This document shows, piece by piece, positions 1 to 64,000 of a stretch of DNA of 64,000 nucleotides. Location: the IMG/VR virus record IMGVR_UViG_3300021185_003028; one strand, written 5' to 3'. The stretch's first letter is position 1. Each line of letters starts with the position of its first letter. The notes under the pieces were generated by a model. The model searched no databases. It saw only the letters and a program-made list of their open reading frames with translations, and was not told the origin of the DNA. Origin of the DNA: an uncultured virus (IMG/VR IMGVR_UViG_3300021185_003028) (lineage: Duplodnaviria > Heunggongvirae > Uroviricota > Caudoviricetes). A program made the translations under genes and the position numbers.

Positions 1-374
1 TCTACGCCATCAGCACCGTCCGCTCCTGCTATTCCCTGTGGGCCTTGAGCACCCTGAGCACCATCGTTTCCGTCCGCTCCTGCCGCTCCTGCCGCTCCCT
101 GTGGGCCAGTAGCACCTTGAGCACCCTGAGCACCTTGAGCACCCGCAGGGCCAGTAGCACCTTGCGTTCCTTGCGTTCCTTGCACTCCACGCACGCCCTG
201 TGGCCCTCTTGGGCCAACAGTGCCTGTTCCCCCCGTCGTGGTCGTTTGAGTGGCTACAACGCCCTCTCTCGTGGCTAAATAGACCAATTGGTTGTAGGTG
301 AGTGAGTTAGGGGTGTCGATACCCGCCGCTTTCAATTTGCTTCGTAACTCCTGTGCCGAATATCTAATCGTCAT
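1..374 (-). CDS. Collagen-like (Gly-X-Y repeat) protein, probable virion fibre; runs off the window start
   Basis: Not in the ORF track. Manual translation from the ATG at 374 gives MTIRYSAQELRSKLK...GTVGPRGPQGVRGVQGTQGTQGATGPAGAQGAQ..., open to position 1. Confidence 0.8.
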   Translation of the reverse strand, partial: MTIRYSAQELRSKLKAAGIDTPNSLTYNQLVYLATREGVVATQTTTTGGTGTVGPRGPQGVRGVQGTQGTQGATGPAGAQGAQGAQGATGPQGAAGAAGADGNDGAQGAQGPQGIAGADGADGV

Positions 375-666
375 CACGAATCACTTCCTTCACATCAAAA
401 TTGAGAAACCCTGACCTGAAAGACATGATGGTGTTATCGGGGTCAATAGACGAATCACCGAGGCCGAACATCTGATTGAGATATTCGTGCTTATCTCCCT
501 GTGGATTCTCAACGATGAACAGTTCGCTTTTGGTGTCAATGTGCCACTCGGCATCGACTTCGACCAGTTCGCATACAGCGTTGAAGTCGCCCCATTTGTC
601 CTTCTCATAGAGAGTGGTTATGTTCATTCCGTCGCCGTCTGATTCTGTAAATGAAATCATATCCAC
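364..666 (-). CDS. Hypothetical protein (acidic)
   Basis: 100 aa ORF overlapping both neighbours in the same orientation. Confidence 0.6.
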   Translation of the reverse strand: MDMISFTESDGDGMNITTLYEKDKWGDFNAVCELVEVDAEWHIDTKSELFIVENPQGDKHEYLNQMFGLGDSSIDPDNTIMSFRSGFLNFDVKEVIRDDD

Positions 667-1139
667 TCATCCCCAAAGGCATGTTCAAAATCGACCCTGT
701 CGGTCATTTTGACTTGCGCTGTCTTGGGGTTGGATTGGCCTTTATTGATTGTTGCGACCGATGAGGTCATGTGATGGTACAGAGATTCGATGAGGTCGAG
801 TGGGTTGTAGTCTCCACCCTTGCCGACTTGGATGCGGCCAGTACCTTGCATGTCACGAAAAGTGAATGACCACTCGCCTGACCCTGTGGTCAGAACCTTG
901 ACTGTTGGCTGACGAGGATTGTCGCCCTCGGCATACCCGTGTATCTCCATGCTGTTCGTGCCTGCTACGACCCAATTGATTATTTGCATCTCGTTCCCGT
1001 CTCCCTCGTCGTGCATGGTGTGTGTTTTGCATACGGGGTTAATTTGGGTTTCATGCCATTGGCTCAATCGGACAGACTGTCGTCCACCCATCCTCGTTGT
1101 CTCCGAGAACTGCTCCGCCTTTGGAGAATCGAATGTCAA
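657..1139 (-). CDS. Hypothetical protein
   Basis: 160 aa ORF; start uncertain. Confidence 0.55.
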   Translation of the reverse strand: MTFDSPKAEQFSETTRMGGRQSVRLSQWHETQINPVCKTHTMHDEGDGNEMQIINWVVAGTNSMEIHGYAEGDNPRQPTVKVLTTGSGEWSFTFRDMQGTGRIQVGKGGDYNPLDLIESLYHHMTSSVATINKGQSNPKTAQVKMTDRVDFEHAFGDEWI

Positions 1140-1260
1140 ATGGTTGCGCTTTTTTCTTAGCGGACAAAGCCCAAACGGCTTTCAGTCCGTCTTTCAGAGT
1201 TCCTTCGTGATGAATCTCGATGGTCTCGTCGTGAAATGCTACGGTGATAAGGTAATCCAT
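1051..1260 (-). CDS. Small hypothetical protein
   Basis: ATG (MDYLITV) follows a TTAAGTAGGTG promoter at the usual spacing. Confidence 0.5.
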   Translation of the reverse strand: MDYLITVAFHDETIEIHHEGTLKDGLKAVWALSAKKKAQPFDIRFSKGGAVLGDNEDGWTTVCPIEPMA

Positions 1261-1284
1261 GTTTCGACTATGACCCACACCTAC

Positions 1285-1974
1285 TTAATCGACTCGGTCA
1301 AGACTCTTTTTGCGAGTGAAATTGAGTATCTCATTTTTCCATGCCTGATACCCGTCCCATTCCTCAAAATTGCCTCGTGCTCGTAGCCATCGTGCTCGCT
1401 CAATCGGCTTGCGCCGTTCACGCTCTTCGGGTGTGTATTTGATGTAGTCTCCGTTCTCGTCTCTCGGTATGATGTGGTGTTTGGTCTCTCGGTTGTATTC
1501 GACCGCTTCACAGGCCCGTGCGACCCTAAGAGAGGATATTGCCACTGCCATGTCGTCGTTGCCTACTCCTCGTGAGAATCGGAAGGGGCGTTCGTTGAAC
1601 ATATCCTCGTGACCGCACACAGCGAACCAAGCCTCGATGCCTGTGCCTCTGAATATCTGAATTGACCACCCGTCTTTCAATAACTTGGACTGACGAACCA
1701 ATGTCTCCGATGCCAATAGGTCGAGCATGGGAAAGTTCTCTCGATTTGAACACGATTTGTTCGATACGAGAAGACTCCATGCGGCTTGCTCAACCGTCTC
1801 TATTCCATACGATAGGTCTGACCCAATCCAATCAAGAGGTTGCATGATGTACCCTTCATCGACAAAGGCGTCACTTTGAATCAACACCGAATATCTGACG
1901 AGCCATTCGTCACCTCGCTTGACAATTCTCATGTACGAATCGGCTTGCTTGCTTGGGTCATTCATAGTATTCAT
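1285..1974 (-). CDS. Hypothetical protein
   Basis: 229 aa ORF in a gene-dense - strand run. Confidence 0.65.
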   Translation of the reverse strand: MNTMNDPSKQADSYMRIVKRGDEWLVRYSVLIQSDAFVDEGYIMQPLDWIGSDLSYGIETVEQAAWSLLVSNKSCSNRENFPMLDLLASETLVRQSKLLKDGWSIQIFRGTGIEAWFAVCGHEDMFNERPFRFSRGVGNDDMAVAISSLRVARACEAVEYNRETKHHIIPRDENGDYIKYTPEERERRKPIERARWLRARGNFEEWDGYQAWKNEILNFTRKKSLDRVD

Positions 1975-2155
1975 CTCCTGATTTCAAGACTTTGAGTGCG
2001 TTCTGAGTGTCTCCCTTTTCCAAGAATGACATAGCAATGCGGCGTATGGCAATCTCGTGTCTAAGCGACTCTGAGACGCTTGCGGCCCTCTGCAACAGTA
2101 TGTGTTCAAGGTCTGTGGTGAATCGGTATAATCGTTCTTCATTCTGTGCCGTCAT
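1958..2155 (-). CDS. Small hypothetical helical protein
   Basis: Probable start MTAQNEE, overlapping the upstream stop. Confidence 0.5.
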   Translation of the reverse strand: MTAQNEERLYRFTTDLEHILLQRAASVSESLRHEIAIRRIAMSFLEKGDTQNALKVLKSGDEYYE

Positions 2156-2468
2156 TCCAATCATCGTCCTTGATGTAGAGTGCAACCTTGCGAACGCCCT
2201 GTTGAGTAAGCCCTGCCTGCTCAAGGAGTCTTCGTGACTGCAACGCACCCTGTTCACCCAAGTATATGACCTCTCCTGTGCGCTTCATTGCGGACAGAAC
2301 CATGCCGACTTCTCTGACGGTTGGGATTGATTTGTATTTGGTTTTCAATATCGTTATCAGGTCGGTTGCTGTGAACGGTTCAGGTTTGCCGTTCTCATCT
2401 CGACTTTGCTCCATAGCCCATCGAGTCATTTTATTGCGTTGAACGCCTTTGCTGTTGCCTCTTGCCAC
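2139..2468 (-). CDS. Putative winged helix-turn-helix DNA-binding protein
   Basis: PFTATDLITIL...PTVREVGMVLSAMKRTGEV pattern, similar to 51391..51684. Confidence 0.55.
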   Translation of the reverse strand: MARGNSKGVQRNKMTRWAMEQSRDENGKPEPFTATDLITILKTKYKSIPTVREVGMVLSAMKRTGEVIYLGEQGALQSRRLLEQAGLTQQGVRKVALYIKDDDWNDGTE

Positions 2469-2888
2469 TCAAAAAGCCTCCGTGCTTCTTGTGAATACTG
2501 TGCCATTGACAACAGACTCTTCGGTGATTATATCTGAGGGAGCGGGGACGAGACCCTGCTCGACCTTCTCGGCCCATGTTAGACCTGTCAAATGGTTGAA
2601 TGACTTTTTCATGTTTTGAATGCGTTGTTGGCAATTGCTCAATTGGGTTTGGATTAACTCAATCAAGGTCTCGATTTGTCTTTCCTCATAGACTGTTCCT
2701 TTTGGTGTTCTTGTTTCAGGGTTCACCATCAGGAATGCCTTTCGTGCCGAGTGAAGGGCTTTGAGTCCCTCAATGGCCTGCATTAGGCTTAGTTCTTCAT
2801 GTTGGTATAACACGATTGCACCTGCGTTGGCTCGTGCGTTCGTGAGGTCTGCTCCGTATGTTTTCATGCCGTCGTCTTGTTGCGTCAT
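2469..2888 (-). CDS. Hypothetical coiled-coil protein
   Basis: 139 aa; ATG directly follows a TTATATAGG-class promoter. Confidence 0.7.
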   Translation of the reverse strand: MTQQDDGMKTYGADLTNARANAGAIVLYQHEELSLMQAIEGLKALHSARKAFLMVNPETRTPKGTVYEERQIETLIELIQTQLSNCQQRIQNMKKSFNHLTGLTWAEKVEQGLVPAPSDIITEESVVNGTVFTRSTEAF

Positions 2889-2917
2889 GTTCAGTCCTAT
2901 GAGTCACACCTATATAA
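2889..2917 (-). promoter_or_regulatory. Class I promoter (TTATATAGG plus CATAGG or CCTACGAT box); one of about 23 copies
   Basis: TTATATA + 22 nt + ATG; copies near 5215, 5550, 16105, 18820, 22660, 22915, 22945(+), 23110(+), 25415, 27515, 33950, 35900, 37780, 39100, 43290, 46125, 46300, 49030, 49685, 54875, 57280, 57365, 61540. Confidence 0.85.
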
Positions 2918-3724
2918 TCATACCGCATGAAGTATCTCGTGAATCCGTTCAGCGGTTTTCTGACCGATGCCCTCTAATTCGACTAACTGCTCGACTGTTG
3001 CACCACACAGGTCAGCCATAGATGGGAACGCCTGCACGATTTTGCGACGGGTCTTGATGCCCACCTTCGGCAGTGCCTCGATGAGGGCGTTGCGGTACTC
3101 CTGTGGCTTCGGTGAGCGTGGTCGGGGAACATAGAGACGAGTGGTGTCGTCGTCGATTTTATCCATGATTTTACGCATCACGACAGCCGCATCCCACTTG
3201 TCCTCGATGAACACAGGTGGATAGCCCACAGCGCACAGAGCCGCCACGAAGCCCGTCAGGACTTGCTCAGAGACTCCTCTCTCCTCGACCTCTCGCTTGA
3301 TTGCCTCGTATGACTTCGTCACGACGAGGAACGAGTGCTCGGCCTCCTCACGCATTGCGCCCAATTGCCTTAGCCAACGGTCGTCGAACAGAGAATCCAT
3401 GAAGTCGTCCTCCTTGCGTTCGATGCTCGTAGTGCCACCCTTCATGTCGCCGTCACCTGTTTTCAAGTGAGCGACCTCAAATCCGAGCGTGCTAAAGTAC
3501 CCTATCATGAGAGGGTGCTCCCTGTGGTCGATTCGTCGATGACGACCGAGCATCTCCGTGAGTATCGCAGTCGATACCTTCTGTCGCTGTGGGTGGTCGT
3601 CCTCCATTGCTCGGAGCAGTCCCAATTTGTTGCCGAGCGTTCCTTTGTCGATAACCCCCTGCACCTGTTCAGCATCCTCTTTGATTAAGTCCATTCGCTT
3701 GATTCTCATGTCTTTTTCCTCCAT
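2918..3724 (-). CDS. ERCC4/XPF-family structure-specific endonuclease with C-terminal helix-hairpin-helix
   Basis: IDHRE, GD..ERKEDDF motif, then LPKVGIKT and LEGIGQKTAERI HhH pair. Confidence 0.85.
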   Translation of the reverse strand: MEEKDMRIKRMDLIKEDAEQVQGVIDKGTLGNKLGLLRAMEDDHPQRQKVSTAILTEMLGRHRRIDHREHPLMIGYFSTLGFEVAHLKTGDGDMKGGTTSIERKEDDFMDSLFDDRWLRQLGAMREEAEHSFLVVTKSYEAIKREVEERGVSEQVLTGFVAALCAVGYPPVFIEDKWDAAVVMRKIMDKIDDDTTRLYVPRPRSPKPQEYRNALIEALPKVGIKTRRKIVQAFPSMADLCGATVEQLVELEGIGQKTAERIHEILHAV

Positions 3725-4869
3725 TTTCGTTTAACGATTTTTTGGGGTTTCACCTCGCCCATGTCGATGTATCGGGGACAAATGTCACCGACGCAACAGC
3801 CTTTGGCCTTGAGCGTTGAGCAGTTCGGGAATGAGACATAGCGTGGGTCATCGAAGAGCGTCTTCATCTGATGTAGCCTGTGCTCTTTGTTATGCAAGTC
3901 CACATAGCCCATCCGTGTGCCTAACTCCACCCACACCTCTTCAAACGCCTCAAGGGGCATGCCTACGGTCTTAGCGAAGAGTGCTGAATACACCCTGCTT
4001 GAGTGGCTTGGATTGCGCCGCTTTAGTTCATTGGTCACACCCATGCACCTATCCTCAAGAGAGGCTGTGAACACAGCCGTTTCGCTCGTAGCGTCAGTGA
4101 AGCCAAAGTCGGCATCAATCACAGGTCGGATTTCGGTTTCGGGTTTATGCAATTTTACATCGAGCAATTTGATGAGTTCGGGTAAAGTCAGCCGTTGCCC
4201 TGATACATCGGGCATGTGGTATTTTGGTCGATAGGACATATTCTCAATGTCGTTATGCGTCATCGTGTTCAGGATTTCAGACGAGACAGGCATCGAATGT
4301 CGTCCCGACTTCTTGCCATGTCGATTGATGTGAGGGGTGAACGGGAATCGGCACAGCCGCTTGGGGTCGCCAGTCGTTTGCTCGTCGAGCGTGTTCAGTC
4401 CGAGTGTTTTCTTGAGGTGAGTCTGTGTTTGATTGACGAGCGTTTTGAGGGCCTCTCCACTGCCGTCACGGTGGTCAAATCGAAAGCGGGTGGGTCTGTG
4501 TAGGATGAAGCAATGATAGCCCTTAGAGCCGCTGTATTGCACCCAATGGGCTACATCAATCTCAGTCAGGTACTGTGACAGTCGCTGTGCGTCAGCGAAT
4601 GCGTTCTCAGGCTTGCTGTCGTGGTCGAAGTCGAAGAAGGTTAGTCCATAGATGATGGAGCGGGGAATCTGTTTGCCGTTGTCGAACACGAGGTTGTCGT
4701 ACCCTGCGGTGCTGATGAAGCATGATGATTCACCCCACCACTCGTGGTAACTCTTGGCGACCTGCTCCGTTGCATAGACGAAGTGTTGTCGTGGGTTGCC
4801 AATCGCTCTCGGCCAATGATTGAAACCGAGATGTTCGGTCAAATCATCGACTTGCTTGGGCGTCAGCAT
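3706..4869 (-). CDS. Archaeo-eukaryotic primase, catalytic domain fused to PriL-like Fe-S C-terminal domain
   Basis: FFDFD, YSGSKGYH and D..RLCRFP motifs; C-terminal FPNCSTLKAKGCCVGDICP cysteine cluster. Confidence 0.85.
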   Translation of the reverse strand: MLTPKQVDDLTEHLGFNHWPRAIGNPRQHFVYATEQVAKSYHEWWGESSCFISTAGYDNLVFDNGKQIPRSIIYGLTFFDFDHDSKPENAFADAQRLSQYLTEIDVAHWVQYSGSKGYHCFILHRPTRFRFDHRDGSGEALKTLVNQTQTHLKKTLGLNTLDEQTTGDPKRLCRFPFTPHINRHGKKSGRHSMPVSSEILNTMTHNDIENMSYRPKYHMPDVSGQRLTLPELIKLLDVKLHKPETEIRPVIDADFGFTDATSETAVFTASLEDRCMGVTNELKRRNPSHSSRVYSALFAKTVGMPLEAFEEVWVELGTRMGYVDLHNKEHRLHQMKTLFDDPRYVSFPNCSTLKAKGCCVGDICPRYIDMGEVKPQKIVKRKWRKKT

Positions 4870-4899
4870 GGCTGTCATTGCCACACCCACCTACTTAAC

Positions 4900-5196
4900 T
4901 CAAATCGCTGACATATCGTATGCAAGTGCAGTTCCTTGATGCAATGCTTCGTCGATAGCAAGAGCGGCTTTGCGTGCTTTGATGCAAAAGTCAGAGCGTG
5001 CGAGACAGACTTCAATTGAGTCTTGGTCAAATGCACCGTTTTCGATGTATTCGTTGTATGCGTTGAATGCCTCTTGAGCCATGCTTTCGCACGCTTCTTT
5101 CTTACTGAATCGTCGGTCAGAGATGTGCATTTGCATCCAATCTGCAATCATGACTCTTCGGTATGCTACGGTTAGGGTTGTGTTGGGTTTCGCCAT
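4900..5196 (-). CDS. Hypothetical protein
   Basis: ATG (MAKPNTT) follows a TTATATAGG promoter. Confidence 0.65.
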   Translation of the reverse strand: MAKPNTTLTVAYRRVMIADWMQMHISDRRFSKKEACESMAQEAFNAYNEYIENGAFDQDSIEVCLARSDFCIKARKAALAIDEALHQGTALAYDMSAI

Positions 5197-5234
5197 GATT
5201 AACCCTATACTGAACACCTATATAAAGATGCCTG

Positions 5235-5309
5235 TCAAAGGTTTTTGAATCTCCATTCATTGAATCGAATAGCAATATCGACCAACCAAGCGGCTAAAGT
5301 GTATTTCAT
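5235..5309 (-). CDS. Putative 24 aa microprotein MKYTLAAWLVDIAIRFNEWRFKNL
   Basis: ATGA-coupled to the upstream micro-ORF; stop lies 9 nt before the next promoter. Confidence 0.4.
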   Translation of the reverse strand: MKYTLAAWLVDIAIRFNEWRFKNL

Positions 5310-5389
5310 TCCCACTCAACCTCGTCTTGCCAATCAGGCTCACGCACAGCAGGTGTGTCGTCGTCCCAATCAATATCGTCGTCCCACAT
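5306..5389 (-). CDS. Putative 27 aa acidic Trp-rich microprotein MWDDDIDWDDDTPAVREPDWQDEVEWE
   Basis: Strong archaeal Shine-Dalgarno GAGGTGA just upstream of the ATG. Confidence 0.45.
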   Translation of the reverse strand: MWDDDIDWDDDTPAVREPDWQDEVEWE

Positions 5390-5394
5390 CGGCT

Positions 5395-5529
5395 TCACCT
5401 CTGACTCTTGAAGAATGTCACGAGTCGGCAATCGACTCGGTCGAATCCGACCATCACGGATTCGTTGATTATCAGCGTCATTATTAGGCGGTCGTCGAAT
5501 CCGACGGTGTTCAGGTTTTGGTTCGTCAT
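5395..5529 (-). CDS. Putative 44 aa protein MTNQNLNTVGFDDRLIM...
   Basis: ATG at the canonical distance from the TTATATAGGGG promoter at about 5550. Confidence 0.55.
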   Translation of the reverse strand: MTNQNLNTVGFDDRLIMTLIINESVMVGFDRVDCRLVTFFKSQR

Positions 5530-5567
5530 GTTTAACCGTAGGAGTATCCCCTATATAAGGGTTGTTC

Positions 5568-5705
5568 TCAAAGGTATTCGATTGGGATTTTTTCAATATC
5601 CTTAGAAAGCGACCAACAACCACGAATAAAGAGAGCAACGGCCAACCACCAAAATAATTCAAAAACCAAGAATAAAACAGCAATGCCGCCGACGACCTCA
5701 AGCAC
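5568..5705 (-). CDS. Small membrane protein (about 45 aa)
   Basis: Hydrophobic run GGIAVLFLVFELFWWLAVALFI; GTG start overlaps the end of the 1709 aa gene. Confidence 0.4.
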   Translation of the reverse strand: MLEVVGGIAVLFLVFELFWWLAVALFIRGCWSLSKDIEKIPIEYL

Positions 5706-8700
5706 CGAGTCCCGCCTCTCTGACGAATGATGCGGTGTATGGAGTCGTGTCAATACTCCCTCCTTGACGGTTGTAGTCGAATGAGACCATTCGTCCCGTG
5801 AATGTCTTGCTGTCAGCGACACCCGTGTAGTTCACTTCTTGGTACTCGAACTCAACCAACACACCCGATAGCAACAGTTCCTCCATGAACGCTATATCAG
5901 TCTCCTGTGTCTCCTTGAGGAACGCACCCGATAGTGTGAACTCGTCCCCTCGCTGTCCCATGTCAGTCATCTCAGGGTATATTGCATCGAGGATTGGCGT
6001 CTGAGTTATCGCCGCAGTGCGGGTGCGTGTGAACGAGGATGGCTTCGTTGATAGCGTTAGAGGCACGATGAGCGTTGCAGGCAATACCTTGACTACTGCT
6101 TTGGCGTATGGACTGACTGTACCCAACGCATCCGTTACGATGAGCGTTGTCATGTACTCACCCGCCTCAGCAAATGTATGGTCTTGATGCGAGGTTGCAC
6201 CATTGACCCCTGTCGAACCATCTCCAAAAGTCCAAGCAAAATTGGATAGCGACGAAGAGGTATCGACTGTGTATGAGTCTGACCCATCGAGACGGATAGC
6301 CTGACCTGCACGAACCATAGATGGGACTGCACGCAACACAGCCACAGGTTCAGCCGCCACGATTGTCACACGAAGGAACGCATTCGGGATGAGAATGTAG
6401 TCTGACTCGTTGTCAGAATCGTCCTGTGCATAGACCTTAATGTCGTATGTTCCGCCCGCAGGTCGAGACGAATATACATGGGATATGTCGAGTTCAGCAG
6501 AGGTGTCAGGTGTAGTCACAGGCATGAAATCGGTGATTGTACCGTCGCCCATATCGACCTTCAACGCCTTTATTTTTCGGTCGGCGTCAGTGGTCAATCC
6601 TTGCAGTCTCATGGAGATGATGTGACCGACCTTAGTGGTGAATGTCTGAACAGTCGTCTGACCCACTGTCGTTGCAGTAGAGCCGTCGTAGGTGTTCCCG
6701 ATAATCGTGTTCTGTGCTGTTGGCTTATGGTCGAAAAGCACGCTGTATTTTCTGATAATCGGGGTTGCTGACCAGTCGATAGGATGCAAGTCACTTTGCT
6801 CAGACGAAGGAATGTAAAAATTGAAACGGATGACGAACCCATTGACGATTGCCGATGTTGGCAGTGCAGTCAAATCCACTTCACCGACTCCACCAATGAA
6901 GTCAGGGTCGAGGTCTTCAAATCCTGTTATGGGCGTCGTTGCCTCTTTGGCAATTCCTGTCGTCGTTGGAGGTTCAAGTAAAGTCACAGTCACTCTCATT
7001 CCCTTATCGGCCGAGATGTTATCGGCTTCGATTAGAATTGAAGTGTAACGAGCAAGACCCGACACCACATCGACTGCCTGCTGTTTCAGGGTATCGACTG
7101 TGAATGGCAACATTGCAGGCGTTGGTATTTGACGAAGAATAATCTCATCGACCTGCAAATCCGCTGTCGATGTTTGGAGTGCGGGATTGTCGGCACGACA
7201 CATGCGATTGCCTGAGTCTTGAATGAGTAGTGGACTGACGAGACCTGTCGCAGGGTAAAAGTTCTCGATAGTCGCCCAAGTAGGGTTATCGACAAACATT
7301 CGCTTGGTCGTCGGTGCTGTTGCAGTATCGACGGGGTCAATTCCTGAATAATCGTTGTAAATGTCGTTATCGACTTGTACCCGCATCATAGGCTCTTCTG
7401 TGTCGAGGTGAGCGTATTGGGGGAATCCAACATCGACTGAATTGATGAACTGTTGAGCACCTGCGAACATAGGCTCTCTGTTGGGGAAAGCGAATGCGTT
7501 ACATGCCTTGATTTGAAAGCCCCAAATTGGTTCTTGGGCGGATGGGTCAGTGCCAATCGTATCACCGTTGAATATGCAAGTCATTCCACCCGTCGTGAAC
7601 ACTGTTCTAACGGTATTTATTCCTTCATCATACGAGAACAATGGCCCTTGACCGAACCCTGTACCCATGCTCCCGAATCCTGCTGTGGACGGCAATACTA
7701 AGCCCTCAGTGGATTGGAAAGCGGTGTCTGAGAAGTGGGTTGCCGAGGGACAGAACCACACTGCGGGCCTATTATCGACAAACGAAGAGGGGTATGGTGG
7801 GAATGGGGTGTATGTGCCTGTGGCATACGGGTCTTTCTCATCGGGGTCAAGGCTGAAACCCGCCCACTCCGCACCATAACCTGCGGCGGCAGGTGTGGCA
7901 AACCCTGAGTCTATGACTCGTCCTATTGCGTCCCCTAACGAACCCTCAAAGGCTGATGGGTCAGTGACCGTTGTCCCTTCAATGTCTGAGAACTCGTTGT
8001 TGAACCACACACCTGTTTCACCGACACCATCCCACTTGGGCTTGAATCCGAATCCCATGTCCCGTTCCGATGTTTCATAAATCATGTGATGACGACCCAT
8101 ATCGGCGTCCGCACCGTTCATATCGAACTCAATAATTGTCAGTCTGTTGTTGCGCTTGGGGATGAACGCCGTCATCTCCATATCGAGGAAAATAGGCGAG
8201 CATCCTATCTCGGACAATCCGATTTTGGTTGTCTCCTGTGCAGGCTCGACTAAATTGCCCGAACCCGCAGTCCAACCTGTCGCATCAGGCAGGAGTGATG
8301 GAGACATGGAAAGTCGTGTTCCCATTCTCTCGTGAGCAGGCCAACACCTGTTTCGCCCATAGTCCCATCCTGACGGCTTAATGTAGTCCCATGCGTGTCT
8401 TCCTGTCTGAGCATCAATGAATGACCACAGAGGGCTTGAAACACCCCTCCATGCCCATTTAGACGGGCCACCTGAATTAGCGTCACTGTGGCCACCCTCT
8501 GTCGCATCCTGTCGAACCCTCCAAAGGGTGTGAGACAAATTGAACCCAATGTTCGACGCATCAGTGGGTATGTGACCGTCCTTGCCCGTAGCCTCGTATC
8601 GCACAGCCAAGTCGTGTCCGATTGGTGCAGGGATGCGGAGAGAGCCGTTTCCTGTTGATGCAATAGTCGGTGTGTTGGGTGTCATCTCAGCAGTGGGAAC

Positions 8701-10827
8701 ACCGAGCGTTCCTATCGCTATCGAGCGAGGTACGGGTCTATCTCCGATGTATTCCCCTGTGCTCGTTATCTGTGACGCTTCTCCGATTGTTGGTCTCGAC
8801 GGTGAAGTAGAGTTCCTTGACGAAGCAATTGGTACATTCATGTCACCTTGAGTCATGCCCACTTGGAAGCCTGTGCCAATGCGGTCTGATGCCTGTTCCC
8901 CTGTTCCATGAAAGACAGCAGTGGACATATACGGATTCATTGCGCCGATAGTGGAGTTCGTTATGCTTGAACCTGACATGTCTTCAAGTCGTTCGGCTCG
9001 TACCGCAGGGTCGTTAGGAGTACCGTCACCGAGAATGTAGAATGTGGTGTCGTGAGCAGTCTCAGGGCCACCTAAACGACCCATCTGAATCGTTCCCGAT
9101 GGGTTGTACCCGCCTGTTACGGGCAACAGTGAATCCCTGACATTGAACGAGTATCTGATGTGGCCTGCTGTTGGTGTATCGAGTTCGACCTTTGAAACAA
9201 TCCACCATCCATTGCAGTCTTTTTCAGTGAGTGTGGCAGGTCGGCGACCGTCATATCGAGAACCCCAAATGTTGCCCGACTCCAATGACATATTCTGTTC
9301 TGAACCCAAGACACCGTCCATGCCCGACAAATACACTGCATCTCCGACTTCAAACGGCGTTGCTCCGTGTGGTTCGGGGGTTGATGTTGGGGGTGCATTC
9401 ACATCGACAAACATCATTCGTTGCATTTGCGTTCCACCCGTTATGGTGTGACTGACAGTATGCACCTCAATCCAGTCCACTGAGTTCTTTTTGGTGTTGG
9501 GCGGACACTCCATTGCTAAAGCGGATTGAGCAGGTTCGTGGCCTGCTAAGACAGCGTGAGTCCAATTTGACCCCTGTGCTCTCGGTGTGATTGGCCCTTG
9601 CACGAAGTCAAAGTACGGGTATATCCCCGCAGGTGTCCTGTCAAGGTAACTCGTAGCATCAACGGCGGCGACTCCGTTGCCACCGTCCCATTCCATGTAG
9701 AGGGTGTCCGTATTAGCCCCTCCTATGGTGCGTGCGGCATCAAAGACATAGGGGATGATGACTCCGTTGTTGAGGCTGTATGTGCCGTCCTTGAGGAACG
9801 CCGCAAGGGCCATTGCCATTCGGTATTTTGGAGCAGGGCAGTCGGATGAGTCTTGAGAAGTCCATATAGCCCGCAAATCTGTTGAAACGGTGGGTGCGTA
9901 AGCGTTCCCAATATCATGTGCTCTTGCCTCATTCCATCCCTGCAAGTGGTCTCCACTCGTCCCGACTTTTTTGTAAATAATAGTCGCTGAGTCCTCTCCT
10001 TCGGGGTCAGAGTCGTAGCGTGATATTCCGTTTCTGTTCCATCCCGAATTGCCCGCCGCATAGAGAGTTCGACCGTTCGTGATGTCTTTTGAGAATTGGT
10101 TGTTATCGAGCATCATAGGCATGAAGACCGTTGCTCGATATGGTGAGACTGTTGGGAAGGCAACATTCAATGTTGCATCGACGGGATTGCGAGGGTCAAA
10201 TTGGATGAGTGGGTTTCTGACGACTGCGGCGGGTGATGAGTGAACAGTGTCCCATTTGTTCTGAGGCAACCAAGCCACTTTTTGACTGTCGTCACTATCC
10301 CCGATGTGTCGATAGGTGTCAATGGTCTCAGCCAATTCCTGAACCGTCATAAATATGGGATACTGACCGCCCCTGTACTGCTTATGACCACCGTTGGCTA
10401 CGAACGAAGTCTTATTGCCATACTGTGTAACGCCGTTGTTGTCTGTGTATAGCATGTCGTCGCCTCCTGCACCTCCTTTGACATTAGTGGGTGCGACTAA
10501 GCGGACGGTCGTTCTCGTGCCATCAGCGTGATTGATATTGCATTTTGCATTGAGCGTTCCCGAATTGATAATCTCAATCGTAGGCTCGATGCCTGAAACA
10601 GTAGTTCCATCGTCGTCGATTGCTTCGACTCTTATACCTGCTTGCACTGACTCATCATCACTCGTTTCAGTATTGGAGGAGAATCGGCTTCGATAGAGCA
10701 CGGGGTCGATTGAGATACCAAGAACACCGTCGTCTTTGATGTGAATGGGCCACCACCGTTGTAACTCGGCGAGGTCACTTTTCACACGACTGAACGGGTG
10801 AAGTGGCTTCTTCTCGAACTTAGCCAT
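5698..10827 (-). CDS. Large virion/tail protein with C-terminal PKD domains (1709 aa)
   Basis: Directly after the tape measure gene; PKD signatures DMGDGT and WTFGDGS...HTFAEAGEY. Confidence 0.8.
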   Translation of the reverse strand: MAKFEKKPLHPFSRVKSDLAELQRWWPIHIKDDGVLGISIDPVLYRSRFSSNTETSDDESVQAGIRVEAIDDDGTTVSGIEPTIEIINSGTLNAKCNINHADGTRTTVRLVAPTNVKGGAGGDDMLYTDNNGVTQYGNKTSFVANGGHKQYRGGQYPIFMTVQELAETIDTYRHIGDSDDSQKVAWLPQNKWDTVHSSPAAVVRNPLIQFDPRNPVDATLNVAFPTVSPYRATVFMPMMLDNNQFSKDITNGRTLYAAGNSGWNRNGISRYDSDPEGEDSATIIYKKVGTSGDHLQGWNEARAHDIGNAYAPTVSTDLRAIWTSQDSSDCPAPKYRMAMALAAFLKDGTYSLNNGVIIPYVFDAARTIGGANTDTLYMEWDGGNGVAAVDATSYLDRTPAGIYPYFDFVQGPITPRAQGSNWTHAVLAGHEPAQSALAMECPPNTKKNSVDWIEVHTVSHTITGGTQMQRMMFVDVNAPPTSTPEPHGATPFEVGDAVYLSGMDGVLGSEQNMSLESGNIWGSRYDGRRPATLTEKDCNGWWIVSKVELDTPTAGHIRYSFNVRDSLLPVTGGYNPSGTIQMGRLGGPETAHDTTFYILGDGTPNDPAVRAERLEDMSGSSITNSTIGAMNPYMSTAVFHGTGEQASDRIGTGFQVGMTQGDMNVPIASSRNSTSPSRPTIGEASQITSTGEYIGDRPVPRSIAIGTLGVPTAEMTPNTPTIASTGNGSLRIPAPIGHDLAVRYEATGKDGHIPTDASNIGFNLSHTLWRVRQDATEGGHSDANSGGPSKWAWRGVSSPLWSFIDAQTGRHAWDYIKPSGWDYGRNRCWPAHERMGTRLSMSPSLLPDATGWTAGSGNLVEPAQETTKIGLSEIGCSPIFLDMEMTAFIPKRNNRLTIIEFDMNGADADMGRHHMIYETSERDMGFGFKPKWDGVGETGVWFNNEFSDIEGTTVTDPSAFEGSLGDAIGRVIDSGFATPAAAGYGAEWAGFSLDPDEKDPYATGTYTPFPPYPSSFVDNRPAVWFCPSATHFSDTAFQSTEGLVLPSTAGFGSMGTGFGQGPLFSYDEGINTVRTVFTTGGMTCIFNGDTIGTDPSAQEPIWGFQIKACNAFAFPNREPMFAGAQQFINSVDVGFPQYAHLDTEEPMMRVQVDNDIYNDYSGIDPVDTATAPTTKRMFVDNPTWATIENFYPATGLVSPLLIQDSGNRMCRADNPALQTSTADLQVDEIILRQIPTPAMLPFTVDTLKQQAVDVVSGLARYTSILIEADNISADKGMRVTVTLLEPPTTTGIAKEATTPITGFEDLDPDFIGGVGEVDLTALPTSAIVNGFVIRFNFYIPSSEQSDLHPIDWSATPIIRKYSVLFDHKPTAQNTIIGNTYDGSTATTVGQTTVQTFTTKVGHIISMRLQGLTTDADRKIKALKVDMGDGTITDFMPVTTPDTSAELDISHVYSSRPAGGTYDIKVYAQDDSDNESDYILIPNAFLRVTIVAAEPVAVLRAVPSMVRAGQAIRLDGSDSYTVDTSSSLSNFAWTFGDGSTGVNGATSHQDHTFAEAGEYMTTLIVTDALGTVSPYAKAVVKVLPATLIVPLTLSTKPSSFTRTRTAAITQTPILDAIYPEMTDMGQRGDEFTLSGAFLKETQETDIAFMEELLLSGVLVEFEYQEVNYTGVADSKTFTGRMVSFDYNRQGGSIDTTPYTASFVREAGLGA

Positions 10828-13161
10828 TCAAATAACCCCCCGATAGCCTCTGAATAACGATTTCTTAATCGCCGAAGGTAACTCAGTGTGTATCATCTGT
10901 CGCACCTGCGTAGCCGTAAGTCGGGCGTCACCGTTTATGACGATATTGCCTATCGAGATGTTCGTACCTCCACCACTGAGACCTGCTTCGTTCATGACGG
11001 CGTTTCTACGACCGCTCTTGCCTGCACCGAGAGGGACTACGGCTTCAGGGCCGTCCTCGCCAATCAGAGACACGGTTGGGCCAGTTACGATACCACCTGC
11101 GGCAAACGCCTTCTGAACGCCCATATCGGCAAGGTTAGACCCCTCACCTGCGAGGTCTCCACCTGCGACTCGACCTGCGGCGAATCCAACACCACCGCCT
11201 GCTATTTTTCCAGTAGCCGACTTGAACAGACTCTTGCCAACGACACCACCTGCACCGCCACCCAAGAGAGTGAGGGCCGAGCCTGCCGCTCCGACGATTG
11301 TATCCTTCAAACCTCCGACTATACCCAATCCAATGTTCTTCCATGTCTTCGGCGAAAAGTCGAGTGTGATGATAGCCATAAAAGCACTGCCAATGCCTTG
11401 TAGGACTGTGAGAATGCCACCCAACAATTGTAGGAATGGAGAGAGCAATTGCATCAGAATCGCAAACGCCGTTGTCAATAACCCGACGAGAGGGACAATG
11501 AACTTCAACGCCATGATGAATGCGGGCAGTGCATCGAGAACGATAGGAATTAACTGTTGGAGCGTGTTACCGATTTGAAACGCCAATCCCTTGAACAGGG
11601 GGATATTTTCTTTGATAGCCTCAGCAATCTCATCCTTGAACTGAGCCGAGATTTCAGCCAACATATCAATGAACGGTTGTCCGACAGCCAACATGGCTTC
11701 TTGGATAACAGAAGTGAAGAGGAAAAATGACTCCTTTGCAGAGCCGAGTGCGCCGTCTTGACCTTGAATGCTCTCCGTGAACTGTCTCGTTGCTCCCTGT
11801 GCGTTTTCGTTCTCCTTGACGAGTGCGTGGAATGCGTCTCGTTGAGTCAGCAGAGACGAGATGGCTGTTCCACCACGAACACCGAATATCTCCAATACCT
11901 GTGTAGTGGTTGCACCCGACGAAGCCAATTGGTCGAGTACATCACCGAGGCTCGTTAGGCCAGTGGCCTGTTGCTCAACGGTCTTCATGAGAGTCCTTGA
12001 CTCAGCGTCTAATTCCTTCTCTTTGAGTGTTAGGTTCGTTAGACTGCGCTGTGATTTAGCACGCTCCAAGTCCAGTGACATTTCATCAATGCGAAGTGAA
12101 TTGTTCGCCTCTTGAAGTCTTTCGATTTGCTTAATCTCAGTCTGTGTCAGGTCTCGACTTTGTCTTGCGGCTCGTTGCCTAATTTGCTCGATAGCCAAAG
12201 AGTTCGTTTGTTGTTGGATGCTCAGGTCAGTCAATTGACCATTGAGTGCTCTTATCTCATCCGATAAGGACGAGGTTTGCTTCTTGGTTCTGTCTAACTG
12301 ACTCGTGACCGACATCAACGATGCCTTCGCCGCTTCACCCGCAGGCGACAGTACCTGCACCGTCAATCCCAAATCGTTAATTGCTTTCTGAGAGTCAAAT
12401 GTTGGTTTCAACAATTTGTTAATCGACATACGGAGACCCGTACCTGCAACAGTGCCACGAAGACCTGCGTTACCAAGAGCACCCACAGCCGCCGCAGTCT
12501 CCTCGATGGCGATACCTGCGCTGTGAGCGACAGGAGCGGCGAACTTGAGACCCTCTCCGAGGGAGACAATATCTACATTTGAGCGGGTGAATGTTCGTGT
12601 CAGTACATCGGACACATGCTCAAGGTCGCTCATCTCCATCCCGAACGCCTTAACGCCTGCGATACCTATGCTCGTGGCCGTTTGAATATCGACTCCACCT
12701 GCGATAGCGAACTTGACGAGGTTCTCCAACGCCTTATCTGAAATCATCTCGTCCGCTTTGACACCTGCGATAGCGAGGAGATTGGCCGCTTCGCCGACCT
12801 GTGTTGCTGTGAAACGGGTCGATGCACCGACTTTCTTAATCTCCGTATCAAGGTCAGACATCTCGCCCGCAGTGACACCGAGAATAGCACCTGTCCGTGA
12901 GAGCACATCGTTGTACTCAAGGTACAGTTCCGATGACTGTTTGATGAATGTCCCCATGCTCTTTGCCGAGAGAGCGATTGCTGACAATCCCGCCGCAGTA
13001 GGGGATAGGAATGAACGAGCGATAGTACCGAACCGAGAGAATGCTCCACCTGCCGCATACGACGCCTGTGAGACCTCCGTCATGCCTTTCTTGAAGCCTT
13101 TGGTGTCCGCTCCTATCTCCACCAATACTTCGGTGATTCCCCCTCCCATAGCGAACGACAT
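10828..13161 (-). CDS. Tail tape measure protein (TP901-like core)
   Basis: STRFTATQVGEAANLLAIAG, GLKFAAPVA, GLRGTVAGTGLR; hydrophobic helices; FAAGGIVTGPT..IGEDGPEAVVPL. Confidence 0.92.
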   Translation of the reverse strand: MSFAMGGGITEVLVEIGADTKGFKKGMTEVSQASYAAGGAFSRFGTIARSFLSPTAAGLSAIALSAKSMGTFIKQSSELYLEYNDVLSRTGAILGVTAGEMSDLDTEIKKVGASTRFTATQVGEAANLLAIAGVKADEMISDKALENLVKFAIAGGVDIQTATSIGIAGVKAFGMEMSDLEHVSDVLTRTFTRSNVDIVSLGEGLKFAAPVAHSAGIAIEETAAAVGALGNAGLRGTVAGTGLRMSINKLLKPTFDSQKAINDLGLTVQVLSPAGEAAKASLMSVTSQLDRTKKQTSSLSDEIRALNGQLTDLSIQQQTNSLAIEQIRQRAARQSRDLTQTEIKQIERLQEANNSLRIDEMSLDLERAKSQRSLTNLTLKEKELDAESRTLMKTVEQQATGLTSLGDVLDQLASSGATTTQVLEIFGVRGGTAISSLLTQRDAFHALVKENENAQGATRQFTESIQGQDGALGSAKESFFLFTSVIQEAMLAVGQPFIDMLAEISAQFKDEIAEAIKENIPLFKGLAFQIGNTLQQLIPIVLDALPAFIMALKFIVPLVGLLTTAFAILMQLLSPFLQLLGGILTVLQGIGSAFMAIITLDFSPKTWKNIGLGIVGGLKDTIVGAAGSALTLLGGGAGGVVGKSLFKSATGKIAGGGVGFAAGRVAGGDLAGEGSNLADMGVQKAFAAGGIVTGPTVSLIGEDGPEAVVPLGAGKSGRRNAVMNEAGLSGGGTNISIGNIVINGDARLTATQVRQMIHTELPSAIKKSLFRGYRGVI

Positions 13162-13170
13162 TGTTTATTC

Positions 13171-13383
13171 TCACCTCCTCTTCAATTGCGAGTGCTTTGC
13201 ACTACGCTGTGATTGCTCCACTTGGTTATTATGCCTACGGTTCTTCTCAGCGTGCGCTGACATGAGGAAAACACGGTCACGGAGTTCTAAGTCCCGCCAT
13301 TCAGCGGGTGTCATGGAGTGAGCCTCCATAAGGTGAATCAGAAATTGCCCCTCGTCTGTTTCGGCGAGGGCTACTATTCCCCC
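13171..13383 (-). CDS. Tail assembly chaperone C-terminal extension (gpT-like), reached by -1 frameshift
   Basis: -1 frame is open from the GGGGGAA site to the stop at 13171; MTPAEWRDL motif; lies between chaperone and tape measure genes. Confidence 0.6.
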   Translation of the reverse strand, partial: GGIVALAETDEGQFLIHLMEAHSMTPAEWRDLELRDRVFLMSAHAEKNRRHNNQVEQSQRSAKHSQLKRR

Positions 13384-13712
13384 AACACTCCACCGCCTTG
13401 AGTCGTACCCAAAGCGAGGGTTATTTTGTTGGATAGTGCGGCGAGTGTTTGTAGAGGTAACTGCTTCAATTTGCCCCATGTGACTTCTTTGTCGCACTTT
13501 TGCATCATCTCACAGACCATGAGAAGACCGAGACGCTCTTGTTTGTCGTCGGGGTCAGTCAAGTTACGCATCTCAGGGTGCGATTTGAGAACTTGATATT
13601 CCCCTGCACTGAGAGGCATAACCTCGATTGCGTCCTGTCCGAGTCCCAAGTCGCTTATATCGACCAATACGGGACTGCCTGCTTGCTCTATTGCTGTGTC
13701 TAACCATGTCAT
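13374..13712 (-). CDS. Tail assembly chaperone (gpG-like)
   Basis: 112 aa; between tail tube and tape measure genes; ends TTG GGG GAA TAG. Confidence 0.7.
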   Translation of the reverse strand: MTWLDTAIEQAGSPVLVDISDLGLGQDAIEVMPLSAGEYQVLKSHPEMRNLTDPDDKQERLGLLMVCEMMQKCDKEVTWGKLKQLPLQTLAALSNKITLALGTTQGGGVLGE

Positions 13713-13732
13713 GTGTGTGCCTCCAACGAGAT

Positions 13733-13930
13733 TTATTCGTCCGTCTCAGGTTTGACGGTCTTGGGTTTTGTTTTTCCTGCCTTTTTTGGGAGAGTCTCCT
13801 GAGTCTCCACCCACGCTCGCATATCGAAGCCGATACCAAGCAAGCCGTCGGGCCATTCCGTAGGAACGATTTTGCCCGCCGTTTTGCACATTTGTTGTAG
13901 CAAAGGGAGATTGGTTCGTGTCATTTTCAT
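13733..13930 (-). CDS. Small hypothetical protein in tail operon
   Basis: Coupled to the upstream stop (TGATG). Confidence 0.5.
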   Translation of the reverse strand: MKMTRTNLPLLQQMCKTAGKIVPTEWPDGLLGIGFDMRAWVETQETLPKKAGKTKPKTVKPETDE

Positions 13931-14316
13931 CACTCCGCAAGGCACATGACAAAATTGCATATCGCTGTGTCAGCGAGAACAGAGATGTGTGTGATAGCGG
14001 CTTGACTTGCATCAAATCGAATACAGAATACGCCGTTAGGTGCAATGTTCAGAGCGGCGAAGTCAGCCGCCGCTCCTGTTTGTAGTGTGAGTGTGATGAA
14101 GTTAGTCGAGTCACGGTTCTCAAAGTAAATACCGTCAGCCTGTGCGAACCCGAAGGACGCTGTGCTGTATTGGACTGCGGCGAGGCCAACGCTTCCTTCG
14201 ATTTTGACAGCGTCTCCTGATGTGAATGATTTTGTACCACTCGATTCAGAGAATCCGCTTGCTCCGTCGCCCGCTTCTTGCGAGAATGTTGCTGAAAAAT
14301 TGTTATTCCTTGCCAT
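13930..14316 (-). CDS. Putative minor virion protein (beta-rich)
   Basis: Ser/Gly/Ala/Thr-rich; follows the tail tube gene. Confidence 0.6.
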   Translation of the reverse strand: MARNNNFSATFSQEAGDGASGFSESSGTKSFTSGDAVKIEGSVGLAAVQYSTASFGFAQADGIYFENRDSTNFITLTLQTGAAADFAALNIAPNGVFCIRFDASQAAITHISVLADTAICNFVMCLAE

Positions 14317-14327
14317 GCTAAATCGCC

Positions 14328-14741
14328 TCAAGCGTCTCTCGACCAGTCTAAGCCTTCAAAGGATGCGTTAATCATCAACGCTCCCTCAGCACCTGCTTCA
14401 ATGCCTTCTACGGCCATGTCAGTGAACATGCAACCCGTCAGTGTGTAGGTGTTTGCTCCTGTTGCCCCGCCTGCTCCGTCACCGTCGTTATCGAAGGTGA
14501 TGTCGAACACTTGGTCGGTGTTGAAGTAGGTGTAGAGTGTGTTGTCTCCAATGCCCCAAGCCTTCTTGAGAGTGCCTGAAACGGTTCGGAGACCACGAGT
14601 CAGAGATGCGCTTGTTTTGCTGTTCAGTTCAGTGTATCGGCCTGTTGCTACTGCGACAGTGAAATCGCCTGATACGAAGCCTACGAGGCTCGAAGAGACG
14701 GTGATTTTAGCAGTTACACCTGAGAATTGGTGGACGGTCAT
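14328..14741 (-). CDS. Tail tube (major tail) protein
   Basis: 137 aa beta-rich (TVSGTLKKAW, YTLTGCMF, INASFEG); structural-class promoter; heads the tail operon. Confidence 0.7.
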   Translation of the reverse strand: MTVHQFSGVTAKITVSSSLVGFVSGDFTVAVATGRYTELNSKTSASLTRGLRTVSGTLKKAWGIGDNTLYTYFNTDQVFDITFDNDGDGAGGATGANTYTLTGCMFTDMAVEGIEAGAEGALMINASFEGLDWSRDA

Positions 14742-14772
14742 ACCAATGCCTGTGGTCTATACGGTTCTTAAC
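14742..14772 (-). promoter_or_regulatory. Class III (structural gene) promoter, about GTTWWRAACC + 19-22 nt + ATG; one of about 12 copies
   Basis: Copies at 14763, ~25203, 33763, ~37087, 38707, 41393, 42136, ~42992, 45857, 46706, ~46995, 48587. Confidence 0.7.
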
Positions 14773-14777
14773 AGTCC

Positions 14778-15005
14778 CTACTTATCTGAGGTTTGCTTGG
14801 CGAGGTCTGTTAGGGACGAGGCAGTCTTTTGAATCTCATTCCGTAGCCTGTTCTCGTATGCAAGTGCAACCTGTTCATCGGTGATTCCCAATTGGGCTAC
14901 AATCAAATCCACTGTCGTCAGCAGGCGAAGACTGTTCCTGTCCTCATCTGTCAATCCCAATACTTGCTCGGCGGTTTCAGTCCATCTATTGTCGGTCATA
15001 TTCAT
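14778..15005 (-). CDS. Hypothetical protein
   Basis: ATGA overlap with the clamp gene. Confidence 0.6.
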   Translation of the reverse strand: MNMTDNRWTETAEQVLGLTDEDRNSLRLLTTVDLIVAQLGITDEQVALAYENRLRNEIQKTASSLTDLAKQTSDK

Positions 15006-15805
15006 ATCTCCTTGATTGCCTCTGTGGCGATTATGGTTATTTTGGGTTCTGTAAGGGTCTCTAAAGCCACGAATTGTCCTTTGTGGTGCTTGGAGACCTT
15101 GAGAGCATTTGAGGCCGTTAGAAGGCTTAGAATCGACTTTAATGAGTCAGTGAATGCAACGGTGAATGGTTCACCCTTGACTTCGGCTTCAATCGGAGTC
15201 CAAGAGCGGGTGGTTTTTGCAGTCCAGTGACCTGCTCTGACTTCGCTCTTGCTATCGAGAGTCATAACGACATACGGAGCATTGGCTGTCGCCATCTCCA
15301 TGCTCGCCGTCATCAGAACCGATTTGTCAATGAGAGCCTCGCTTGAAGCAGGCTCATTCTCAAACATCGGGAACAGCAATTTACCATCCTTGCTCGGCAT
15401 CACATTGCGGTCAGGGATTGTCATACAGTCGTCTTCATCGGCAGGCATTATCTCAGCACCGCCTCTGTCCTTCGTGGAGATTTTGATTGGCTCACTCGCC
15501 TCTGTGGATAGTCGGATTGTCTCGCCCCGTGATTTGCTACGGACGAGGTCAGCAACCTCCTTCGGGTTGCATACGATGGCACACGGCTCTTTGACCTTCA
15601 ACCCATCTATCGGGTATCTGTCAATGAATGTCATGATTGTCTTGCCTGCGTTCATCGTCCAACATGAAGCCCCTTCATTCTCAAAGAGGATGCGGACAGG
15701 GACAGCAGGTGTGTCGAGTGCAAGCATCGTCAGGAACGACGCAAGACTGCCACCGTTCGCTGATATGCGAGCGGAGCGTGTCACCCTTGAGTTCGGAGTC
15801 AGCAT
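15002..15805 (-). CDS. Divergent PCNA-like DNA sliding clamp
   Basis: About 267 aa two-domain alpha/beta pattern (ILFENEG..WTMNAGKTIM; NPKEVADLVRS..ETIRL); replication-class promoter; RFC subunits and a PolB PIP-like box are present. Confidence 0.6.
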   Translation of the reverse strand: MLTPNSRVTRSARISANGGSLASFLTMLALDTPAVPVRILFENEGASCWTMNAGKTIMTFIDRYPIDGLKVKEPCAIVCNPKEVADLVRSKSRGETIRLSTEASEPIKISTKDRGGAEIMPADEDDCMTIPDRNVMPSKDGKLLFPMFENEPASSEALIDKSVLMTASMEMATANAPYVVMTLDSKSEVRAGHWTAKTTRSWTPIEAEVKGEPFTVAFTDSLKSILSLLTASNALKVSKHHKGQFVALETLTEPKITIIATEAIKEI

Positions 15806-15834
15806 ACCCTCAGAGGGTGCGCCCACCTACTTAA
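15806..15834 (-). promoter_or_regulatory. Class II (replication gene) promoter, TTAAGTA/TCATATA/TGAAATA followed by GGTG(G/T)G; one of about 12 copies
   Basis: Precedes primase, clamp, Sak4-like, SSB, helicase, XPD, RFC-L operon, PolB and RFC-S, mostly 22 nt before the ATG. Confidence 0.75.
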
Positions 15835-16085
15835 CGGGACTTGCGGGAAAGGAAGTGCTTTGGGTCAAGAGGAACGGGGATGAGAACCTTGACCGAATCG
15901 GTCGCAAGGTATGGGTCTTCCAATTTGTAGGGTGGTTCATCGACTTCGATATAGCCCTTCTTGATGAGAGAGCGGATGGTCTGTATTTTGTATGGTTTCC
16001 ATCCACGAGGGTCACATTCAATGTATGTGTAGCCTTCGGTGAACCATTGCATTGCGTTTTTCTGTATGGGTGTTAGTCTCGCCAT
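15831..16085 (-). CDS. Small hypothetical protein, possible wHTH
   Basis: MARLTPIQK...TIRSLIKKGYIE; own TTATATAGG promoter. Confidence 0.65.
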   Translation of the reverse strand: MARLTPIQKNAMQWFTEGYTYIECDPRGWKPYKIQTIRSLIKKGYIEVDEPPYKLEDPYLATDSVKVLIPVPLDPKHFLSRKSR

Positions 16086-16123
16086 GTTTAATCGTAGGGC
16101 TATCACCTATATAAAGATGCCGA

Positions 16124-16468
16124 CTATACTTCATCGTATGCGTCGGGATAGGCGAGCCAAACCTTCTGAGGGTACTTGGTTCGGCCATCCAGTGAAGCGA
16201 TTCTGACTGAGCCTGCGTTGAAGAACAGGTGAGGCTTCTTGGCTAAGTGGTTCGATAACCTGTTCATCTCAAACGGTTGGTTATCGAGCGTGAGTATCTC
16301 GCCTGTTGATATTGGAGTTCCTTCGGGGAACACTGCACCTGCTTCAATCATGGCGGCCCAAAGACGACGGACATTGCGACCATCCGATTTACCTAAACGG
16401 CCCTTTCGCCGCTTGCCGTACTTCGACGACGGGACATGGTCTTCGTCGTCATTGGTCTTGGTCGTCAT
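16124..16468 (-). CDS. Basic hypothetical protein, possible wHTH
   Basis: Start MTTKT overlaps the nuclease stop. Confidence 0.55.
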   Translation of the reverse strand: MTTKTNDDEDHVPSSKYGKRRKGRLGKSDGRNVRRLWAAMIEAGAVFPEGTPISTGEILTLDNQPFEMNRLSNHLAKKPHLFFNAGSVRIASLDGRTKYPQKVWLAYPDAYDEV

Positions 16469-17684
16469 CCCCGCTCTCCTTTGGCTTGATGATAAGCATG
16501 CGTTGGGGTTTGACAATTTGAGTTCTCTTGATTGCGTCGGCAACATCATCGGGAAGAATAGGCAAGACCCTATCGACTGCTGAGTTCGATAAGGACACCA
16601 TAGTTCCGAACACATTCGGTGGTACGAGACGCTGAACCTCAGAAGGAATGTACGAGCGGCGGTTTTGTTCTCTCCACTCAATCGACCAATTGTCAGTCTC
16701 GGTTTTACAGTCTTCGACCTTCATGGTGCGGTCGAATACCTCGGTCTTGATATGATTGTCGATAGCCTTTTTGCGCTTCTCAAGCATGGCCTTGCTCGCC
16801 TTGATTGTTGCCAGTTCGTCGAGCATGTCATTGAGGTCTCCATCGAGGTTCGGCGTGAGCATGTCCCACGCACCGTTTTGAAGCAGTGATTGAGCCTTCG
16901 GGCATATCGGGCTGTACGAGCACCACTGACAGCCCTTGCCTATCTCAGCAGGTACTTTCATGGTGTCAGACGAATCAACGGCGAGAATGGACTCGTATTG
17001 GCCGTGTAGCCAGTCCTTGAAGGTCTCAAGCCTCTCATCAGTCCACACGGTCGTAACTGTGCCATGTCGTTGTAGGTCAAAGGTGAATTGAATTGGTCTG
17101 TCAGGCCACCATTCACGGGCCACTGCGAGGTATATTGCGGCTTGAACCGAGTGGTCAGCCTCTGCCTGTGTTATGTCGAGCCGTTGGGTTTTGTAGTCAA
17201 TCAGTTCGATAGTGCCATCCTTATGTTCGATGATGAGGTCAATGAAACCGAGAACGGGCGTACCTGTCCTCTCAAGGATATGCGGCCCGATAAGGGGGTC
17301 GAACGAACCAAACATACGCTCGCAGTAAAGCACACGAACGGGGTCTCGACCACGACGGTCGAACCAACGCTTGAGCATTTTCTTGCCGTCTTCATAGAAC
17401 GCAAAGTCCACTTCACGCTCGGCATTGACTTCTTTGTAGTAGGTCATTAGTCGGCCGAATGAGGGCTTCGGTGTCTTGCCCGTCTCAGGGTCAGGTGTTC
17501 GCCAACGCTCAAGAGCGTCGTGAACATTGTTCCCCATGCGCCCTGCTTGGCTGTTGTCACGATGGTTGCCAACCTCCTTCAATGCTTGAGCATCGGCGTT
17601 GGGTTCTTCGTAGTGGAAATGGTACTTGAGAGAGCATTCCTGCGCTGTTTTCAACCGTGAAGCGGATATGTAGGGAACTCGCAT
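16449..17684 (-). CDS. PD-(D/E)XK RecB/AddB/Cas4-like exonuclease with Fe-S staple
   Basis: SASRL..C, GNNVHDALE, GFIDL, IDYKT, QAAIY, CQWCSYSPIC. Confidence 0.85.
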   Translation of the reverse strand: MRVPYISASRLKTAQECSLKYHFHYEEPNADAQALKEVGNHRDNSQAGRMGNNVHDALERWRTPDPETGKTPKPSFGRLMTYYKEVNAEREVDFAFYEDGKKMLKRWFDRRGRDPVRVLYCERMFGSFDPLIGPHILERTGTPVLGFIDLIIEHKDGTIELIDYKTQRLDITQAEADHSVQAAIYLAVAREWWPDRPIQFTFDLQRHGTVTTVWTDERLETFKDWLHGQYESILAVDSSDTMKVPAEIGKGCQWCSYSPICPKAQSLLQNGAWDMLTPNLDGDLNDMLDELATIKASKAMLEKRKKAIDNHIKTEVFDRTMKVEDCKTETDNWSIEWREQNRRSYIPSEVQRLVPPNVFGTMVSLSNSAVDRVLPILPDDVADAIKRTQIVKPQRMLIIKPKESGDDDQDQ

Positions 17685-17693
17685 TTTAATGCC

Positions 17694-18581
17694 TCATTGA
17701 GATGACTTTTCGACTGCTTTCCAAAATCGTTCTTGGGATGGATTCTCCAATCTGAATGGTTTGCAGGCTCGGCTCTTTTTGATGTGAGCAAAGTGTCGGC
17801 TTTCAATTTCACCCTTGACTGTGCGCTGTTGCTGAGTCATCTCGACTATCCAGTCGAATAGGGGGTCGGTCATGTCAGGACGACCTGCGGCGAGCACCAC
17901 ACGGTTCTCGTTGGGTGTGCCGTAGTTCTCGGTCTTGGTCTTGAGAAGCACCGTACTGAGGAAGTGATAGTTATACATCTCGCCACCAATTTTCAATCGC
18001 TCATACGGCGAGTAGAACAATTTGTTGATGACTTTGTAGGCGTGCATTTGACCCTCAGCATAGGCAGGCAATGTTTTCTTGCCCTGTGAGATAGCCTCCT
18101 GTTGCCGTGAGAGCAAGAGTTCGCCCTCGGTCTTACCATGTACGCTGACGGAGTAATGCTCACGGCAGGACAGGTAATACGCACCTTCGTTCTCCATGAC
18201 CATGACTCGCACACCGTCAGGATATTCCTCTTGGTGTTGGCGCATCAGGTCGATGAAAGCGAGTGAAATATCATTCACTTCGTCGGGTGTTCGGCATACC
18301 TTTCGTAGGATGCGAGAGCGGAGATTGGGTGTGACGATTTCATCACGAGCAATCAAGTCGGCTTGGCCTTCAAGGTCACAGTCGATGATGCACATGAGAG
18401 CCTCTTCGGGCTTCAAATCCTTAGCGTGGTGAGAGAAGAAAGTCAAGCCCCATGTGGACTTGCCTGCTCCGCTGAAACCCTGTAACTTGATGTGTCGGGG
18501 TCTGTTCTTAATCATCGAGTCGCCTGTGTCGCATGATGCGATTAGGTCTGCGTATGCCTGTGCCTTCTTCTTGCGTGCCAT
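17694..18581 (-). CDS. RecA-superfamily/Sak4-like P-loop ATPase (recombination)
   Basis: Walker A GFSGAGKST, IIDCD; next to exonuclease and SSB genes. Confidence 0.7.
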   Translation of the reverse strand: MARKKKAQAYADLIASCDTGDSMIKNRPRHIKLQGFSGAGKSTWGLTFFSHHAKDLKPEEALMCIIDCDLEGQADLIARDEIVTPNLRSRILRKVCRTPDEVNDISLAFIDLMRQHQEEYPDGVRVMVMENEGAYYLSCREHYSVSVHGKTEGELLLSRQQEAISQGKKTLPAYAEGQMHAYKVINKLFYSPYERLKIGGEMYNYHFLSTVLLKTKTENYGTPNENRVVLAAGRPDMTDPLFDWIVEMTQQQRTVKGEIESRHFAHIKKSRACKPFRLENPSQERFWKAVEKSSQ

Positions 18582-18615
18582 GAGGTGAATTAGCACACCC
18601 ACCTATATGAAGGGT

Positions 18616-18801
18616 TCATTCAGAGCGTCGGGCTTTATCAATGCTGAGAGTCCGTGCTCTTATGAGCATGGCGACGGCTTTGTTCTTCTCAGCAATCTGA
18701 GTGTTAAGTTCTTCAATCTCGGCCTCTAATGCGTCGATTCGTTGAGTCATGTGTTGTCGTCGTCGGGTCTCTTCGACCCATTTGTGTATGTCTTTAGGCA
18801 T
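18616..18801 (-). CDS. Small coiled-coil protein
   Basis: Own TTATATAGG promoter. Confidence 0.65.
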   Translation of the reverse strand: MPKDIHKWVEETRRRQHMTQRIDALEAEIEELNTQIAEKNKAVAMLIRARTLSIDKARRSE

Positions 18802-18848
18802 GTTTTATCCTATGGGTCACACCTATATAAGCGTTGTGTCTAAAGGTG

Positions 18849-18988
18849 GCGGGTCGGGGAATAACCCCAAACCCCGACCCCCCATGAGTAGGAGGGCGAG
18901 TGCAGGCGAAAGAAACGCACAGAGAGCCGAAAAAAGTGGAAAGCAACCTGTGATGGTGAAAACCTACACTCACCCATGAGTGTCAGGG
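18849..18988 (-). terminator. Structured 3' region/terminator downstream of SSB gene
   Basis: - strand hairpins ACACTCA-TGGG-TGAGTGT (followed by TTTT) and GGGTCGGGG...CCCCGACCC, with a T6 run between them. Confidence 0.45.
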
Positions 18989-18997
18989 AATTGAGAT

Positions 18998-20137
18998 TCA
19001 ATCCCAATCGTCGTCCCATTCTTCGTCGTCGCCTTCGGCAGTCCAACCTTCTTCACCCTCTTTGGGTGCTTCGGCCTTCGTGTCCTTCTTGGACGGCGCA
19101 GGAGCGTCTTCAACGGTCTCTTCAACGGTCTCTTCGACGGTCTCCTCGGAGGAGTCGTCATCGAGGTCGATTGTCTCGACATTGGTGTTGAAGTAGTCCG
19201 ATGCGTTGTCCTCAGAGTCGTCACCTGACTTTGGTGCTTCGACTCGTGGAGGAGCAATGACAACGACTCCGACAGCGGATTCGATTGTAGCCGATAGCCC
19301 GTATTGGTCGGACATTGAAGTGGTCACGAGGGCCAAGACTTCGCTGTACTTGCCGAAGCGGTTGGCGGTGTCCGTGTCACAGAGAGCGTTGAGCATCAAG
19401 CCTTCGCCTGATTCAATCGCTTCAAGTGTCATGGTGGATTCGTCCTTGAGCAACATTTTGCCGAAGGAGTTCCCTGTCTTGGACTGTTGAACACCTGCAT
19501 AGGACACAGTCGCTTCAACCAAGCGATAGTCGCTACGGTTGCGTGAAATGTCGTCCTCCAATTGAGCAATTGGTGTCACATCGTAGGTTTCACGAAGTAG
19601 TTCGGCACGGTCGCCGTGCTCGTGTTCTTCTTCGGTGAAAATCGTCATTCCTGAGAGAGGGCGAAGGTCAAGAATCTCACGGTCGAGGTTCTTGCATGAG
19701 ATGGATGCAACATATTGCAGTCCACCACTGAGGTCGTCAGCGAGAGAAGCGTCTTCGTCCCATAGGGACATTTTGAAGAGTGCCGCATCCATAGTCGAGT
19801 CACCGTCTTCAACGACGACTTGGCCGAACACATTAGCCATAGCACGGCCTGTGCGGGTCATTCGTGAATCAACAGACCAAATGTCAAGGTGAGCCATGTA
19901 CGACTTCTGTCGTAGCATTGCGGATAGGTCGGTGAGTACGCAGTTAGCAACGAATCGCTGTGCGTTCGCATTCTTCATGCCGCCGAGTTCTGTGACGGTT
20001 TCTTTGAGTTCTTGCGCTTTTCTTCGGTACAGTGCCACCACAGGTTGCTCATCTGAAAAGATTCCATTTTGGATTCCTTTGTCGATGAAAGGTTGTAGTC
20101 TGCTCTGCACGCTCTTCGGTAGGGTCTTTGATGCCAT
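18998..20137 (-). CDS. RPA-like OB-fold ssDNA-binding protein with acidic tail
   Basis: OB-fold-like KMSLWDEDA and MLLKDES; tail EETVEETVEETV...EWDDDWD. Confidence 0.65.
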   Translation of the reverse strand: MASKTLPKSVQSRLQPFIDKGIQNGIFSDEQPVVALYRRKAQELKETVTELGGMKNANAQRFVANCVLTDLSAMLRQKSYMAHLDIWSVDSRMTRTGRAMANVFGQVVVEDGDSTMDAALFKMSLWDEDASLADDLSGGLQYVASISCKNLDREILDLRPLSGMTIFTEEEHEHGDRAELLRETYDVTPIAQLEDDISRNRSDYRLVEATVSYAGVQQSKTGNSFGKMLLKDESTMTLEAIESGEGLMLNALCDTDTANRFGKYSEVLALVTTSMSDQYGLSATIESAVGVVVIAPPRVEAPKSGDDSEDNASDYFNTNVETIDLDDDSSEETVEETVEETVEDAPAPSKKDTKAEAPKEGEEGWTAEGDDEEWDDDWD

Positions 20138-20193
20138 AATTGGTGTCTCCTGTAATTTTCCCAAGTCTCCCCCACCTATATGAAAGAAACAGT

Positions 20194-22200
20194 TCAAACC
20201 CCACTTTCAGGGTCGTCTGAGATGCGGTTTAACTGTGCCTCCATCATGGCTTCCCATAGGTCGTCGTCGCCCAATTCGCCTGACTGCGAGGCTGTCTTGA
20301 TTGCTTCTTTGACTTCACGGCGTTCAGCCAATGCGTCTGTCGCCGAGTGCTTGGACGAGAACCAAGCGTCACCCTTGAACAGAGACTTGCGGTGCTTAGA
20401 ATCCTTGCCGACGATGTCCCAAAGGAGAGTTCCTTTGCCCGAAGGTCGGAGGTACGATGGCAAAAATAGCGAACGCCAAACATTCGACTGTTCCTTCGTC
20501 TTGCATCCTATCGAGCGTAGTAGGTTGCTGTCTTCACCCTTGAGGGGGAATGCGGACAAAGCGGCTTCGGCTTTTGAAATCACATCGTCGAACTCGACTG
20601 CGAGAGATGGTAGATTGTTGGAAGCCGCTTCGATAAACAGTGGTGCGAGAGCGTAGTCGTCCATCAACCCCTCACGGGACTTGACCAATTTGTAGGACTT
20701 CTTGCCGCCACCACGACCGCCACCACGACGACCGACCTCAATCAGACCTGCGTCTTCAAGGGTTGGCAAGTGCTTCTCCTTGAGTGCGTTCTTGCTGATG
20801 GTGAATGCGTGCAGTCCGAGCCATTGTAGAATGTTGTCCTCCGTTAGTGGACGCTTGGCCTCTGACATGGCGTTCATCTGTTGGTACACCGTCCATGAGT
20901 CGTCAGGGACACCCGACAGGCTCGCTCTCAAGACCAAGTCACAGAGAAGTAGGCCGATGACATTGTCCTCGATTGAGGATAGCAGGAACTCATTGCCATG
21001 AGCGTCTTTTTGAACGACTCGTTGGTTCTGATGCAAGAGCGTCACGGCGTCGATAATCGACAGCACCTTGCCAATGTCACGCTGATGTTGAGCGTTGCGA
21101 GCAGGGAAAAAATCAACCATGAGTGGAGCGAATATGTTGCGGACACGGTATCGCTTCAAAGACAGCATGGCGGCTTGGAGCATTTTCAGGTCAGGGTGGA
21201 CTGTGAATTGTTCGGGTCGAGCCTTAGCGAGCAAGGTGTTCTTGACCACAGAATTGACCTTCTCGACTGTGGTGTCGGGTGTCATAATCAATTGACGGGT
21301 GATTTGCTCTTGCTCGTTTGGATTGCGAGTCGTCAAAGTGATGAATGATGGTCGTCCCCTGATGATGAAGTCTCGTGTCTCTATCTCGCCCGATAACTCG
21401 TTCTTGATGGGCGTTTTCCAAACAAGTTCGTCATCGTCCCCCGACATAATCGGTTTCATTTTCTTGATGAACGCATAGGATTCGTCCTTCTCCAAGACGA
21501 CGATGCAACGGCCATCGACATTCACGATGAAATTGCCGTCCTCATCGACCTCGTCATAGTCGTACTTGAGAGCCTCTTTTGAAGCACCTGCAAGCACCAT
21601 AATCATGCTCTTAGGGAAGCCGTTGCGGGCCGTTAGCGTCATGTATGTCTTGCCGCTCGCTGACTGCCCAATCATCTCAAGGTTGAGCGGATTGTCGGTC
21701 TTACAGGACAGGAATACGAGGAATGTGAGGAGTAGGTTTGCATCGTCGCCGACGAACGGAGTCTCACGGCTCTCGTGGAGAATCCTGTTAATTTTATCGA
21801 CCAAGTGACGCTGTCCCAAGAACTCCTTGATTGACTTTTCTTCAATCTCTCCGTAGGTTGATGTTTCACCCAACAGGGCATCAATCTCGGCGTCTTTCTT
21901 ATCCTCGATGGTCGCTACGACATAAGTCCCTTCACGGAGGATGACACCTGCTTTCAGGAAGGTTTGCTTGAACTCTTCAATCTCGTCCTTATCGTCACAG
22001 ACTGCCTTAGCCATGCGGGCTATGCTGTGCTGTGAGAGAACATTGACCTTGCCCATTGGCTCTCCACCAATGTCAGCCGAGAACTCCATGCGTCCCTTAG
22101 TCGAAGACAAAAAGGTGAGACGGACAGCCATTTCATTTATTTGAAACAGAAAATCCGAGGAGGATTCTGTCGATTGGTGTACTTGGAAGTCGGGGTTCAT
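20194..22200 (-). CDS. AAA+ P-loop ATPase, putative replicative helicase (divergent MCM-like) with C-terminal wHTH
   Basis: Walker A GQSASGKT, GRPSFITLTT sensor, EQITR, QHQRD; wHTH LPTLEDAGLIEV; replication-class promoter. Confidence 0.6.
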   Translation of the reverse strand: MNPDFQVHQSTESSSDFLFQINEMAVRLTFLSSTKGRMEFSADIGGEPMGKVNVLSQHSIARMAKAVCDDKDEIEEFKQTFLKAGVILREGTYVVATIEDKKDAEIDALLGETSTYGEIEEKSIKEFLGQRHLVDKINRILHESRETPFVGDDANLLLTFLVFLSCKTDNPLNLEMIGQSASGKTYMTLTARNGFPKSMIMVLAGASKEALKYDYDEVDEDGNFIVNVDGRCIVVLEKDESYAFIKKMKPIMSGDDDELVWKTPIKNELSGEIETRDFIIRGRPSFITLTTRNPNEQEQITRQLIMTPDTTVEKVNSVVKNTLLAKARPEQFTVHPDLKMLQAAMLSLKRYRVRNIFAPLMVDFFPARNAQHQRDIGKVLSIIDAVTLLHQNQRVVQKDAHGNEFLLSSIEDNVIGLLLCDLVLRASLSGVPDDSWTVYQQMNAMSEAKRPLTEDNILQWLGLHAFTISKNALKEKHLPTLEDAGLIEVGRRGGGRGGGKKSYKLVKSREGLMDDYALAPLFIEAASNNLPSLAVEFDDVISKAEAALSAFPLKGEDSNLLRSIGCKTKEQSNVWRSLFLPSYLRPSGKGTLLWDIVGKDSKHRKSLFKGDAWFSSKHSATDALAERREVKEAIKTASQSGELGDDDLWEAMMEAQLNRISDDPESGV

Positions 22201-22239
22201 GCCTCTCACCACGATGCACCCACCTTCTTAACCATCTCG

Positions 22240-22400
22240 TTTAATTCGATACTTTACCTTCCCTACATTATACACACACACAATAACTAACATATATGTC
22301 TGTAAGACCCTAAGTCAGGGTCAATCGAAACCCATAACCCCCCGTAGGGGGGTTAAAGATTCGGACGATTCGGACAAATCGAAGGTGAAGGACTCGAAAA
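22240..22400. other. Candidate replication origin
   Basis: Non-coding; AT-rich tract with palindrome ACATATATGT (22290-99), GACCCT/AGGGTC, perfect TAACCCCCC-GTA-GGGGGGTTA (22335-55), tandem GATTCGGAC x2; just upstream of the helicase gene. Confidence 0.4.
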
Positions 22401-22420
22401 CCTATCGGTGTTCCAAACCT

Positions 22421-22639
22421 TCATGCGTTGTTTTTGCGAAAAGCCCCAATCATTCTTGCGAAGAATCCTTTGGGTTCGGGCGTTGGTTCATCAAAGTCAT
22501 AACGCTCAACCATACCACCGCATGAACATTGGTCTCCGAACATCGGTCTGATGTTTCCATCTGTGTTATTCTTGATGTATTGGTCTGTGAAGTTCCAACC
22601 GCATCGGGCGCAGGCTATCATGAATCTGTGTTCCGTCAT
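22421..22639 (-). CDS. Small zinc-ribbon protein
   Basis: CARC...CSCG; own promoter. Confidence 0.7.
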   Translation of the reverse strand: MTEHRFMIACARCGWNFTDQYIKNNTDGNIRPMFGDQCSCGGMVERYDFDEPTPEPKGFFARMIGAFRKNNA

Positions 22640-22691
22640 GTTTAATCGTAGGGGTATCACCCATATAAAGGTTTTGATTGCCGATAATATC

Positions 22692-22892
22692 AAAGGAGAT
22701 TGAGAGGGCCGCAGTGCCTATGTTTTAGTCGGGTGCGACCCTCTCGGATTGAGTAAGGTGCGGTGCTCTCCTCTGCGGTTTGGCTATTTGCCTATTCCGT
22801 TGCGTTGCACTTTACTCACCGTATATACGGGGTTGCCCCCGCATTCGACGCTATGGTTAGCGTTGGTGGGCCTTCCACCCACACGGCCTTGT
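22692..22892 (-). ncRNA. Putative ~200 nt structured non-coding RNA
   Basis: Intact promoter with ACAAGG instead of ATG at the predicted start; hairpins include AUGCGGGG-GCAA-CCCCGUAU (GNRA loop, G-U pair) and GAGAGGGUCGCA/UGCGGCCCUCUC. Confidence 0.55.
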
Positions 22893-22971
22893 ATTCTATC
22901 GTAGGGGTGTCACCCATATAAAGGTTTTGGTTGCCGATAGTATTATATAGGGGAGACCCATAGGACTAATC

Positions 22972-23080
22972 AGAGCGAATTGGGGCAATGTCCCCCCTTC
23001 GTTCTTCAATGCGGCAGTCCAATAAACGGCATGATTCGATACTTCGGTATCACGCAGGGGAGTCGTGAAGCCCCTGCACT
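22972..23080 (+). ncRNA. Putative ~110 nt structured non-coding RNA
   Basis: Intact TTATATAGG promoter with no ATG at the start; AGAGCGAA/UUCGUUCU stem, GAUAC-UUCG-GUAUC tetraloop, GCAGGGG/CCCCUGC terminal stem. Confidence 0.55.
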
Positions 23081-23137
23081 CACATAAAGGTTTGAATTGC
23101 CGATAGTATTATATAGGGGTGGCCCATAGGGTAAAAC

Positions 23138-23383
23138 ATGCGCCAAGACACAGCAACCCGCCGCCTAACCAAAAGAGCAAACGACTTCTTAGGAATGTCA
23201 TTCGGTCAATACATTTTAGAGTTCAGTAAAATAATCGAATTGCCAAACGGTGAACCTCACCTGACATTGAATGACAACGCCACTATGCAAAAAGCATTCT
23301 ATGTATGGGTCTCAATTAACGACCGAGAAGCGAAGTTATTGGCTTACCTCGATGACAAAGCGGCTCGTCAGATGGATAACTGA
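23138..23383 (+). CDS. Hypothetical protein; the only credible + strand CDS
   Basis: ATG directly follows TTATATAGGGGTGGCCCATAGG promoter. Confidence 0.7.
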   Translation: MRQDTATRRLTKRANDFLGMSFGQYILEFSKIIELPNGEPHLTLNDNATMQKAFYVWVSINDREAKLLAYLDDKAARQMDN

Positions 23384-25182
23384 TTGGCGAATCGAAGTGT
23401 TGATGCCAAGTCCGCTGATAAGCGGCCGACCTCAAGCGTCATGAACGATGTTTCAGGTGTCATCTCCCAAGAGACAGCGAACAGTCGGTGACGGCCTGCA
23501 ATCCCTTGAGATGATGCAAAGTCCATGACTTCACCTGCTCGCATATCAAACCGCTCAGGCAAACCTTCGACGGTGTATTGCTCCCTTGTTCGACCGACAT
23601 TGGATAACTGCAATCGAGCAAATGTCTCCGCTTGCGTGTCATTCTGTATCGTTGAATCGTGTACCACTCGATGCACTGGTCGCTGTGGAAAGTTCGGAGA
23701 ATCGGCGGTTGGGTACATGTACGATACATTTGCTTTATCGTTCTTGACGATGACCACATTGAAGTTCGTCAAATCACCTTTAGTCTTCTCGATATTGGTC
23801 GCATAGAAGTCTTGCGGTACAGCGGTTCTCGGCAGTCGTCCACCCACGAAGGGGGTCATCGAAGCGTCATCCACTTCGGGCAGTTCCCGAAGGTGAATGT
23901 AGCCCTGTCCGTCGGCATAAATCGTCATCGGCTTTGGTGCTACATTGATGAATCCGAGGACGACTTGAATTGCCTCCAATCTCGTCTTGCCCACGAGCGA
24001 AGTTCCCGACGGGATGGATACATTGCTCAGGGTACTAATGCGGCCGATAGGAGGGGCGTAGGCCGACCCGCCTATGATTTGCTTAATCATGGCCGCCGCA
24101 TCACCCTTTGCTATCGAGGTGTCGGTGACTATGGTTTCATTCGTCAAGAATCCGAGTGCATCGAGGCATGTGATTCTGATTGTCCTCGCTCCTTCTTCTA
24201 TGTCTGAAATGTACCCTGTGAAAATCAACGGAGGATTTGCCCAACCCCTCGGAGTCGCATACGCTTGAATCGTGTCCCCGACTTTGAACATGCCTGCACG
24301 CCTGCCTGCGATTGAGGATATTGACACCGATAGGCTACGGGGTGAATTGAGACGGTGTTCAGAAGCAATCGAGGTTATCCCTTGAATCGGCAACGACCCG
24401 TTGAGAACCACAGTCGGTGCTTGGGGTGTTGCTTCATCCACAGACATTGGCCCGTACACATTCCTGAACATCACCTGTCTCGACCTGACGAAGAACGCCT
24501 TATGCTTCCAACCGTTGCGTAGGCCCGTCAGGCGCATGCGTTTGGGCCTGTTGGTATATTGGAGACCTTCGGGGTTAAAACCGCCGTCAGAGAAGCCCAA
24601 TTTGCCCAAATCGAAGGTCGGAGATGGCAGGATGGTCTGTGGATAATTGCCTTCGGTCGGCCCTGTGGTGAATGAGAATCCACCACGACCGCCACCGCCT
24701 CGGCGATTGACTATGTCGTATTTGTCGGGGAACGGAGATTTGCCGTGATAGTGGTAGCCGAATCCAACCGAGTTCGTTGTCATGTCACCGTGCAAGTGAG
24801 GGTCGAAAGGTCTCGGCGTCGATAGGCTCGTGTAGCAAGTCGTGACCGTCTTATCCAATTTCCATTGTCCGCCGAGTTCGTTTGGAAACGGGATTAGGCC
24901 GAGACCAAAGTCAGGAGGAAAGTGAACGGGTCGCTCCATCAATTCCTTTTCGTCGGCAGTGGCCTGCAACGCTTCGGGAACATCAATGCCTCGGCGTATC
25001 GACTCCTTGCGAGTCTCAGCCCATGTCGTAGCAACCCATCGTGCCACAGCCGTTCTTGGCCGTCGTGGGTCTTGCCCCAATCGTTCAGCCTCGTCAAGGA
25101 GAACCTTCGGTGGCGTGATAATCATGGGGTCATCAGACGGAGCACGGACGATACGAGAGTACCGCTCTGCCTCCTCACTCAT
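23368..25182 (-). CDS. Tail tip/baseplate hub-like protein
   Basis: IFTGYISDIEE..IRITCLDALGFL, IYADGQGYIHL, MRAGEVMDF hub motifs; structural-class promoter. Confidence 0.65.
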   Translation of the reverse strand: MSEEAERYSRIVRAPSDDPMIITPPKVLLDEAERLGQDPRRPRTAVARWVATTWAETRKESIRRGIDVPEALQATADEKELMERPVHFPPDFGLGLIPFPNELGGQWKLDKTVTTCYTSLSTPRPFDPHLHGDMTTNSVGFGYHYHGKSPFPDKYDIVNRRGGGGRGGFSFTTGPTEGNYPQTILPSPTFDLGKLGFSDGGFNPEGLQYTNRPKRMRLTGLRNGWKHKAFFVRSRQVMFRNVYGPMSVDEATPQAPTVVLNGSLPIQGITSIASEHRLNSPRSLSVSISSIAGRRAGMFKVGDTIQAYATPRGWANPPLIFTGYISDIEEGARTIRITCLDALGFLTNETIVTDTSIAKGDAAAMIKQIIGGSAYAPPIGRISTLSNVSIPSGTSLVGKTRLEAIQVVLGFINVAPKPMTIYADGQGYIHLRELPEVDDASMTPFVGGRLPRTAVPQDFYATNIEKTKGDLTNFNVVIVKNDKANVSYMYPTADSPNFPQRPVHRVVHDSTIQNDTQAETFARLQLSNVGRTREQYTVEGLPERFDMRAGEVMDFASSQGIAGRHRLFAVSWEMTPETSFMTLEVGRLSADLASTLRFANQLSI

Positions 25183-25204
25183 GGCCTAAAGAGGCCGTAT
25201 GCGG

Positions 25205-25396
25205 TTATTGAAGGTCGGGTCGCTTATGTTCGATGAGAGGTGCGTATGGGCCAATCCCCTGAGCAACAGCGAGAGCGTTGTCAGCAGGTTCGATAGTGGA
25301 GTTCGTCAGAACCAACGCCTCGACTACTTTTCGTAGTAAGGGTGTCTGTCGTAGGTCAAGTTCGATTGAGTCGCCTGTGTCTTTTATGTTGCTCAT
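25205..25396 (-). CDS. Small hypothetical protein
   Basis: Own TTATATAGG promoter. Confidence 0.65.
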   Translation of the reverse strand: MSNIKDTGDSIELDLRQTPLLRKVVEALVLTNSTIEPADNALAVAQGIGPYAPLIEHKRPDLQ

Positions 25397-25434
25397 ATTA
25401 TGTCCTATGGGTCACACCTATATAACACTGTCGT

Positions 25435-27195
25435 CTATAACTGACGCTTTAACCATCGAGGTGCGTCTTGGATATTGTCTCTAAACCAAGACGGGATGAG
25501 GTGTGCGCTGTTGCGAGCAAACCGTTGCCATGCTCCATCGAGGATGAACAAATGACCCACATCGTCGGGAGTCCTGACCACACGACCTGCACCTTGTACG
25601 ATTGATAGGGCGGTCTGCAATTGATACCACTTCTGACACGGTGCAGGGCAGGTGAAACCTGCTCCGCACAGGTCGCCACTGTACTTGGTCGGAGGCTCAT
25701 ACGGGCAGGAGGGAGTGTCCTCATGCACCGAACGCCATGCACGCTCGTCTTGCATCATACGCTCGGCGATAACGGGGTCTTTGGTTGGCAGGTACGGCAC
25801 TTTTAGGATGCACAGGAACTCCGCCAATTTGCCCTTGAAATCGAACCCTTGAGTGACATAGGTTGAGATGAGTACGAGGTTGTCACCTTCGCCGCTAAAG
25901 AACTCGGTCAGCACTTCGTCCCTCGCTCTTGAATTGGAATCGTGAGTCCGTATCCTATCTCCGTGACCCAAGTCGATGAGTCCCTGAACGACCTCCTTGC
26001 GTATCGCATGGCTATGTGGCAGGATAACCCCTCGCTTGTTCGGATACTGTCGCAGTATCGCATCCAACGCCTTGACCTGCTTTGGAATCGTGTGCCGTCG
26101 CTTCGCCCATGACATTGAACCACATGGGACATAATGCACATTGAAGTTCTCCTTCGGGAATGGCGACTCGGTGATGTTGATGTAGAGCGTCTTTTGCTCT
26201 TCAAGACCCAATCCATGTAGGAATGTGTCTATGTCGAGTATCGTGGCCGATAGCATGATTCGTCGCTGTGAAACGCTCTCAAGAATCTCAGCCGCATATT
26301 CCCGAACCCGAATCGGTTTCAGAATCAGATAATTGCCCCATTTGTTGTTTTCAAATGACACATGAACATTGCTCGGTCTGTGAAGAATCTCAATTGCCGT
26401 TTCTAACTTGCTAACAGCGTCTCTAATGGCCTCGACTTGCTTCTCGGTCGTTCCCATGCCTAAATCCGCTTCGGCCTTAGAGAGGGCTGTCTTGGCTAAT
26501 TCCTGACGCTCCTTCAATTCGGCTCTCCAATCCTTCGGGGTGAGGTGGTTTGGGAATCTCCCTTTGCCAAAGACGGTTTGCCATTCCTTAGCGGACAACC
26601 GAACCTCAAGCAGGTCGTGGATGAATCCCTCCATATCGTGTGCTTCGTCAATGATGGCGAACTCTCGCTGTTGGAAGTTCGTGAACCCACGAACGGCACG
26701 GAACAGATAGGCAGGGTTGGATAGTGTCAGACGAGCGTCCTCAGCGGCGAATCGTTGCTCGTAGTAGCCACATGGCTCTCCTCCGTCTTCTTCACGCTTG
26801 GAGTGCTTGCACGAGCCGCTGTTCTTAGACCAACAGGGCGCACCTTTGGCCGTACCTGACCTTGCCCAACAGTCGAAGTTAGAACGGCCTCTGACTTCGC
26901 TAAGACGGTGTCCGTAGTCCTTTTTGTATTGCTCCGTCAGTCCCAAAGAGGGTGTGAGGAGGTACGCTGATTGGAACTTATTCTGAATCGTCATGGCGAT
27001 AGGAGACTTGCCAATGCCCGTCGGGGCTTGGATGACTATGTTGTCAAAGTCGTCGTTTTCCAACGCCCAATACGCTACGGAGAGCGCATCGTCTTGATAT
27101 TTGCGAGGCGAGGGATGGGGAAAGTGCGGTTGTATCTCATCCCACATGTCAGGCAATTTTGCTTTAGAAGGAATGTTGATACGGACGACCGTCAT
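25435..27195 (-). CDS. XPD/Rad3/DinG-family SF2 helicase (Fe-S)
   Basis: QAPTGIGKS, GRSNFDC cysteine cluster, IIDEAH, LSATI, QGAGRVVR. Confidence 0.9.
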   Translation of the reverse strand: MTVVRINIPSKAKLPDMWDEIQPHFPHPSPRKYQDDALSVAYWALENDDFDNIVIQAPTGIGKSPIAMTIQNKFQSAYLLTPSLGLTEQYKKDYGHRLSEVRGRSNFDCWARSGTAKGAPCWSKNSGSCKHSKREEDGGEPCGYYEQRFAAEDARLTLSNPAYLFRAVRGFTNFQQREFAIIDEAHDMEGFIHDLLEVRLSAKEWQTVFGKGRFPNHLTPKDWRAELKERQELAKTALSKAEADLGMGTTEKQVEAIRDAVSKLETAIEILHRPSNVHVSFENNKWGNYLILKPIRVREYAAEILESVSQRRIMLSATILDIDTFLHGLGLEEQKTLYINITESPFPKENFNVHYVPCGSMSWAKRRHTIPKQVKALDAILRQYPNKRGVILPHSHAIRKEVVQGLIDLGHGDRIRTHDSNSRARDEVLTEFFSGEGDNLVLISTYVTQGFDFKGKLAEFLCILKVPYLPTKDPVIAERMMQDERAWRSVHEDTPSCPYEPPTKYSGDLCGAGFTCPAPCQKWYQLQTALSIVQGAGRVVRTPDDVGHLFILDGAWQRFARNSAHLIPSWFRDNIQDAPRWLKRQL

Positions 27196-27221
27196 ACCCC
27201 TAAAGGGGAGACCCACCTATT

Positions 27222-27479
27222 TCAAACGAAGTGTTTGTATGAATCCCATGTGCCGTCATAAAATGCTTCTTCGACAGCCGAAAGGAGGTTTCTTCGGAAT
27301 CTTCGATATTGTCTTCGTGCATGAGAATTGGCTTTTCGTTCGGTTGAGCCACGACGGGCAGGTATCTGTTCAACCTGTTCTCCGAGAACGAAGAATACAA
27401 GGGATTCTTTCACTTCTTCGGCGATTGCATGTTCGGTGTAGTCCATGTTTGTTAATTCGATGTTGGTGTAGTAAGTCAT
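27222..27479 (-). CDS. Hypothetical protein
   Basis: MTYYTNIE start after promoter plus AGAGGCGAA leader. Confidence 0.6.
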   Translation of the reverse strand: MTYYTNIELTNMDYTEHAIAEEVKESLVFFVLGEQVEQIPARRGSTERKANSHARRQYRRFRRNLLSAVEEAFYDGTWDSYKHFV

Positions 27480-27492
27480 TCTTTTTCGCCTC

Positions 27493-27526
27493 TGTTTAAT
27501 CGTAGGGTGCAGTCCTATATAAAGAT
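27493..27526. repeat. 34-bp exact dispersed repeat (class I promoter), second copy at 39080-39113
   Basis: TGTTTAATCGTAGGGTGCAGTCCTATATAAAGAT is identical at both sites. Confidence 0.9.
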
Positions 27527-27600
27527 AGCGGACAAAGGTTTCCTCGACAGTATATAAAGAATCACGGATTCTCTCAAAGAAACGATGTGCTGTTATCATG

Positions 27601-30600
27601 TCAGATAGGCCAACCTGCGACACCCAAACCTGTCGTGTCACCTTCACCGACTGTGGTGAAAGAGCCGCCCAAGTACGGATAGTACAATCTCGCTCCGCCG
27701 TGCATGGTGTTCATCCAAGACAGTTCATTGGTTGCCCATTTCAAATCGAGTTCACTTGCATCGAATCCCCAAAATCTCTGATTGCGTAACTGTGGGTTGG
27801 TGTGGGTAAAATCCTCATGTCCGTTCATCGACTGCGCCGAGCCGACAGGATACCAACCGTTAGTCGAATCGTAGTTCATAGATGGTACGGACAGCCATCG
27901 GACATTGATTGAACGAAGGACTTCATCGGCCTCTGTTGCGTCCTGTGAGAACTCAAATGTGGGCATCCACACTTCCATGAAGTGAGTCACTTTACCTGTC
28001 GAAGGTTCAAGGAATGTACCACCATCAGGCCAATCTCCGTCTCCCGTCACCACATATCCTCCACCGTCACCCTTAGCCGCAGGCGGGGTGGTTGATGCGT
28101 CACTTGCAGGTGTTGTAGCCCATTGAAGGGGTGCTATGGTTGCGTCTGTCACACCGTCTCTGAACAGGCCACCTACTATCCTATCAGCGTCCGCACCCGC
28201 AAGAGTGAAACCGAGAATCATGTGTAGTTCTCCCTTGCCATTGGTCGTCATTGTCATGTGTTGATAATCGGGGCGCACAGTCGCATTTTTGGGTATGAAT
28301 AACGCTTTAGTGACACCTAATCCATTGGCCGATGTGTATTGTTTTGAGAATGGGACTGCGGCGTTGAACGAGTTAATTAGGACTGTTCGCCCTGCGTCGT
28401 CCTTGATTATCGTCACATAGGCACGGTTGGATTCGTCGATGATTGCATCGTAGTAAATGACATTCTGAGTAGGATACTGAGCCGCATTTTGCACACCGAC
28501 AACATGAATCGCCTTGCTCAAATCGAATATGAATCGGCCCGCAGGGTCGTAACTGCCTGTTTCGTTTCGACCGACATTTGCGTAGATTGCGTTATGCGCT
28601 CTGTCGCCCAAAGTGCTCGCCGCCGCCGCCGCTCCACCTCGATAAAACACCATTGGTGTATCGTTGCCGATAAGGCAAACCTTCGGTTTGTCACAGTCAG
28701 TAACCTTGTGGTTCGTCGAGCCGCCATCATTGTCTGATGCGACGACTGGTTCGCTCGTAGTGGCATTGACCTTCGACCAAGAATTATCAGTCCACCCCGA
28801 AGGGTCTGAGATGTATGGTGGCAAAGGCAAAAACGATGTATCAGTGACCAATTTTGTACTGTAAATGATGTGCGTCTTAGCATCAACCATGCGACAAGCG
28901 AGGTGCAACCTATCGTTGCTGTCGCATGCCAATGAAGGCTCTCTCAAATCATACGATGACTGATTGCCAATGATGACTGCCGTGTGCTGTGACCAATCCC
29001 ATTCATACACAGGTGACGGGTTATAGGAAACCAATTTCCTATTTGCGTATGTATAATACAATTTATGTTCCGCATTCGAGTCTTCAATTTCTACAATAGC
29101 GTGAATAGTACCTCTACTATCGGAAGCAAAGCAAGCCGAACGCAGGTGTTGGCTCACTCCGATGTGCGGGCCAACCTCGTCTTTTCCATCGTAGGCTGAG
29201 ACTGATGGATTGACTCGCTGTGCCTTTCGATTCCAAAATAGGTCGTTATGCAACGGTTTTGAGTAGTGAGTGAACACTGGATTTTCGCCCATTCCTGTCT
29301 TACCTGACCGTTCAATGTTGAATATGTGCAGTGTCCCGTCGTCGGTTCGTAGAATCCTTTGCCCCTTTCCAAGACCGTCGTCGTGATAGGTGCTCTTGGA
29401 TTCGGCCGCCAATCGGATGACCTCACCACTCATCTCACCTCGATTCTGTGATACGAGGCTCGCTTTGACCGTGTCCCCTGAACCCGTTCCTCTTCCTGAT
29501 ACGATTGAACCTGAGTCCCACATTGGCCGTGTCACAGAAGACACATGAACATCAACCGACGACTGCAATTGCTCGGCGACTGCAACATAGTCGAGGTCAC
29601 TTATCTCGTCGATTCGACCAAGAATTGCAGGTGCGTATCGTTCGTTTTCGATGACTGCCAAGTCGTAGTCGTTATTGGGCATAATAGGTATCGCCCCTGC
29701 GTGAAAGTGCTCGGTAGGATGGTCGTTCCAAAACGCATTCAATTTGTCTCCAACCAACAACGGCCCACGACCAATCTCTGTTCCGACTGCACCCAATCCC
29801 TGTGTAGTGTTGCCTGCTATTCGTGATGCGTCGTCCCATAAGTTAGTTCGGAGATAGTATTGACCCAATGGAGTTCGTGCTGAGGCAGGTGTAGCCTTGC
29901 CACCCAATTCATAGCCTGTGTTGAACTTGATTCCTCCGTCCAAGTGAAGCGTGTCAGTTCTGTGAAACGGAGTCTCCATTTCAAGGTCAAGACTGTTGCG
30001 TCCACCCGCACGAGCACGCACTGACACCTGTGCAGGAGCGAGTAGGTGAATCGGTATGTCATAACCCACTCCACCGTGAACCTGCTTCCATGTTCTCGTG
30101 GGCTTGAACGGGTGATTGGTCGTTGTTATCCCGTAGTGTAGCGGGCCATGATGACTCCAAAACGACTGTGTTCCTCTCATCAGATTGTACGAGTCAGTGC
30201 GACCAAAACCATTCCACTGCGCCTGCAATGTTGGTGTGACAGATGTTCCCATTGCCACACTCGCCGCTTCGGGTGAGTCAGAGAAGAACACAGTGTTGTC
30301 ACCGTAGCCTATCGGGTCGTATAACCCACGAGGGAACGACCAACCCGACCACCCACATTCTTGATGCGGATTGGCACTCGCTCCGAAGTCAGAGAATCCA
30401 ATAGTGGTGGGTACGAATGTTGTCATTTTCAAATGGTCGGCACGCTCAGTGGCCCATGTATCAATGTTGGACTGAGCAGGTGAGTCGGAGTAGCCTGAGA
30501 TGAGTTCAAGGGGTTGCAGGGTGGGATAACCGTGCTGAATCCCTGCAATGAATAAATGTGGCAGGCTCTTAGGCAAAACAGCGTAGGAACACCTCACTTC

Positions 30601-33600
30601 GGGGTATGAGCCATAAGTGATTGGGATTGCTCTCTGACCGCTCTCTGAGTACCAATATGAGATACGAGAACCACTCCACCACGAGTCCTTGAAAGTCCAA
30701 TTCTGTGTGTAATATGTTTCGCCATCAACACGAATCGCCTCGGCGTCGAACATCCGTCGGCCTCCGACAGCCTTGCCGTTATCGGCGGGAATATCCGACC
30801 ATAACAGAATCAGGGAACGAGCACTGGTGTTCGTTACAATTCTTGCCCACGATGGAGACAGGTCGAAGTTATCTCCTCCACCTTGATGACCCGTTCCGCT
30901 TCCGTTAGTCGGAGAGGGAGGTGGAGTCGGCAACACTTCACCTGTGATTGGGTCAAGGTGTTGCTCTCCTGTGTTTGGGCTGTCACCGCTCGTGATAGGC
31001 ACACATTCGTTGCCGCTTCGATAGTAGCCCGCAGGGCATCCTCCACCCGAACCCGAATCGGGGTTAGGTGGGTAATTTATGTCACTTGCGGGGTATTCCT
31101 CCTCCGAGCCAATGTAGTCTCTGTGGATGGCCGCCATCATTGACTTGCCGTTATCCATGAATCGGAACGATGAGCAATGCAAGGTGGGATGGAATATGGG
31201 GTCGTTCCCTGTATTCAGGCTGTGTCGAGGGTGCATTGCCGCCGCTTTGTCTTCACGGCCGAGATAGCGCATGAGTTCGATTTGAGGGAACACCCAATCA
31301 TGCACACTCCATCCCTCATATTGGGCAAACCTATTCACGATTGAATTGCTCATTGTCAGTGTACTGTTTGGCAACGGCGTCGTCACCAAGTCCCCTGCTT
31401 TGTAAAGAGGAGTGGTCATGACACTCGTAGCAATGTTGCGATAGAATGGGTCAGTCGATGGGTCGTATTTGAAGACCAAAAGTTCGCTTCCTCGTGGGTA
31501 CGCAAGTTCTCCGACTCCATCCGCCCACACTTGACCATTGCCCCATGTCTCGTCGTTGAAGTGATTAGCGTCGATAGCATCAGCCGATACGAACAGTTCC
31601 CCACCGTAAGCATCAGCATCCCATAGATGAGAGATTCCGCCTCGCTGATAAAATCCACCTGCTTCGATTGCCGCACATAGCAACGGGACTTTCGCCCATG
31701 ACAGATTTGCTAACGGTCTGAACGGTGTCAATTGATGGAGATTCCATCCACCATTCGTGCTATCGTGACGAGGTATGACTGAGTCGGGACACGACGAGTC
31801 AGCAGTCCGCAGTCCCATGAGTGTTGAATTGGCATCATTGACAAAATAAATGCGCTCAAGAGTCGGGTCTATTCGGAAGACTGCGTGGTATATTTCACAC
31901 CCTTCGTCTTCCAAATCCATGTTCGCAGTCAGACGCTTTGTCTGAGGAAAATTGCGATTGGTCGGTGTCCCATCAGTCGTTGAATCCAAATCAACAGTAG
32001 CATTGATTCTCGTCTTCTCTGTGAGGCTGATTATGACATGGTAATCGACTGTCGGCTTCTTGAAAGTTATTGAGTTCGATTGGGGGTGAGATGCGCCCGC
32101 AGTCACGATAGTATCGACCGTATCGACCAAGACGGGGACGACCTTCACTTTGGTCGGTATTCGGTCTTTCATGAACGACTGAGATAATTCAATCGTCCCC
32201 TGCCAAGTCGAACCCGCCGCTGTGGTATCGCCGAGAATATACCTCGACGCTCCTTTCGATATGGCCCTGTTCAGTGTGTTCTGATTCACTTGATTATTAT
32301 TCACTTGATTGAATGAATGTCTGACACTGTTCACTGCGTTGCCAAGTGATGCGTGTGACACTCGCCCTGTGTGGAAGCGTGTTCCGTTTGCTTGCATACT
32401 GAATGTAGTTCCCTTGAAGTCGGTTCTAACACCTGTCGTGCTCATCCCCTCGGTCATTGGTTGGACGAACTCGCCGTCGCTTCCGTACCTGTACGCAGGG
32501 TTGATGGTATCGCTTGCCATAGCCAACCCATTTCGACGAAGAGTGTTCCCTGAGTGGACTTGAATGTTGATACCTGCGAACATACCCGCTCCGTCCTCAT
32601 TCCACTGCCTCTGAGGCACGAGAGGGCTTGCGGGGGGTGCTTGGGCGTATGGAGGGTTAGAACGCTTAGAAACGCTTAGAAACGCCGTTGCTGAGATAAC
32701 CCCTTCGTATCCGATGAGAGCGCATGTGTCAGCGACGACATGATTGCCCAAATCGACTCTCCCCAACATGAAAGTCTCCTCGATTGTCGAAGGTTGAGTC
32801 TTATCTGAGAACTCATCAGCGACGAATATCGTTTGCATCGTTTCAGGCGGTAGTGGTATCGACGAATGGTCGGCGGCGGTTATGGAGTTCGATAACCCGT
32901 CAGGGCCACTAAGCGGCTTACCAAGTTCCAATTGCGTCTGTTCAATTTGTAGGTTCATGCCCCAATGTGCCGAGTATTGTTGCATATCGGTCAGGACGAA
33001 TGGGGAAGAGTCTGCAATTGCGTTCGCTGAACACGACCACAGAGATGAGATGAATGCTGAGTTATGGTTGTCGCCGTATGTGCGACCGTAACCGTTGCTC
33101 GGCAAGTCAGTGTTCGCCATGTGAGTTATCGCCGTACCATGCCGAGGGAATCCACCCGCAGGGTCTTCGTTCATTGCCGAGCCGATTTGCATGTCTATGG
33201 ATGGCATCATGCGAGACGGGGCGTATGTATCACTATCCGCCTCCGCTCTCATACCTTGCCATGTGTAATTGCCTGCACGAGCGGAAGAGTAGAATCGGCG
33301 AGGGTGTTGAAGGTGTCTCCCTGCGTTGCTCGTAGTGGCCTGTACGAGGGGCGTGTAGGACAGGAATTGCGCCGTGTCTCCGAATGCGGGGGTTTGACAA
33401 ATCGTCGCCTGAGCGTGCTCTAATGAGCCTGTACCGTAGTTCAATCGTGGAGGGGTCGTATCGGCGACAGCACCTGCTAAATTGACTATGGTTGAATCGG
33501 GAATGGTCACACCCGTAGGCGTACTCGCATTGTTGAACTGCAACGCAGGTGACGCAGGTTGAACCTTGCCGTTGGTTGGCCTGTTGAGTGGAGTCCATAG

Positions 33601-33741
33601 GTTCGTATCGAACAGAGCGAGGTTTTCATTCCCTGCCCCCGCAGTGTCGGCATAATTGTCAGCCCACACCAAAGTCAGTGGCAAACCTGCCCCTGCCCCC
33701 AACGGGGGGACGAGGTCAATGCGTGACGCAGGCACAGCCAT
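27601..33741 (-). CDS. Giant virion protein (2046 aa); C-terminal beta-propeller-like repeats, possible adhesin/tail spike
   Basis: Repeated DSRGTIH, DSNDRLH, NGKGELH strands; structural-class promoter GTTATGAACC. Confidence 0.7.
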   Translation of the reverse strand: MAVPASRIDLVPPLGAGAGLPLTLVWADNYADTAGAGNENLALFDTNLWTPLNRPTNGKVQPASPALQFNNASTPTGVTIPDSTIVNLAGAVADTTPPRLNYGTGSLEHAQATICQTPAFGDTAQFLSYTPLVQATTSNAGRHLQHPRRFYSSARAGNYTWQGMRAEADSDTYAPSRMMPSIDMQIGSAMNEDPAGGFPRHGTAITHMANTDLPSNGYGRTYGDNHNSAFISSLWSCSANAIADSSPFVLTDMQQYSAHWGMNLQIEQTQLELGKPLSGPDGLSNSITAADHSSIPLPPETMQTIFVADEFSDKTQPSTIEETFMLGRVDLGNHVVADTCALIGYEGVISATAFLSVSKRSNPPYAQAPPASPLVPQRQWNEDGAGMFAGINIQVHSGNTLRRNGLAMASDTINPAYRYGSDGEFVQPMTEGMSTTGVRTDFKGTTFSMQANGTRFHTGRVSHASLGNAVNSVRHSFNQVNNNQVNQNTLNRAISKGASRYILGDTTAAGSTWQGTIELSQSFMKDRIPTKVKVVPVLVDTVDTIVTAGASHPQSNSITFKKPTVDYHVIISLTEKTRINATVDLDSTTDGTPTNRNFPQTKRLTANMDLEDEGCEIYHAVFRIDPTLERIYFVNDANSTLMGLRTADSSCPDSVIPRHDSTNGGWNLHQLTPFRPLANLSWAKVPLLCAAIEAGGFYQRGGISHLWDADAYGGELFVSADAIDANHFNDETWGNGQVWADGVGELAYPRGSELLVFKYDPSTDPFYRNIATSVMTTPLYKAGDLVTTPLPNSTLTMSNSIVNRFAQYEGWSVHDWVFPQIELMRYLGREDKAAAMHPRHSLNTGNDPIFHPTLHCSSFRFMDNGKSMMAAIHRDYIGSEEEYPASDINYPPNPDSGSGGGCPAGYYRSGNECVPITSGDSPNTGEQHLDPITGEVLPTPPPSPTNGSGTGHQGGGDNFDLSPSWARIVTNTSARSLILLWSDIPADNGKAVGGRRMFDAEAIRVDGETYYTQNWTFKDSWWSGSRISYWYSESGQRAIPITYGSYPEVRCSYAVLPKSLPHLFIAGIQHGYPTLQPLELISGYSDSPAQSNIDTWATERADHLKMTTFVPTTIGFSDFGASANPHQECGWSGWSFPRGLYDPIGYGDNTVFFSDSPEAASVAMGTSVTPTLQAQWNGFGRTDSYNLMRGTQSFWSHHGPLHYGITTTNHPFKPTRTWKQVHGGVGYDIPIHLLAPAQVSVRARAGGRNSLDLEMETPFHRTDTLHLDGGIKFNTGYELGGKATPASARTPLGQYYLRTNLWDDASRIAGNTTQGLGAVGTEIGRGPLLVGDKLNAFWNDHPTEHFHAGAIPIMPNNDYDLAVIENERYAPAILGRIDEISDLDYVAVAEQLQSSVDVHVSSVTRPMWDSGSIVSGRGTGSGDTVKASLVSQNRGEMSGEVIRLAAESKSTYHDDGLGKGQRILRTDDGTLHIFNIERSGKTGMGENPVFTHYSKPLHNDLFWNRKAQRVNPSVSAYDGKDEVGPHIGVSQHLRSACFASDSRGTIHAIVEIEDSNAEHKLYYTYANRKLVSYNPSPVYEWDWSQHTAVIIGNQSSYDLREPSLACDSNDRLHLACRMVDAKTHIIYSTKLVTDTSFLPLPPYISDPSGWTDNSWSKVNATTSEPVVASDNDGGSTNHKVTDCDKPKVCLIGNDTPMVFYRGGAAAAASTLGDRAHNAIYANVGRNETGSYDPAGRFIFDLSKAIHVVGVQNAAQYPTQNVIYYDAIIDESNRAYVTIIKDDAGRTVLINSFNAAVPFSKQYTSANGLGVTKALFIPKNATVRPDYQHMTMTTNGKGELHMILGFTLAGADADRIVGGLFRDGVTDATIAPLQWATTPASDASTTPPAAKGDGGGYVVTGDGDWPDGGTFLEPSTGKVTHFMEVWMPTFEFSQDATEADEVLRSINVRWLSVPSMNYDSTNGWYPVGSAQSMNGHEDFTHTNPQLRNQRFWGFDASELDLKWATNELSWMNTMHGGARLYYPYLGGSFTTVGEGDTTGLGVAGWPI

Positions 33742-33781
33742 GTTCGGGAATAGAACGGGGGTGGTTCATAACGGTGGCGAC

Positions 33782-33931
33782 TTAGTCGCTATTGGTGTCG
33801 TTGCAGGTATGACAGAACACAGCCACCCATACCCCGTCTTGCTTTGGCGAGCACGGTTCATGTGAGAACCCCAATACTCGTGTGCAATTGATACATTTAA
33901 CTTCGTGGGTAAGGTCGCTTCTTCGGGCCAT
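33782..33931 (-). CDS. Small zinc-finger protein
   Basis: CINC...CHTC; own promoter. Confidence 0.65.
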   Translation of the reverse strand: MARRSDLTHEVKCINCTRVLGFSHEPCSPKQDGVWVAVFCHTCNDTNSD

Positions 33932-33968
33932 GATTAACCATAGGGGGTGTCCTATATAAAGATTCCGC

Positions 33969-34313
33969 CTATTCTTCTTCTTCAATCATTTCAAGTTCGC
34001 CTTCGTCATTCTCAAAGAATCGAGACTTGCCTGCGTTCTTGATATACACGACACCTCTACTGTTCCGTGCAAAGGCGTTCAGTGGCCTATTCTGACGCAT
34101 AGCCAACGCACACAGTTCGCAGTAGTGGTCAGAGTCTTCTGTGTGCAATGGAGCACCTGAAATTGCCCTGAGAGCATCGACTGTCTTCTGTATTTTCTTG
34201 TCTTTGTAGCGTAGGACAACCGTGCATGGCTCTCCATGAATATCACATTTATGATGGCACTTGCGGCCACGCAGTCGCTTTATCATCCTCTTTTTATCCT
34301 TATCACTTTGCAT
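33969..34313 (-). CDS. Cys/His-rich hypothetical protein
   Basis: CHHKCDIHGEPC...HYCELC; overlaps the glycosyltransferase stop. Confidence 0.6.
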   Translation of the reverse strand: MQSDKDKKRMIKRLRGRKCHHKCDIHGEPCTVVLRYKDKKIQKTVDALRAISGAPLHTEDSDHYCELCALAMRQNRPLNAFARNSRGVVYIKNAGKSRFFENDEGELEMIEEEE

Positions 34314-35628
34314 GTTCAGTCACCTTTGTATTGTTTCCATGTGGATGCGGTTTGTCCTTAGCCTCCAACAGAATGCTCTCCAATTTGTCAGTCAGGAGTT
34401 CCCAATCGCAGTTCTCTACGACCCATTCCCTTGCTCGCTTGCTCATGTCACTGCGCTCCAAGTGAATCATCCTATCCATCTGTTTAGCGAGGTCTTCGAT
34501 TGACACGACTGATAACTTGACGCCCTGTGTTGGGCCTGTTATGTATGTGTCATTTTTGACAGAAAATCCTCTGCTTGAAGACTTTTTGCCGACGAGTTCC
34601 CTCGCTGTTGAGTTATCGGGGAGGATAACGGGGAGGCCGCAGGCCATTGCCTCAACGGTGGTCAAACCGAATCCTTCACCTGCCGTAGCGGAGACATGAC
34701 AGTCGGCGATTTGGTACAATTTTGCCATCTGTTCTCGTGTCAATCCATGAATCGGATTGCTCGATATGTCAGAGAATGTGATGTTGCCCTCTAAGCCCAT
34801 CTCACTGACCATGTGAGGCAAGTTCCACCCTCCGAGGCCACGAAGGTTCGTTGGGTCTCCTGTGTGCAGTATGAGGCCGTATTGGTGACGCTGAAACGAC
34901 GGTATGCCGTCGAGCATCAGAGCGAATGCTTCGATGAGACGAGGTATCTGTTTGCGGTTTCCATTGCGTCCCACTGAGACGAAGACGAAGTCCCACTGTG
35001 GGACACCCAATTGCTCTCGCATGGTCGCCTTTTCCTCCTCAGAGATAGGACAGAATACATCGGTATCGACTCCGTGATAAAGCACCTCAGTCTTTGAATC
35101 CTGATAGCGGTCGAGGAACGGCTCACGCAGGCTCTCACGACCCGTACCATCTGAATTGTACGACTCGATGAACTGTTCAAATTGTTGCTTACCAAACCGA
35201 CTCATCCATAGCGGAGTGTGAGTCATGGCGATAATGTCTTTCCATTGATACGAGAACGGTGAGCCGTCGATTGGAAGGTACGATACATGCGGGACACCCC
35301 ATCTGTTGCATGAGCGAACCATGTTGGGTGTATTCTGAATATCAGTGAGGCTGAAAAACACATCAGGCTTGATGGTTTGCAGGTTGTAGTCGAGGACTGA
35401 GACCCCCTCAGTGATGTGGTCGTTTCCCTGTCCCGACAATCCTGAATTGACCAAGACCCAACCCTCTTCGTGGTTGATTGCTTCTCCGTTGTATTCCCAA
35501 CCCATGACAAAGACTTCGTGGCCTCTTGCGGCCAATCGCTTGACCAATTCACGAGAGACTACACCGTAGCCCGTCGGTCGTGTGGGTTGCTCAGAACCCC
35601 ATAGGATTCGCATTTTGGCATCGCTCAT
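34303..35628 (-). CDS. GT4 (group 1) glycosyltransferase
   Basis: TGYG, HGVDTDVF, VGRNGNRK, EGFGLTTVEAMACGLPVI. Confidence 0.92.
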   Translation of the reverse strand: MSDAKMRILWGSEQPTRPTGYGVVSRELVKRLAARGHEVFVMGWEYNGEAINHEEGWVLVNSGLSGQGNDHITEGVSVLDYNLQTIKPDVFFSLTDIQNTPNMVRSCNRWGVPHVSYLPIDGSPFSYQWKDIIAMTHTPLWMSRFGKQQFEQFIESYNSDGTGRESLREPFLDRYQDSKTEVLYHGVDTDVFCPISEEEKATMREQLGVPQWDFVFVSVGRNGNRKQIPRLIEAFALMLDGIPSFQRHQYGLILHTGDPTNLRGLGGWNLPHMVSEMGLEGNITFSDISSNPIHGLTREQMAKLYQIADCHVSATAGEGFGLTTVEAMACGLPVILPDNSTARELVGKKSSSRGFSVKNDTYITGPTQGVKLSVVSIEDLAKQMDRMIHLERSDMSKRAREWVVENCDWELLTDKLESILLEAKDKPHPHGNNTKVTEHAK

Positions 35629-35666
35629 GGTTTTGAACGGCACGCCCACGCTTATGACCGTTTCGC

Positions 35667-35879
35667 TCAACGGGTATAGACAGTCCACCAATTGTTGAAC
35701 CGTCCTCGATAGCACTTGACGCAAGCACGGTCGCCTTCTCGTCGGCATTGCATAGCAATAATTCGTGCTGTGTCTTCGTGGTCGTGCGTGCTTGTATGAA
35801 AGTATTCATAGCCTCTAAATAGAATCGTGTTCGGGATTTTTGTATCATCGTGCATCTCGTAGTTCATTTCATCGGTCAT
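35667..35879 (-). CDS. Small hypothetical protein
   Basis: Own promoter. Confidence 0.65.
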   Translation of the reverse strand: MTDEMNYEMHDDTKIPNTILFRGYEYFHTSTHDHEDTARIIAMQCRREGDRACVKCYRGRFNNWWTVYTR

Positions 35880-35917
35880 GTTTAACCCTATGGGGTTCAC
35901 CTATATCAATGTATCGC

Positions 35918-37066
35918 CTATGGTTTCTTGACGAAGAGAGGGGCGAATAATCGGGCAGGTCTCGCATCGGTCACGCCACTCAGAGAGTCAGTTCCGCCCT
36001 GATTCGCATATGCGGTTGAGTCTCCATTTGAGCCTGCGGTTATCGCTTTCGATACCTTCGGAGTCATCTCAGGTTCTTCCATCTGACCGATGAGTGGGTT
36101 AGTTCCTCCGACTGTTGAGAATCCTCCACCCGCAGGATACGGCATTAGCCCGTTTGCTTTGTCCTCAAGGTTGTTCCCTGCGCCAATCGGAGTTCGATTG
36201 TCCCATGCAATGTTAGCAACACCCTTGCCGTATTGCCCGTATCGGTCGGCCATCCGTGATAGGGCGTTGGTATCGGACGATTTCAGTGTATCAGTAGTTA
36301 TCTCAACGATGCCGTTTAGATTGCCTCCTAAGCCTTGCCAATTGAACGCCGCAGGTGAAGTACCCACCTGATAGTATCGGGCAGGGATAGCCTGTGCTCT
36401 GATGCTCCCTGTGGCCTTCTCGACTTCGTGGGATGAAATGAGGAACTCATAATCCATCTCATATTCGATTGGCACGCCGTTGTTGTAAATGTCGATGGGA
36501 TTGACTGGCTGATTGAAGAATGCGATTTCATCCACGATGCAGTTATCGAGATAGTTAAGTGTGCCTGCGGGATTGGTTACACCCAATGTGTATCCTGCGA
36601 TATTGCCCGAATACGAAGCGACGGCAGTTCCATGCAATGCACCATTGACCCACATTTCAACAGTCCCTCCTGTGAACACGATAGTTAGATTTTGCCAAGC
36701 GTTCTGAATGTATGCGAATGATGCACCGATGGCAGTTCCAAAGAATTGAACCGTGAGTATGTTCCCCAATGTCTCGCCCTCGACTTGGACTGAGAGTACA
36801 TCAGGTGGTGATGACCCGACTTGAGGTATAGAGAACACACCTCGCTCATCTCGATAAGGAATGCTGTCAGTGACCCTTAGCCACATGGTTATCGCCGAAT
36901 CGGGACTGTGTACGGTCACATCGGTCTTGGTGTAGTAATAGTTCCCCGAACCCGTTGCGACCCATTCAATCGCATACGGAGCAGGACGACCGCCCCATTC
37001 GGCCCAATTAGGCACTTGGCGACATGCCCTGAGCAAGGCTGATGTATGATGATTCCGTTGCACCAT
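35918..37066 (-). CDS. LamG/ConA-like lectin domain virion protein
   Basis: AITMWL, WQNLTIVF..MWVNG, VDEIAFFN..IYNNG; structural-class promoter. Confidence 0.75.
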   Translation of the reverse strand: MVQRNHHTSALLRACRQVPNWAEWGGRPAPYAIEWVATGSGNYYYTKTDVTVHSPDSAITMWLRVTDSIPYRDERGVFSIPQVGSSPPDVLSVQVEGETLGNILTVQFFGTAIGASFAYIQNAWQNLTIVFTGGTVEMWVNGALHGTAVASYSGNIAGYTLGVTNPAGTLNYLDNCIVDEIAFFNQPVNPIDIYNNGVPIEYEMDYEFLISSHEVEKATGSIRAQAIPARYYQVGTSPAAFNWQGLGGNLNGIVEITTDTLKSSDTNALSRMADRYGQYGKGVANIAWDNRTPIGAGNNLEDKANGLMPYPAGGGFSTVGGTNPLIGQMEEPEMTPKVSKAITAGSNGDSTAYANQGGTDSLSGVTDARPARLFAPLFVKKP

Positions 37067-37082
37067 GAACTTCAATCAGCCG

Positions 37083-37412
37083 TCATGGTTTAGAACCTGT
37101 TCGGTAGTCATTCAGAACGAGTCTGCCTGTTGAGTGAACATCTGTGTGCCTCTGTTCGTTCGCCTTCGCAGGCGGCTCACCTTTTTCTATCGGTGCGAGA
37201 GCGGCTCGTCCGTCACTCCATCCACACGGTTTGGTTTTGTATTTGATTCTCCACCTGCGCTCACCTGACTTGGTGGTGCTCCACCCCTCTCGCTCTATTC
37301 GTCCCCTACACTCGGCGTAGGAGTAGTCGTAGTCTCGATTCTTGTGGGTCGATGGCATCGGGTTTCGATAGTAGCAGGGTGCTCCACAGTTAGGACATGG
37401 CATATTGCTCAC
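37083..37412 (-). CDS. Zinc-ribbon hypothetical protein
   Basis: CPNCG...C...CGW; ATGA overlap. Confidence 0.6.
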   Translation of the reverse strand: MSNMPCPNCGAPCYYRNPMPSTHKNRDYDYSYAECRGRIEREGWSTTKSGERRWRIKYKTKPCGWSDGRAALAPIEKGEPPAKANEQRHTDVHSTGRLVLNDYRTGSKP

Positions 37413-37627
37413 TCCTTAGTGTGCTCAGGGTGTTCTTTTGGCAAATGCTTGGTTCGTGTAGCCATGATGCCATCGAGCCTCTTAAGGAGGTTCTCAGCGG
37501 CTTTATCGAATCGTTTGGTTGAATGCACATCGTCGCACATCTGAACTTTCAATTCTGACAGGTCAATATCAGAGATGATGAGGTTGAGAATCTCCCACTC
37601 GGCATGTTGAACGCTCTTTGCTCTCAT
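37409..37627 (-). CDS. Hypothetical protein
   Basis: ATGA overlaps on both sides. Confidence 0.65.
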   Translation of the reverse strand: MRAKSVQHAEWEILNLIISDIDLSELKVQMCDDVHSTKRFDKAAENLLKRLDGIMATRTKHLPKEHPEHTKE

Positions 37628-37761
37628 AGGTGTTCACCTCGCATACGAGCAGGCAAGACCCTCGTGAAATTGCATTCGTCGCAACAGACGCCACCTTGAT
37701 TCAAGGTGTGTCCTGTTCCTTCAAATGTCCCTTGACAGAACTTGCATTTGTATGTTCGCAT
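37624..37761 (-). CDS. 45 aa zinc-finger protein MRTYKCKFC...CCDECN
   Basis: Below the ORF-track cutoff; own promoter; ATGA-coupled to the next gene. Confidence 0.65.
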   Translation of the reverse strand: MRTYKCKFCQGTFEGTGHTLNQGGVCCDECNFTRVLPARMRGEHL

Positions 37762-37799
37762 AAACAGGCTTAGGTGACACACCTATATAAGTGTGCCGC

Positions 37800-38315
37800 C
37801 TATGACTTGCGTTTTGGCCCTCTGATTGGTTTGCCGCTTTCAACGGCATTGATGCGTGCAAGGTCGGCCTCCAATTGATGTCGTTTGCGATTCTTTCGAC
37901 GCTGTCCCTTAGAGAGATTTGGTCGTGGTTTAACTGTCGTGTCTTCGCCCGTCATCTCGTTCAAACGGTGCTCGTGATAGCCCTTTTTGCGGTGGCAATT
38001 TGCACAGAGGACTTGGCACTTGGCAATCTCCTCCATGATGCGTTCCCACCCGTACCCGCTTGTCACGAGATGCGAAACAGAGACGACTTTGTTATCAGGG
38101 TCAAGGTGGTCGAAGTCGAGACTCCAAGCGTTGTCCTTGCCACTGTGACCGCACTCACAGCACGATAGGGTCTCCTTGTAGGCACGATAGCGTTGTTTGA
38201 GCGCACGACGCCTGTCACGCACCTGCTGACGCCTGTGGTCGCCGTTCTGAGCATACCAACCTTCGTGATACTTCTTCTGATAGGACTTGCGCCGTGAAGC
38301 ATCCTTGAAGGGTAT
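37800..38315 (-). CDS. HNH endonuclease, probable ATA start
   Basis: CCECG...LDFDHL...KCQVLCANCHR; frame extends upstream to ATA-PFKDASRRKSYQ, with GGAGG 7 nt before it. Confidence 0.8.
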   Translation of the reverse strand: MPFKDASRRKSYQKKYHEGWYAQNGDHRRQQVRDRRRALKQRYRAYKETLSCCECGHSGKDNAWSLDFDHLDPDNKVVSVSHLVTSGYGWERIMEEIAKCQVLCANCHRKKGYHEHRLNEMTGEDTTVKPRPNLSKGQRRKNRKRHQLEADLARINAVESGKPIRGPKRKS

Positions 38316-38332
38316 ATTTATCCCTCCATAAT

Positions 38333-38686
38333 TCAGGATTCGATGAGTGGCAACCGACCTTGATACTCGCCGCTCATTTTGATTTGTCGGACGATTTCAG
38401 GCAGTGGGAATCCCTTCACATCGACGAGACCTGCGTAGTATTGAATCTCGGCTTCTTTTGGCTTGCGACCCAAGAGGGCTTGGAAAGCCTCTTCGACGAA
38501 TGTAGCGGGTGATTTGGGGTAGCCGACCATTTCAGGGAGTTCTCCGATGACGGCCTTCTTCTCGGCCTTCTTCTCGACCTTTGGAGCGGGTGCAGGTTCT
38601 TCAACAGGAACTGCTTCGACCTTTGGAGCGGGTGCAGGTTCTTCGACCTTCTTTTCGGTTTTCTTGGATGACTTCTTGGTTGCCAT
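38333..38686 (-). CDS. Late protein with Lys/Pro/Glu-rich N-terminus and DUF4214-like domain
   Basis: FVEEAFQALLGRKPKEAEIQYY; repeated VEEPAPAPKVE (29-nt repeat, 42-nt period); structural-class promoter. Confidence 0.6.
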   Translation of the reverse strand: MATKKSSKKTEKKVEEPAPAPKVEAVPVEEPAPAPKVEKKAEKKAVIGELPEMVGYPKSPATFVEEAFQALLGRKPKEAEIQYYAGLVDVKGFPLPEIVRQIKMSGEYQGRLPLIES

Positions 38687-38711
38687 GATGTTCAAGTCCC
38701 GCACAGGGTTC

Positions 38712-39080
38712 TTAACAAGTTCGGCGGTATGAGGCTCTCCAAGCGGCCTTAACAGGCTCTGAGGTCTTGCCACGACCCATGCCAAAGGAGATAGCCATGC
38801 GTGTGCCTTCTGAGCGTTCTGTGCGAATTGCGTTAGCCATGTAAATCTCATCGACTACTCCACTTTCAGCCCATGTCATGAATCCGTCTTTTGCCGAGAT
38901 GACACAGACTTCCTCGTCACCCATGACTGACCAGTTATGGTATTCGATAGGAGCATCGTTGGATTCAAGGTTGAACCAAGCGTTGAGAGGGACGACAATT
39001 CGTGTGTCGTCACAGCCGTCAATTGCCATGAGGTCACGGATTGCGTTTTGGGCTTCGTAGGAGTAGCGTGTGTCTGCCAT
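38712..39080 (-). CDS. Hypothetical protein
   Basis: Own TTATATAGG promoter. Confidence 0.7.
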   Translation of the reverse strand: MADTRYSYEAQNAIRDLMAIDGCDDTRIVVPLNAWFNLESNDAPIEYHNWSVMGDEEVCVISAKDGFMTWAESGVVDEIYMANAIRTERSEGTRMAISFGMGRGKTSEPVKAAWRASYRRTC

Positions 39081-39126
39081 GTTTAATCGTAGGGTGCAGT
39101 CCTATATAAAGATTCCTCTGAAAGAA

Positions 39127-39615
39127 TCATTCATTCCATCGGAGTTCGATTGTCAAATCCATTCTGAATCCCATGCAGTCGCCTTGATTCCTGTCGAATC
39201 CATGCGACCTATCGACGCTGTTAATGGCCTTTGTCTCGTCTGAACGGGCCAACCTACACCAACGATAATCGGTGTTCCCATTGACCCCATTGGTCGTCAG
39301 GCTTCTATCGTTCAGAACCTTCGTGATATTGCGGTACAGCGTCCACACACCCGTTCTCGTAGGGTGGAACAGCGTTAGCATGAAGAATTGAGATACGACT
39401 TTGGGTATCGAGTCAGTTCCGTCGTCCAAGTGGGCCGTGATAACCTCGCCATATTCTTGCGTTATCGCTATTTGGTAGGTCTTCTGTTTCTTTGCCTCTA
39501 ACCATTCTGTATTCACGACGACAGTCCATCCGTTCGTGACAGGGGTATTGTCCTCGATAAGACCCGTCAAGAGAGTGTGCGGGTCGATGTATGGTGCTTG
39601 ACCACCGCTCGCCAT
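39127..39615 (-). CDS. Putative tail terminator/completion protein
   Basis: Follows the adaptor gene; size and the C-terminal strand FRMDLTIEL fit. Confidence 0.5.
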   Translation of the reverse strand: MASGGQAPYIDPHTLLTGLIEDNTPVTNGWTVVVNTEWLEAKKQKTYQIAITQEYGEVITAHLDDGTDSIPKVVSQFFMLTLFHPTRTGVWTLYRNITKVLNDRSLTTNGVNGNTDYRWCRLARSDETKAINSVDRSHGFDRNQGDCMGFRMDLTIELRWNE

Positions 39616-39617
39616 TT

Positions 39618-40247
39618 TCACGCACCGCCGTTGCCGAAGACTGAGACTGCTGTGTACGCATCTCGCTTGACACGGTCGAGCATCTCACGATATTCCTTTT
39701 CAGAAGAAGCGAGCAACCGATTCCACATTTCCTTGATGCGTGTCTCACAGTTCTCGTCATTGAGTGCGGCTCGTGCGGCTTGTCGTACCACGAGCATGAT
39801 TGTAGCCATTTTAGCCTCCATAGGAGGCTCTGTACGGCCTGCAATGTATGTTACCTTGAACAATTGCAGGGCTTGGATTCCTATTGCGCTATGGAAGCGT
39901 ATGATACCCGAATCGGCATCATCCAACCAATACTCATCGACACCATCCCTGTTGCGACCTTCGGTTAGTTCTGTCAAAGAGCCGTCAGACTTGGTCTCCT
40001 CGACTTTGGTCACAGAGATGATGGGGCGGTTGCCTAAGACGAGGTGCTTCATTCGTGTAGTCGAATCGAAGTATTCGATGTGTGTTTCAGTGCCTGCTAA
40101 CTGTCGGCCTGCGTAGGTATCAACCAAGCGTGAAGCATTGGTTATCATCGTAGCGATTTCAGCATCGGTCGGGCCGATTCCGTCGCTAAAATTGACACCT
40201 GAGTAGGCTTCGACTTCGGCAAGGGTGCAGTAGTCTATCGCTGTCAT
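39618..40247 (-). CDS. Head-tail adaptor (SPP1 gp15/HK97 gp6-like)
   Basis: YCTLAEVEAY...ASRLVDTY...PIISVT...VTYIAG; directly after the major capsid gene. Confidence 0.8.
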   Translation of the reverse strand: MTAIDYCTLAEVEAYSGVNFSDGIGPTDAEIATMITNASRLVDTYAGRQLAGTETHIEYFDSTTRMKHLVLGNRPIISVTKVEETKSDGSLTELTEGRNRDGVDEYWLDDADSGIIRFHSAIGIQALQLFKVTYIAGRTEPPMEAKMATIMLVVRQAARAALNDENCETRIKEMWNRLLASSEKEYREMLDRVKRDAYTAVSVFGNGGA

Positions 40248-40255
40248 GGTATTCA

Positions 40256-40295
40256 CTTCTCCTGTGGACGCTCGGTCAAAGAGCGTCGGGAGAAG
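40256..40295 (-). promoter_or_regulatory. Hairpin between capsid and adaptor genes that occludes the adaptor ribosome-binding site
   Basis: CTTCTCC-C-GACGCTC-TTTGACC-GAGCGTC-CACA-GGAGAAG; the GGAG Shine-Dalgarno is inside the stem. Confidence 0.5.
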
Positions 40296-40317
40296 CCTTC
40301 AACCGATGCAGTCAGTC

Positions 40318-41370
40318 TCAGACGGTGATGTCACGGATTAGCACGATTGCTTCTGTGTATCGAACACCGAAGGCGAGGTCTTGCTTAGGGATAAGCACGA
40401 ATCGGTCTTTGGTTGGTTCGTCGTGGAAGCCAATGCTGAACCTGCGCTCGGCGACTGTTGGGTTGCCGATTAGAGGAGAGCGGATATGGGTTAGAATAGC
40501 CAATCCCTTAGTTCCGTTGTGAGCCGCAGGGACTACACCGTTTGCGTCAAGGTTGGTTGGCAAAGCACCTGTTCCGAAGACACGGACACCGTAGATTTTG
40601 CCGATTTCACCGTTGAGGATAGTAGCGGATGGGCCGTACTTATCGACGGTTTGTAGTTCGGTGATTCCGAGCAAAGCGACTTCAACCGCACGAGGTACGA
40701 TGAGAGCAAGGTCGTCACGGTTGTCAGCATAGACGCCGAGAGCGGCGATTGCAGTTCTGATGTGAGCGAGTGACAAAGCACCTGCGGCATCGACGGGTGT
40801 TGCTGATGCGGACTTTCGTAGTCCGTCGAAGAGCAATTTGTAGTCGTTTGCGCTTGCTGAGACACCGAGAGGGTTTGCGGCGGCGTCGTATGCTCCGCTG
40901 ATGTTGTCAGCGAAGTTCGTGGTGGTTGTAGTGTCACCGTTCAGCAGGAGGCTTGCTTCGTTGAAAGCAAGGCGGGAGGCAATGTCGTCACGGAGGACAG
41001 CCATCAGACCTTCGACACCGTAGGCGACGAGGTAGTTCCCGATTGGAATGTTAGCAATCATGGTCTTGAGTTCAAGAGTGATTTCAGCAGTAGCGTGTCG
41101 AGACTCGCTTGCCGCTGTGCCTGCTTCGGTCATACCGAGCGTTTGTTGGTGGAAGTCCACTGAGCCTGACAATTTTGGAATGTTCATCTTGCGTCGGTTC
41201 ATTGGCATTGCAGGGAACAGACTTCGCATGAAGTTACGCTCATATACAATTCCGATGATTTCTTCGGCGGTCTCGGTCGGGAGCATTGTTGCACCTGTGG
41301 CGTTAGCCGCACCTGCAAGTGCATCCTTGACTCGTTGTGTCAGTTCTGTGAAGTCGATTTCTTGGCTCAT
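40318..41370 (-). CDS. Major capsid protein (HK97 fold)
   Basis: GATMLPTETAEEII, IPKL, LLNGD, GEIGKIYGVRV. Confidence 0.92.
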   Translation of the reverse strand: MSQEIDFTELTQRVKDALAGAANATGATMLPTETAEEIIGIVYERNFMRSLFPAMPMNRRKMNIPKLSGSVDFHQQTLGMTEAGTAASESRHATAEITLELKTMIANIPIGNYLVAYGVEGLMAVLRDDIASRLAFNEASLLLNGDTTTTTNFADNISGAYDAAANPLGVSASANDYKLLFDGLRKSASATPVDAAGALSLAHIRTAIAALGVYADNRDDLALIVPRAVEVALLGITELQTVDKYGPSATILNGEIGKIYGVRVFGTGALPTNLDANGVVPAAHNGTKGLAILTHIRSPLIGNPTVAERRFSIGFHDEPTKDRFVLIPKQDLAFGVRYTEAIVLIRDITV

Positions 41371-41425
41371 GTTTTATCTCTCCTGTCTTTGTGGGTATTA
41401 ACCGTATCGGTCAAAATACCCCGCT

Positions 41426-42115
41426 TCATTCCGTGCGGCGACCTCCGAGTCGTCCTTCAAGCCATGCTCCTAAGTGGGCCATGCCTTTGCTGACTTGCGG
41501 GCTTGCACCCTTGTCATGTGAAGTGACATCTGTTAGAATGTCGCTTGCGGTTGTTGCGGGGGATAGTGACTTAGGCGAAGCGGTTGCAGGTGCAACACCT
41601 TGCTCGGCCAATTTTTCAGCGACCTTAGCATCGACAGCGGCGTCGAACTCAGCCTGCTTTGCGTTTGCATCAATGGTCTCTGAGAGAGAGGAGATTTCAG
41701 CATCCTTCTCAGCGAGTAGTGCCTTCAAGGATTCTGTTTCGTCCAATCGAGCGATTAGATTGGATAGGCCAGTCTCGACTGCGGAGAGTGCAATGACTAC
41801 TTCGCTCAAGACTGCGCCTTCAACATCGTCCGCCTCTTCTTTGGTCTCGATTTCAACCTCGGCTGACTCTTCTTCGGTTGCTTCGGCAACCTCTTCAACG
41901 AGTTCTTCCTCGACGAGTTCTTCTTCGACTGCTTCCTCTTCCTCGACGAGTTCTTCTTCAAGAACTTCTTCTTCAACAACCTCTTCGGTTGCTTCTTCTT
42001 CAAGGACTTCTTCGGCCTTGACGGTGAAGGTTTCTTCAGGAGCGGATAATTCAGTAGGTGTCTCTTCAACAACCTCTTCGACGAGTTCCTCTGCGGCGAG
42101 TTCTGTTTCGGTCAT
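41426..42115 (-). CDS. Putative nested scaffold protein (229 aa) from an internal start
   Basis: In-frame ATG (MTETELAAEE) 20 nt after an internal GTTAAGACCC structural-class promoter. Confidence 0.5.
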   Translation of the reverse strand: MTETELAAEELVEEVVEETPTELSAPEETFTVKAEEVLEEEATEEVVEEEVLEEELVEEEEAVEEELVEEELVEEVAEATEEESAEVEIETKEEADDVEGAVLSEVVIALSAVETGLSNLIARLDETESLKALLAEKDAEISSLSETIDANAKQAEFDAAVDAKVAEKLAEQGVAPATASPKSLSPATTASDILTDVTSHDKGASPQVSKGMAHLGAWLEGRLGGRRTE

Positions 42116-42970
42116 GGCCTGTTGGCTGTCATCATGGGTCTTAACGGTATCGCCGCCGATAGACACATCAATGCGACTTTCCAAATCGCTGATTTTGGCT
42201 TCCAATCCCGCAACCACATCGAGTAGTTCGATGACTTCATCGGCCTCGTAGCCGAGTTCTGTTTCCTCTTGCGGTTCAGCAGGTTCGTCAGGGACTTCTT
42301 GGGACTTACCGAACTCGATAACATACGAGCCATCTCGCTCTTCGACTGCGATAATGTGCTTTGCTCCATCATATTCGACGACGGACTTGCTCACATTGAA
42401 TAGAGCGTTGGGGGAAGCGGGAATATCGACGACACTCGTCTCAATCCACTCAATGTTCGTGAACTTGAGATATGCCGAGTCGCCTCGACCCTCCTTGATT
42501 GCGGCCTTAGCAATGAAGCCGATAGAGAACGCCTTGAGCATGCCCTTGCGGATTTTACGGGTGATGTGCTCTTCTCCCCCATCAATGACTGCACGACCGA
42601 ACACAGCGGCGATTTTAGACCCATCAGGCTTCTCGTATGAACCCATTTCAACCGATTCCATCATACCGATGACTCCGTAGTCCTTGCGGTGATTGTAGAG
42701 GATAACAGGGTTCTTCTGATAGGAGTCCCATGACTCCATGATTGCTTCGGGGGATACGAGTTCCTTATGACGGTCAAGCATGCTCTCGTCGCCCACATAG
42801 ACAGGGCCGTACACTACAACATCGTTATCATCACGGTCAGGCTTCGCCGCCTTATCGACCGTGAACGGTGTGTTGATTTTGTACTCAAATGTGATGGTTT
42901 TTTCCTCACCCTCAAGTGATGCGAATAGGTCATCGTCATTGACGATAGTGGCATTAAGGAGACGACTCAT
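41426..42970 (-). CDS. Prohead protease fused to an acidic scaffold domain
   Basis: LDRHKELV, NPVILYNH, AFSIGF, ETSVVDIPASPNA; Glu-rich coiled-coil C-terminus. Confidence 0.9.
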   Translation of the reverse strand: MSRLLNATIVNDDDLFASLEGEEKTITFEYKINTPFTVDKAAKPDRDDNDVVVYGPVYVGDESMLDRHKELVSPEAIMESWDSYQKNPVILYNHRKDYGVIGMMESVEMGSYEKPDGSKIAAVFGRAVIDGGEEHITRKIRKGMLKAFSIGFIAKAAIKEGRGDSAYLKFTNIEWIETSVVDIPASPNALFNVSKSVVEYDGAKHIIAVEERDGSYVIEFGKSQEVPDEPAEPQEETELGYEADEVIELLDVVAGLEAKISDLESRIDVSIGGDTVKTHDDSQQAMTETELAAEELVEEVVEETPTELSAPEETFTVKAEEVLEEEATEEVVEEEVLEEELVEEEEAVEEELVEEELVEEVAEATEEESAEVEIETKEEADDVEGAVLSEVVIALSAVETGLSNLIARLDETESLKALLAEKDAEISSLSETIDANAKQAEFDAAVDAKVAEKLAEQGVAPATASPKSLSPATTASDILTDVTSHDKGASPQVSKGMAHLGAWLEGRLGGRRTE

Positions 42971-42994
42971 GCCCTCTCGGTTGTCCTACTTGGT

Positions 42995-43267
42995 TTAAGA
43001 GGGTGTTGTCCTCATCCACTGTGTATTGTTGGTTGAGCGGTCAATCCCCATGTTCGTGAACCCTGCTAACCTCAGCATGGGTGCAACGCCCTGCGGTGAT
43101 AAGTCCCAATACTTATTGCTCATGGCACGATGGCTCGATGCCCTGAGTTCCTCCATACGGGTTCTGATTTTATCAACAAACCATATCGTAGGCATTGGCT
43201 CATCGGGATTTAGTGATTCAAGTAAATCCCATACCCAATTCGGAACTTTTCGCCTTAGCCTACTCAT
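42995..43267 (-). CDS. Small hypothetical protein, possible wHTH
   Basis: Own TTATATAGG promoter. Confidence 0.6.
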   Translation of the reverse strand: MSRLRRKVPNWVWDLLESLNPDEPMPTIWFVDKIRTRMEELRASSHRAMSNKYWDLSPQGVAPMLRLAGFTNMGIDRSTNNTQWMRTTPS

Positions 43268-43305
43268 ATCAGGTGTTTGATGACACACCTATATAAGGAT
43301 GCCGC

Positions 43306-43986
43306 TTAAAGTTCCTTCTTGCGGGCTTCGTCGATGACCTGCTTCATGTGACTGATGCCACGAGAACCGACGACCAACCACTTGATTTGAGCCACTACAC
43401 CTGCGAGACGATAGTCCTTGAGATGACGAGCGGCCCACGCCTCACGCAGGCGCACAGCCTTCTCGTCTGTTGGAGTCTTGACTCCTGTGCTCTTGACCTT
43501 GCGTAGTCTGTTGAATTGGGTGTTGCCGAGTATGTTGCCACCCTTGCGCCAAATGTCAGGGTGCTCCTCTCTCAATTTGAGGGCATAGGCGAGTGGGAAC
43601 TGTGTGTACTCGCTATTGGCGAGACTAACTTTGTCGTCGTCGCCACGCTTGGGGAAGTTCGTCTTGGGTGCTTTGATTTCAAACGACTTAGACGACTTAG
43701 GGTGGCCCTTCGGCAGTAGGTCGGTATCATGCTTGCCACTTCGGAACTTGCCATTGCGGAGCACATAGAGGAATGAATTAACACGAGCATAGGCCCATTG
43801 GTCAGCCGACGAGACTGACGGCCTCACAGATGATGGGTTGGTGTTGTATGCACCCACACCACGCTTAAAGACCGCTATAAGCGTCCGTGTGCTCGTTCTT
43901 TTGGTTTTGGCTGTCCCAACCTTCTCGTTATGTTTCTTGGCCTTCTCGGACAGTCCTTTACGCACAGAATCGCTAATCGTTACCAT
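43306..43986 (-). CDS. Basic two-domain head-region protein of unknown function
   Basis: AVFKRGVGAY..SVRP..QWAYARVNSFL domain plus IWRKGGNI..REAWAARH domain. Confidence 0.7.
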   Translation of the reverse strand: MVTISDSVRKGLSEKAKKHNEKVGTAKTKRTSTRTLIAVFKRGVGAYNTNPSSVRPSVSSADQWAYARVNSFLYVLRNGKFRSGKHDTDLLPKGHPKSSKSFEIKAPKTNFPKRGDDDKVSLANSEYTQFPLAYALKLREEHPDIWRKGGNILGNTQFNRLRKVKSTGVKTPTDEKAVRLREAWAARHLKDYRLAGVVAQIKWLVVGSRGISHMKQVIDEARKKEL

Positions 43987-43990
43987 TGTC

Positions 43991-44404
43991 TCACCTAATC
44001 GTTCGGGGTAATTGTCGTTTGAAGAACATATCCATCTCTCGACCTATGACCTTCTTGGATTTGCTCTGTGCGTATCGAACGGCACGAGTCATATACAATC
44101 GTGGTGGGAACGGTGCAAACGACACACGGCCGAACTCAACGACCTGTGCGTAGGCAACCTTGCTGTTCCCGAATCGGACTTGTAGTCCCTTGCGGTCAGG
44201 TGTCTTGGCTATTCGTCCTGACGCTCTCAAAGCACCCGTCCTAACAGGTACGAGTTCCTTCGCTCGCTTGAGAACGACCTCGGCAATTTGACGCTTCATC
44301 TCCATTGTAGGGGCGTCTATTGACGCTTTCAAATGCTCAAAGACCAAACCCAAACGGCGAAAAACGCCTGTATCAACCTGAACTTTGATTCCCTCGTTTG
44401 CCAT
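43991..44404 (-). CDS. HK97 gp10-like neck/tail completion protein
   Basis: AKELVPVRTGALRAS, YAQVVEFG, PRLYMTRA. Confidence 0.85.
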   Translation of the reverse strand: MANEGIKVQVDTGVFRRLGLVFEHLKASIDAPTMEMKRQIAEVVLKRAKELVPVRTGALRASGRIAKTPDRKGLQVRFGNSKVAYAQVVEFGRVSFAPFPPRLYMTRAVRYAQSKSKKVIGREMDMFFKRQLPRTIR

Positions 44405-45837
44405 CAGAACCACACTTTGTCCTTGTCTGACTCGCTGTCACTATCGTCTTCGATAGGCTCTTCGGGTGTTTCCTCTTCGTCGATTTCATCCTCAGCATCC
44501 TCTTCGTCAGCCTTGCCTTTGTTGATTGCCAATTTTGGAGAGAGATAGAATTGGTCAGCCGCCTCTGCTTCATTCAACATCTCATAGCCCAACATTTTTC
44601 GAGCCTCGTTGATGCTGATGACTCCTTCTTGACGAAGGGATGCAATTGCTTGACCTTGACTCTTTACGACCTCAGCCATCACCTTCTCTTTGGATGGGCG
44701 TATCGTGTTGAACTTGAACATATAATCCGTCACTTCCAAGAGAGGGAGTATGCGATAATTGATGAGTCCCTCGATGCGCTTATGGTACGATTCCACTACA
44801 TCATACCAAGCCTCTAACTGCTGTTCAGGGTTGCTCATTTTTCCTGTTTGAACCCATCCCAATTTCATTGGAGGGATGCCGAATACAGCACAGATTTCCT
44901 CTCGATAGTAGTACAACAGGTCGAGGTGCTGACCGTCCTTAATCGAGTCGATAAGTCTGTGTGTTTGGAAACCTGAGCCACCGTTCACAGCCACCAATCC
45001 AAACGGAGATTTGCCACCGCTCAATTGTTGCTCAAGCATGGCGAGCATGGTCTTCATCTCGCTGTTGCTCACATCTCCAACATTGAGAATCGTCTTCGGC
45101 AGTGTTCCTGTGAATTGCTCGTTGATGTAATTGCTCAGGTTCATGTGGCCTGCTATCGTCGCCAATAGGGGCGTGAGAGGTGAAGTTCCGTAACCTCTGT
45201 CCGTTTTGTACTTGGCAATGTGGAGCAATTTGTTGGCGGCGAACCGTCGGGTGTCGCCGCTGAGATTTTGCACATACGCCATCTCAGGGGCAGGTGGCAG
45301 TCGTGGGTTGGGAATGATTTCAACATCAGTCGCACTGACATTCCAAATGGACGCTAATTTGCCTCCAAAGACCCAATCCTCGCCATCGTTTGATGATTTG
45401 TCGGCCGTGCCATCCAATTCGAGATAAGCGTCCCCGTAGAGCGTTAAATCGTACACGAGAGACTCAAGCCACTCGTCGCCCATGTCTTCGGGGTTTGGCA
45501 TTTTGAAGAACATTCGTAACTTCTGTAAATCGGCAGGGTTGCCTCTATCGACTCCGTCAGCCAAGTCAAACCTGTATCCGTTGCCGAGTACATCGTCCAC
45601 AGTCCTGCGTAGGATAGCGGCAATCACTTCGGACTTATTGCTTATTTCACGAATCAGAGAATAGGAGACGCCCGTAGCCGCACCGATGGTCTTGCCCGTC
45701 CGCTTATCGACAGAGGTCATTTCACCGATGCGGGATAACGAGGCAAGGGCCTTCAAATCAACCTGCATGGTGTCATCGGAGGGGGTTGTACCTCTTCCTC
45801 TGAATAGCCCAAACCTACGCTTACGCTCGCCTGCCAT
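44404..45837 (-). CDS. Portal protein
   Basis: PNP, DLTLYGDAY, GYGTSP, ICAVFGIPPMKLG, ISINEARKMLG. Confidence 0.92.
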   Translation of the reverse strand: MAGERKRRFGLFRGRGTTPSDDTMQVDLKALASLSRIGEMTSVDKRTGKTIGAATGVSYSLIREISNKSEVIAAILRRTVDDVLGNGYRFDLADGVDRGNPADLQKLRMFFKMPNPEDMGDEWLESLVYDLTLYGDAYLELDGTADKSSNDGEDWVFGGKLASIWNVSATDVEIIPNPRLPPAPEMAYVQNLSGDTRRFAANKLLHIAKYKTDRGYGTSPLTPLLATIAGHMNLSNYINEQFTGTLPKTILNVGDVSNSEMKTMLAMLEQQLSGGKSPFGLVAVNGGSGFQTHRLIDSIKDGQHLDLLYYYREEICAVFGIPPMKLGWVQTGKMSNPEQQLEAWYDVVESYHKRIEGLINYRILPLLEVTDYMFKFNTIRPSKEKVMAEVVKSQGQAIASLRQEGVISINEARKMLGYEMLNEAEAADQFYLSPKLAINKGKADEEDAEDEIDEEETPEEPIEDDSDSESDKDKVWF

Positions 45838-45875
45838 GACCCTCACTTGGGCCACAGGTTCTAAACGCTGTCGGC

Positions 45876-46103
45876 TCAGGGCCAATAAACGACAGGCCCA
45901 CTATCTTCACACTTGGCATCCCATTCTCTGAATGCTTCTTGCGTTGAAATGATAATCCACTCGTCGCTTATATCGGGGTCAATTTTGACTTCGACAGGGT
46001 AGCCAATCGTTCTTTCAGGCATAAACCAAAGTGTTCGTTCTTTCATGTCTGCTACAAACAGGCACGCTTCTGTTATCGGCATGAGTCGCTTTTGCTTCGT
46101 CAT
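45876..46103 (-). CDS. Small hypothetical protein
   Basis: Own TTATATAGG promoter. Confidence 0.65.
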   Translation of the reverse strand: MTKQKRLMPITEACLFVADMKERTLWFMPERTIGYPVEVKIDPDISDEWIIISTQEAFREWDAKCEDSGPVVYWP

Positions 46104-46141
46104 GTTTTACCCTATGGGTCTCCCCTATATAACAGTATCGC

Positions 46142-46282
46142 CTATTGTTCTGTTGAGGAGGCGTCGGACTTTTCCGATTGCCTGCCACAGCATGTCAGGG
46201 TATGCGCCCATACATGAGACGCAAATAGACAGTCAAAACATACTTGTATTTCTTCGGGTTGGGCTTCATTATTTTTCGCCAT
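46142..46282 (-). CDS. 46 aa Cys-containing protein MAKNNEAQPEEIQVCFDC...
   Basis: Below the ORF-track cutoff; own promoter. Confidence 0.55.
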   Translation of the reverse strand: MAKNNEAQPEEIQVCFDCLFASHVWAHTLTCCGRQSEKSDASSTEQ

Positions 46283-46320
46283 GATATAGCCTATAAGTCA
46301 CACCTATATAAGTGTATCGA

Positions 46321-46683
46321 CTATTCTTCTTGAGGGAGTATGGCGTGAGTCTTTTCCATCTCCATTTCGTGCTCGTGTTGAGCGGCGTTGCGCTCTAACT
46401 CGTGCTTCAATTTGAGTTCGGCTAACTTGCCATCGGTCTCAGCGTTCGGTGTCATTAACTGAATGTCGGTCGTGGTCTCCTGCTTGAATAGGTCGAGTAG
46501 GTTAGTGATAATGAGCAGTGCAGGCCCACCCACGATACCAATAACAGTCAATTGATTCTCGGTGATTTCAATGCCATTAACGACGCTCTGATACACGGCC
46601 AATGAAGCAAATGATACCCATGCCAAAACGATAGGTACAGAGACGAACCAAAACAGGTTCTTAGTGCTTGATTTTCCTTTCAT
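46321..46683 (-). CDS. Two-transmembrane-helix membrane protein, holin-like candidate
   Basis: LFWFVSVPIVLAWVSFASLAV and LTVIGIVGGPALLII; structural-class promoter. Confidence 0.6.
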   Translation of the reverse strand: MKGKSSTKNLFWFVSVPIVLAWVSFASLAVYQSVVNGIEITENQLTVIGIVGGPALLIITNLLDLFKQETTTDIQLMTPNAETDGKLAELKLKHELERNAAQHEHEMEMEKTHAILPQEE

Positions 46684-46708
46684 GTTATCCCTCTTAGTAA
46701 CTCGTGGT

Positions 46709-46972
46709 TCATAACGCCATCGGGACGCCGATTGAGGCGGTGATGGAGGTGAGGGCGATGAGGAGGATTCTGTTGATTGCAGAGCCGATTTGGGCTTGTA
46801 GTTCGGCCTTGAAGTCCATAAGGTCGTCAATATCCCGACGAGCCTCAGTCTGTTCTTTTTTAATGTCTTCAATGTCCTGTGCAATGTGAGCGAGATGGTT
46901 GTCCCGAATGACAGCAACATCATGTCGAAGCCCTTTAAGCATCTCAAGTAGAACCGACTCAGCATCCGCCAT
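46709..46972 (-). CDS. Coiled-coil protein with C-terminal transmembrane helix
   Basis: IRDNHLAHIAQDI coiled coil, ILLIALTSITASIGV; structural-class promoter. Confidence 0.65.
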   Translation of the reverse strand: MADAESVLLEMLKGLRHDVAVIRDNHLAHIAQDIEDIKKEQTEARRDIDDLMDFKAELQAQIGSAINRILLIALTSITASIGVPMAL

Positions 46973-47039
46973 GATTTACCCAATAATGAAAGGAGGTTTA
47001 AGAGCATGATTGCCACGATGAATATGACCGTCGAGTACA

Positions 47040-48566
47040 TCATCGACCGCCAAAAGTTCTCATCTCAGGTACGCCGCCACCATCACCAATCTCCACTGCG
47101 AGTCTCGCATACAACAGGGCGTGGAATGCGTGGTCGTCACCGTCTCTTCCGTACTTGGTCAGGGTCTGACCTCGGACAGGGCGAGTGTTCTTCTCATCAT
47201 TTTCCATTGACGATGTGAGACAGCACCACTCATGGGCGACCCAAGCAAGTGATTCGTCTCGATAGGGCAGGGAGACCTCTCGATTCTTGATTGCCTCAAT
47301 CGTCTGTTCGACATAGGTCGTTCTATCGACGACGCACATGAAAATTAGGTTGCGATTGTTGTCTCGCTTCTTGTACTCGTAGGGCGTCATTGGCCGAGAA
47401 GAGTAGTAGCAGGAGCGGACACGGTCGCCGAACTCGGCTTGCAGTTCCTTGACCTGCCGAGCACCATATCCAATGTCACAGACGACCTGTACGCAGTTAT
47501 AATCGACAATCATTTTGCTGATTTCAGCGACCTCGTCTTGCTCACCTGTCTCTCGTGAATCCAATTTGCGGGCATCGAGTATGTTGCCCTTATTGTCCGT
47601 GATAACCACAGTGGTCTCTCTTCCCCAATCGACGCCCATGAACGACTCGTTCGGAGGTGTGACGCTCTTGACAATGTCCTTTTCCCTATCGAGAACAGGC
47701 AACACCTCGTCGAATGTTAGCGGCTTCGTAGCACCTGCGAAGAACTCACCGAGCACTTCGTTGGAGAATCGTCGAGGGCCGTATGTCTCCTTCTTTTGGG
47801 CTATGTCTTTGGCTGTAATATCGGGGTGCATAGTCTGTGATATGTGATAGCCAATGATGCCTGCTTTAGTGCCTCCGTGTACCCAAGACTCGGACTCACT
47901 ATCCCATTCACCCTTCGTGGATTTTTCCCATAATTTCCAGAACTCTGACCCCTGCTCACGGGCTGTTCCCGACACGACGACCCACTTGTAGTCTGACTGA
48001 GCGAGCATCTCAACCAACATCGGCAGTATGTCTCCGCCACTGTCCTGATACTCGTCGATGCAACACAAATCGGCCTCGATACCCAAGAGGGCGTGAGCAT
48101 CTCCCCAATTCGAGTAGGAGTACAGGTGATTCGGAGTCTTCGCTCCTACATCGAATGATTGGTGGCTCACGGATGCCTTCGTCCGTGCCTTCATCAAGCA
48201 TCCACCGTTGATTGACCCCATCATAGCCCCATTGAGCCTCTCCTCGACGAATCTCGTCACTTGGGGCTGTCGGGGGGCTGTATAGACGGCGTTGAAGTAA
48301 GGTATGTTCAGGAGGCCGTAGAGGAGTAGGTTGCATATCGTCTCGGTCTTCTCGACCTTGCGACTGCACTTGAGTACAATCATTTTCGTACTGTCGCTCT
48401 TCTGAGTCGCTCCGAAGTGCCTGTAAATCTCAGTGAGGTACGGTCGGGCATCGAGCCTGAACGGCTTGCCGTCAATCGTGCGAAAGTAGCACGACCAACG
48501 GTCAGGGTACAGGGCAATCTCTCGTGCTTGCTCGGCCGTCAATTGGCCCGTCTTAGCATCCGCCAT
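47040..48566 (-). CDS. terL: Terminase large subunit
   Basis: Walker A variant KCSRKVEKT, CCIDEYQD, SGTA coupling motif, GVDWG, DDHAFHALLYA. Confidence 0.88.
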   Translation of the reverse strand: MADAKTGQLTAEQAREIALYPDRWSCYFRTIDGKPFRLDARPYLTEIYRHFGATQKSDSTKMIVLKCSRKVEKTETICNLLLYGLLNIPYFNAVYTAPRQPQVTRFVEERLNGAMMGSINGGCLMKARTKASVSHQSFDVGAKTPNHLYSYSNWGDAHALLGIEADLCCIDEYQDSGGDILPMLVEMLAQSDYKWVVVSGTAREQGSEFWKLWEKSTKGEWDSESESWVHGGTKAGIIGYHISQTMHPDITAKDIAQKKETYGPRRFSNEVLGEFFAGATKPLTFDEVLPVLDREKDIVKSVTPPNESFMGVDWGRETTVVITDNKGNILDARKLDSRETGEQDEVAEISKMIVDYNCVQVVCDIGYGARQVKELQAEFGDRVRSCYYSSRPMTPYEYKKRDNNRNLIFMCVVDRTTYVEQTIEAIKNREVSLPYRDESLAWVAHEWCCLTSSMENDEKNTRPVRGQTLTKYGRDGDDHAFHALLYARLAVEIGDGGGVPEMRTFGGR

Positions 48567-48608
48567 ACCCTATGAGGGGCAGGCGGGGTTTGAAACCGTT
48601 GCGGGTGT

Positions 48609-48998
48609 TCAATGTTGGTGTCCGCACCCGCAGGTTGGTTCGGGTTGGCGTCGAATGAATCGCCATAGGCGAGCCGCCTTCGCTTGAATCCACCACCACT
48701 TCTCGCTGATTGCGTTGTTGATAGTGTAGTAAAGGCCATACTTGAGGTAAAAGTGAGCCTCAAATGCACGCCATCGGCAAGGTATTCCGAATAGGCTACA
48801 ACGGTCTTTGTCACAGCACATCGTCTTGCCATCGTCTTCGTCAATCATGCCGACCCAATGAAACATCGGATATTCCTTATACACCAAATCGACTTCTTCG
48901 GCATCTGAAAGGTCGTAGCCCATTCCGTTGTTGATGTAGGAAGGGTTTGATGGGCCTATGTAGCCGTCACCGACTGTGTAGTATGGTTCTTCGTGCAT
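48609..48998 (-). CDS. Hypothetical protein
   Basis: Promoter plus AGAGGCGAA leader before MHEEPY. Confidence 0.6.
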   Translation of the reverse strand: MHEEPYYTVGDGYIGPSNPSYINNGMGYDLSDAEEVDLVYKEYPMFHWVGMIDEDDGKTMCCDKDRCSLFGIPCRWRAFEAHFYLKYGLYYTINNAISEKWWWIQAKAARLWRFIRRQPEPTCGCGHQH

Positions 48999-49057
48999 GT
49001 TATTCGCCTCTGTTCTATCGTAGTAGCCTGTCCTATATAACCGTGTCGGTGAAAGAC

Positions 49058-49663
49058 TCAGCCCCATTGAATACCGTATCGCTTTGCACAGATTGGGCCG
49101 ACGCCTGCAACCAATGAGCGGTCGTCAGTCAATGTGCGAGAGCAAAGACAGCAGTTCCCTGACTTCTTGCCGTAGGAGAGGACATAGGTCTCGATTCCCG
49201 TAGCAACCATATCGTCAAGAATAGCCTGTGCGCCCATTTTGTAGTAGCCGTCACGAGCAACCAAGTGACCGACAGGAGTGACCTTGCCGACATACTTGCC
49301 GTTGCACTTGACATAGATGTGGTCAGGGTTCTTGCCGTGAGCGGGGGCGAGATAAAGTGTGGTTGTCAATCGACCGACTGTGAAAGTCATGCGAGCCTTC
49401 TTGAGGTCGGCCTTCTTCATGAATTGAACGACTTCGATGTAGTCACCTTCGTCGTCGGATTCGTATGCCATAGGGTCTGATTCCTTGTGTGCGGCTTCTG
49501 TGGATAACTTGACAGCCCATGTAGTCTGTTTTGGGCTGAGTGTGCCTTTGGTCTCAAATTGACGCATCATCGAGGTCACGAAGTTCCCTGTGAGGTTGCC
49601 TTCGCTAACTTGGTATGCCATCATGTCGTATGCTTCTTGGGGGGTATGGGTCTTGTCTGCCAT
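49058..49663 (-). CDS. DUF6011-like zinc-finger protein
   Basis: CCLCSRTLTDDRSLVAGVGPICAKR; N-terminal LSPKQ motif. Confidence 0.75.
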   Translation of the reverse strand: MADKTHTPQEAYDMMAYQVSEGNLTGNFVTSMMRQFETKGTLSPKQTTWAVKLSTEAAHKESDPMAYESDDEGDYIEVVQFMKKADLKKARMTFTVGRLTTTLYLAPAHGKNPDHIYVKCNGKYVGKVTPVGHLVARDGYYKMGAQAILDDMVATGIETYVLSYGKKSGNCCLCSRTLTDDRSLVAGVGPICAKRYGIQWG

Positions 49664-49701
49664 GTTCTATCGTAGGGTATTCCCCTATATAAGAGTGCCT
49701 A

Positions 49702-49992
49702 TCAAAGGTTCTCATTTAGCAATTTCAGGTCATGAGGTGGCTGAGGTACAATAGCCCAAAACAGCCCACAGCCTGCGTTAGGAAGCCTCCCGCACACCAC
49801 TACTACATTCGGCCAGTCAGTCCCGTCGCCGAGCGTCAGAGCGTCCACAGGGCCTTTACGGCCACAGTTCGGACATGATTCGTATGTTCCAGTTCCCGTG
49901 ACAGTGACTTTCCGAGAATCGACACCCATCTCTTCGCTCGTAGGAGCAATGACCGCCAGTGGAATCTTCTTGTTCAACAACCATCGTGTCAT
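49702..49992 (-). CDS. Zinc-ribbon protein
   Basis: CPNCG...C...GCG; ATGA-coupled. Confidence 0.65.
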   Translation of the reverse strand: MTRWLLNKKIPLAVIAPTSEEMGVDSRKVTVTGTGTYESCPNCGRKGPVDALTLGDGTDWPNVVVVCGRLPNAGCGLFWAIVPQPPHDLKLLNENL

Positions 49993-50162
49993 TGAGTATC
50001 GACTCCGATAATGTGACCACACTCAGCACACCACATACGAGGAGTCCCGTCTGTGTACTGCTTGATTTTGGCATTGACAAATCCAGTCTGAGTGTATGGA
50101 TTGACTGTGCAAACACCGTGAATTGGTGCTTGGCATCCTTCGGGGCAAACGAGTAAAGTCAT
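49989..50162 (-). CDS. 57 aa zinc-ribbon protein MTLLVCPEGC...WCAECGH
   Basis: Manual translation; ATGA overlaps at both ends. Confidence 0.6.
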   Translation of the reverse strand: MTLLVCPEGCQAPIHGVCTVNPYTQTGFVNAKIKQYTDGTPRMWCAECGHIIGVDTQ

Positions 50163-50335
50163 ACACGCTCATGCTCCGTCATATCACCCTTGCCGTGTTG
50201 AGAGAGCCTTAGAATAACCGCTCTGTTGATGCAGGGTGAACACACCGTAGCGGAGATGCCGAATGCTGATACTGATTGCGAACCTCTGCTGTAAAGGGCC
50301 TTGCCCTCTATGCCGCACATATCACACTTGCTCAT
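50159..50335 (-). CDS. 58 aa zinc-finger protein MSKCDMCG...VCSPC
   Basis: Manual translation; ATGA overlaps at both ends. Confidence 0.6.
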   Translation of the reverse strand: MSKCDMCGIEGKALYSRGSQSVSAFGISATVCSPCINRAVILRLSQHGKGDMTEHERV

Positions 50336-51390
50336 TCAACCACCCGCACATAGATTTTGGTTAGGAGGGCCTGTTGCTTCTCGCTCATTTTGAATCCGTG
50401 TTGGATTCGGTCTTGCATTTGCTTGACGAAGTTCGTTTCCCATTCATTGAGAGTGCTGAACGACGAGGATGCGATAATATCGTCCGCAGGGTTAGGCTCA
50501 GGGCCACCGTTTCGCTCGTTCTCCATGATGAGGTCAAGGAAGTCTTTGTTGCCGTAGCGGAGGCCGCTGAGGCCATACTTGCGAATGTTGATTTCAACCG
50601 TGCCAATGCGACTTGCTTGGTCAGTGTTCAACCATCCCAAATCAGCCTGCTTTTCAGCCATGCTTCTGAATCGGGTCGCCTCCATAGCCTTGCGGCTTGC
50701 CGTGAGCGTGACGACTGCTGAGGTCGTGCTGAATGGTGCGTGCATCTCCTTGAATCGCTTCAATTCCATGACTCGGTTAGCGTTAGCCGCATCGAGGTCA
50801 ATGCTCTTGAACCATTCAAAGGTCGAAGTCTTCTGAGAGATGTAGCCTCGCTTGGTTAGCATTCGGAACGCTCGCTTGGCGTATCCCACCGTTGTCTTCT
50901 CATAGAGCCAATCGTTGTCGATAACCCCGTTGATGTACTCGATTGCTTTTGCACCGTAGTCGAGGTTGAACTTGGCTTTGAAGAAGCGGTCTTTCGCTTC
51001 GCCCATTTTGATTTTCAAGAAGTCTTTCTTGGCATCACCTGTCAGTCCCTCGACGCCGTCAGTCACGATTTCAATGTGCTTATACACACATTCGTTCCCG
51101 ACCACGACTTCTCGTCCTTGCACATCGTCAGAGATGTAGCAGGCTTCCCTGATGTGGTCTTTGCCGCACAGGTAACAATTCCCATGCGAGGTCTTCAAGA
51201 ACTCTGAGCGGTCGTATCTCCAATCAGACATGAAGTCGTCATAGACTCGGATAGAGTCGTCAGGAGCGACGATTCGTGAGATGTTGGCGAGGTTGATGAC
51301 CACACGCTTTTCATGCGGTTGAACGCCTCGTATGAGGTTCTCTTTGACCTGCTCAGGCAGTTCGCCGTCGTAGAGTCGTGCGCCGTCCAT
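50332..51390 (-). CDS. Hypothetical protein with Zn-binding motif
   Basis: CYLCGKDHI...VGNECV; C-terminal WETNFV...MSEKQ. Confidence 0.7.
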   Translation of the reverse strand: MDGARLYDGELPEQVKENLIRGVQPHEKRVVINLANISRIVAPDDSIRVYDDFMSDWRYDRSEFLKTSHGNCYLCGKDHIREACYISDDVQGREVVVGNECVYKHIEIVTDGVEGLTGDAKKDFLKIKMGEAKDRFFKAKFNLDYGAKAIEYINGVIDNDWLYEKTTVGYAKRAFRMLTKRGYISQKTSTFEWFKSIDLDAANANRVMELKRFKEMHAPFSTTSAVVTLTASRKAMEATRFRSMAEKQADLGWLNTDQASRIGTVEINIRKYGLSGLRYGNKDFLDLIMENERNGGPEPNPADDIIASSSFSTLNEWETNFVKQMQDRIQHGFKMSEKQQALLTKIYVRVVE

Positions 51391-51684
51391 TCAGTCGTCC
51401 TCCGTGATAATGTCAGGGTCAGCGACTTCGTGATTCAAAGTCCATTCGACACGAACACGCTCGTTCCCACTTGGAGTCAAACCGTTCTTCGTCGCTTTGG
51501 CAATAATGACATCACCGTCACGCTTCATTTGCTTGAGCACGAATGCCATTTGCCTCGGAGTTCTTCGGTGGCCTTGAGCGACGACAGGGTTCACGACTTC
51601 GGCGATTGTTGCGCTCGTCATCGGTCGGCTGTCAGCCATTAGTCGTTCTCGGATTGCCGCTCTTAACTTCTTGGGGATTTTCAT
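51391..51684 (-). CDS. Putative winged helix-turn-helix protein
   Basis: PMTSATIAE...TPRQMAFVLKQMKRDGDV. Confidence 0.6.
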   Translation of the reverse strand: MKIPKKLRAAIRERLMADSRPMTSATIAEVVNPVVAQGHRRTPRQMAFVLKQMKRDGDVIIAKATKNGLTPSGNERVRVEWTLNHEVADPDIITEDD

Positions 51685-51739
51685 ATTTGTTCGCCTCTGT
51701 TCTATCCGAAGGGGTTTCTATACTTAAATGTTCTCCAAG

Positions 51740-52636
51740 TTATAGATGCTTGATAGTCGTCTTACACGCCTTGCAGGCGAACGACACATCAGGCTGTCCG
51801 TCGGGACATTGAGCCTTAGCGAGACCCAATATAACCCTTTGCCCGCACTTGGCGCATCGAATCATTTCAACCCAATAATTGCTATTCCCGTAGGAAGTAG
51901 GAGCACGGGTATCGAGGTACGGTTCAACCTTGCTATACACCTCTTCGACAGCCTCTTCGTGCGCCGTTTCGTCTGTCTCATAACCGTAAGCGAAGAAGAA
52001 TTGAGAATCGAACATGCGAAGTTCACCTGATACGATTTTCTCGCCATGCACCGTATAGTCATAGGTGACACCGCTGTACTTGACGGGCTTGTGATGTGAT
52101 GGAAGAAGACCTGCATCAATGTCCGTTAGGTATGACATTTTGTCTTCAACGCAACACAGAATCCTGACCACTTCGTTGTCAAAAGTGGTTGATTCGTAGC
52201 ACAGAGCCAACGCCGCTCTAAGGGTTATCTCGTTCAATAGGTAATGGTCGTGTCCCCACTTTTCGGGATGGATGACCTCGATTGACCCGTCATCGGGTGT
52301 GTTCATTATTTTCAAAGCCGTCTGAAATCCCTCTTTCGGTGGCACTGCTTTGACTGCCACTCTAAACAGGTTGGGGCTATCAATCGGAGATAGGTGCAAC
52401 ACGACAGGGATAGAATCGGTTCTCCATATCACTGCAAGTGGGTTCATGTCGTCCTCAACATCACTAACCAATTCAACGATTGAAGTCAGGTCTCCCGAAG
52501 AGAAGCACGAACTCGTGCCATCAACGAGTCGTTGAAGTAGGTCATCGTGACTCTCAAAGAAAGTCTCATCAATGCCATCTCTAAGGTAGAACTTGCCACC
52601 TCTGTCATCGTGTATTCGGCTTCGTAGGAGGTTCAT
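51740..52636 (-). CDS. Hypothetical protein with C-terminal zinc ribbon
   Basis: CAKCG...CKAC; ATGA-coupled to the VWA gene. Confidence 0.7.
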   Translation of the reverse strand: MNLLRSRIHDDRGGKFYLRDGIDETFFESHDDLLQRLVDGTSSCFSSGDLTSIVELVSDVEDDMNPLAVIWRTDSIPVVLHLSPIDSPNLFRVAVKAVPPKEGFQTALKIMNTPDDGSIEVIHPEKWGHDHYLLNEITLRAALALCYESTTFDNEVVRILCCVEDKMSYLTDIDAGLLPSHHKPVKYSGVTYDYTVHGEKIVSGELRMFDSQFFFAYGYETDETAHEEAVEEVYSKVEPYLDTRAPTSYGNSNYWVEMIRCAKCGQRVILGLAKAQCPDGQPDVSFACKACKTTIKHL

Positions 52637-54855
52637 TCTTGCACCGTCCTTCGCTTCTTGCCCGACTTCATCAATCGCTTGATAGCGACCTTGAATGGGG
52701 TGATAATGTCGGTCGCTAAGGTTGCCACATTATCGACGCTTGCATGGCCGTGATTGCCATACCATGTCGATGTGTTCATGCCACAGATACCGACGGAGAA
52801 GAGGAGAACATCGTCGTCCTCAAGGTCTCGTAGGACTGCGTGAAGGTGCTCGCCTGCGCCGAAGCCTGCGGGTGCAGGGCCAGCGGGTGCGCCATCAGAG
52901 ATGATGAAGACGAGTCGCTTTGCTCCATCCTTGCCGAATTGCTTGGTGCGTCGTGCCGCCCACTTGACTGCGTAGCCGTCAGAGTTCTGAGAGCCTGCGA
53001 ATGGGGTTGCGACTTGACGCTTTACTTTGGTCGTGAGAGCCTCGTTTGCACCCTTGCGGACATTGATGTAGGTTGCGCCTTGAGGGTAGCCCTCGACGCC
53101 TCCATTGGACGAATTGAAGTCCACGACCTCGTAGTCTGCTCCGACCTGTTGGAGAGCCTCACAGAGGGTCACAGCGGACTGTGCGGCCATCTTAGAGCGG
53201 CGACCACCCATCGAGCCACTTGCGTCGATTAGGACGACACAGCGGAGGTTGAATGCTTGGTGGGTCTTAGGCTTCTGAAATAGCCTCTCGGAGGAGCGGA
53301 CAGCCCATAGGCGGTTGTCGTCCAATTTGCCCTTCTTATGGTGGGTGGAGAAGCGTGAATCCGCTCCCTTGATGAGACGCTCGATTTGACGACCGAGACG
53401 CTTGATGCCTGCACGGTTGGTCGAAGCGACTTGGTTGTATGCCTCAAGTGATTCAAGCAGGCCGTGTCGCCAGTGCTCATTGACTTGAGTGATGATTGCG
53501 TGACCACCGTCATCGGTTGTACCGTATGTGTCAGAGTACACGAACTCGTTCTCAATCTCTTCACCTTCTTCATCGAACTCCATGTCTTCAAAGCCGTCTA
53601 AGAGTGAGTCGGCTTCGGCAAGTAGGTTGGTGGCGAAGTCTGTGCCGAACATGGCATCTGACGAGCCTGTGCCGCCTGCCATGTGACCTGTTTCGTGGTT
53701 GTCGCCCAATTGGACTTTTTCTTGGTGAGTACCTTCGTCGTCGTTCTCACCCTTGCCTGCAATGAATTGAGTACCGTTGCCGTCGGTGGAATCGTCGCTG
53801 TCGCCTCGACCGTCACCCTTGCCTGCTCCTTCGCCGTTGCCGTCGCCGTCGCCGTCACCGTCACCGTCGCCCTCAGCACCGCCTTCGCCTGCTTCGTCAC
53901 CGTCACCGTCACCTGCTCCGTCGCCTTCGCCTTCGTCGCCGTCGCCGTTGCCTGCTCCTTCACCTGCGTTGTCGCTGTCAGGAATGACTTCATCGACTTT
54001 CTTGAATCGCTTGCGCTCGACCTTCTCAGCCTCTTGCTTGTTGCGCTTTTGGGTGTTGGCCGCTTCGGTAATGTAGTTCATATCCATGTCGTCAGCAAAC
54101 ACGCCTTCGGCTTCGGGACACTTCGATGCGCCGTACTCGTTGCCGTCGCACTCGTCTTCGGGGAAGTGAGAGCGGTAAATGGCGAGGAGGGTGCGAGCAC
54201 CCTTGACTGCTTCGGAGGTATCAACGGATGCAAGAGCACCCTTGATTTCAGGACGAATGTCGTTCATCATGTTGATGATTTTGTCATTGTCGAAGAAGTG
54301 ACCGACACCGAGAATGACTTCGGTTGCGATAGCGAGAACAGCCATTTTAGGGACTTCGTTGTCTTTGAGTTCACGACCTACGACCATTGACTTATGTTGC
54401 TCCATCATGAACTCCTGAGCGAAGTCAAGACGCTTCTTTGAGCCACCGAAGTCTTGACCGAGCAAGTAGTTCACTCGTGCGTCTTCGATGATGTTGGTGA
54501 AGTCGTGCATCAACCCGTCCTCAGAGCCACGCTTGATTGAGTCAGTGACTCGCTTCCATGCGTTGAAGTTAGTGTAGCGAAGGTGTCCTGCGGCTTCGTG
54601 AGCCAAGACTGCTTCGGTCATAATCAAGTTAAGACGAGGGTCATTGACTTGAGGGTTGATTGGGTATGTGAGCCAAACGGTCTCGCCGTCGGTTGCACAT
54701 GGGGCTGATGGGCCAATCTCGATTTTCTTAATCGAACGGCCTTTGCCTTCGTATTCGCCACTTAGGACACGACCCAATTTGGTCATGTGCGCTCTGTATT
54801 GGTTCAGAGTGGTGCGGTCTGCTGATAGGGTTTGGGTCGGGTTGTTGCCTGCCAT
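52633..54855 (-). CDS. CobT-like VWA (MIDAS) protein with N-terminal metallopeptidase-like domain
   Basis: AHEAAGH, NIIEDARV, Gly/Asp linker, LIDASGSMGG, IISDGAP. Confidence 0.85.
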   Translation of the reverse strand: MAGNNPTQTLSADRTTLNQYRAHMTKLGRVLSGEYEGKGRSIKKIEIGPSAPCATDGETVWLTYPINPQVNDPRLNLIMTEAVLAHEAAGHLRYTNFNAWKRVTDSIKRGSEDGLMHDFTNIIEDARVNYLLGQDFGGSKKRLDFAQEFMMEQHKSMVVGRELKDNEVPKMAVLAIATEVILGVGHFFDNDKIINMMNDIRPEIKGALASVDTSEAVKGARTLLAIYRSHFPEDECDGNEYGASKCPEAEGVFADDMDMNYITEAANTQKRNKQEAEKVERKRFKKVDEVIPDSDNAGEGAGNGDGDEGEGDGAGDGDGDEAGEGGAEGDGDGDGDGDGNGEGAGKGDGRGDSDDSTDGNGTQFIAGKGENDDEGTHQEKVQLGDNHETGHMAGGTGSSDAMFGTDFATNLLAEADSLLDGFEDMEFDEEGEEIENEFVYSDTYGTTDDGGHAIITQVNEHWRHGLLESLEAYNQVASTNRAGIKRLGRQIERLIKGADSRFSTHHKKGKLDDNRLWAVRSSERLFQKPKTHQAFNLRCVVLIDASGSMGGRRSKMAAQSAVTLCEALQQVGADYEVVDFNSSNGGVEGYPQGATYINVRKGANEALTTKVKRQVATPFAGSQNSDGYAVKWAARRTKQFGKDGAKRLVFIISDGAPAGPAPAGFGAGEHLHAVLRDLEDDDVLLFSVGICGMNTSTWYGNHGHASVDNVATLATDIITPFKVAIKRLMKSGKKRRTVQE

Positions 54856-54894
54856 GTTTCACCCTATGTGCTCCACCTATATAACAGTAGCGAC

Positions 54895-55707
54895 CTATCT
54901 CTTTCGATAAGCCGACTTCTGAAATGGTGGAGGATTCTGAGTTATGGCTCGCAGTCGTGCGATTAACGCCCTCGATACCTTGCTGAGACCGTCAATGCGC
55001 CATGCTTGGTCATGCAATGACATGGCGTCCATGATGGCCCTGCCGTCGAGGCTGTTATGGTTCGCCATTTGTAGGATTGAGAGTGGGTGGCACGAGAAGT
55101 CTCCATCAAATGTGCCGCTCAGTATTGCCTTTGGTTGGTTTTTTGAATCGACAAATGGACTCGATTCGATATTCGGTTCTATTGAGAACTGATGATTGAT
55201 GATGGCTTGACGGTACGATTCGCATTTGTATTCCCCCCATAGGGGGGAATCCAAATCAGGATTTTGCTCGGTAGTGGTCAGGGTATCGGTTTCGATAGCA
55301 TCAAGACAGCGGGTGATATGTTGTTCTGAAGGCTTTGAGATTTCGATAATCATGCAATTCTTTCGTATCGAATATGGGATAGACTGCATGGATAGGGCGA
55401 TAAAGACCGTAGGAGGTGCGTCAGAGAGACGCTTTTCGATTTTAGACCACATTGCACGGGTGAACCAATCGGTGTCCTCTATGGCGGCGTATCGACCCTT
55501 TCCGAAGAATGTAGGATGACGAGCGTTCTCGATTGCCCTCAGAGGGTCTTCGTTGAACTCGGCTTCCAATCCTTCTTCACTGCCTATCGTGGTCAGTGTG
55601 TGGGTCTTTCCTGTGCCTGTTGCACCCCATAGAATGAGATGGCGTGAAGGGTTCTTCATCCATGCACGGATACCCTCGATGGTCGAGCGTCGTCCGATGA
55701 GAGTCAT
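54895..55707 (-). CDS. Clamp-loader (RFC large subunit-like) AAA+ protein, short and divergent
   Basis: LILWGATGTGKT, IEDTD, PTVFIA..IRKNCMIIEISKPS. Confidence 0.65.
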   Translation of the reverse strand: MTLIGRRSTIEGIRAWMKNPSRHLILWGATGTGKTHTLTTIGSEEGLEAEFNEDPLRAIENARHPTFFGKGRYAAIEDTDWFTRAMWSKIEKRLSDAPPTVFIALSMQSIPYSIRKNCMIIEISKPSEQHITRCLDAIETDTLTTTEQNPDLDSPLWGEYKCESYRQAIINHQFSIEPNIESSPFVDSKNQPKAILSGTFDGDFSCHPLSILQMANHNSLDGRAIMDAMSLHDQAWRIDGLSKVSRALIARLRAITQNPPPFQKSAYRKR

Positions 55708-55712
55708 GAGAA

Positions 55713-55907
55713 TCAAATGCGCCAATTGTGGCCTTGTAGCGTCTTTTGCTTGCGAGGTATGAGTGTCGTTTGCTTGGTGTCGATTGCCTGCATCTCACGG
55801 ATTAGTATTGCGATTTCAGGGTCGTCTTCAAAGTGCTTCATGAGCAAGTGCATCTGCAATTCAAGTGTCTCGATTTTCTTGGTTAGGGTTTGAATCTCTT
55901 CGTCCAT
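55713..55907 (-). CDS. Small coiled-coil protein
   Basis: Replication-class promoter; contains QTTL and QKTL PIP-like words. Confidence 0.55.
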   Translation of the reverse strand: MDEEIQTLTKKIETLELQMHLLMKHFEDDPEIAILIREMQAIDTKQTTLIPRKQKTLQGHNWRI

Positions 55908-55940
55908 AACAGTCGATTCGATGCCCACCTATATGAGGGT

Positions 55941-55987
55941 GGGATGCAGGTCAGAAAGTGTGCGCCTCCGTAAGAAACCTGCACCCC
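55941..55987 (-). terminator. Stem-loop downstream of MoxR gene
   Basis: GGGTGCAGGT...ACCTGCATCC pairing on the - strand. Confidence 0.4.
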
Positions 55988-56016
55988 GAAGCCTCACGGG
56001 GCGGCGAGTGTGAGCC

Positions 56017-57243
56017 TCAGACGAAGTCCGCAAGGCGAGCACGAGCGGCGGCTTCAACCTGTGGGCGTTCGTCAGCGGCGTAGCGACCGAGCATGACATA
56101 GCGAATGGATTCGCTGATGGTCAAGTCTCGTAGTTCATCGACCATTTGCACGAGCATACGGGTCGAGGTGTCGGACTCTAATTGGTGGTCTTTCTTGAGC
56201 CTGCGAAGGTCGTTAGCCAAGTCCACGATTTGAGAGACAATGTCACGGTCTGTGAAGCCTGTTTGCTCCATGACGACCTTGACTTCAAGGTCTTTAGCCA
56301 AGTAGTCGAATGGCAAGGAGTAGGTGAAGCGGTTCTTGGTCGCTTGGTTCATCTCATTGACACCTGCGTAGTCGTCAGGTGGGTTCATAGTGCCGATGAC
56401 CATGAAGCCTGCTTTGGCCTTGACGACACGGTTGTTGTCGTCAGGAATGACGAGGAGACCTGTATCCATGAGACCGTTGAGAGCCATGAGAATGTTCTCA
56501 CGAGCACCGTTGATTTCATCAGCCAAGAATGGGATGCCAAGTTCAGCGGCCATTGTTAGGACACCGTCTTGGAACACGACTTCGCCGTCCACGAGGGTTC
56601 GGCAACCGATGAATTGGTCTTCGGTGACACCGTCGCTCATGTTCATGCGGAGTAGTGGTGCATTGACTTCGGCGAAGAAGTCCTTAGCGAGTAGGGACTT
56701 GCCACAGCCCGTAGGGCCGACGAAGAGAATGTGAGACTTGATGGTATCGCCTGCAAGAGAGCGGCGGTAACGGTTAGCCAAGAGACGCATTTCATTGCGG
56801 TCAGACTCAACAAATCCAACCTTCTTAGGTACGAGGGACTTGAGCAAGTCGGACATGTCAGCGAGTGCATCAGGGTTGTTGCGAGGGACACCGTAAAACG
56901 AGCCACCGATTGAGACGGTTGCGACAGGTGTGTCATCGAATGCGACAGTAGGGCCGTTGGCGACTGTGGATACCACAGGAGGAGCGACATTGCCACCCAT
57001 CAAAATTGCTTCGGCGGATTCAGCAAGCCATACTTGACGGTCTTTGCCGATGGTGACACGGGTCACGCCTGCTTTTGTCATTCGTGCTGTGTTGAAGGCA
57101 TTGACTTTCAGAGACTGTATGGAGGTCTCCTGTCCGTCGGCTGTCTTCAAATCAAGAATCGCTGTGAGGTATGCTTCTTCGGACATACGGCCACCTGCGT
57201 TCTTTACGGCTTCGTTCATTGCTTCAATTGTTGTTAGGGTCAT
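56017..57243 (-). CDS. MoxR-family (CbbQ/NorQ/CobS-like) AAA+ ATPase
   Basis: GPTGCGKS, FQDGVL, LADEIN, GTMNP..YAG, ATKNRF, STRML. Confidence 0.9.
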   Translation of the reverse strand: MTLTTIEAMNEAVKNAGGRMSEEAYLTAILDLKTADGQETSIQSLKVNAFNTARMTKAGVTRVTIGKDRQVWLAESAEAILMGGNVAPPVVSTVANGPTVAFDDTPVATVSIGGSFYGVPRNNPDALADMSDLLKSLVPKKVGFVESDRNEMRLLANRYRRSLAGDTIKSHILFVGPTGCGKSLLAKDFFAEVNAPLLRMNMSDGVTEDQFIGCRTLVDGEVVFQDGVLTMAAELGIPFLADEINGARENILMALNGLMDTGLLVIPDDNNRVVKAKAGFMVIGTMNPPDDYAGVNEMNQATKNRFTYSLPFDYLAKDLEVKVVMEQTGFTDRDIVSQIVDLANDLRRLKKDHQLESDTSTRMLVQMVDELRDLTISESIRYVMLGRYAADERPQVEAAARARLADFV

Positions 57244-57388
57244 TTGCTTCACTTTCCTTATTTTTTCCTGTGCCGTCCCACCTATATAATCGTTTTTGCG
57301 GTTTCTGTTTGTCCGTGTTATTCGACTGTTGTTGGGTCGGCTACAAATGACCCTATGTGGGCCACCTATATAATACTATCTCACAAAG

Positions 57389-57838
57389 TTACGGAGATGG
57401 CATGTAGCCCTTGATGGTTAGATACGCAGTCAATAGGTTCTCAGTCCATCGTTTAAGCATGACTTTCTTCTCGTATCGGCGGATAACATCGACAGTCTGA
57501 CGGAGCGTTTGCTTCTGTTGCTTATCGAACTCCATAACCAATCCTATGCGCTTTATTGCTTCTAAAGCGGTTTCCCAACAGATTGCAGGCGGGTCGCTTC
57601 TCTTTTGCCAAACCAAAGACAACAATGCGTTGCCTGCCATGACGGGTTCGTCTCTCAAACATTGGAGGGCAATGACCTCAATGTCCTCGGCCATCATCTC
57701 TTTGAATGCCTTCTTCTCCTTCTCTAAGGCCCGTTTCCATCTCTCGCTCCACATGTACCTGTGGGCCACTACACGCACGCCATAGTGCGTGAAACCGCAC
57801 TCATCTCGTAGAAGTGTGTAGCACTCACGCTCTTTCAT
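57389..57838 (-). CDS. Hypothetical protein
   Basis: MKERE start just after the PolB stop. Confidence 0.6.
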   Translation of the reverse strand: MKERECYTLLRDECGFTHYGVRVVAHRYMWSERWKRALEKEKKAFKEMMAEDIEVIALQCLRDEPVMAGNALLSLVWQKRSDPPAICWETALEAIKRIGLVMEFDKQQKQTLRQTVDVIRRYEKKVMLKRWTENLLTAYLTIKGYMPSP

Positions 57839-57843
57839 GCGTC

Positions 57844-60462
57844 TCAAGAGAACCACGCATCCAATGTAGTCGAGCCGACTCCACTGACACACCGTTCCCA
57901 ATTTGTACCCAATGCTCCGAGAATTGCCTTGAACGAATTGCTCTCAGCGAAGTATTTGTCGATGGTCATATCACGGTCGATAACGATGCCAAAGTCGTCA
58001 GGAGACTCACCCCATTCGATTGCTATGCGTCGATTCGACGGCAACGGAGCAGGTGCGGTCTTGGCAAAGAAAATCATAGGCTTGTCACCCAAATCGAACT
58101 CAGTACCAATGTTTTCGTTGCTCCACATAGCCGCCTTATGGGCGAATGTGCCTGCCTTCTTGACTCCGAATGGTTGCCCGAAGTCCAATTGAGGTGTCAC
58201 ATCGGGGTCTTTCATTGCCACGATTTGCTCACGAATCAGAACACCGATGGCCGTTGCGTCTCCCCCATCCAATATCGAGTCGAATAGAACCTGTTGAACG
58301 GTTTTGACTACATTCGGAGTCGAAGAACGGCGGAGTTCAACGCCTCTGTAACCGTGTTTGCCATTGAAATCACGGTATGCGTACCGCTTCTTGACGCCCC
58401 ATTGGAAGTATCGCTCGTAGTAGGCGTCAGGTTTGATGTTGAAGAACTCGTTCTTATCGACATTGAGCGTCTCTTTGACGAAGTCGTCGAACGATTTGTT
58501 CAGTTCTCGGCACAGAATGTCAGCCATGTCCTTTACATCGGCCTCCGTGAAGGGTCGAATCGTCTTCTCGACCTCGTCGTGGTTGGATATTGCCACCTTG
58601 CAGGAGTCAGTGTCCTGATACAGGGTGGTGAAGCGGAGTTCCATACACCCATGAGATGCGGGTATATAGTCTTTTTGTGGATATACACCTGACTCGGTGA
58701 AAAACAAAGTGCGTTTGTTGATGTAGTGTTTGTTCCAATCGTTGTGCAGTCGTGCGGTTTCGGTGATGTCAGAGCCAATCTCAGGGTCGGCGAGACGGAA
58801 CGGTCGGTTGCGAGTCTTCTCAGTTCGACCCGAACCCAAAACGCCGTACCACGAGTTCATGTTCTCCTTCATGACACGCTGTTGCCTATCGAGGAGTAGC
58901 AATTTGTCAGGGTCTGCCTCGGTTCTCATCTCGTCTTTCAACGCTTGACGAGCCGACGCAAGTCCTCTCAGGACACGAGCCATGATTGATTCTTTGTCTC
59001 GTCGATAGAATCGTCCACCTCTCGTCTCGGTGACAGGGAATGGAAACCCTTCGGGATAATCGGATTCGATAACTTTGGTGTCAGGGCCAAAATTGCCTGT
59101 GATAATCGCCGACGGGTATTCCATCGAGTTATCCAATTCAAATGCGTTCCGCCAAACACCCACAGGGGCTTCCATGACGAAGCCTCCTTGCTCGATGCCC
59201 CCTTCGGGCATTGAATCTCTAACGACCTGCACAGAGGGCAGTATGACCCCTTCACGCATCAACAAATGGCCCATCATGTCTTCAACGAGCATCATGTTGC
59301 TGTGACTGTTATGGAGAGTGGAGTTATGATAGGCGGTCTTCATGACATAGAAGGGGAGCAGGTCTAACTTCTCCATACACCGTGCGGCACAGACATTGTC
59401 CCATGCGTTATACACAGCGAGCATCATCGGGTCTTTGACCATCAGTTCAGTGATTCGGGTTCGTGGTACTTTGCCATAGCCAAGTGTACTGTGCGCCATC
59501 CACGATAGCGAAGCCGCTCCTGTTGTTGCGGCCGCTCCTTGCACCTGTTCAGCGTATGCGATTTTGGTATCGAATGTGGGCATGCGGCGCATGAAATCGA
59601 ATGACGGGACTTTGTACCGATGGTATCGAAGAACCTTGCGTACACGGTTCACGAGATACGGTATGTCGTATCCCTTGATGTTCTGACCTGCGAGTACATC
59701 GGGGTCGTATCTCTTGAGAGCATCGACCCACCAATTCATCAGGTCAGTCTCTCTTTGCATCAGGTCGGGGTTATCGAAGTTAATGACCTTGACTTTGTCA
59801 CGAGGAACAGGAGGTATCGGTTGGTCGTGTTCGACTATGTCCTCCAACGCTTCTTGGGAAGACATGAACCGTTGAACGAGTCGCTCAGAAGTCGGTGATG
59901 TTGTTGCTATCTCGTGCATGCCTGTCTTCACATCGAACAGAGCGATTGACACGACAGGTTCGGGTGCGTTCTCCATGTCGAGAGAATCGGCGGTTTCAAT
60001 ATCGAAGTACAGTAGGTCGGGTGTGAAGTCCGATGCGGGAACTTGAGAATCGTAGATATTCACAGGTCTGAGGTTATCCATGTCCTTCGACATATCGACT
60101 TCAATAACTGCGTACCAACCGTAGAGCCATCTGACCATTGACGACCATCGTGCATCGGCGGCGTAGTGTGGATAGTAAAAGTCACGAATCTCTCGATAGT
60201 GAAACGGTGATGCAATCTCAATCTCCATCAGGGGCTTGCCATCGACACTCTCCATGTCGCTGATTTTACTGCCGACGAAGCCGTCAATTTTACTGCCGAA
60301 TGGGTGCTCGTTCTTGGGCTTGGCAGTCCAAAACCTCGGCTTGCATCCATGCACTCGTAACTTGACTGTGTCACCGTTGCGAGCCTTGCATCTGAGCACG
60401 GTACTCCATGACTTCTTATCGCCCTCAGCGGCTACATCAATAATCAACAGAGGCTCTCGCAT
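57844..60462 (-). CDS. polB: Family B DNA polymerase with 3'-5' exonuclease
   Basis: FDIET, NIKGYDIPY, YNAWD, DNSMEYPS, KENMNSWYG, YQDTDS, KKRY; C-terminal PIP-like TTLDAWF. Confidence 0.95.
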   Translation of the reverse strand: MREPLLIIDVAAEGDKKSWSTVLRCKARNGDTVKLRVHGCKPRFWTAKPKNEHPFGSKIDGFVGSKISDMESVDGKPLMEIEIASPFHYREIRDFYYPHYAADARWSSMVRWLYGWYAVIEVDMSKDMDNLRPVNIYDSQVPASDFTPDLLYFDIETADSLDMENAPEPVVSIALFDVKTGMHEIATTSPTSERLVQRFMSSQEALEDIVEHDQPIPPVPRDKVKVINFDNPDLMQRETDLMNWWVDALKRYDPDVLAGQNIKGYDIPYLVNRVRKVLRYHRYKVPSFDFMRRMPTFDTKIAYAEQVQGAAATTGAASLSWMAHSTLGYGKVPRTRITELMVKDPMMLAVYNAWDNVCAARCMEKLDLLPFYVMKTAYHNSTLHNSHSNMMLVEDMMGHLLMREGVILPSVQVVRDSMPEGGIEQGGFVMEAPVGVWRNAFELDNSMEYPSAIITGNFGPDTKVIESDYPEGFPFPVTETRGGRFYRRDKESIMARVLRGLASARQALKDEMRTEADPDKLLLLDRQQRVMKENMNSWYGVLGSGRTEKTRNRPFRLADPEIGSDITETARLHNDWNKHYINKRTLFFTESGVYPQKDYIPASHGCMELRFTTLYQDTDSCKVAISNHDEVEKTIRPFTEADVKDMADILCRELNKSFDDFVKETLNVDKNEFFNIKPDAYYERYFQWGVKKRYAYRDFNGKHGYRGVELRRSSTPNVVKTVQQVLFDSILDGGDATAIGVLIREQIVAMKDPDVTPQLDFGQPFGVKKAGTFAHKAAMWSNENIGTEFDLGDKPMIFFAKTAPAPLPSNRRIAIEWGESPDDFGIVIDRDMTIDKYFAESNSFKAILGALGTNWERCVSGVGSTTLDAWFS

Positions 60463-60488
60463 AGATGAATCACCTCGACCCACCTATT

Positions 60489-60761
60489 TCAATCACGCTT
60501 TTGCGCTCGTTCTAACTCGTCAATTTTGGATTGGAGTAGATTGCGCTCGTTCTCGATTCTGAGCATGGCGGCGGCAATGTAAATGAGATTGTCAAGGACT
60601 TCTTCAAGTCCCATCTCAAGCCATGAATCCTGCTTAGTTCCCCATTGAGTAGTGTCGTCTCCGACACGAAGGCCGTGACCGTATTGCTTGATGCCTACGG
60701 CCATGCGTTCTTTGATTATCTCAATGATGCGAGCGTTGTCGTCTGATTCATGCGGTTGCAT
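60489..60761 (-). CDS. All-alpha (MazG-like) nucleotide pyrophosphatase-like protein
   Basis: ERMAVGIKQYG...WLEMGLEEVLDNLIY. Confidence 0.5.
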   Translation of the reverse strand: MQPHESDDNARIIEIIKERMAVGIKQYGHGLRVGDDTTQWGTKQDSWLEMGLEEVLDNLIYIAAAMLRIENERNLLQSKIDELERAQKRD

Positions 60762-61296
60762 ATTTTGGCCTCCACCATTTAGGCGGTGTTCTCACCGACC
60801 ATGTTGCGAAGCCTGCCTTATCACGCATATAGAACTCACGGTATGCTTTGGTCGCTGACGGCCATTCAAGCAGGTCTTCGTTCTCACCCTTGCTCTGATT
60901 GAAACATCGAGCGAACGGTGTTGCACCTCGCTTAGGCCATCCTCTTGCCTCGTGCATCAAGTCCAAATCAAGGATATGCTGTATTTGCGCCCACGATGCG
61001 TGCTCTTTGCCGAATCGCTTTTTGTATTCGTAGCAAATGGCCTGTGTATGACGCAAGTTCCAAATGAAGTTAGACAGTGAAGTAGCAACCCAAATAGTCG
61101 CAGGGTGGTGTCGATAACCGCCCTTATGCGGCTTTTTAGTGCCGACTGTGAGAGGCATTAGTTCAGGGGCAACGCCACGAATCAGCAAGGCTTGAACGGC
61201 CATTTGAACGCCCTCCTTTGCCTGTGAACGCACATGCTTATCACATAGATTGATAGCACATACGATAGGTGAATCGTCGGTTGCCATGATGTTCAT
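60748..61296 (-). CDS. Pyrimidine-dimer DNA glycosylase (DenV-like) family protein
   Basis: MNI..D.SP..CA..LCDKHV, HHPATIWV, EYKKRFGKEH, AYREFY..DK. Confidence 0.7.
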   Translation of the reverse strand: MNIMATDDSPIVCAINLCDKHVRSQAKEGVQMAVQALLIRGVAPELMPLTVGTKKPHKGGYRHHPATIWVATSLSNFIWNLRHTQAICYEYKKRFGKEHASWAQIQHILDLDLMHEARGWPKRGATPFARCFNQSKGENEDLLEWPSATKAYREFYMRDKAGFATWSVRTPPKWWRPKYATA

Positions 61297-61520
61297 TCTT
61301 CTCGCTCCCATACGATGCCCTGTTCAAGGTGGTCTCGGTTGCACACTACACGATAGCGGCGTAGCAATTTGTCGAGTCGTGTTTGCATAACAATCACGGG
61401 GATTGCGAGGAACTTATTGCATCCATCAGCAATTTCCTGTGCGTCTTCGTATGTTCGCTGTATTGACAGCACTTCGCTCATGTAGTCTTTTTCCCAAAAC
61501 CATTTCCATGTTCTTGTCAT
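61293..61520 (-). CDS. Small hypothetical protein
   Basis: Own TTATATAGG promoter. Confidence 0.65.
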   Translation of the reverse strand: MTRTWKWFWEKDYMSEVLSIQRTYEDAQEIADGCNKFLAIPVIVMQTRLDKLLRRYRVVCNRDHLEQGIVWEREE

Positions 61521-61541
61521 GTTCTATACCATGCGCCACAC

Positions 61542-62528
61542 CTATATAAGCGTGATGGTTCGGATGAAGCATTTGACTGCGAGAATATCGTCTTGGGCCA
61601 CGCTTGCGATTTTGAGTGCTTCGCCCAAGCCCATCAGGACGCCTGCTTGCATTTTGAGAGGCATGTCTTCGTCGGTGGTCACGAGGTCATAGATGGCATC
61701 GAGAATCTCAACGCCTGACATGCCCCTTGCACCGAGCGCATCAATCTCCTTATCGACTTCACGCATCAGCCTCATGTCGTTCTTGGTCAGAGCCTTGAAC
61801 GCCCTCGATAGCAAACGCTTCGCCCTGTTCGGCTGAACCGTCACCACGAACTCTTCAACATCGGCGAGTTCGACTTCACCTGCAACACGAGTCAAAGTCC
61901 AAAGCAAGTTCAGAGCCTTTCGCATCGAGCCACGAGAAGTCCTCATCAGCAAGTCCAACGCCTCGTCGGTTAATGCTGTCGATAGGGCAAGGAGAGCGGG
62001 TCTCATCTCATCAGGGTGAATCGGAGTAAATCGAGTCGATGCAAATGCACATCGGTCTTTGATGGGGTCAATCAATTTTTGAGGATAGTTCGCACTGAGA
62101 ATGAATCGAGTCTGTGGGTATCGCTCCATCATCCTTCGTAGTGCGGCCTGTGCTTCGGGTGTGAGGTTGTCACACTCGTCAAGGAACACCACATTGAATG
62201 GGATTGGTCGAGTCTTGCCATCGACTTCGTATGTGCCGATGACTCCACGAGAAGCGAACTCCTTGACCTTAGAACGGATGACTGAGATAGAGCGTTCGTC
62301 AGAAGCGTTCATCTCAAGCCAATTAGACGACCATGCGTCACCGAAGGCTGTCTTCATCAATGCGATAGCAGTCGAGGTCTTGCCTACGCCCTGCATACCT
62401 GCAAACAGTAGGTGAGGTATGTCCTCGCCCCTGTGGATGCCTTCGACCATTGCTTTGAGCCGAGAGATGATGTGAGTCTGTCCTACAACATCGTCAAGCG
62501 TCTCAGGTCTGTGCTGTTCAATCCACAT
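61542..62528 (-). CDS. rfcS: Replication factor C small subunit (clamp loader)
   Basis: [53 protein letters not shown]. Confidence 0.93.
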
Positions 62529-62662
62529 GATGCTATCACCTTGCCACACCTACTTAATCATCTAAGGATGCCTGCCACGACTCGTGACAGTCTTCACATA
62601 GCGAATTATTTGTCGATGCCGTAGGCACGCATACAGGACAGTCAGCACTCAAATCAACCGCC

Positions 62663-63154
62663 TCAGAAGGGGGACTTGCGCTTTGCGGCCATTGCGTCAG
62701 CACGCTCTTTTGCCTCTGCGGCTTTGAGAGCACGGATGGATGCCTTTTCCTCTTCCATCTCAAGGATTGCATCACGAACGATGATTGATGCGGCGACAAT
62801 TTCACCGATGAGTGTGTCTTTGTTGTCATGGATTTCGACTTGCCAATCCATGCCACGCTTGAAGAATGATACATCTTTGATGTTGCGGTCTTCGGTTGCG
62901 GTGATAACGCCACTGTCTTTGAGAATCTCAAGGCACTCGTCCTTAACCCAAACGCTTGCCGCTCCTCTTCGGTCGCCATACACTGATGCGATAACGAACT
63001 GTGATTCTTCTGATGGCTTGAGTGCAATGTACTTCACTGCACCTGCGCTTCGCTCGACTGCGACGAATCCACCTTTGGCGGTGAAGTCATCGACAATTTT
63101 TGCTTTGGTCAGTCTTTTCATCTCTTGTTTTCCGATTGAGTCTGTGTTGCTCAT
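62663..63154 (-). CDS. Hypothetical protein
   Basis: 163 aa; own promoter. Confidence 0.7.
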   Translation of the reverse strand: MSNTDSIGKQEMKRLTKAKIVDDFTAKGGFVAVERSAGAVKYIALKPSEESQFVIASVYGDRRGAASVWVKDECLEILKDSGVITATEDRNIKDVSFFKRGMDWQVEIHDNKDTLIGEIVAASIIVRDAILEMEEEKASIRALKAAEAKERADAMAAKRKSPF

Positions 63155-63684
63155 GATTCACTCATGGATACCACACCTATATGAAGGTTGTACTTATCGT
63201 TGAAATCTCCATTTGAGTATTTTTCACAACAGCCACGACATGATAATCGGCCAACAGGGACAATATCACGCTCGAACTTTATGCCACAGGAGGGACACGA
63301 CAAGACATATCGTGGCCGTCGGCGATTGAGCGTCCGAGCGAAGTCGTTTGACTCTGATTTGAAGAGATAGAATGACTGCCACCCCTCCTCAAGTTCAGTG
63401 AATTGAGGGCCGTGTCCTGCCTCAGAGCCGAGAAGGTAATGGCACATTTCATGGTGGAGTAGGCCCTTGAGCAAATGCCCACGACACTCTTTGAATGCGA
63501 GTGGGTGAAGTAGGATTGTTGGCCGTGACCCGTCGAATACGATTCGTGCTTGCACCCTACGGTTATCGGCGTCGAGATACCCGAAGTCGAATGATGTTGG
63601 CAGTCCCAACGACCATCGTCGTTCAGAACATAAAGCATAGAATATGTGGTGCAGGTGAGTGGTGTGTGCGCTCGTTAGAGTCAT
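63151..63684 (-). CDS. SprT-like zinc metalloprotease with C-terminal zinc ribbon
   Basis: LHHEMCH...HGPQF; CPSCG...CRGC; start uncertain. Confidence 0.75.
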   Translation of the reverse strand: MTLTSAHTTHLHHIFYALCSERRWSLGLPTSFDFGYLDADNRRVQARIVFDGSRPTILLHPLAFKECRGHLLKGLLHHEMCHYLLGSEAGHGPQFTELEEGWQSFYLFKSESNDFARTLNRRRPRYVLSCPSCGIKFERDIVPVGRLSCRGCCEKYSNGDFNDKYNLHIGVVSMSES

Positions 63685-63894
63685 TGTCAATCCTTCTTGC
63701 AGGGGTACATTCCATTGGGGTGTGTCCGTATCAGAATCTCGTTTCCTCGACGGAACATGACGAACTCCTGTGCAGGATTCACCAACATGAGCGTTTGAAG
63801 TAGTCTCCCTAATTCGGTAGGGTCGCCGAGCATCTCGACAGTCTTCTCCACATACAGACGAGTGCAACATACGGTATAAGACCTCTTCGCCCAC

Positions 63895-63999
63895 CTATAT
63901 GAGCGTGAAGACTATTGCGTTTGCACTGTGAGCAGGGTTGTAGTCGATGTGCCACGATTGATATGAATGCGTTGGATTGATGACTTGAACGAAGTGCTT
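63895..63999 (-). CDS. 3' end of a gene entering from beyond the window
   Basis: Open frame KHFVQVINPTHSYQSWHIDYNPAHSANAIVFTLI*. Confidence 0.4.
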   Translation of the reverse strand, partial: KHFVQVINPTHSYQSWHIDYNPAHSANAIVFTLI

Positions 64000-64000
64000 A

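Follow-up and report, generated by a model that had tools for sequence, protein, structure and literature searches.

Introduction

T4-type phages carry promoter-early stem-loops (PeSLs), a class of mobile regulatory cassettes. According to the available text of PMC2839356, short repeated units comprising a strong promoter and a stem-loop bound small cassettes within a hyperplastic region, and related phages gain, lose and replace these cassettes. In the haloarchaeal tailed virus HGTV-1, a motif comprising a TATA element and an inverted repeat occurs upstream of many ORFs and has been likened to PeSLs, as stated in the accessible portion of PMC3950731.

Magrovirus-like viruses are described, in the available part of PMC5434244, as abundant in surface oceans, with hosts that are uncultured. 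Almost nothing is known about regulation in these viruses. The words promoter, non-coding, noncoding and intergenic were absent from the accessible text of the magrovirus literature searched. A search of the literature on non-coding RNAs of archaeal viruses also yielded nothing comparable to the locus described here.

We analyzed a stretch of 64,000 nucleotides from an uncultured tailed virus (IMG/VR record IMGVR_UViG_3300021185_003028), hereafter the window, with emphasis on positions 22421 to 23383. A first-pass annotation of this DNA, made from the sequence alone, had proposed a promoter-repeat array expressing a symmetric pair of structured RNAs, RNA-L and RNA-R, and had named no known described equivalent in archaeal tailed viruses. 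The latter statement was too broad, since the TATA-plus-inverted-repeat motifs of HGTV-1, likened to PeSLs (PMC3950731, available text), are an equivalent of the promoter-repeat part. In our analysis, the virus is probably a magrovirus-like tailed virus of marine archaea, and the locus probably a hypervariable accessory island built of promoter-led cassettes that include stand-alone structured RNA.

Results

Class-I promoters and the repeat array

A class-I promoter matrix was built from 15 ATG-bearing instances and scanned over the window. The scan identified 22 class-I sites, 20 on the minus strand and two on the plus strand (22944 and 23110). At 17 of the 22, an ATG occurs exactly 28 nt past the first T of TATATA, that is, 22 nt past the box, in agreement with the earlier claim that most class-I promoters place a start codon at this distance. 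An ATG is lacking at this leaderless position in five sites: 27521, 49039, 57372, 22920 (minus) and 22944 (plus). Sites 27521 and 49039 have 13–14-nt leaders of the form AGAGGCGAA..ATG and precede real genes; these are the short-leader cases that the earlier claim allowed for. Site 57372 is a tandem promoter that precedes a gene. The final two are the central promoters of the array, which had been singled out as exceptional and are indeed among only five such sites in the window. The lack of an ATG does not by itself mean that a promoter leads into non-coding DNA, because 57372 is a tandem promoter and the segment behind one such promoter in a relative, L015, contains a 44-codon ORF and shows no excess folding.

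The central promoters belong to a 54-nt bidirectional unit that, according to a repeat search, forms a single family with three copies in the window, spaced 253 and 166 nt apart. The three 26-nt cores recognized in the first-pass annotation sit inside these copies. The middle copy (22911..22964), used as the reference, is a bidirectional hub of two back-to-back class-I promoters that score 34.0 (minus) and 44.4 (plus) against the matrix; neither has an ATG at the leaderless position. The left copy (22658..22711; 69% to the reference) comprises a good leftward promoter, that of the Zn-ribbon gene, and a degenerate rightward half. The right copy (23077..23130; 87% to the reference) comprises a good rightward promoter, that of the 81-aa ORF, and a leftward box weakened to TTTATGT. 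Each flanking copy thus retains one good TATA box, as originally described, since its other half scores under the scan threshold. The leftward box of the right copy may not be dead, as it shares the TTTATGT form with a promoter inferred in the relative L022. The middle and right copies agree at every position of their 23-nt right half, for which shuffles predict 0.00 matches. The hub of the middle copy is also found in L005, L009, L012/13 and L089.

The array is not an assembly artefact, as an independent contig from a second sample matches it with 99.6% identity across 22273–23932. This contig has zero differences in RNA-L or RNA-R; six SNPs cluster within 60 nt neighbouring these unchanged segments.

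Flanking genes and the origin-like region

The Zn-ribbon gene (22421..22639, minus strand) is leaderless and encodes 72 aa, with an 85% identical homologue in L002. Its final codons overlap a conserved terminator-like element. On the other side of the array, the leaderless 81-aa ORF (23138..23383, plus strand) has homologues at 96%, 61–63%, 51–53% and 39% identity and, alone among plus-strand genes, has a class-I promoter. The strand switch lies, as noted at the outset, beside an origin-like non-coding region (22213..22420), which contains a perfect hairpin (22335–22355), a CA tract (22272–22282) and an A+T-rich stretch. This region has conserved blocks in relatives and is directly upstream of a gene (20194..22212, minus strand) encoding a 672-aa P-loop protein, a putative replication protein. 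Atlas look-alike clusters of this protein carry PF27228; the protein itself had no Pfam, NCBIfam or PDB sequence match, and a phage record collection searched by DNA and with the protein returned no match. The matrix scan gave no above-threshold class-I promoter for the 672-aa gene itself. A Pfam scan of 47 window proteins detected neither an HUH-type nor a transposase domain.

The suggestion that the two small flanking proteins act with the RNAs does not hold as an obligatory partnership, as RNA-L occurs without either gene in L005 and L009. Conversely, the Zn-ribbon gene is present without any RNA cassette in L002, and the gene for the 81-aa protein is driven straight from the hub, without RNA-R, in L012/L013 and L089.

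A hypervariable interval in related viruses

Relatives were collected with the 672-aa protein as an anchor, the flanking protein being 72–100% identical. What lies between the tail gene and the putative replication gene is hypervariable: 16 variants of this interval differ in content and span 423–1159 nt. The variation that the first-pass annotation had asked about between the repeats is thus strong. At least one class-I promoter without a leaderless ATG occurs in 14 of the 16 variants (20 such promoters in total), and promoter-plus-structured-RNA cassettes are present in 14 of 16, in either orientation and always sense to a promoter. Of 18 cassette segments, 17 have a lower z-score on the sense strand than on the antisense strand, and in 16 the sense z-score is −2.2 or less. 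The edges of the cassettes fall at the class-I promoter core and at a common U-rich element, and the description of promoter-delimited cassettes is supported: the repeated promoters bound units that differ among relatives.

The cassettes occupy several contexts. The leftward cassettes of L003, L005, L009, L012 and L017 point at the 672-aa gene and end at the shared U-rich element. Rightward cassettes (B, F and C-type; L005, L006, L009, L010 and L022) enter the 3′ end of the convergent tail gene. Both the C-type cassette and the terminal hairpin described below occur in either orientation with respect to the flanking genes, always on the sense strand downstream of a promoter. The closing stem of the C-type cassette has covarying pairs at four positions, and the C-type sense strand carries UUCG and CUCG tetraloops. 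The order of RNA-L followed by the Zn-ribbon gene is seen in the window only. The close relatives L002, L003/4 and L011–L014 have retained the origin-like block and the 672-aa gene but lack the module; the cassettes are therefore not essential cis elements.

RNA-L is a well-supported candidate structured RNA

Comparison with relatives provides good support for RNA-L as a structured RNA. The segment (22695..22892, minus strand; ~198 nt, predicted start 22892) folds at −80.1 kcal/mol with a z-score of −5.20, and none of 200 shuffles was as good. In 25 coding windows used as a control, the mean z was −0.26 (sd 1.06, minimum −1.66). Folding of the antisense (plus) strand is weaker, though still good (z −3.6). 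The predicted fold comprises a four-way junction, domain 1 (22818–22887), a long irregular hairpin (22751–22817) and a 3′-terminal hairpin (22701..22746); GCAA and GAGA tetraloops occur on the sense strand.

Three RNA-L variants, ~81% identical, retain 59 pairs, of which 13 show compensatory change; these counts are not independent events, because the three variants are mutually related sequences. The variants differ by indels of 1, 2, 2 and 45 nt (1, 2 and 2 relative to L005). The window copy has stops in all three sense frames, and no frame is open in every variant. The frame-breaking indels, the stops and the z-score of −5.2 bear out the claim of a hairpin-dense, ORF-less segment, and the compensatory pairs supply the covariation that had been proposed as a check.

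Domain 1 is closed by a stem of 7 bp and has a T-arm-like hairpin, with a 5-nt linker where a variable loop would be. Its remaining loops are of 4–5 nt, and an ACCA loop is lost in L009. Within this domain, hairpin P2 (22865..22883) may be drawn with five base pairs closing the 7-nt loop UGGAAGG, and its sequence is identical in the three variants save for one loop base.

The terminal hairpin has a fixed loop on a variable stem

The terminal hairpin comprises a 12-bp stem, a 1×3 internal loop, 2 bp and a 12-nt loop. Apart from three variable positions, relatives share one invariant 20-nt apical part, A.CCGACUAAAACAUAGGC.CU. By contrast, 10 of the 12 stem pairs are changed on both sides in a set of six distinct variants. 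In this comparison, 98.8% of cells are paired; slid controls were 40–49% paired and 0 of 500 shuffles matched the observed value. The G–U pairs are confined to the promoter-sense strand. The loop core may resemble a conserved hairpin of 23S rRNA.

A search with a model of the hairpin gave a single match within the window, that in RNA-L (69 bits); RNA-R has no such hairpin. The D-type RNAs of L023 and L017 finish with diverged copies of this hairpin, and the hairpin flips its orientation according to the side of the hub that it occupies. Searches with the exact loop motif yielded no further variants in viral contigs and one in metagenome contigs, L069, a distant relative in which the hairpin follows a long gene-like open frame and lies between convergent frames; this is the sixth variant. 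Candidates from L045, L048-type, L051 and L065 fail to fold and look like chance matches. The loop 20-mer was absent from 185,579 cellular genomes. A search of the window for a second or complementary copy of the loop, allowing up to three mismatches, gave one chance-level match and nothing else.

RNA-R is a lineage-specific segment

RNA-R (22972..23076, plus strand; ~105–119 nt, predicted start 22972) folds into four hairpins, including GAUAC-UUCG-GUAUC, at −38.0 kcal/mol. Its z-score is −2.29, with five of 200 shuffles as good, and the antisense z is weaker (−1.14). An exact 20-mer of RNA-R was not found outside the window's own lineage. The segment contains a 26-codon ORF (22988..23068, plus strand): the predicted transcript starts AGAGCGAA, with an ATG 16 nt past the predicted start, and is near in form to the 13–14-nt AGAGGCGAA leaders of the two real genes described above. 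In the predicted fold, the first hairpin holds the start codon of this ORF in its loop, and the preceding G-run is paired.

The claim that both central segments are free of ORFs therefore stands for RNA-L but not fully for RNA-R, in which a short-leader ORF is plausible. The symmetry of the two RNAs is an accident of this lineage, as RNA-R is lineage-limited, folds modestly and starts like short-leader mRNAs. RNA-R is probably a more recent cassette, built like RNA-L but limited to this lineage, and is probably non-coding.

Searches for transcripts, families and targets

Two marine metatranscriptomes, the only RNA runs found, had small word shares. Their contigs, compared over 22200–23500, cover 22468–22618 in the Zn-ribbon gene and 23154–23326 in the 81-aa ORF only; these contigs are assembled and cannot show ends or strand, and RNA-L and RNA-R lie outside their cover. 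Rfam 15 at gathering score gave no matches in the window or in 10 related loci, and at E values up to 10 there were only chance-level matches over 22200–23400. ARAGORN predicted no tRNA genes in the window and 11 loci, and there was no RF00005 match. Predicted duplexes of RNA-L and RNA-R with 21 viral 5′ regions were no better than those of shuffled RNAs, of which 30 of 60 and 34 of 60, respectively, were as good. In the available part of PMC5069720, Tan1 is described as an abundant, purine-rich non-coding RNA of the host group; compared by eye only, it looks unrelated to the cassette RNAs.

Discussion

The data are consistent with an accessory island situated between a tail gene and an origin-like region, in which each cassette would open with a standard class-I TATA-type promoter. 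The middle repeat would act as a bidirectional hub, the flanking repeats being partial hub copies imported with the neighbouring cassettes. Some cassettes carry small leaderless genes, such as those for the Zn-ribbon and 81-aa proteins; others appear to be gene-free and to encode a compact folded RNA. RNA-L would be a stand-alone transcript from ~22892 with a predicted three-part fold: a four-way junction, in which one hairpin is T-loop-like and another GNRA-capped, then a long hairpin that is dispensable, and finally the 3′ hairpin. This last element is a module common to otherwise unrelated cassette RNAs, its stem free to vary and its 20-nt apical loop fixed. It might close or stabilize the 3′ end, and its fixed loop may contact a conserved partner, a protein being likelier than a base-pairing target. 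If the loop is indeed such a contact, the variable bodies would carry the specific activity. As the cassettes are non-essential, shuffled among close relatives and confined to one plastic spot of the genome, we tentatively infer that their role most likely lies in virus–host or virus–virus conflict, as decoy or sponge RNAs, or in the control of replication from the adjacent origin.

Other readings of the same segments were considered. RNA-R could be a short-leader mRNA for a 26-aa basic peptide, or recent, functionless filler between the duplicated hub and the 81-aa gene. The resemblance of its start to the leaders of two real genes, its confinement to one lineage and its z-score of only −2.29 all favour this view, which we nevertheless regard as doubtful: the start codon of the ORF would be held in a hairpin loop behind a paired G-run, the sense strand carries a C(UUCG)G tetraloop and folds better than the antisense, and RNA-R is identical in two samples whose neighbouring non-coding DNA differs at six sites. 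That the segments are cis-acting instead, namely 5′ untranslated leaders or attenuators transcribed from an upstream tandem promoter, is unlikely. RNA-L would then be the leader of the Zn-ribbon gene, with transcription continuing towards the 672-aa gene, and RNA-R the leader of the 81-aa gene; the terminal hairpin and U-run would serve as a regulated terminator. Tandem class-I promoters do precede a gene at 57372, the 672-aa gene lacks a class-I promoter of its own while the leftward cassettes of five relatives aim at it and share a U-rich end, and the L069 hairpin, placed behind a long frame and between convergent frames, is positioned like a terminator. However, the rightward B, F and C-type cassettes lead into no gene and instead meet the convergent tail gene at its 3′ end, the 81-aa gene is leaderless and driven straight from the hub in L012/13 and L089, and RNA-L precedes the Zn-ribbon gene in the window only. 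Moreover, wholesale swapping between near-identical genomes is not expected of leader sequences.

The hairpins might also function as DNA, forming single-stranded or cruciform structures of the adjacent origin, such as priming or nicking sites, with the promoters opening the origin by transcription. The island adjoins the conserved origin-like region and the putative replication gene, and the orientation of the terminal hairpin depends on the side of the hub. The recognition hairpins of rolling-circle replication and of transposases have an invariant loop and a covarying stem, a pattern that the terminal hairpin fits. We nonetheless consider this reading very unlikely. Hairpin and cassettes are missing from L002, L003/4 and L011–14, in which the origin-like block is kept; the G–U pairs and the UUCG and GNRA tetraloops point to RNA, as does the better folding of the sense strand in 17 of 18 segments; and the 47 window proteins scanned with Pfam include no HUH-type or transposase domain.

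The preferred reading, an accessory island of promoter-led cassettes that include stand-alone RNAs, can be extended to a bolder one. It is possible, and we offer this tentatively, that the cassettes constitute an undescribed modular RNA system: at least nine unrelated bodies, each promoter-led and many ending in the invariant-loop hairpin, which would dock to a single conserved partner of viral or host origin. Co-infecting relatives would exchange these bodies through recombination at the promoter repeats, and the island would be an accessory arsenal made of RNA instead of protein, providing decoys against host defences or specificity in replication or superinfection. If the cassettes are real RNAs, the one plastic island of these genomes would be filled largely with RNA genes, which protein-centred annotation misses entirely. 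The invariant loop would then provide a handle in the hunt for the partner, by pull-down or by covariance-model searches of metagenomes, and the promoter class would predict exact 5′ ends that are testable in existing marine primary-transcriptome data.

Parts of RNA-L resemble known RNAs. Domain 1 is like a tRNA in its four-way junction, 7-bp closing stem, 5-nt variable-loop linker and T-arm-like hairpin. It is unlike a tRNA in that neither ARAGORN nor Rfam recognizes one, the other loops are of 4–5 nt and the ACCA loop is lost in L009; a tRNA-like reading of this domain is a weak lead. The 19-nt P2 is an exact match, allowing one N, to the group II intron hairpin GGGUG(A/G)AAGUCCC at the start of group-II-D1D4-4, and its loop can be drawn, as in the group II hairpin, as a 7-nt T-loop-like loop on a 5-bp stem. 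At 14 of the 20 cellular loci examined, the P2 19-mer lies in or beside an Rfam match to group II intron D1–D4. By contrast, the rest of RNA-L matches no group II model at E values up to 10 and is accompanied by no intron-encoded protein. P2 is a building block shared with group II introns and not a sign of membership.

Phages and plasmids encode regulatory or decoy RNAs that include antisense copy-number and immunity RNAs near origins, pseudo-antitoxin repeats and repeat-mimic anti-CRISPR RNAs. Like the cassettes, these are small, promoter-driven non-coding RNAs of accessory regions, often near replication functions, that vary between relatives. The present locus differs from them: it lacks an overlapping antisense partner, the 64-kb window contains neither a complementary site nor a tandem repeat array, and there is no gene for a toxin, a reverse transcriptase or a Cas protein next to it.

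The likeness to PeSLs lies in the architecture. In both, a repeated promoter unit lies beside small cassettes, here as three 54-nt copies and 22 class-I sites, and cassettes are gained, lost and replaced among close relatives, here in 16 variants. By contrast with PeSLs, the promoters of this locus are of the archaeal TATA type and one unit is bidirectional, and the cargo is largely ORF-less structured RNA rather than small genes. Finally, the stem-loop lies outside the repeat, as a separate 3′ module with an invariant loop that occurs once in the window.

Promoter array

The region 22640-23140 contains three copies of a 54-nt unit (22658-22711, 22911-22964 and 23077-23130), each composed of two promoters of the genome-wide type set back to back. 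The right halves of the middle and right copies are identical to the letter; shuffled sequences gave no match. These class-I promoters, the standard TATA-type promoters of the virus, follow the pattern TTATATAGG(G/T)G...CC.TA.G.T.AAAC and then ATG, whose A lies 28 nt past the first T of TATATA. A matrix trained on 15 such sites and scanned over the window yielded 22 sites, 20 on the minus strand and two on the plus strand. At 17 of the 22, ATG occupies the fixed position, indicating that the mRNAs are leaderless.

The other sites include two promoters at 27521 and 49039 (minus strand; spans 27478-27521 and 49000-49039) with 13-14-nt leaders of the form AGAGGCGAA..ATG. The resulting mRNAs are of a second type, with a leader and a GAGG box. 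A tandem promoter at 57372 (minus strand) also precedes a gene. Here (57253-57372), ~80 A-rich nt lie between an ATG-less class-I promoter and a further promoter-like box downstream, from which a purine-rich leader runs into the gene of a 411-aa AAA-type ATPase. An ATG-less promoter therefore need not imply a non-coding RNA. The remaining two sites are the divergent pair of the middle repeat copy, or hub, one on each strand.

The first-pass annotation had described two divergent structured segments within this array, and this observation was confirmed. Its promoter layout, with outward promoters in the left and right copies, is also correct, the rightward half of the left copy and the leftward half of the right copy scoring under the threshold of the scan. 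Our analysis predicted the same starts for the two segments, 22892 (minus strand) for RNA-L and 22972 (plus strand) for RNA-R.

RNA-L

On the minus strand, 22695-22893 has a fold of −80.1 kcal/mol (z −5.2) that none of 200 shuffles matched; the plus strand of the segment has a z of −3.6, and 25 coding windows used as controls ranged from −1.66 to +2.22. The fold comprises a four-way junction (22818-22887), a long irregular hairpin (22751-22817) and a terminal hairpin (22701-22746), all on the minus strand. Among 44 loci encoding relatives of the 672-aa protein (20194-22212, minus strand), we found two more sequence variants of RNA-L: that of L005/L007, 81% identical across 190 nt, and that of L009, in which 45 nt of the middle domain are missing. 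Of the 59 pairs in the consensus fold, 13 still pair after changes on both sides. The variants are separated by indels of 1, 2 and 2 nt, RNA-L of the window has stop codons in all three sense frames, and no reading frame is open across all three variants. Neither the Zn-ribbon gene (22421-22639, minus strand) nor the 81-aa gene (23138-23383, plus strand) lies downstream of RNA-L in L005 and L009. RNA-L is thus a separate unit, and the suggestion that the RNAs act with these flanking small proteins proved wrong.

Hairpin P2 of RNA-L (22865-22883) may be represented as a 5-bp stem capped by the loop UGGAAGG. Cellular genomes contain more than 120 occurrences of its 19-mer (one N allowed), in many copies per genome. 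In 14 of 20 cellular loci examined, the 19-mer lies within or beside a group II intron D1-D4 match, and in two it aligned to the first 20 positions of the model group-II-D1D4-4. The rest of RNA-L did not match group II intron models. Judged from sequence, P2 is an RNA building block common to RNA-L and group II introns. Taken with the GNRA and UUCG loops, this building block is an argument for the fold being important as RNA.

The 19-mer is multi-copy in Rhizobium, many other bacteria and some archaea (L093-L172). Four A+T-rich phage contigs (L070, L072, L074 and L080) carry it in the T-arm-like position of a tRNA-like sequence with a 7-bp acceptor-like stem, a CUUAAAA loop and 3' ACCA, which was called by neither ARAGORN nor Rfam.

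A shared terminal hairpin

The motif CCGACT(A/G)AAACATAGGC represents one hairpin architecture in six distinct sequence variants (the window, L005, L009, L010, L021/L022 and L069). When the variants are aligned without gaps, 10 of 12 pairs in the stem are altered on both sides and 98.8% of cells are paired. None of 500 shuffles attained any of five measures, and sliding the partners reduced pairing to 40-49%. The compensatory pairs of RNA-L and of this stem fit the covariation in relatives that the first-pass annotation proposed as a check. The apical 20 nt are fixed except at three positions, and G-U pairs fall on the strand written here, always the one downstream of a class-I promoter.

A covariance model of the hairpin had a single match in the window and identified diverged copies, scoring 44 bits in L023 and 26-28 bits in L017, that end the long RNAs there. 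Rightward cassettes of L010 and L022 have the hairpin on the opposite strand, at their distal end, adjoining the stop codon of the convergent tail gene. In L069, a more distant relative whose tail protein is 44% identical, it lies between convergent frames, 26 nt past the stop that ends a same-strand open frame of 195 codons. The hairpin is missing in the close relatives L002, L003/4 and L011-L014. Its exact 20-mer is absent from 185,579 cellular genomes, and no further copy of the hairpin and no complementary site occur in the window. These data suggest that the hairpin is a shared 3'-end module with a putative recognition site in its loop.

At the edge of contig L089 (1-60), a predicted leftward ATG-less hub transcript begins AGAGCGG and directly enters a diverged copy of the hairpin (loop CCCGACGACAACATAGGC), where the contig ends.

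Putative RNA cassettes in relatives

The tail gene and the gene of the 672-aa protein are separated by an interval of 423-1159 nt in the clade whose 672-aa proteins are ≥72% identical. One or more class-I promoters lacking a leaderless ATG occur in 14 of 16 interval variants (20 such promoters in total); the intervals of L002 and L014 contain a small gene only. By eye and BLAST, we distinguished about nine ORF-less bodies (RNA-L, RNA-R and B to H), with a tenth at the L089 edge. The bodies are mosaics: the B bodies have a common 50-nt 5' module and diverge beyond it. The C body, whose closing stem has four compensatory pairs, is leftward in L012/13 and rightward in L021/22, with a promoter ahead of each. 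In L003/L004, an RNA cassette takes the place of the Zn-ribbon gene behind the same promoter, leaving the last ~35 nt of the gene, which fall in a U-rich element kept in all relatives. Such promoter-flanked replacements and mosaics place the cassette borders at the promoter core and a common terminator-like element. The earlier idea of promoter-delimited cassettes was right in kind. In more distant relatives (at most 63% identity), ordinary ORFs fill the interval.

The replacing segment (L003 493-640, L004 5626-5775) is ~150 nt, ORF-less and closed by GGAGAACCG/CGGTTCTCC. In three relatives, rightward cassettes end with a ~50-nt unit (..ATACCGAGAATCCC....GGGCAAAGTTCTCGCTCCCTG..), which forms a tandem pair in L005 (1283-1400) and L006 (1449-1560) and is single in L010 (5400-5450). 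Between L005 and L006, the tandem unit differs by a 1-nt indel that disrupts any reading frame.

The sense strand had the lower z in 17 of 18 cassette segments, with z ≤ −2.2 in 16 of 18; families repeat among these segments, which are thus not independent, and counted by family, the figure is 8 of 9. In L015, the exception, 44 codons are open from an ATG at +11, and this segment may be a small gene.

A coding reading was also considered for RNA-R (22972-~23076, plus strand). Its opening bases, AGAGCGAA, and ATG at +16 are similar to short leaders that two real genes have; 26 codons are open from this ATG. The fold of the segment, −38.0 kcal/mol (z −2.29, matched by 5 of 200 shuffles; antisense z −1.14), has four hairpins, and one of them carries a sense-strand C(UUCG)G tetraloop. 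We lean towards an RNA rather than a micropeptide. The original proposal of two structured ORF-less RNAs is right in kind for RNA-L and unproven for RNA-R. RNA-R is confined to the lineage of the window; the 81-aa gene is driven directly by the hub promoter where its nearest homologues occur (L089, 96%; L012/13, about 52%). RNA-R is therefore an inserted cassette and not a required leader, and the symmetry of the array is not a designed feature.

A contig from another sample (99.6% identical) had no difference across RNA-L and RNA-R. All six differences lie within 22277-22333, 57 nt of the origin-like region, where they flank a short inverted repeat. Contigs from two marine metatranscriptomes covered parts of the two flanking small ORFs only and have no bearing, either way, on transcription of the RNA segments.

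Putative replication neighbourhood and probable virus group

The 672-aa protein, encoded downstream of the array, has a P-loop and no sequence match in Pfam, NCBIfam or PDB. Its Atlas look-alike clusters carry PF27228, and it is probably a replication protein. One archaeal cluster additionally has TrmB-type HTH domains. Upstream of the gene, a non-coding, origin-like block (22213-22420) contains a perfect hairpin (22335-22355), a CA tract and A+T-rich DNA; blocks of this region were found again in relatives.

Almost all long ORFs of the window are on the minus strand. Pfam and PHROGs named HK97-type capsid, portal, prohead protease, terminase and tape-measure protein; family B DNA polymerase and clamp-loader-like ATPase; helicase and PD-(D/E)XK nuclease; and a CobS/CobT-like pair. 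Magroviruses, tailed viruses of marine group II archaea, are described in PMC5434244 as head-tailed with an archaeal-type replication apparatus. On sequence grounds, the virus appears to fit this group in its protein set, archaeal-type TATA promoters and marine relatives.

Comparison with known systems

The border pattern of the RNA cassettes, whose function is putative, is the same as that of the PeSL cassettes of T4-type phages, as portrayed in PMC2839356, and matches the PeSL-like pattern suggested for HGTV-1 in PMC3950731. Repeated promoters as such are already known; what is new here is the RNA cargo and the shared hairpin with its invariant loop.
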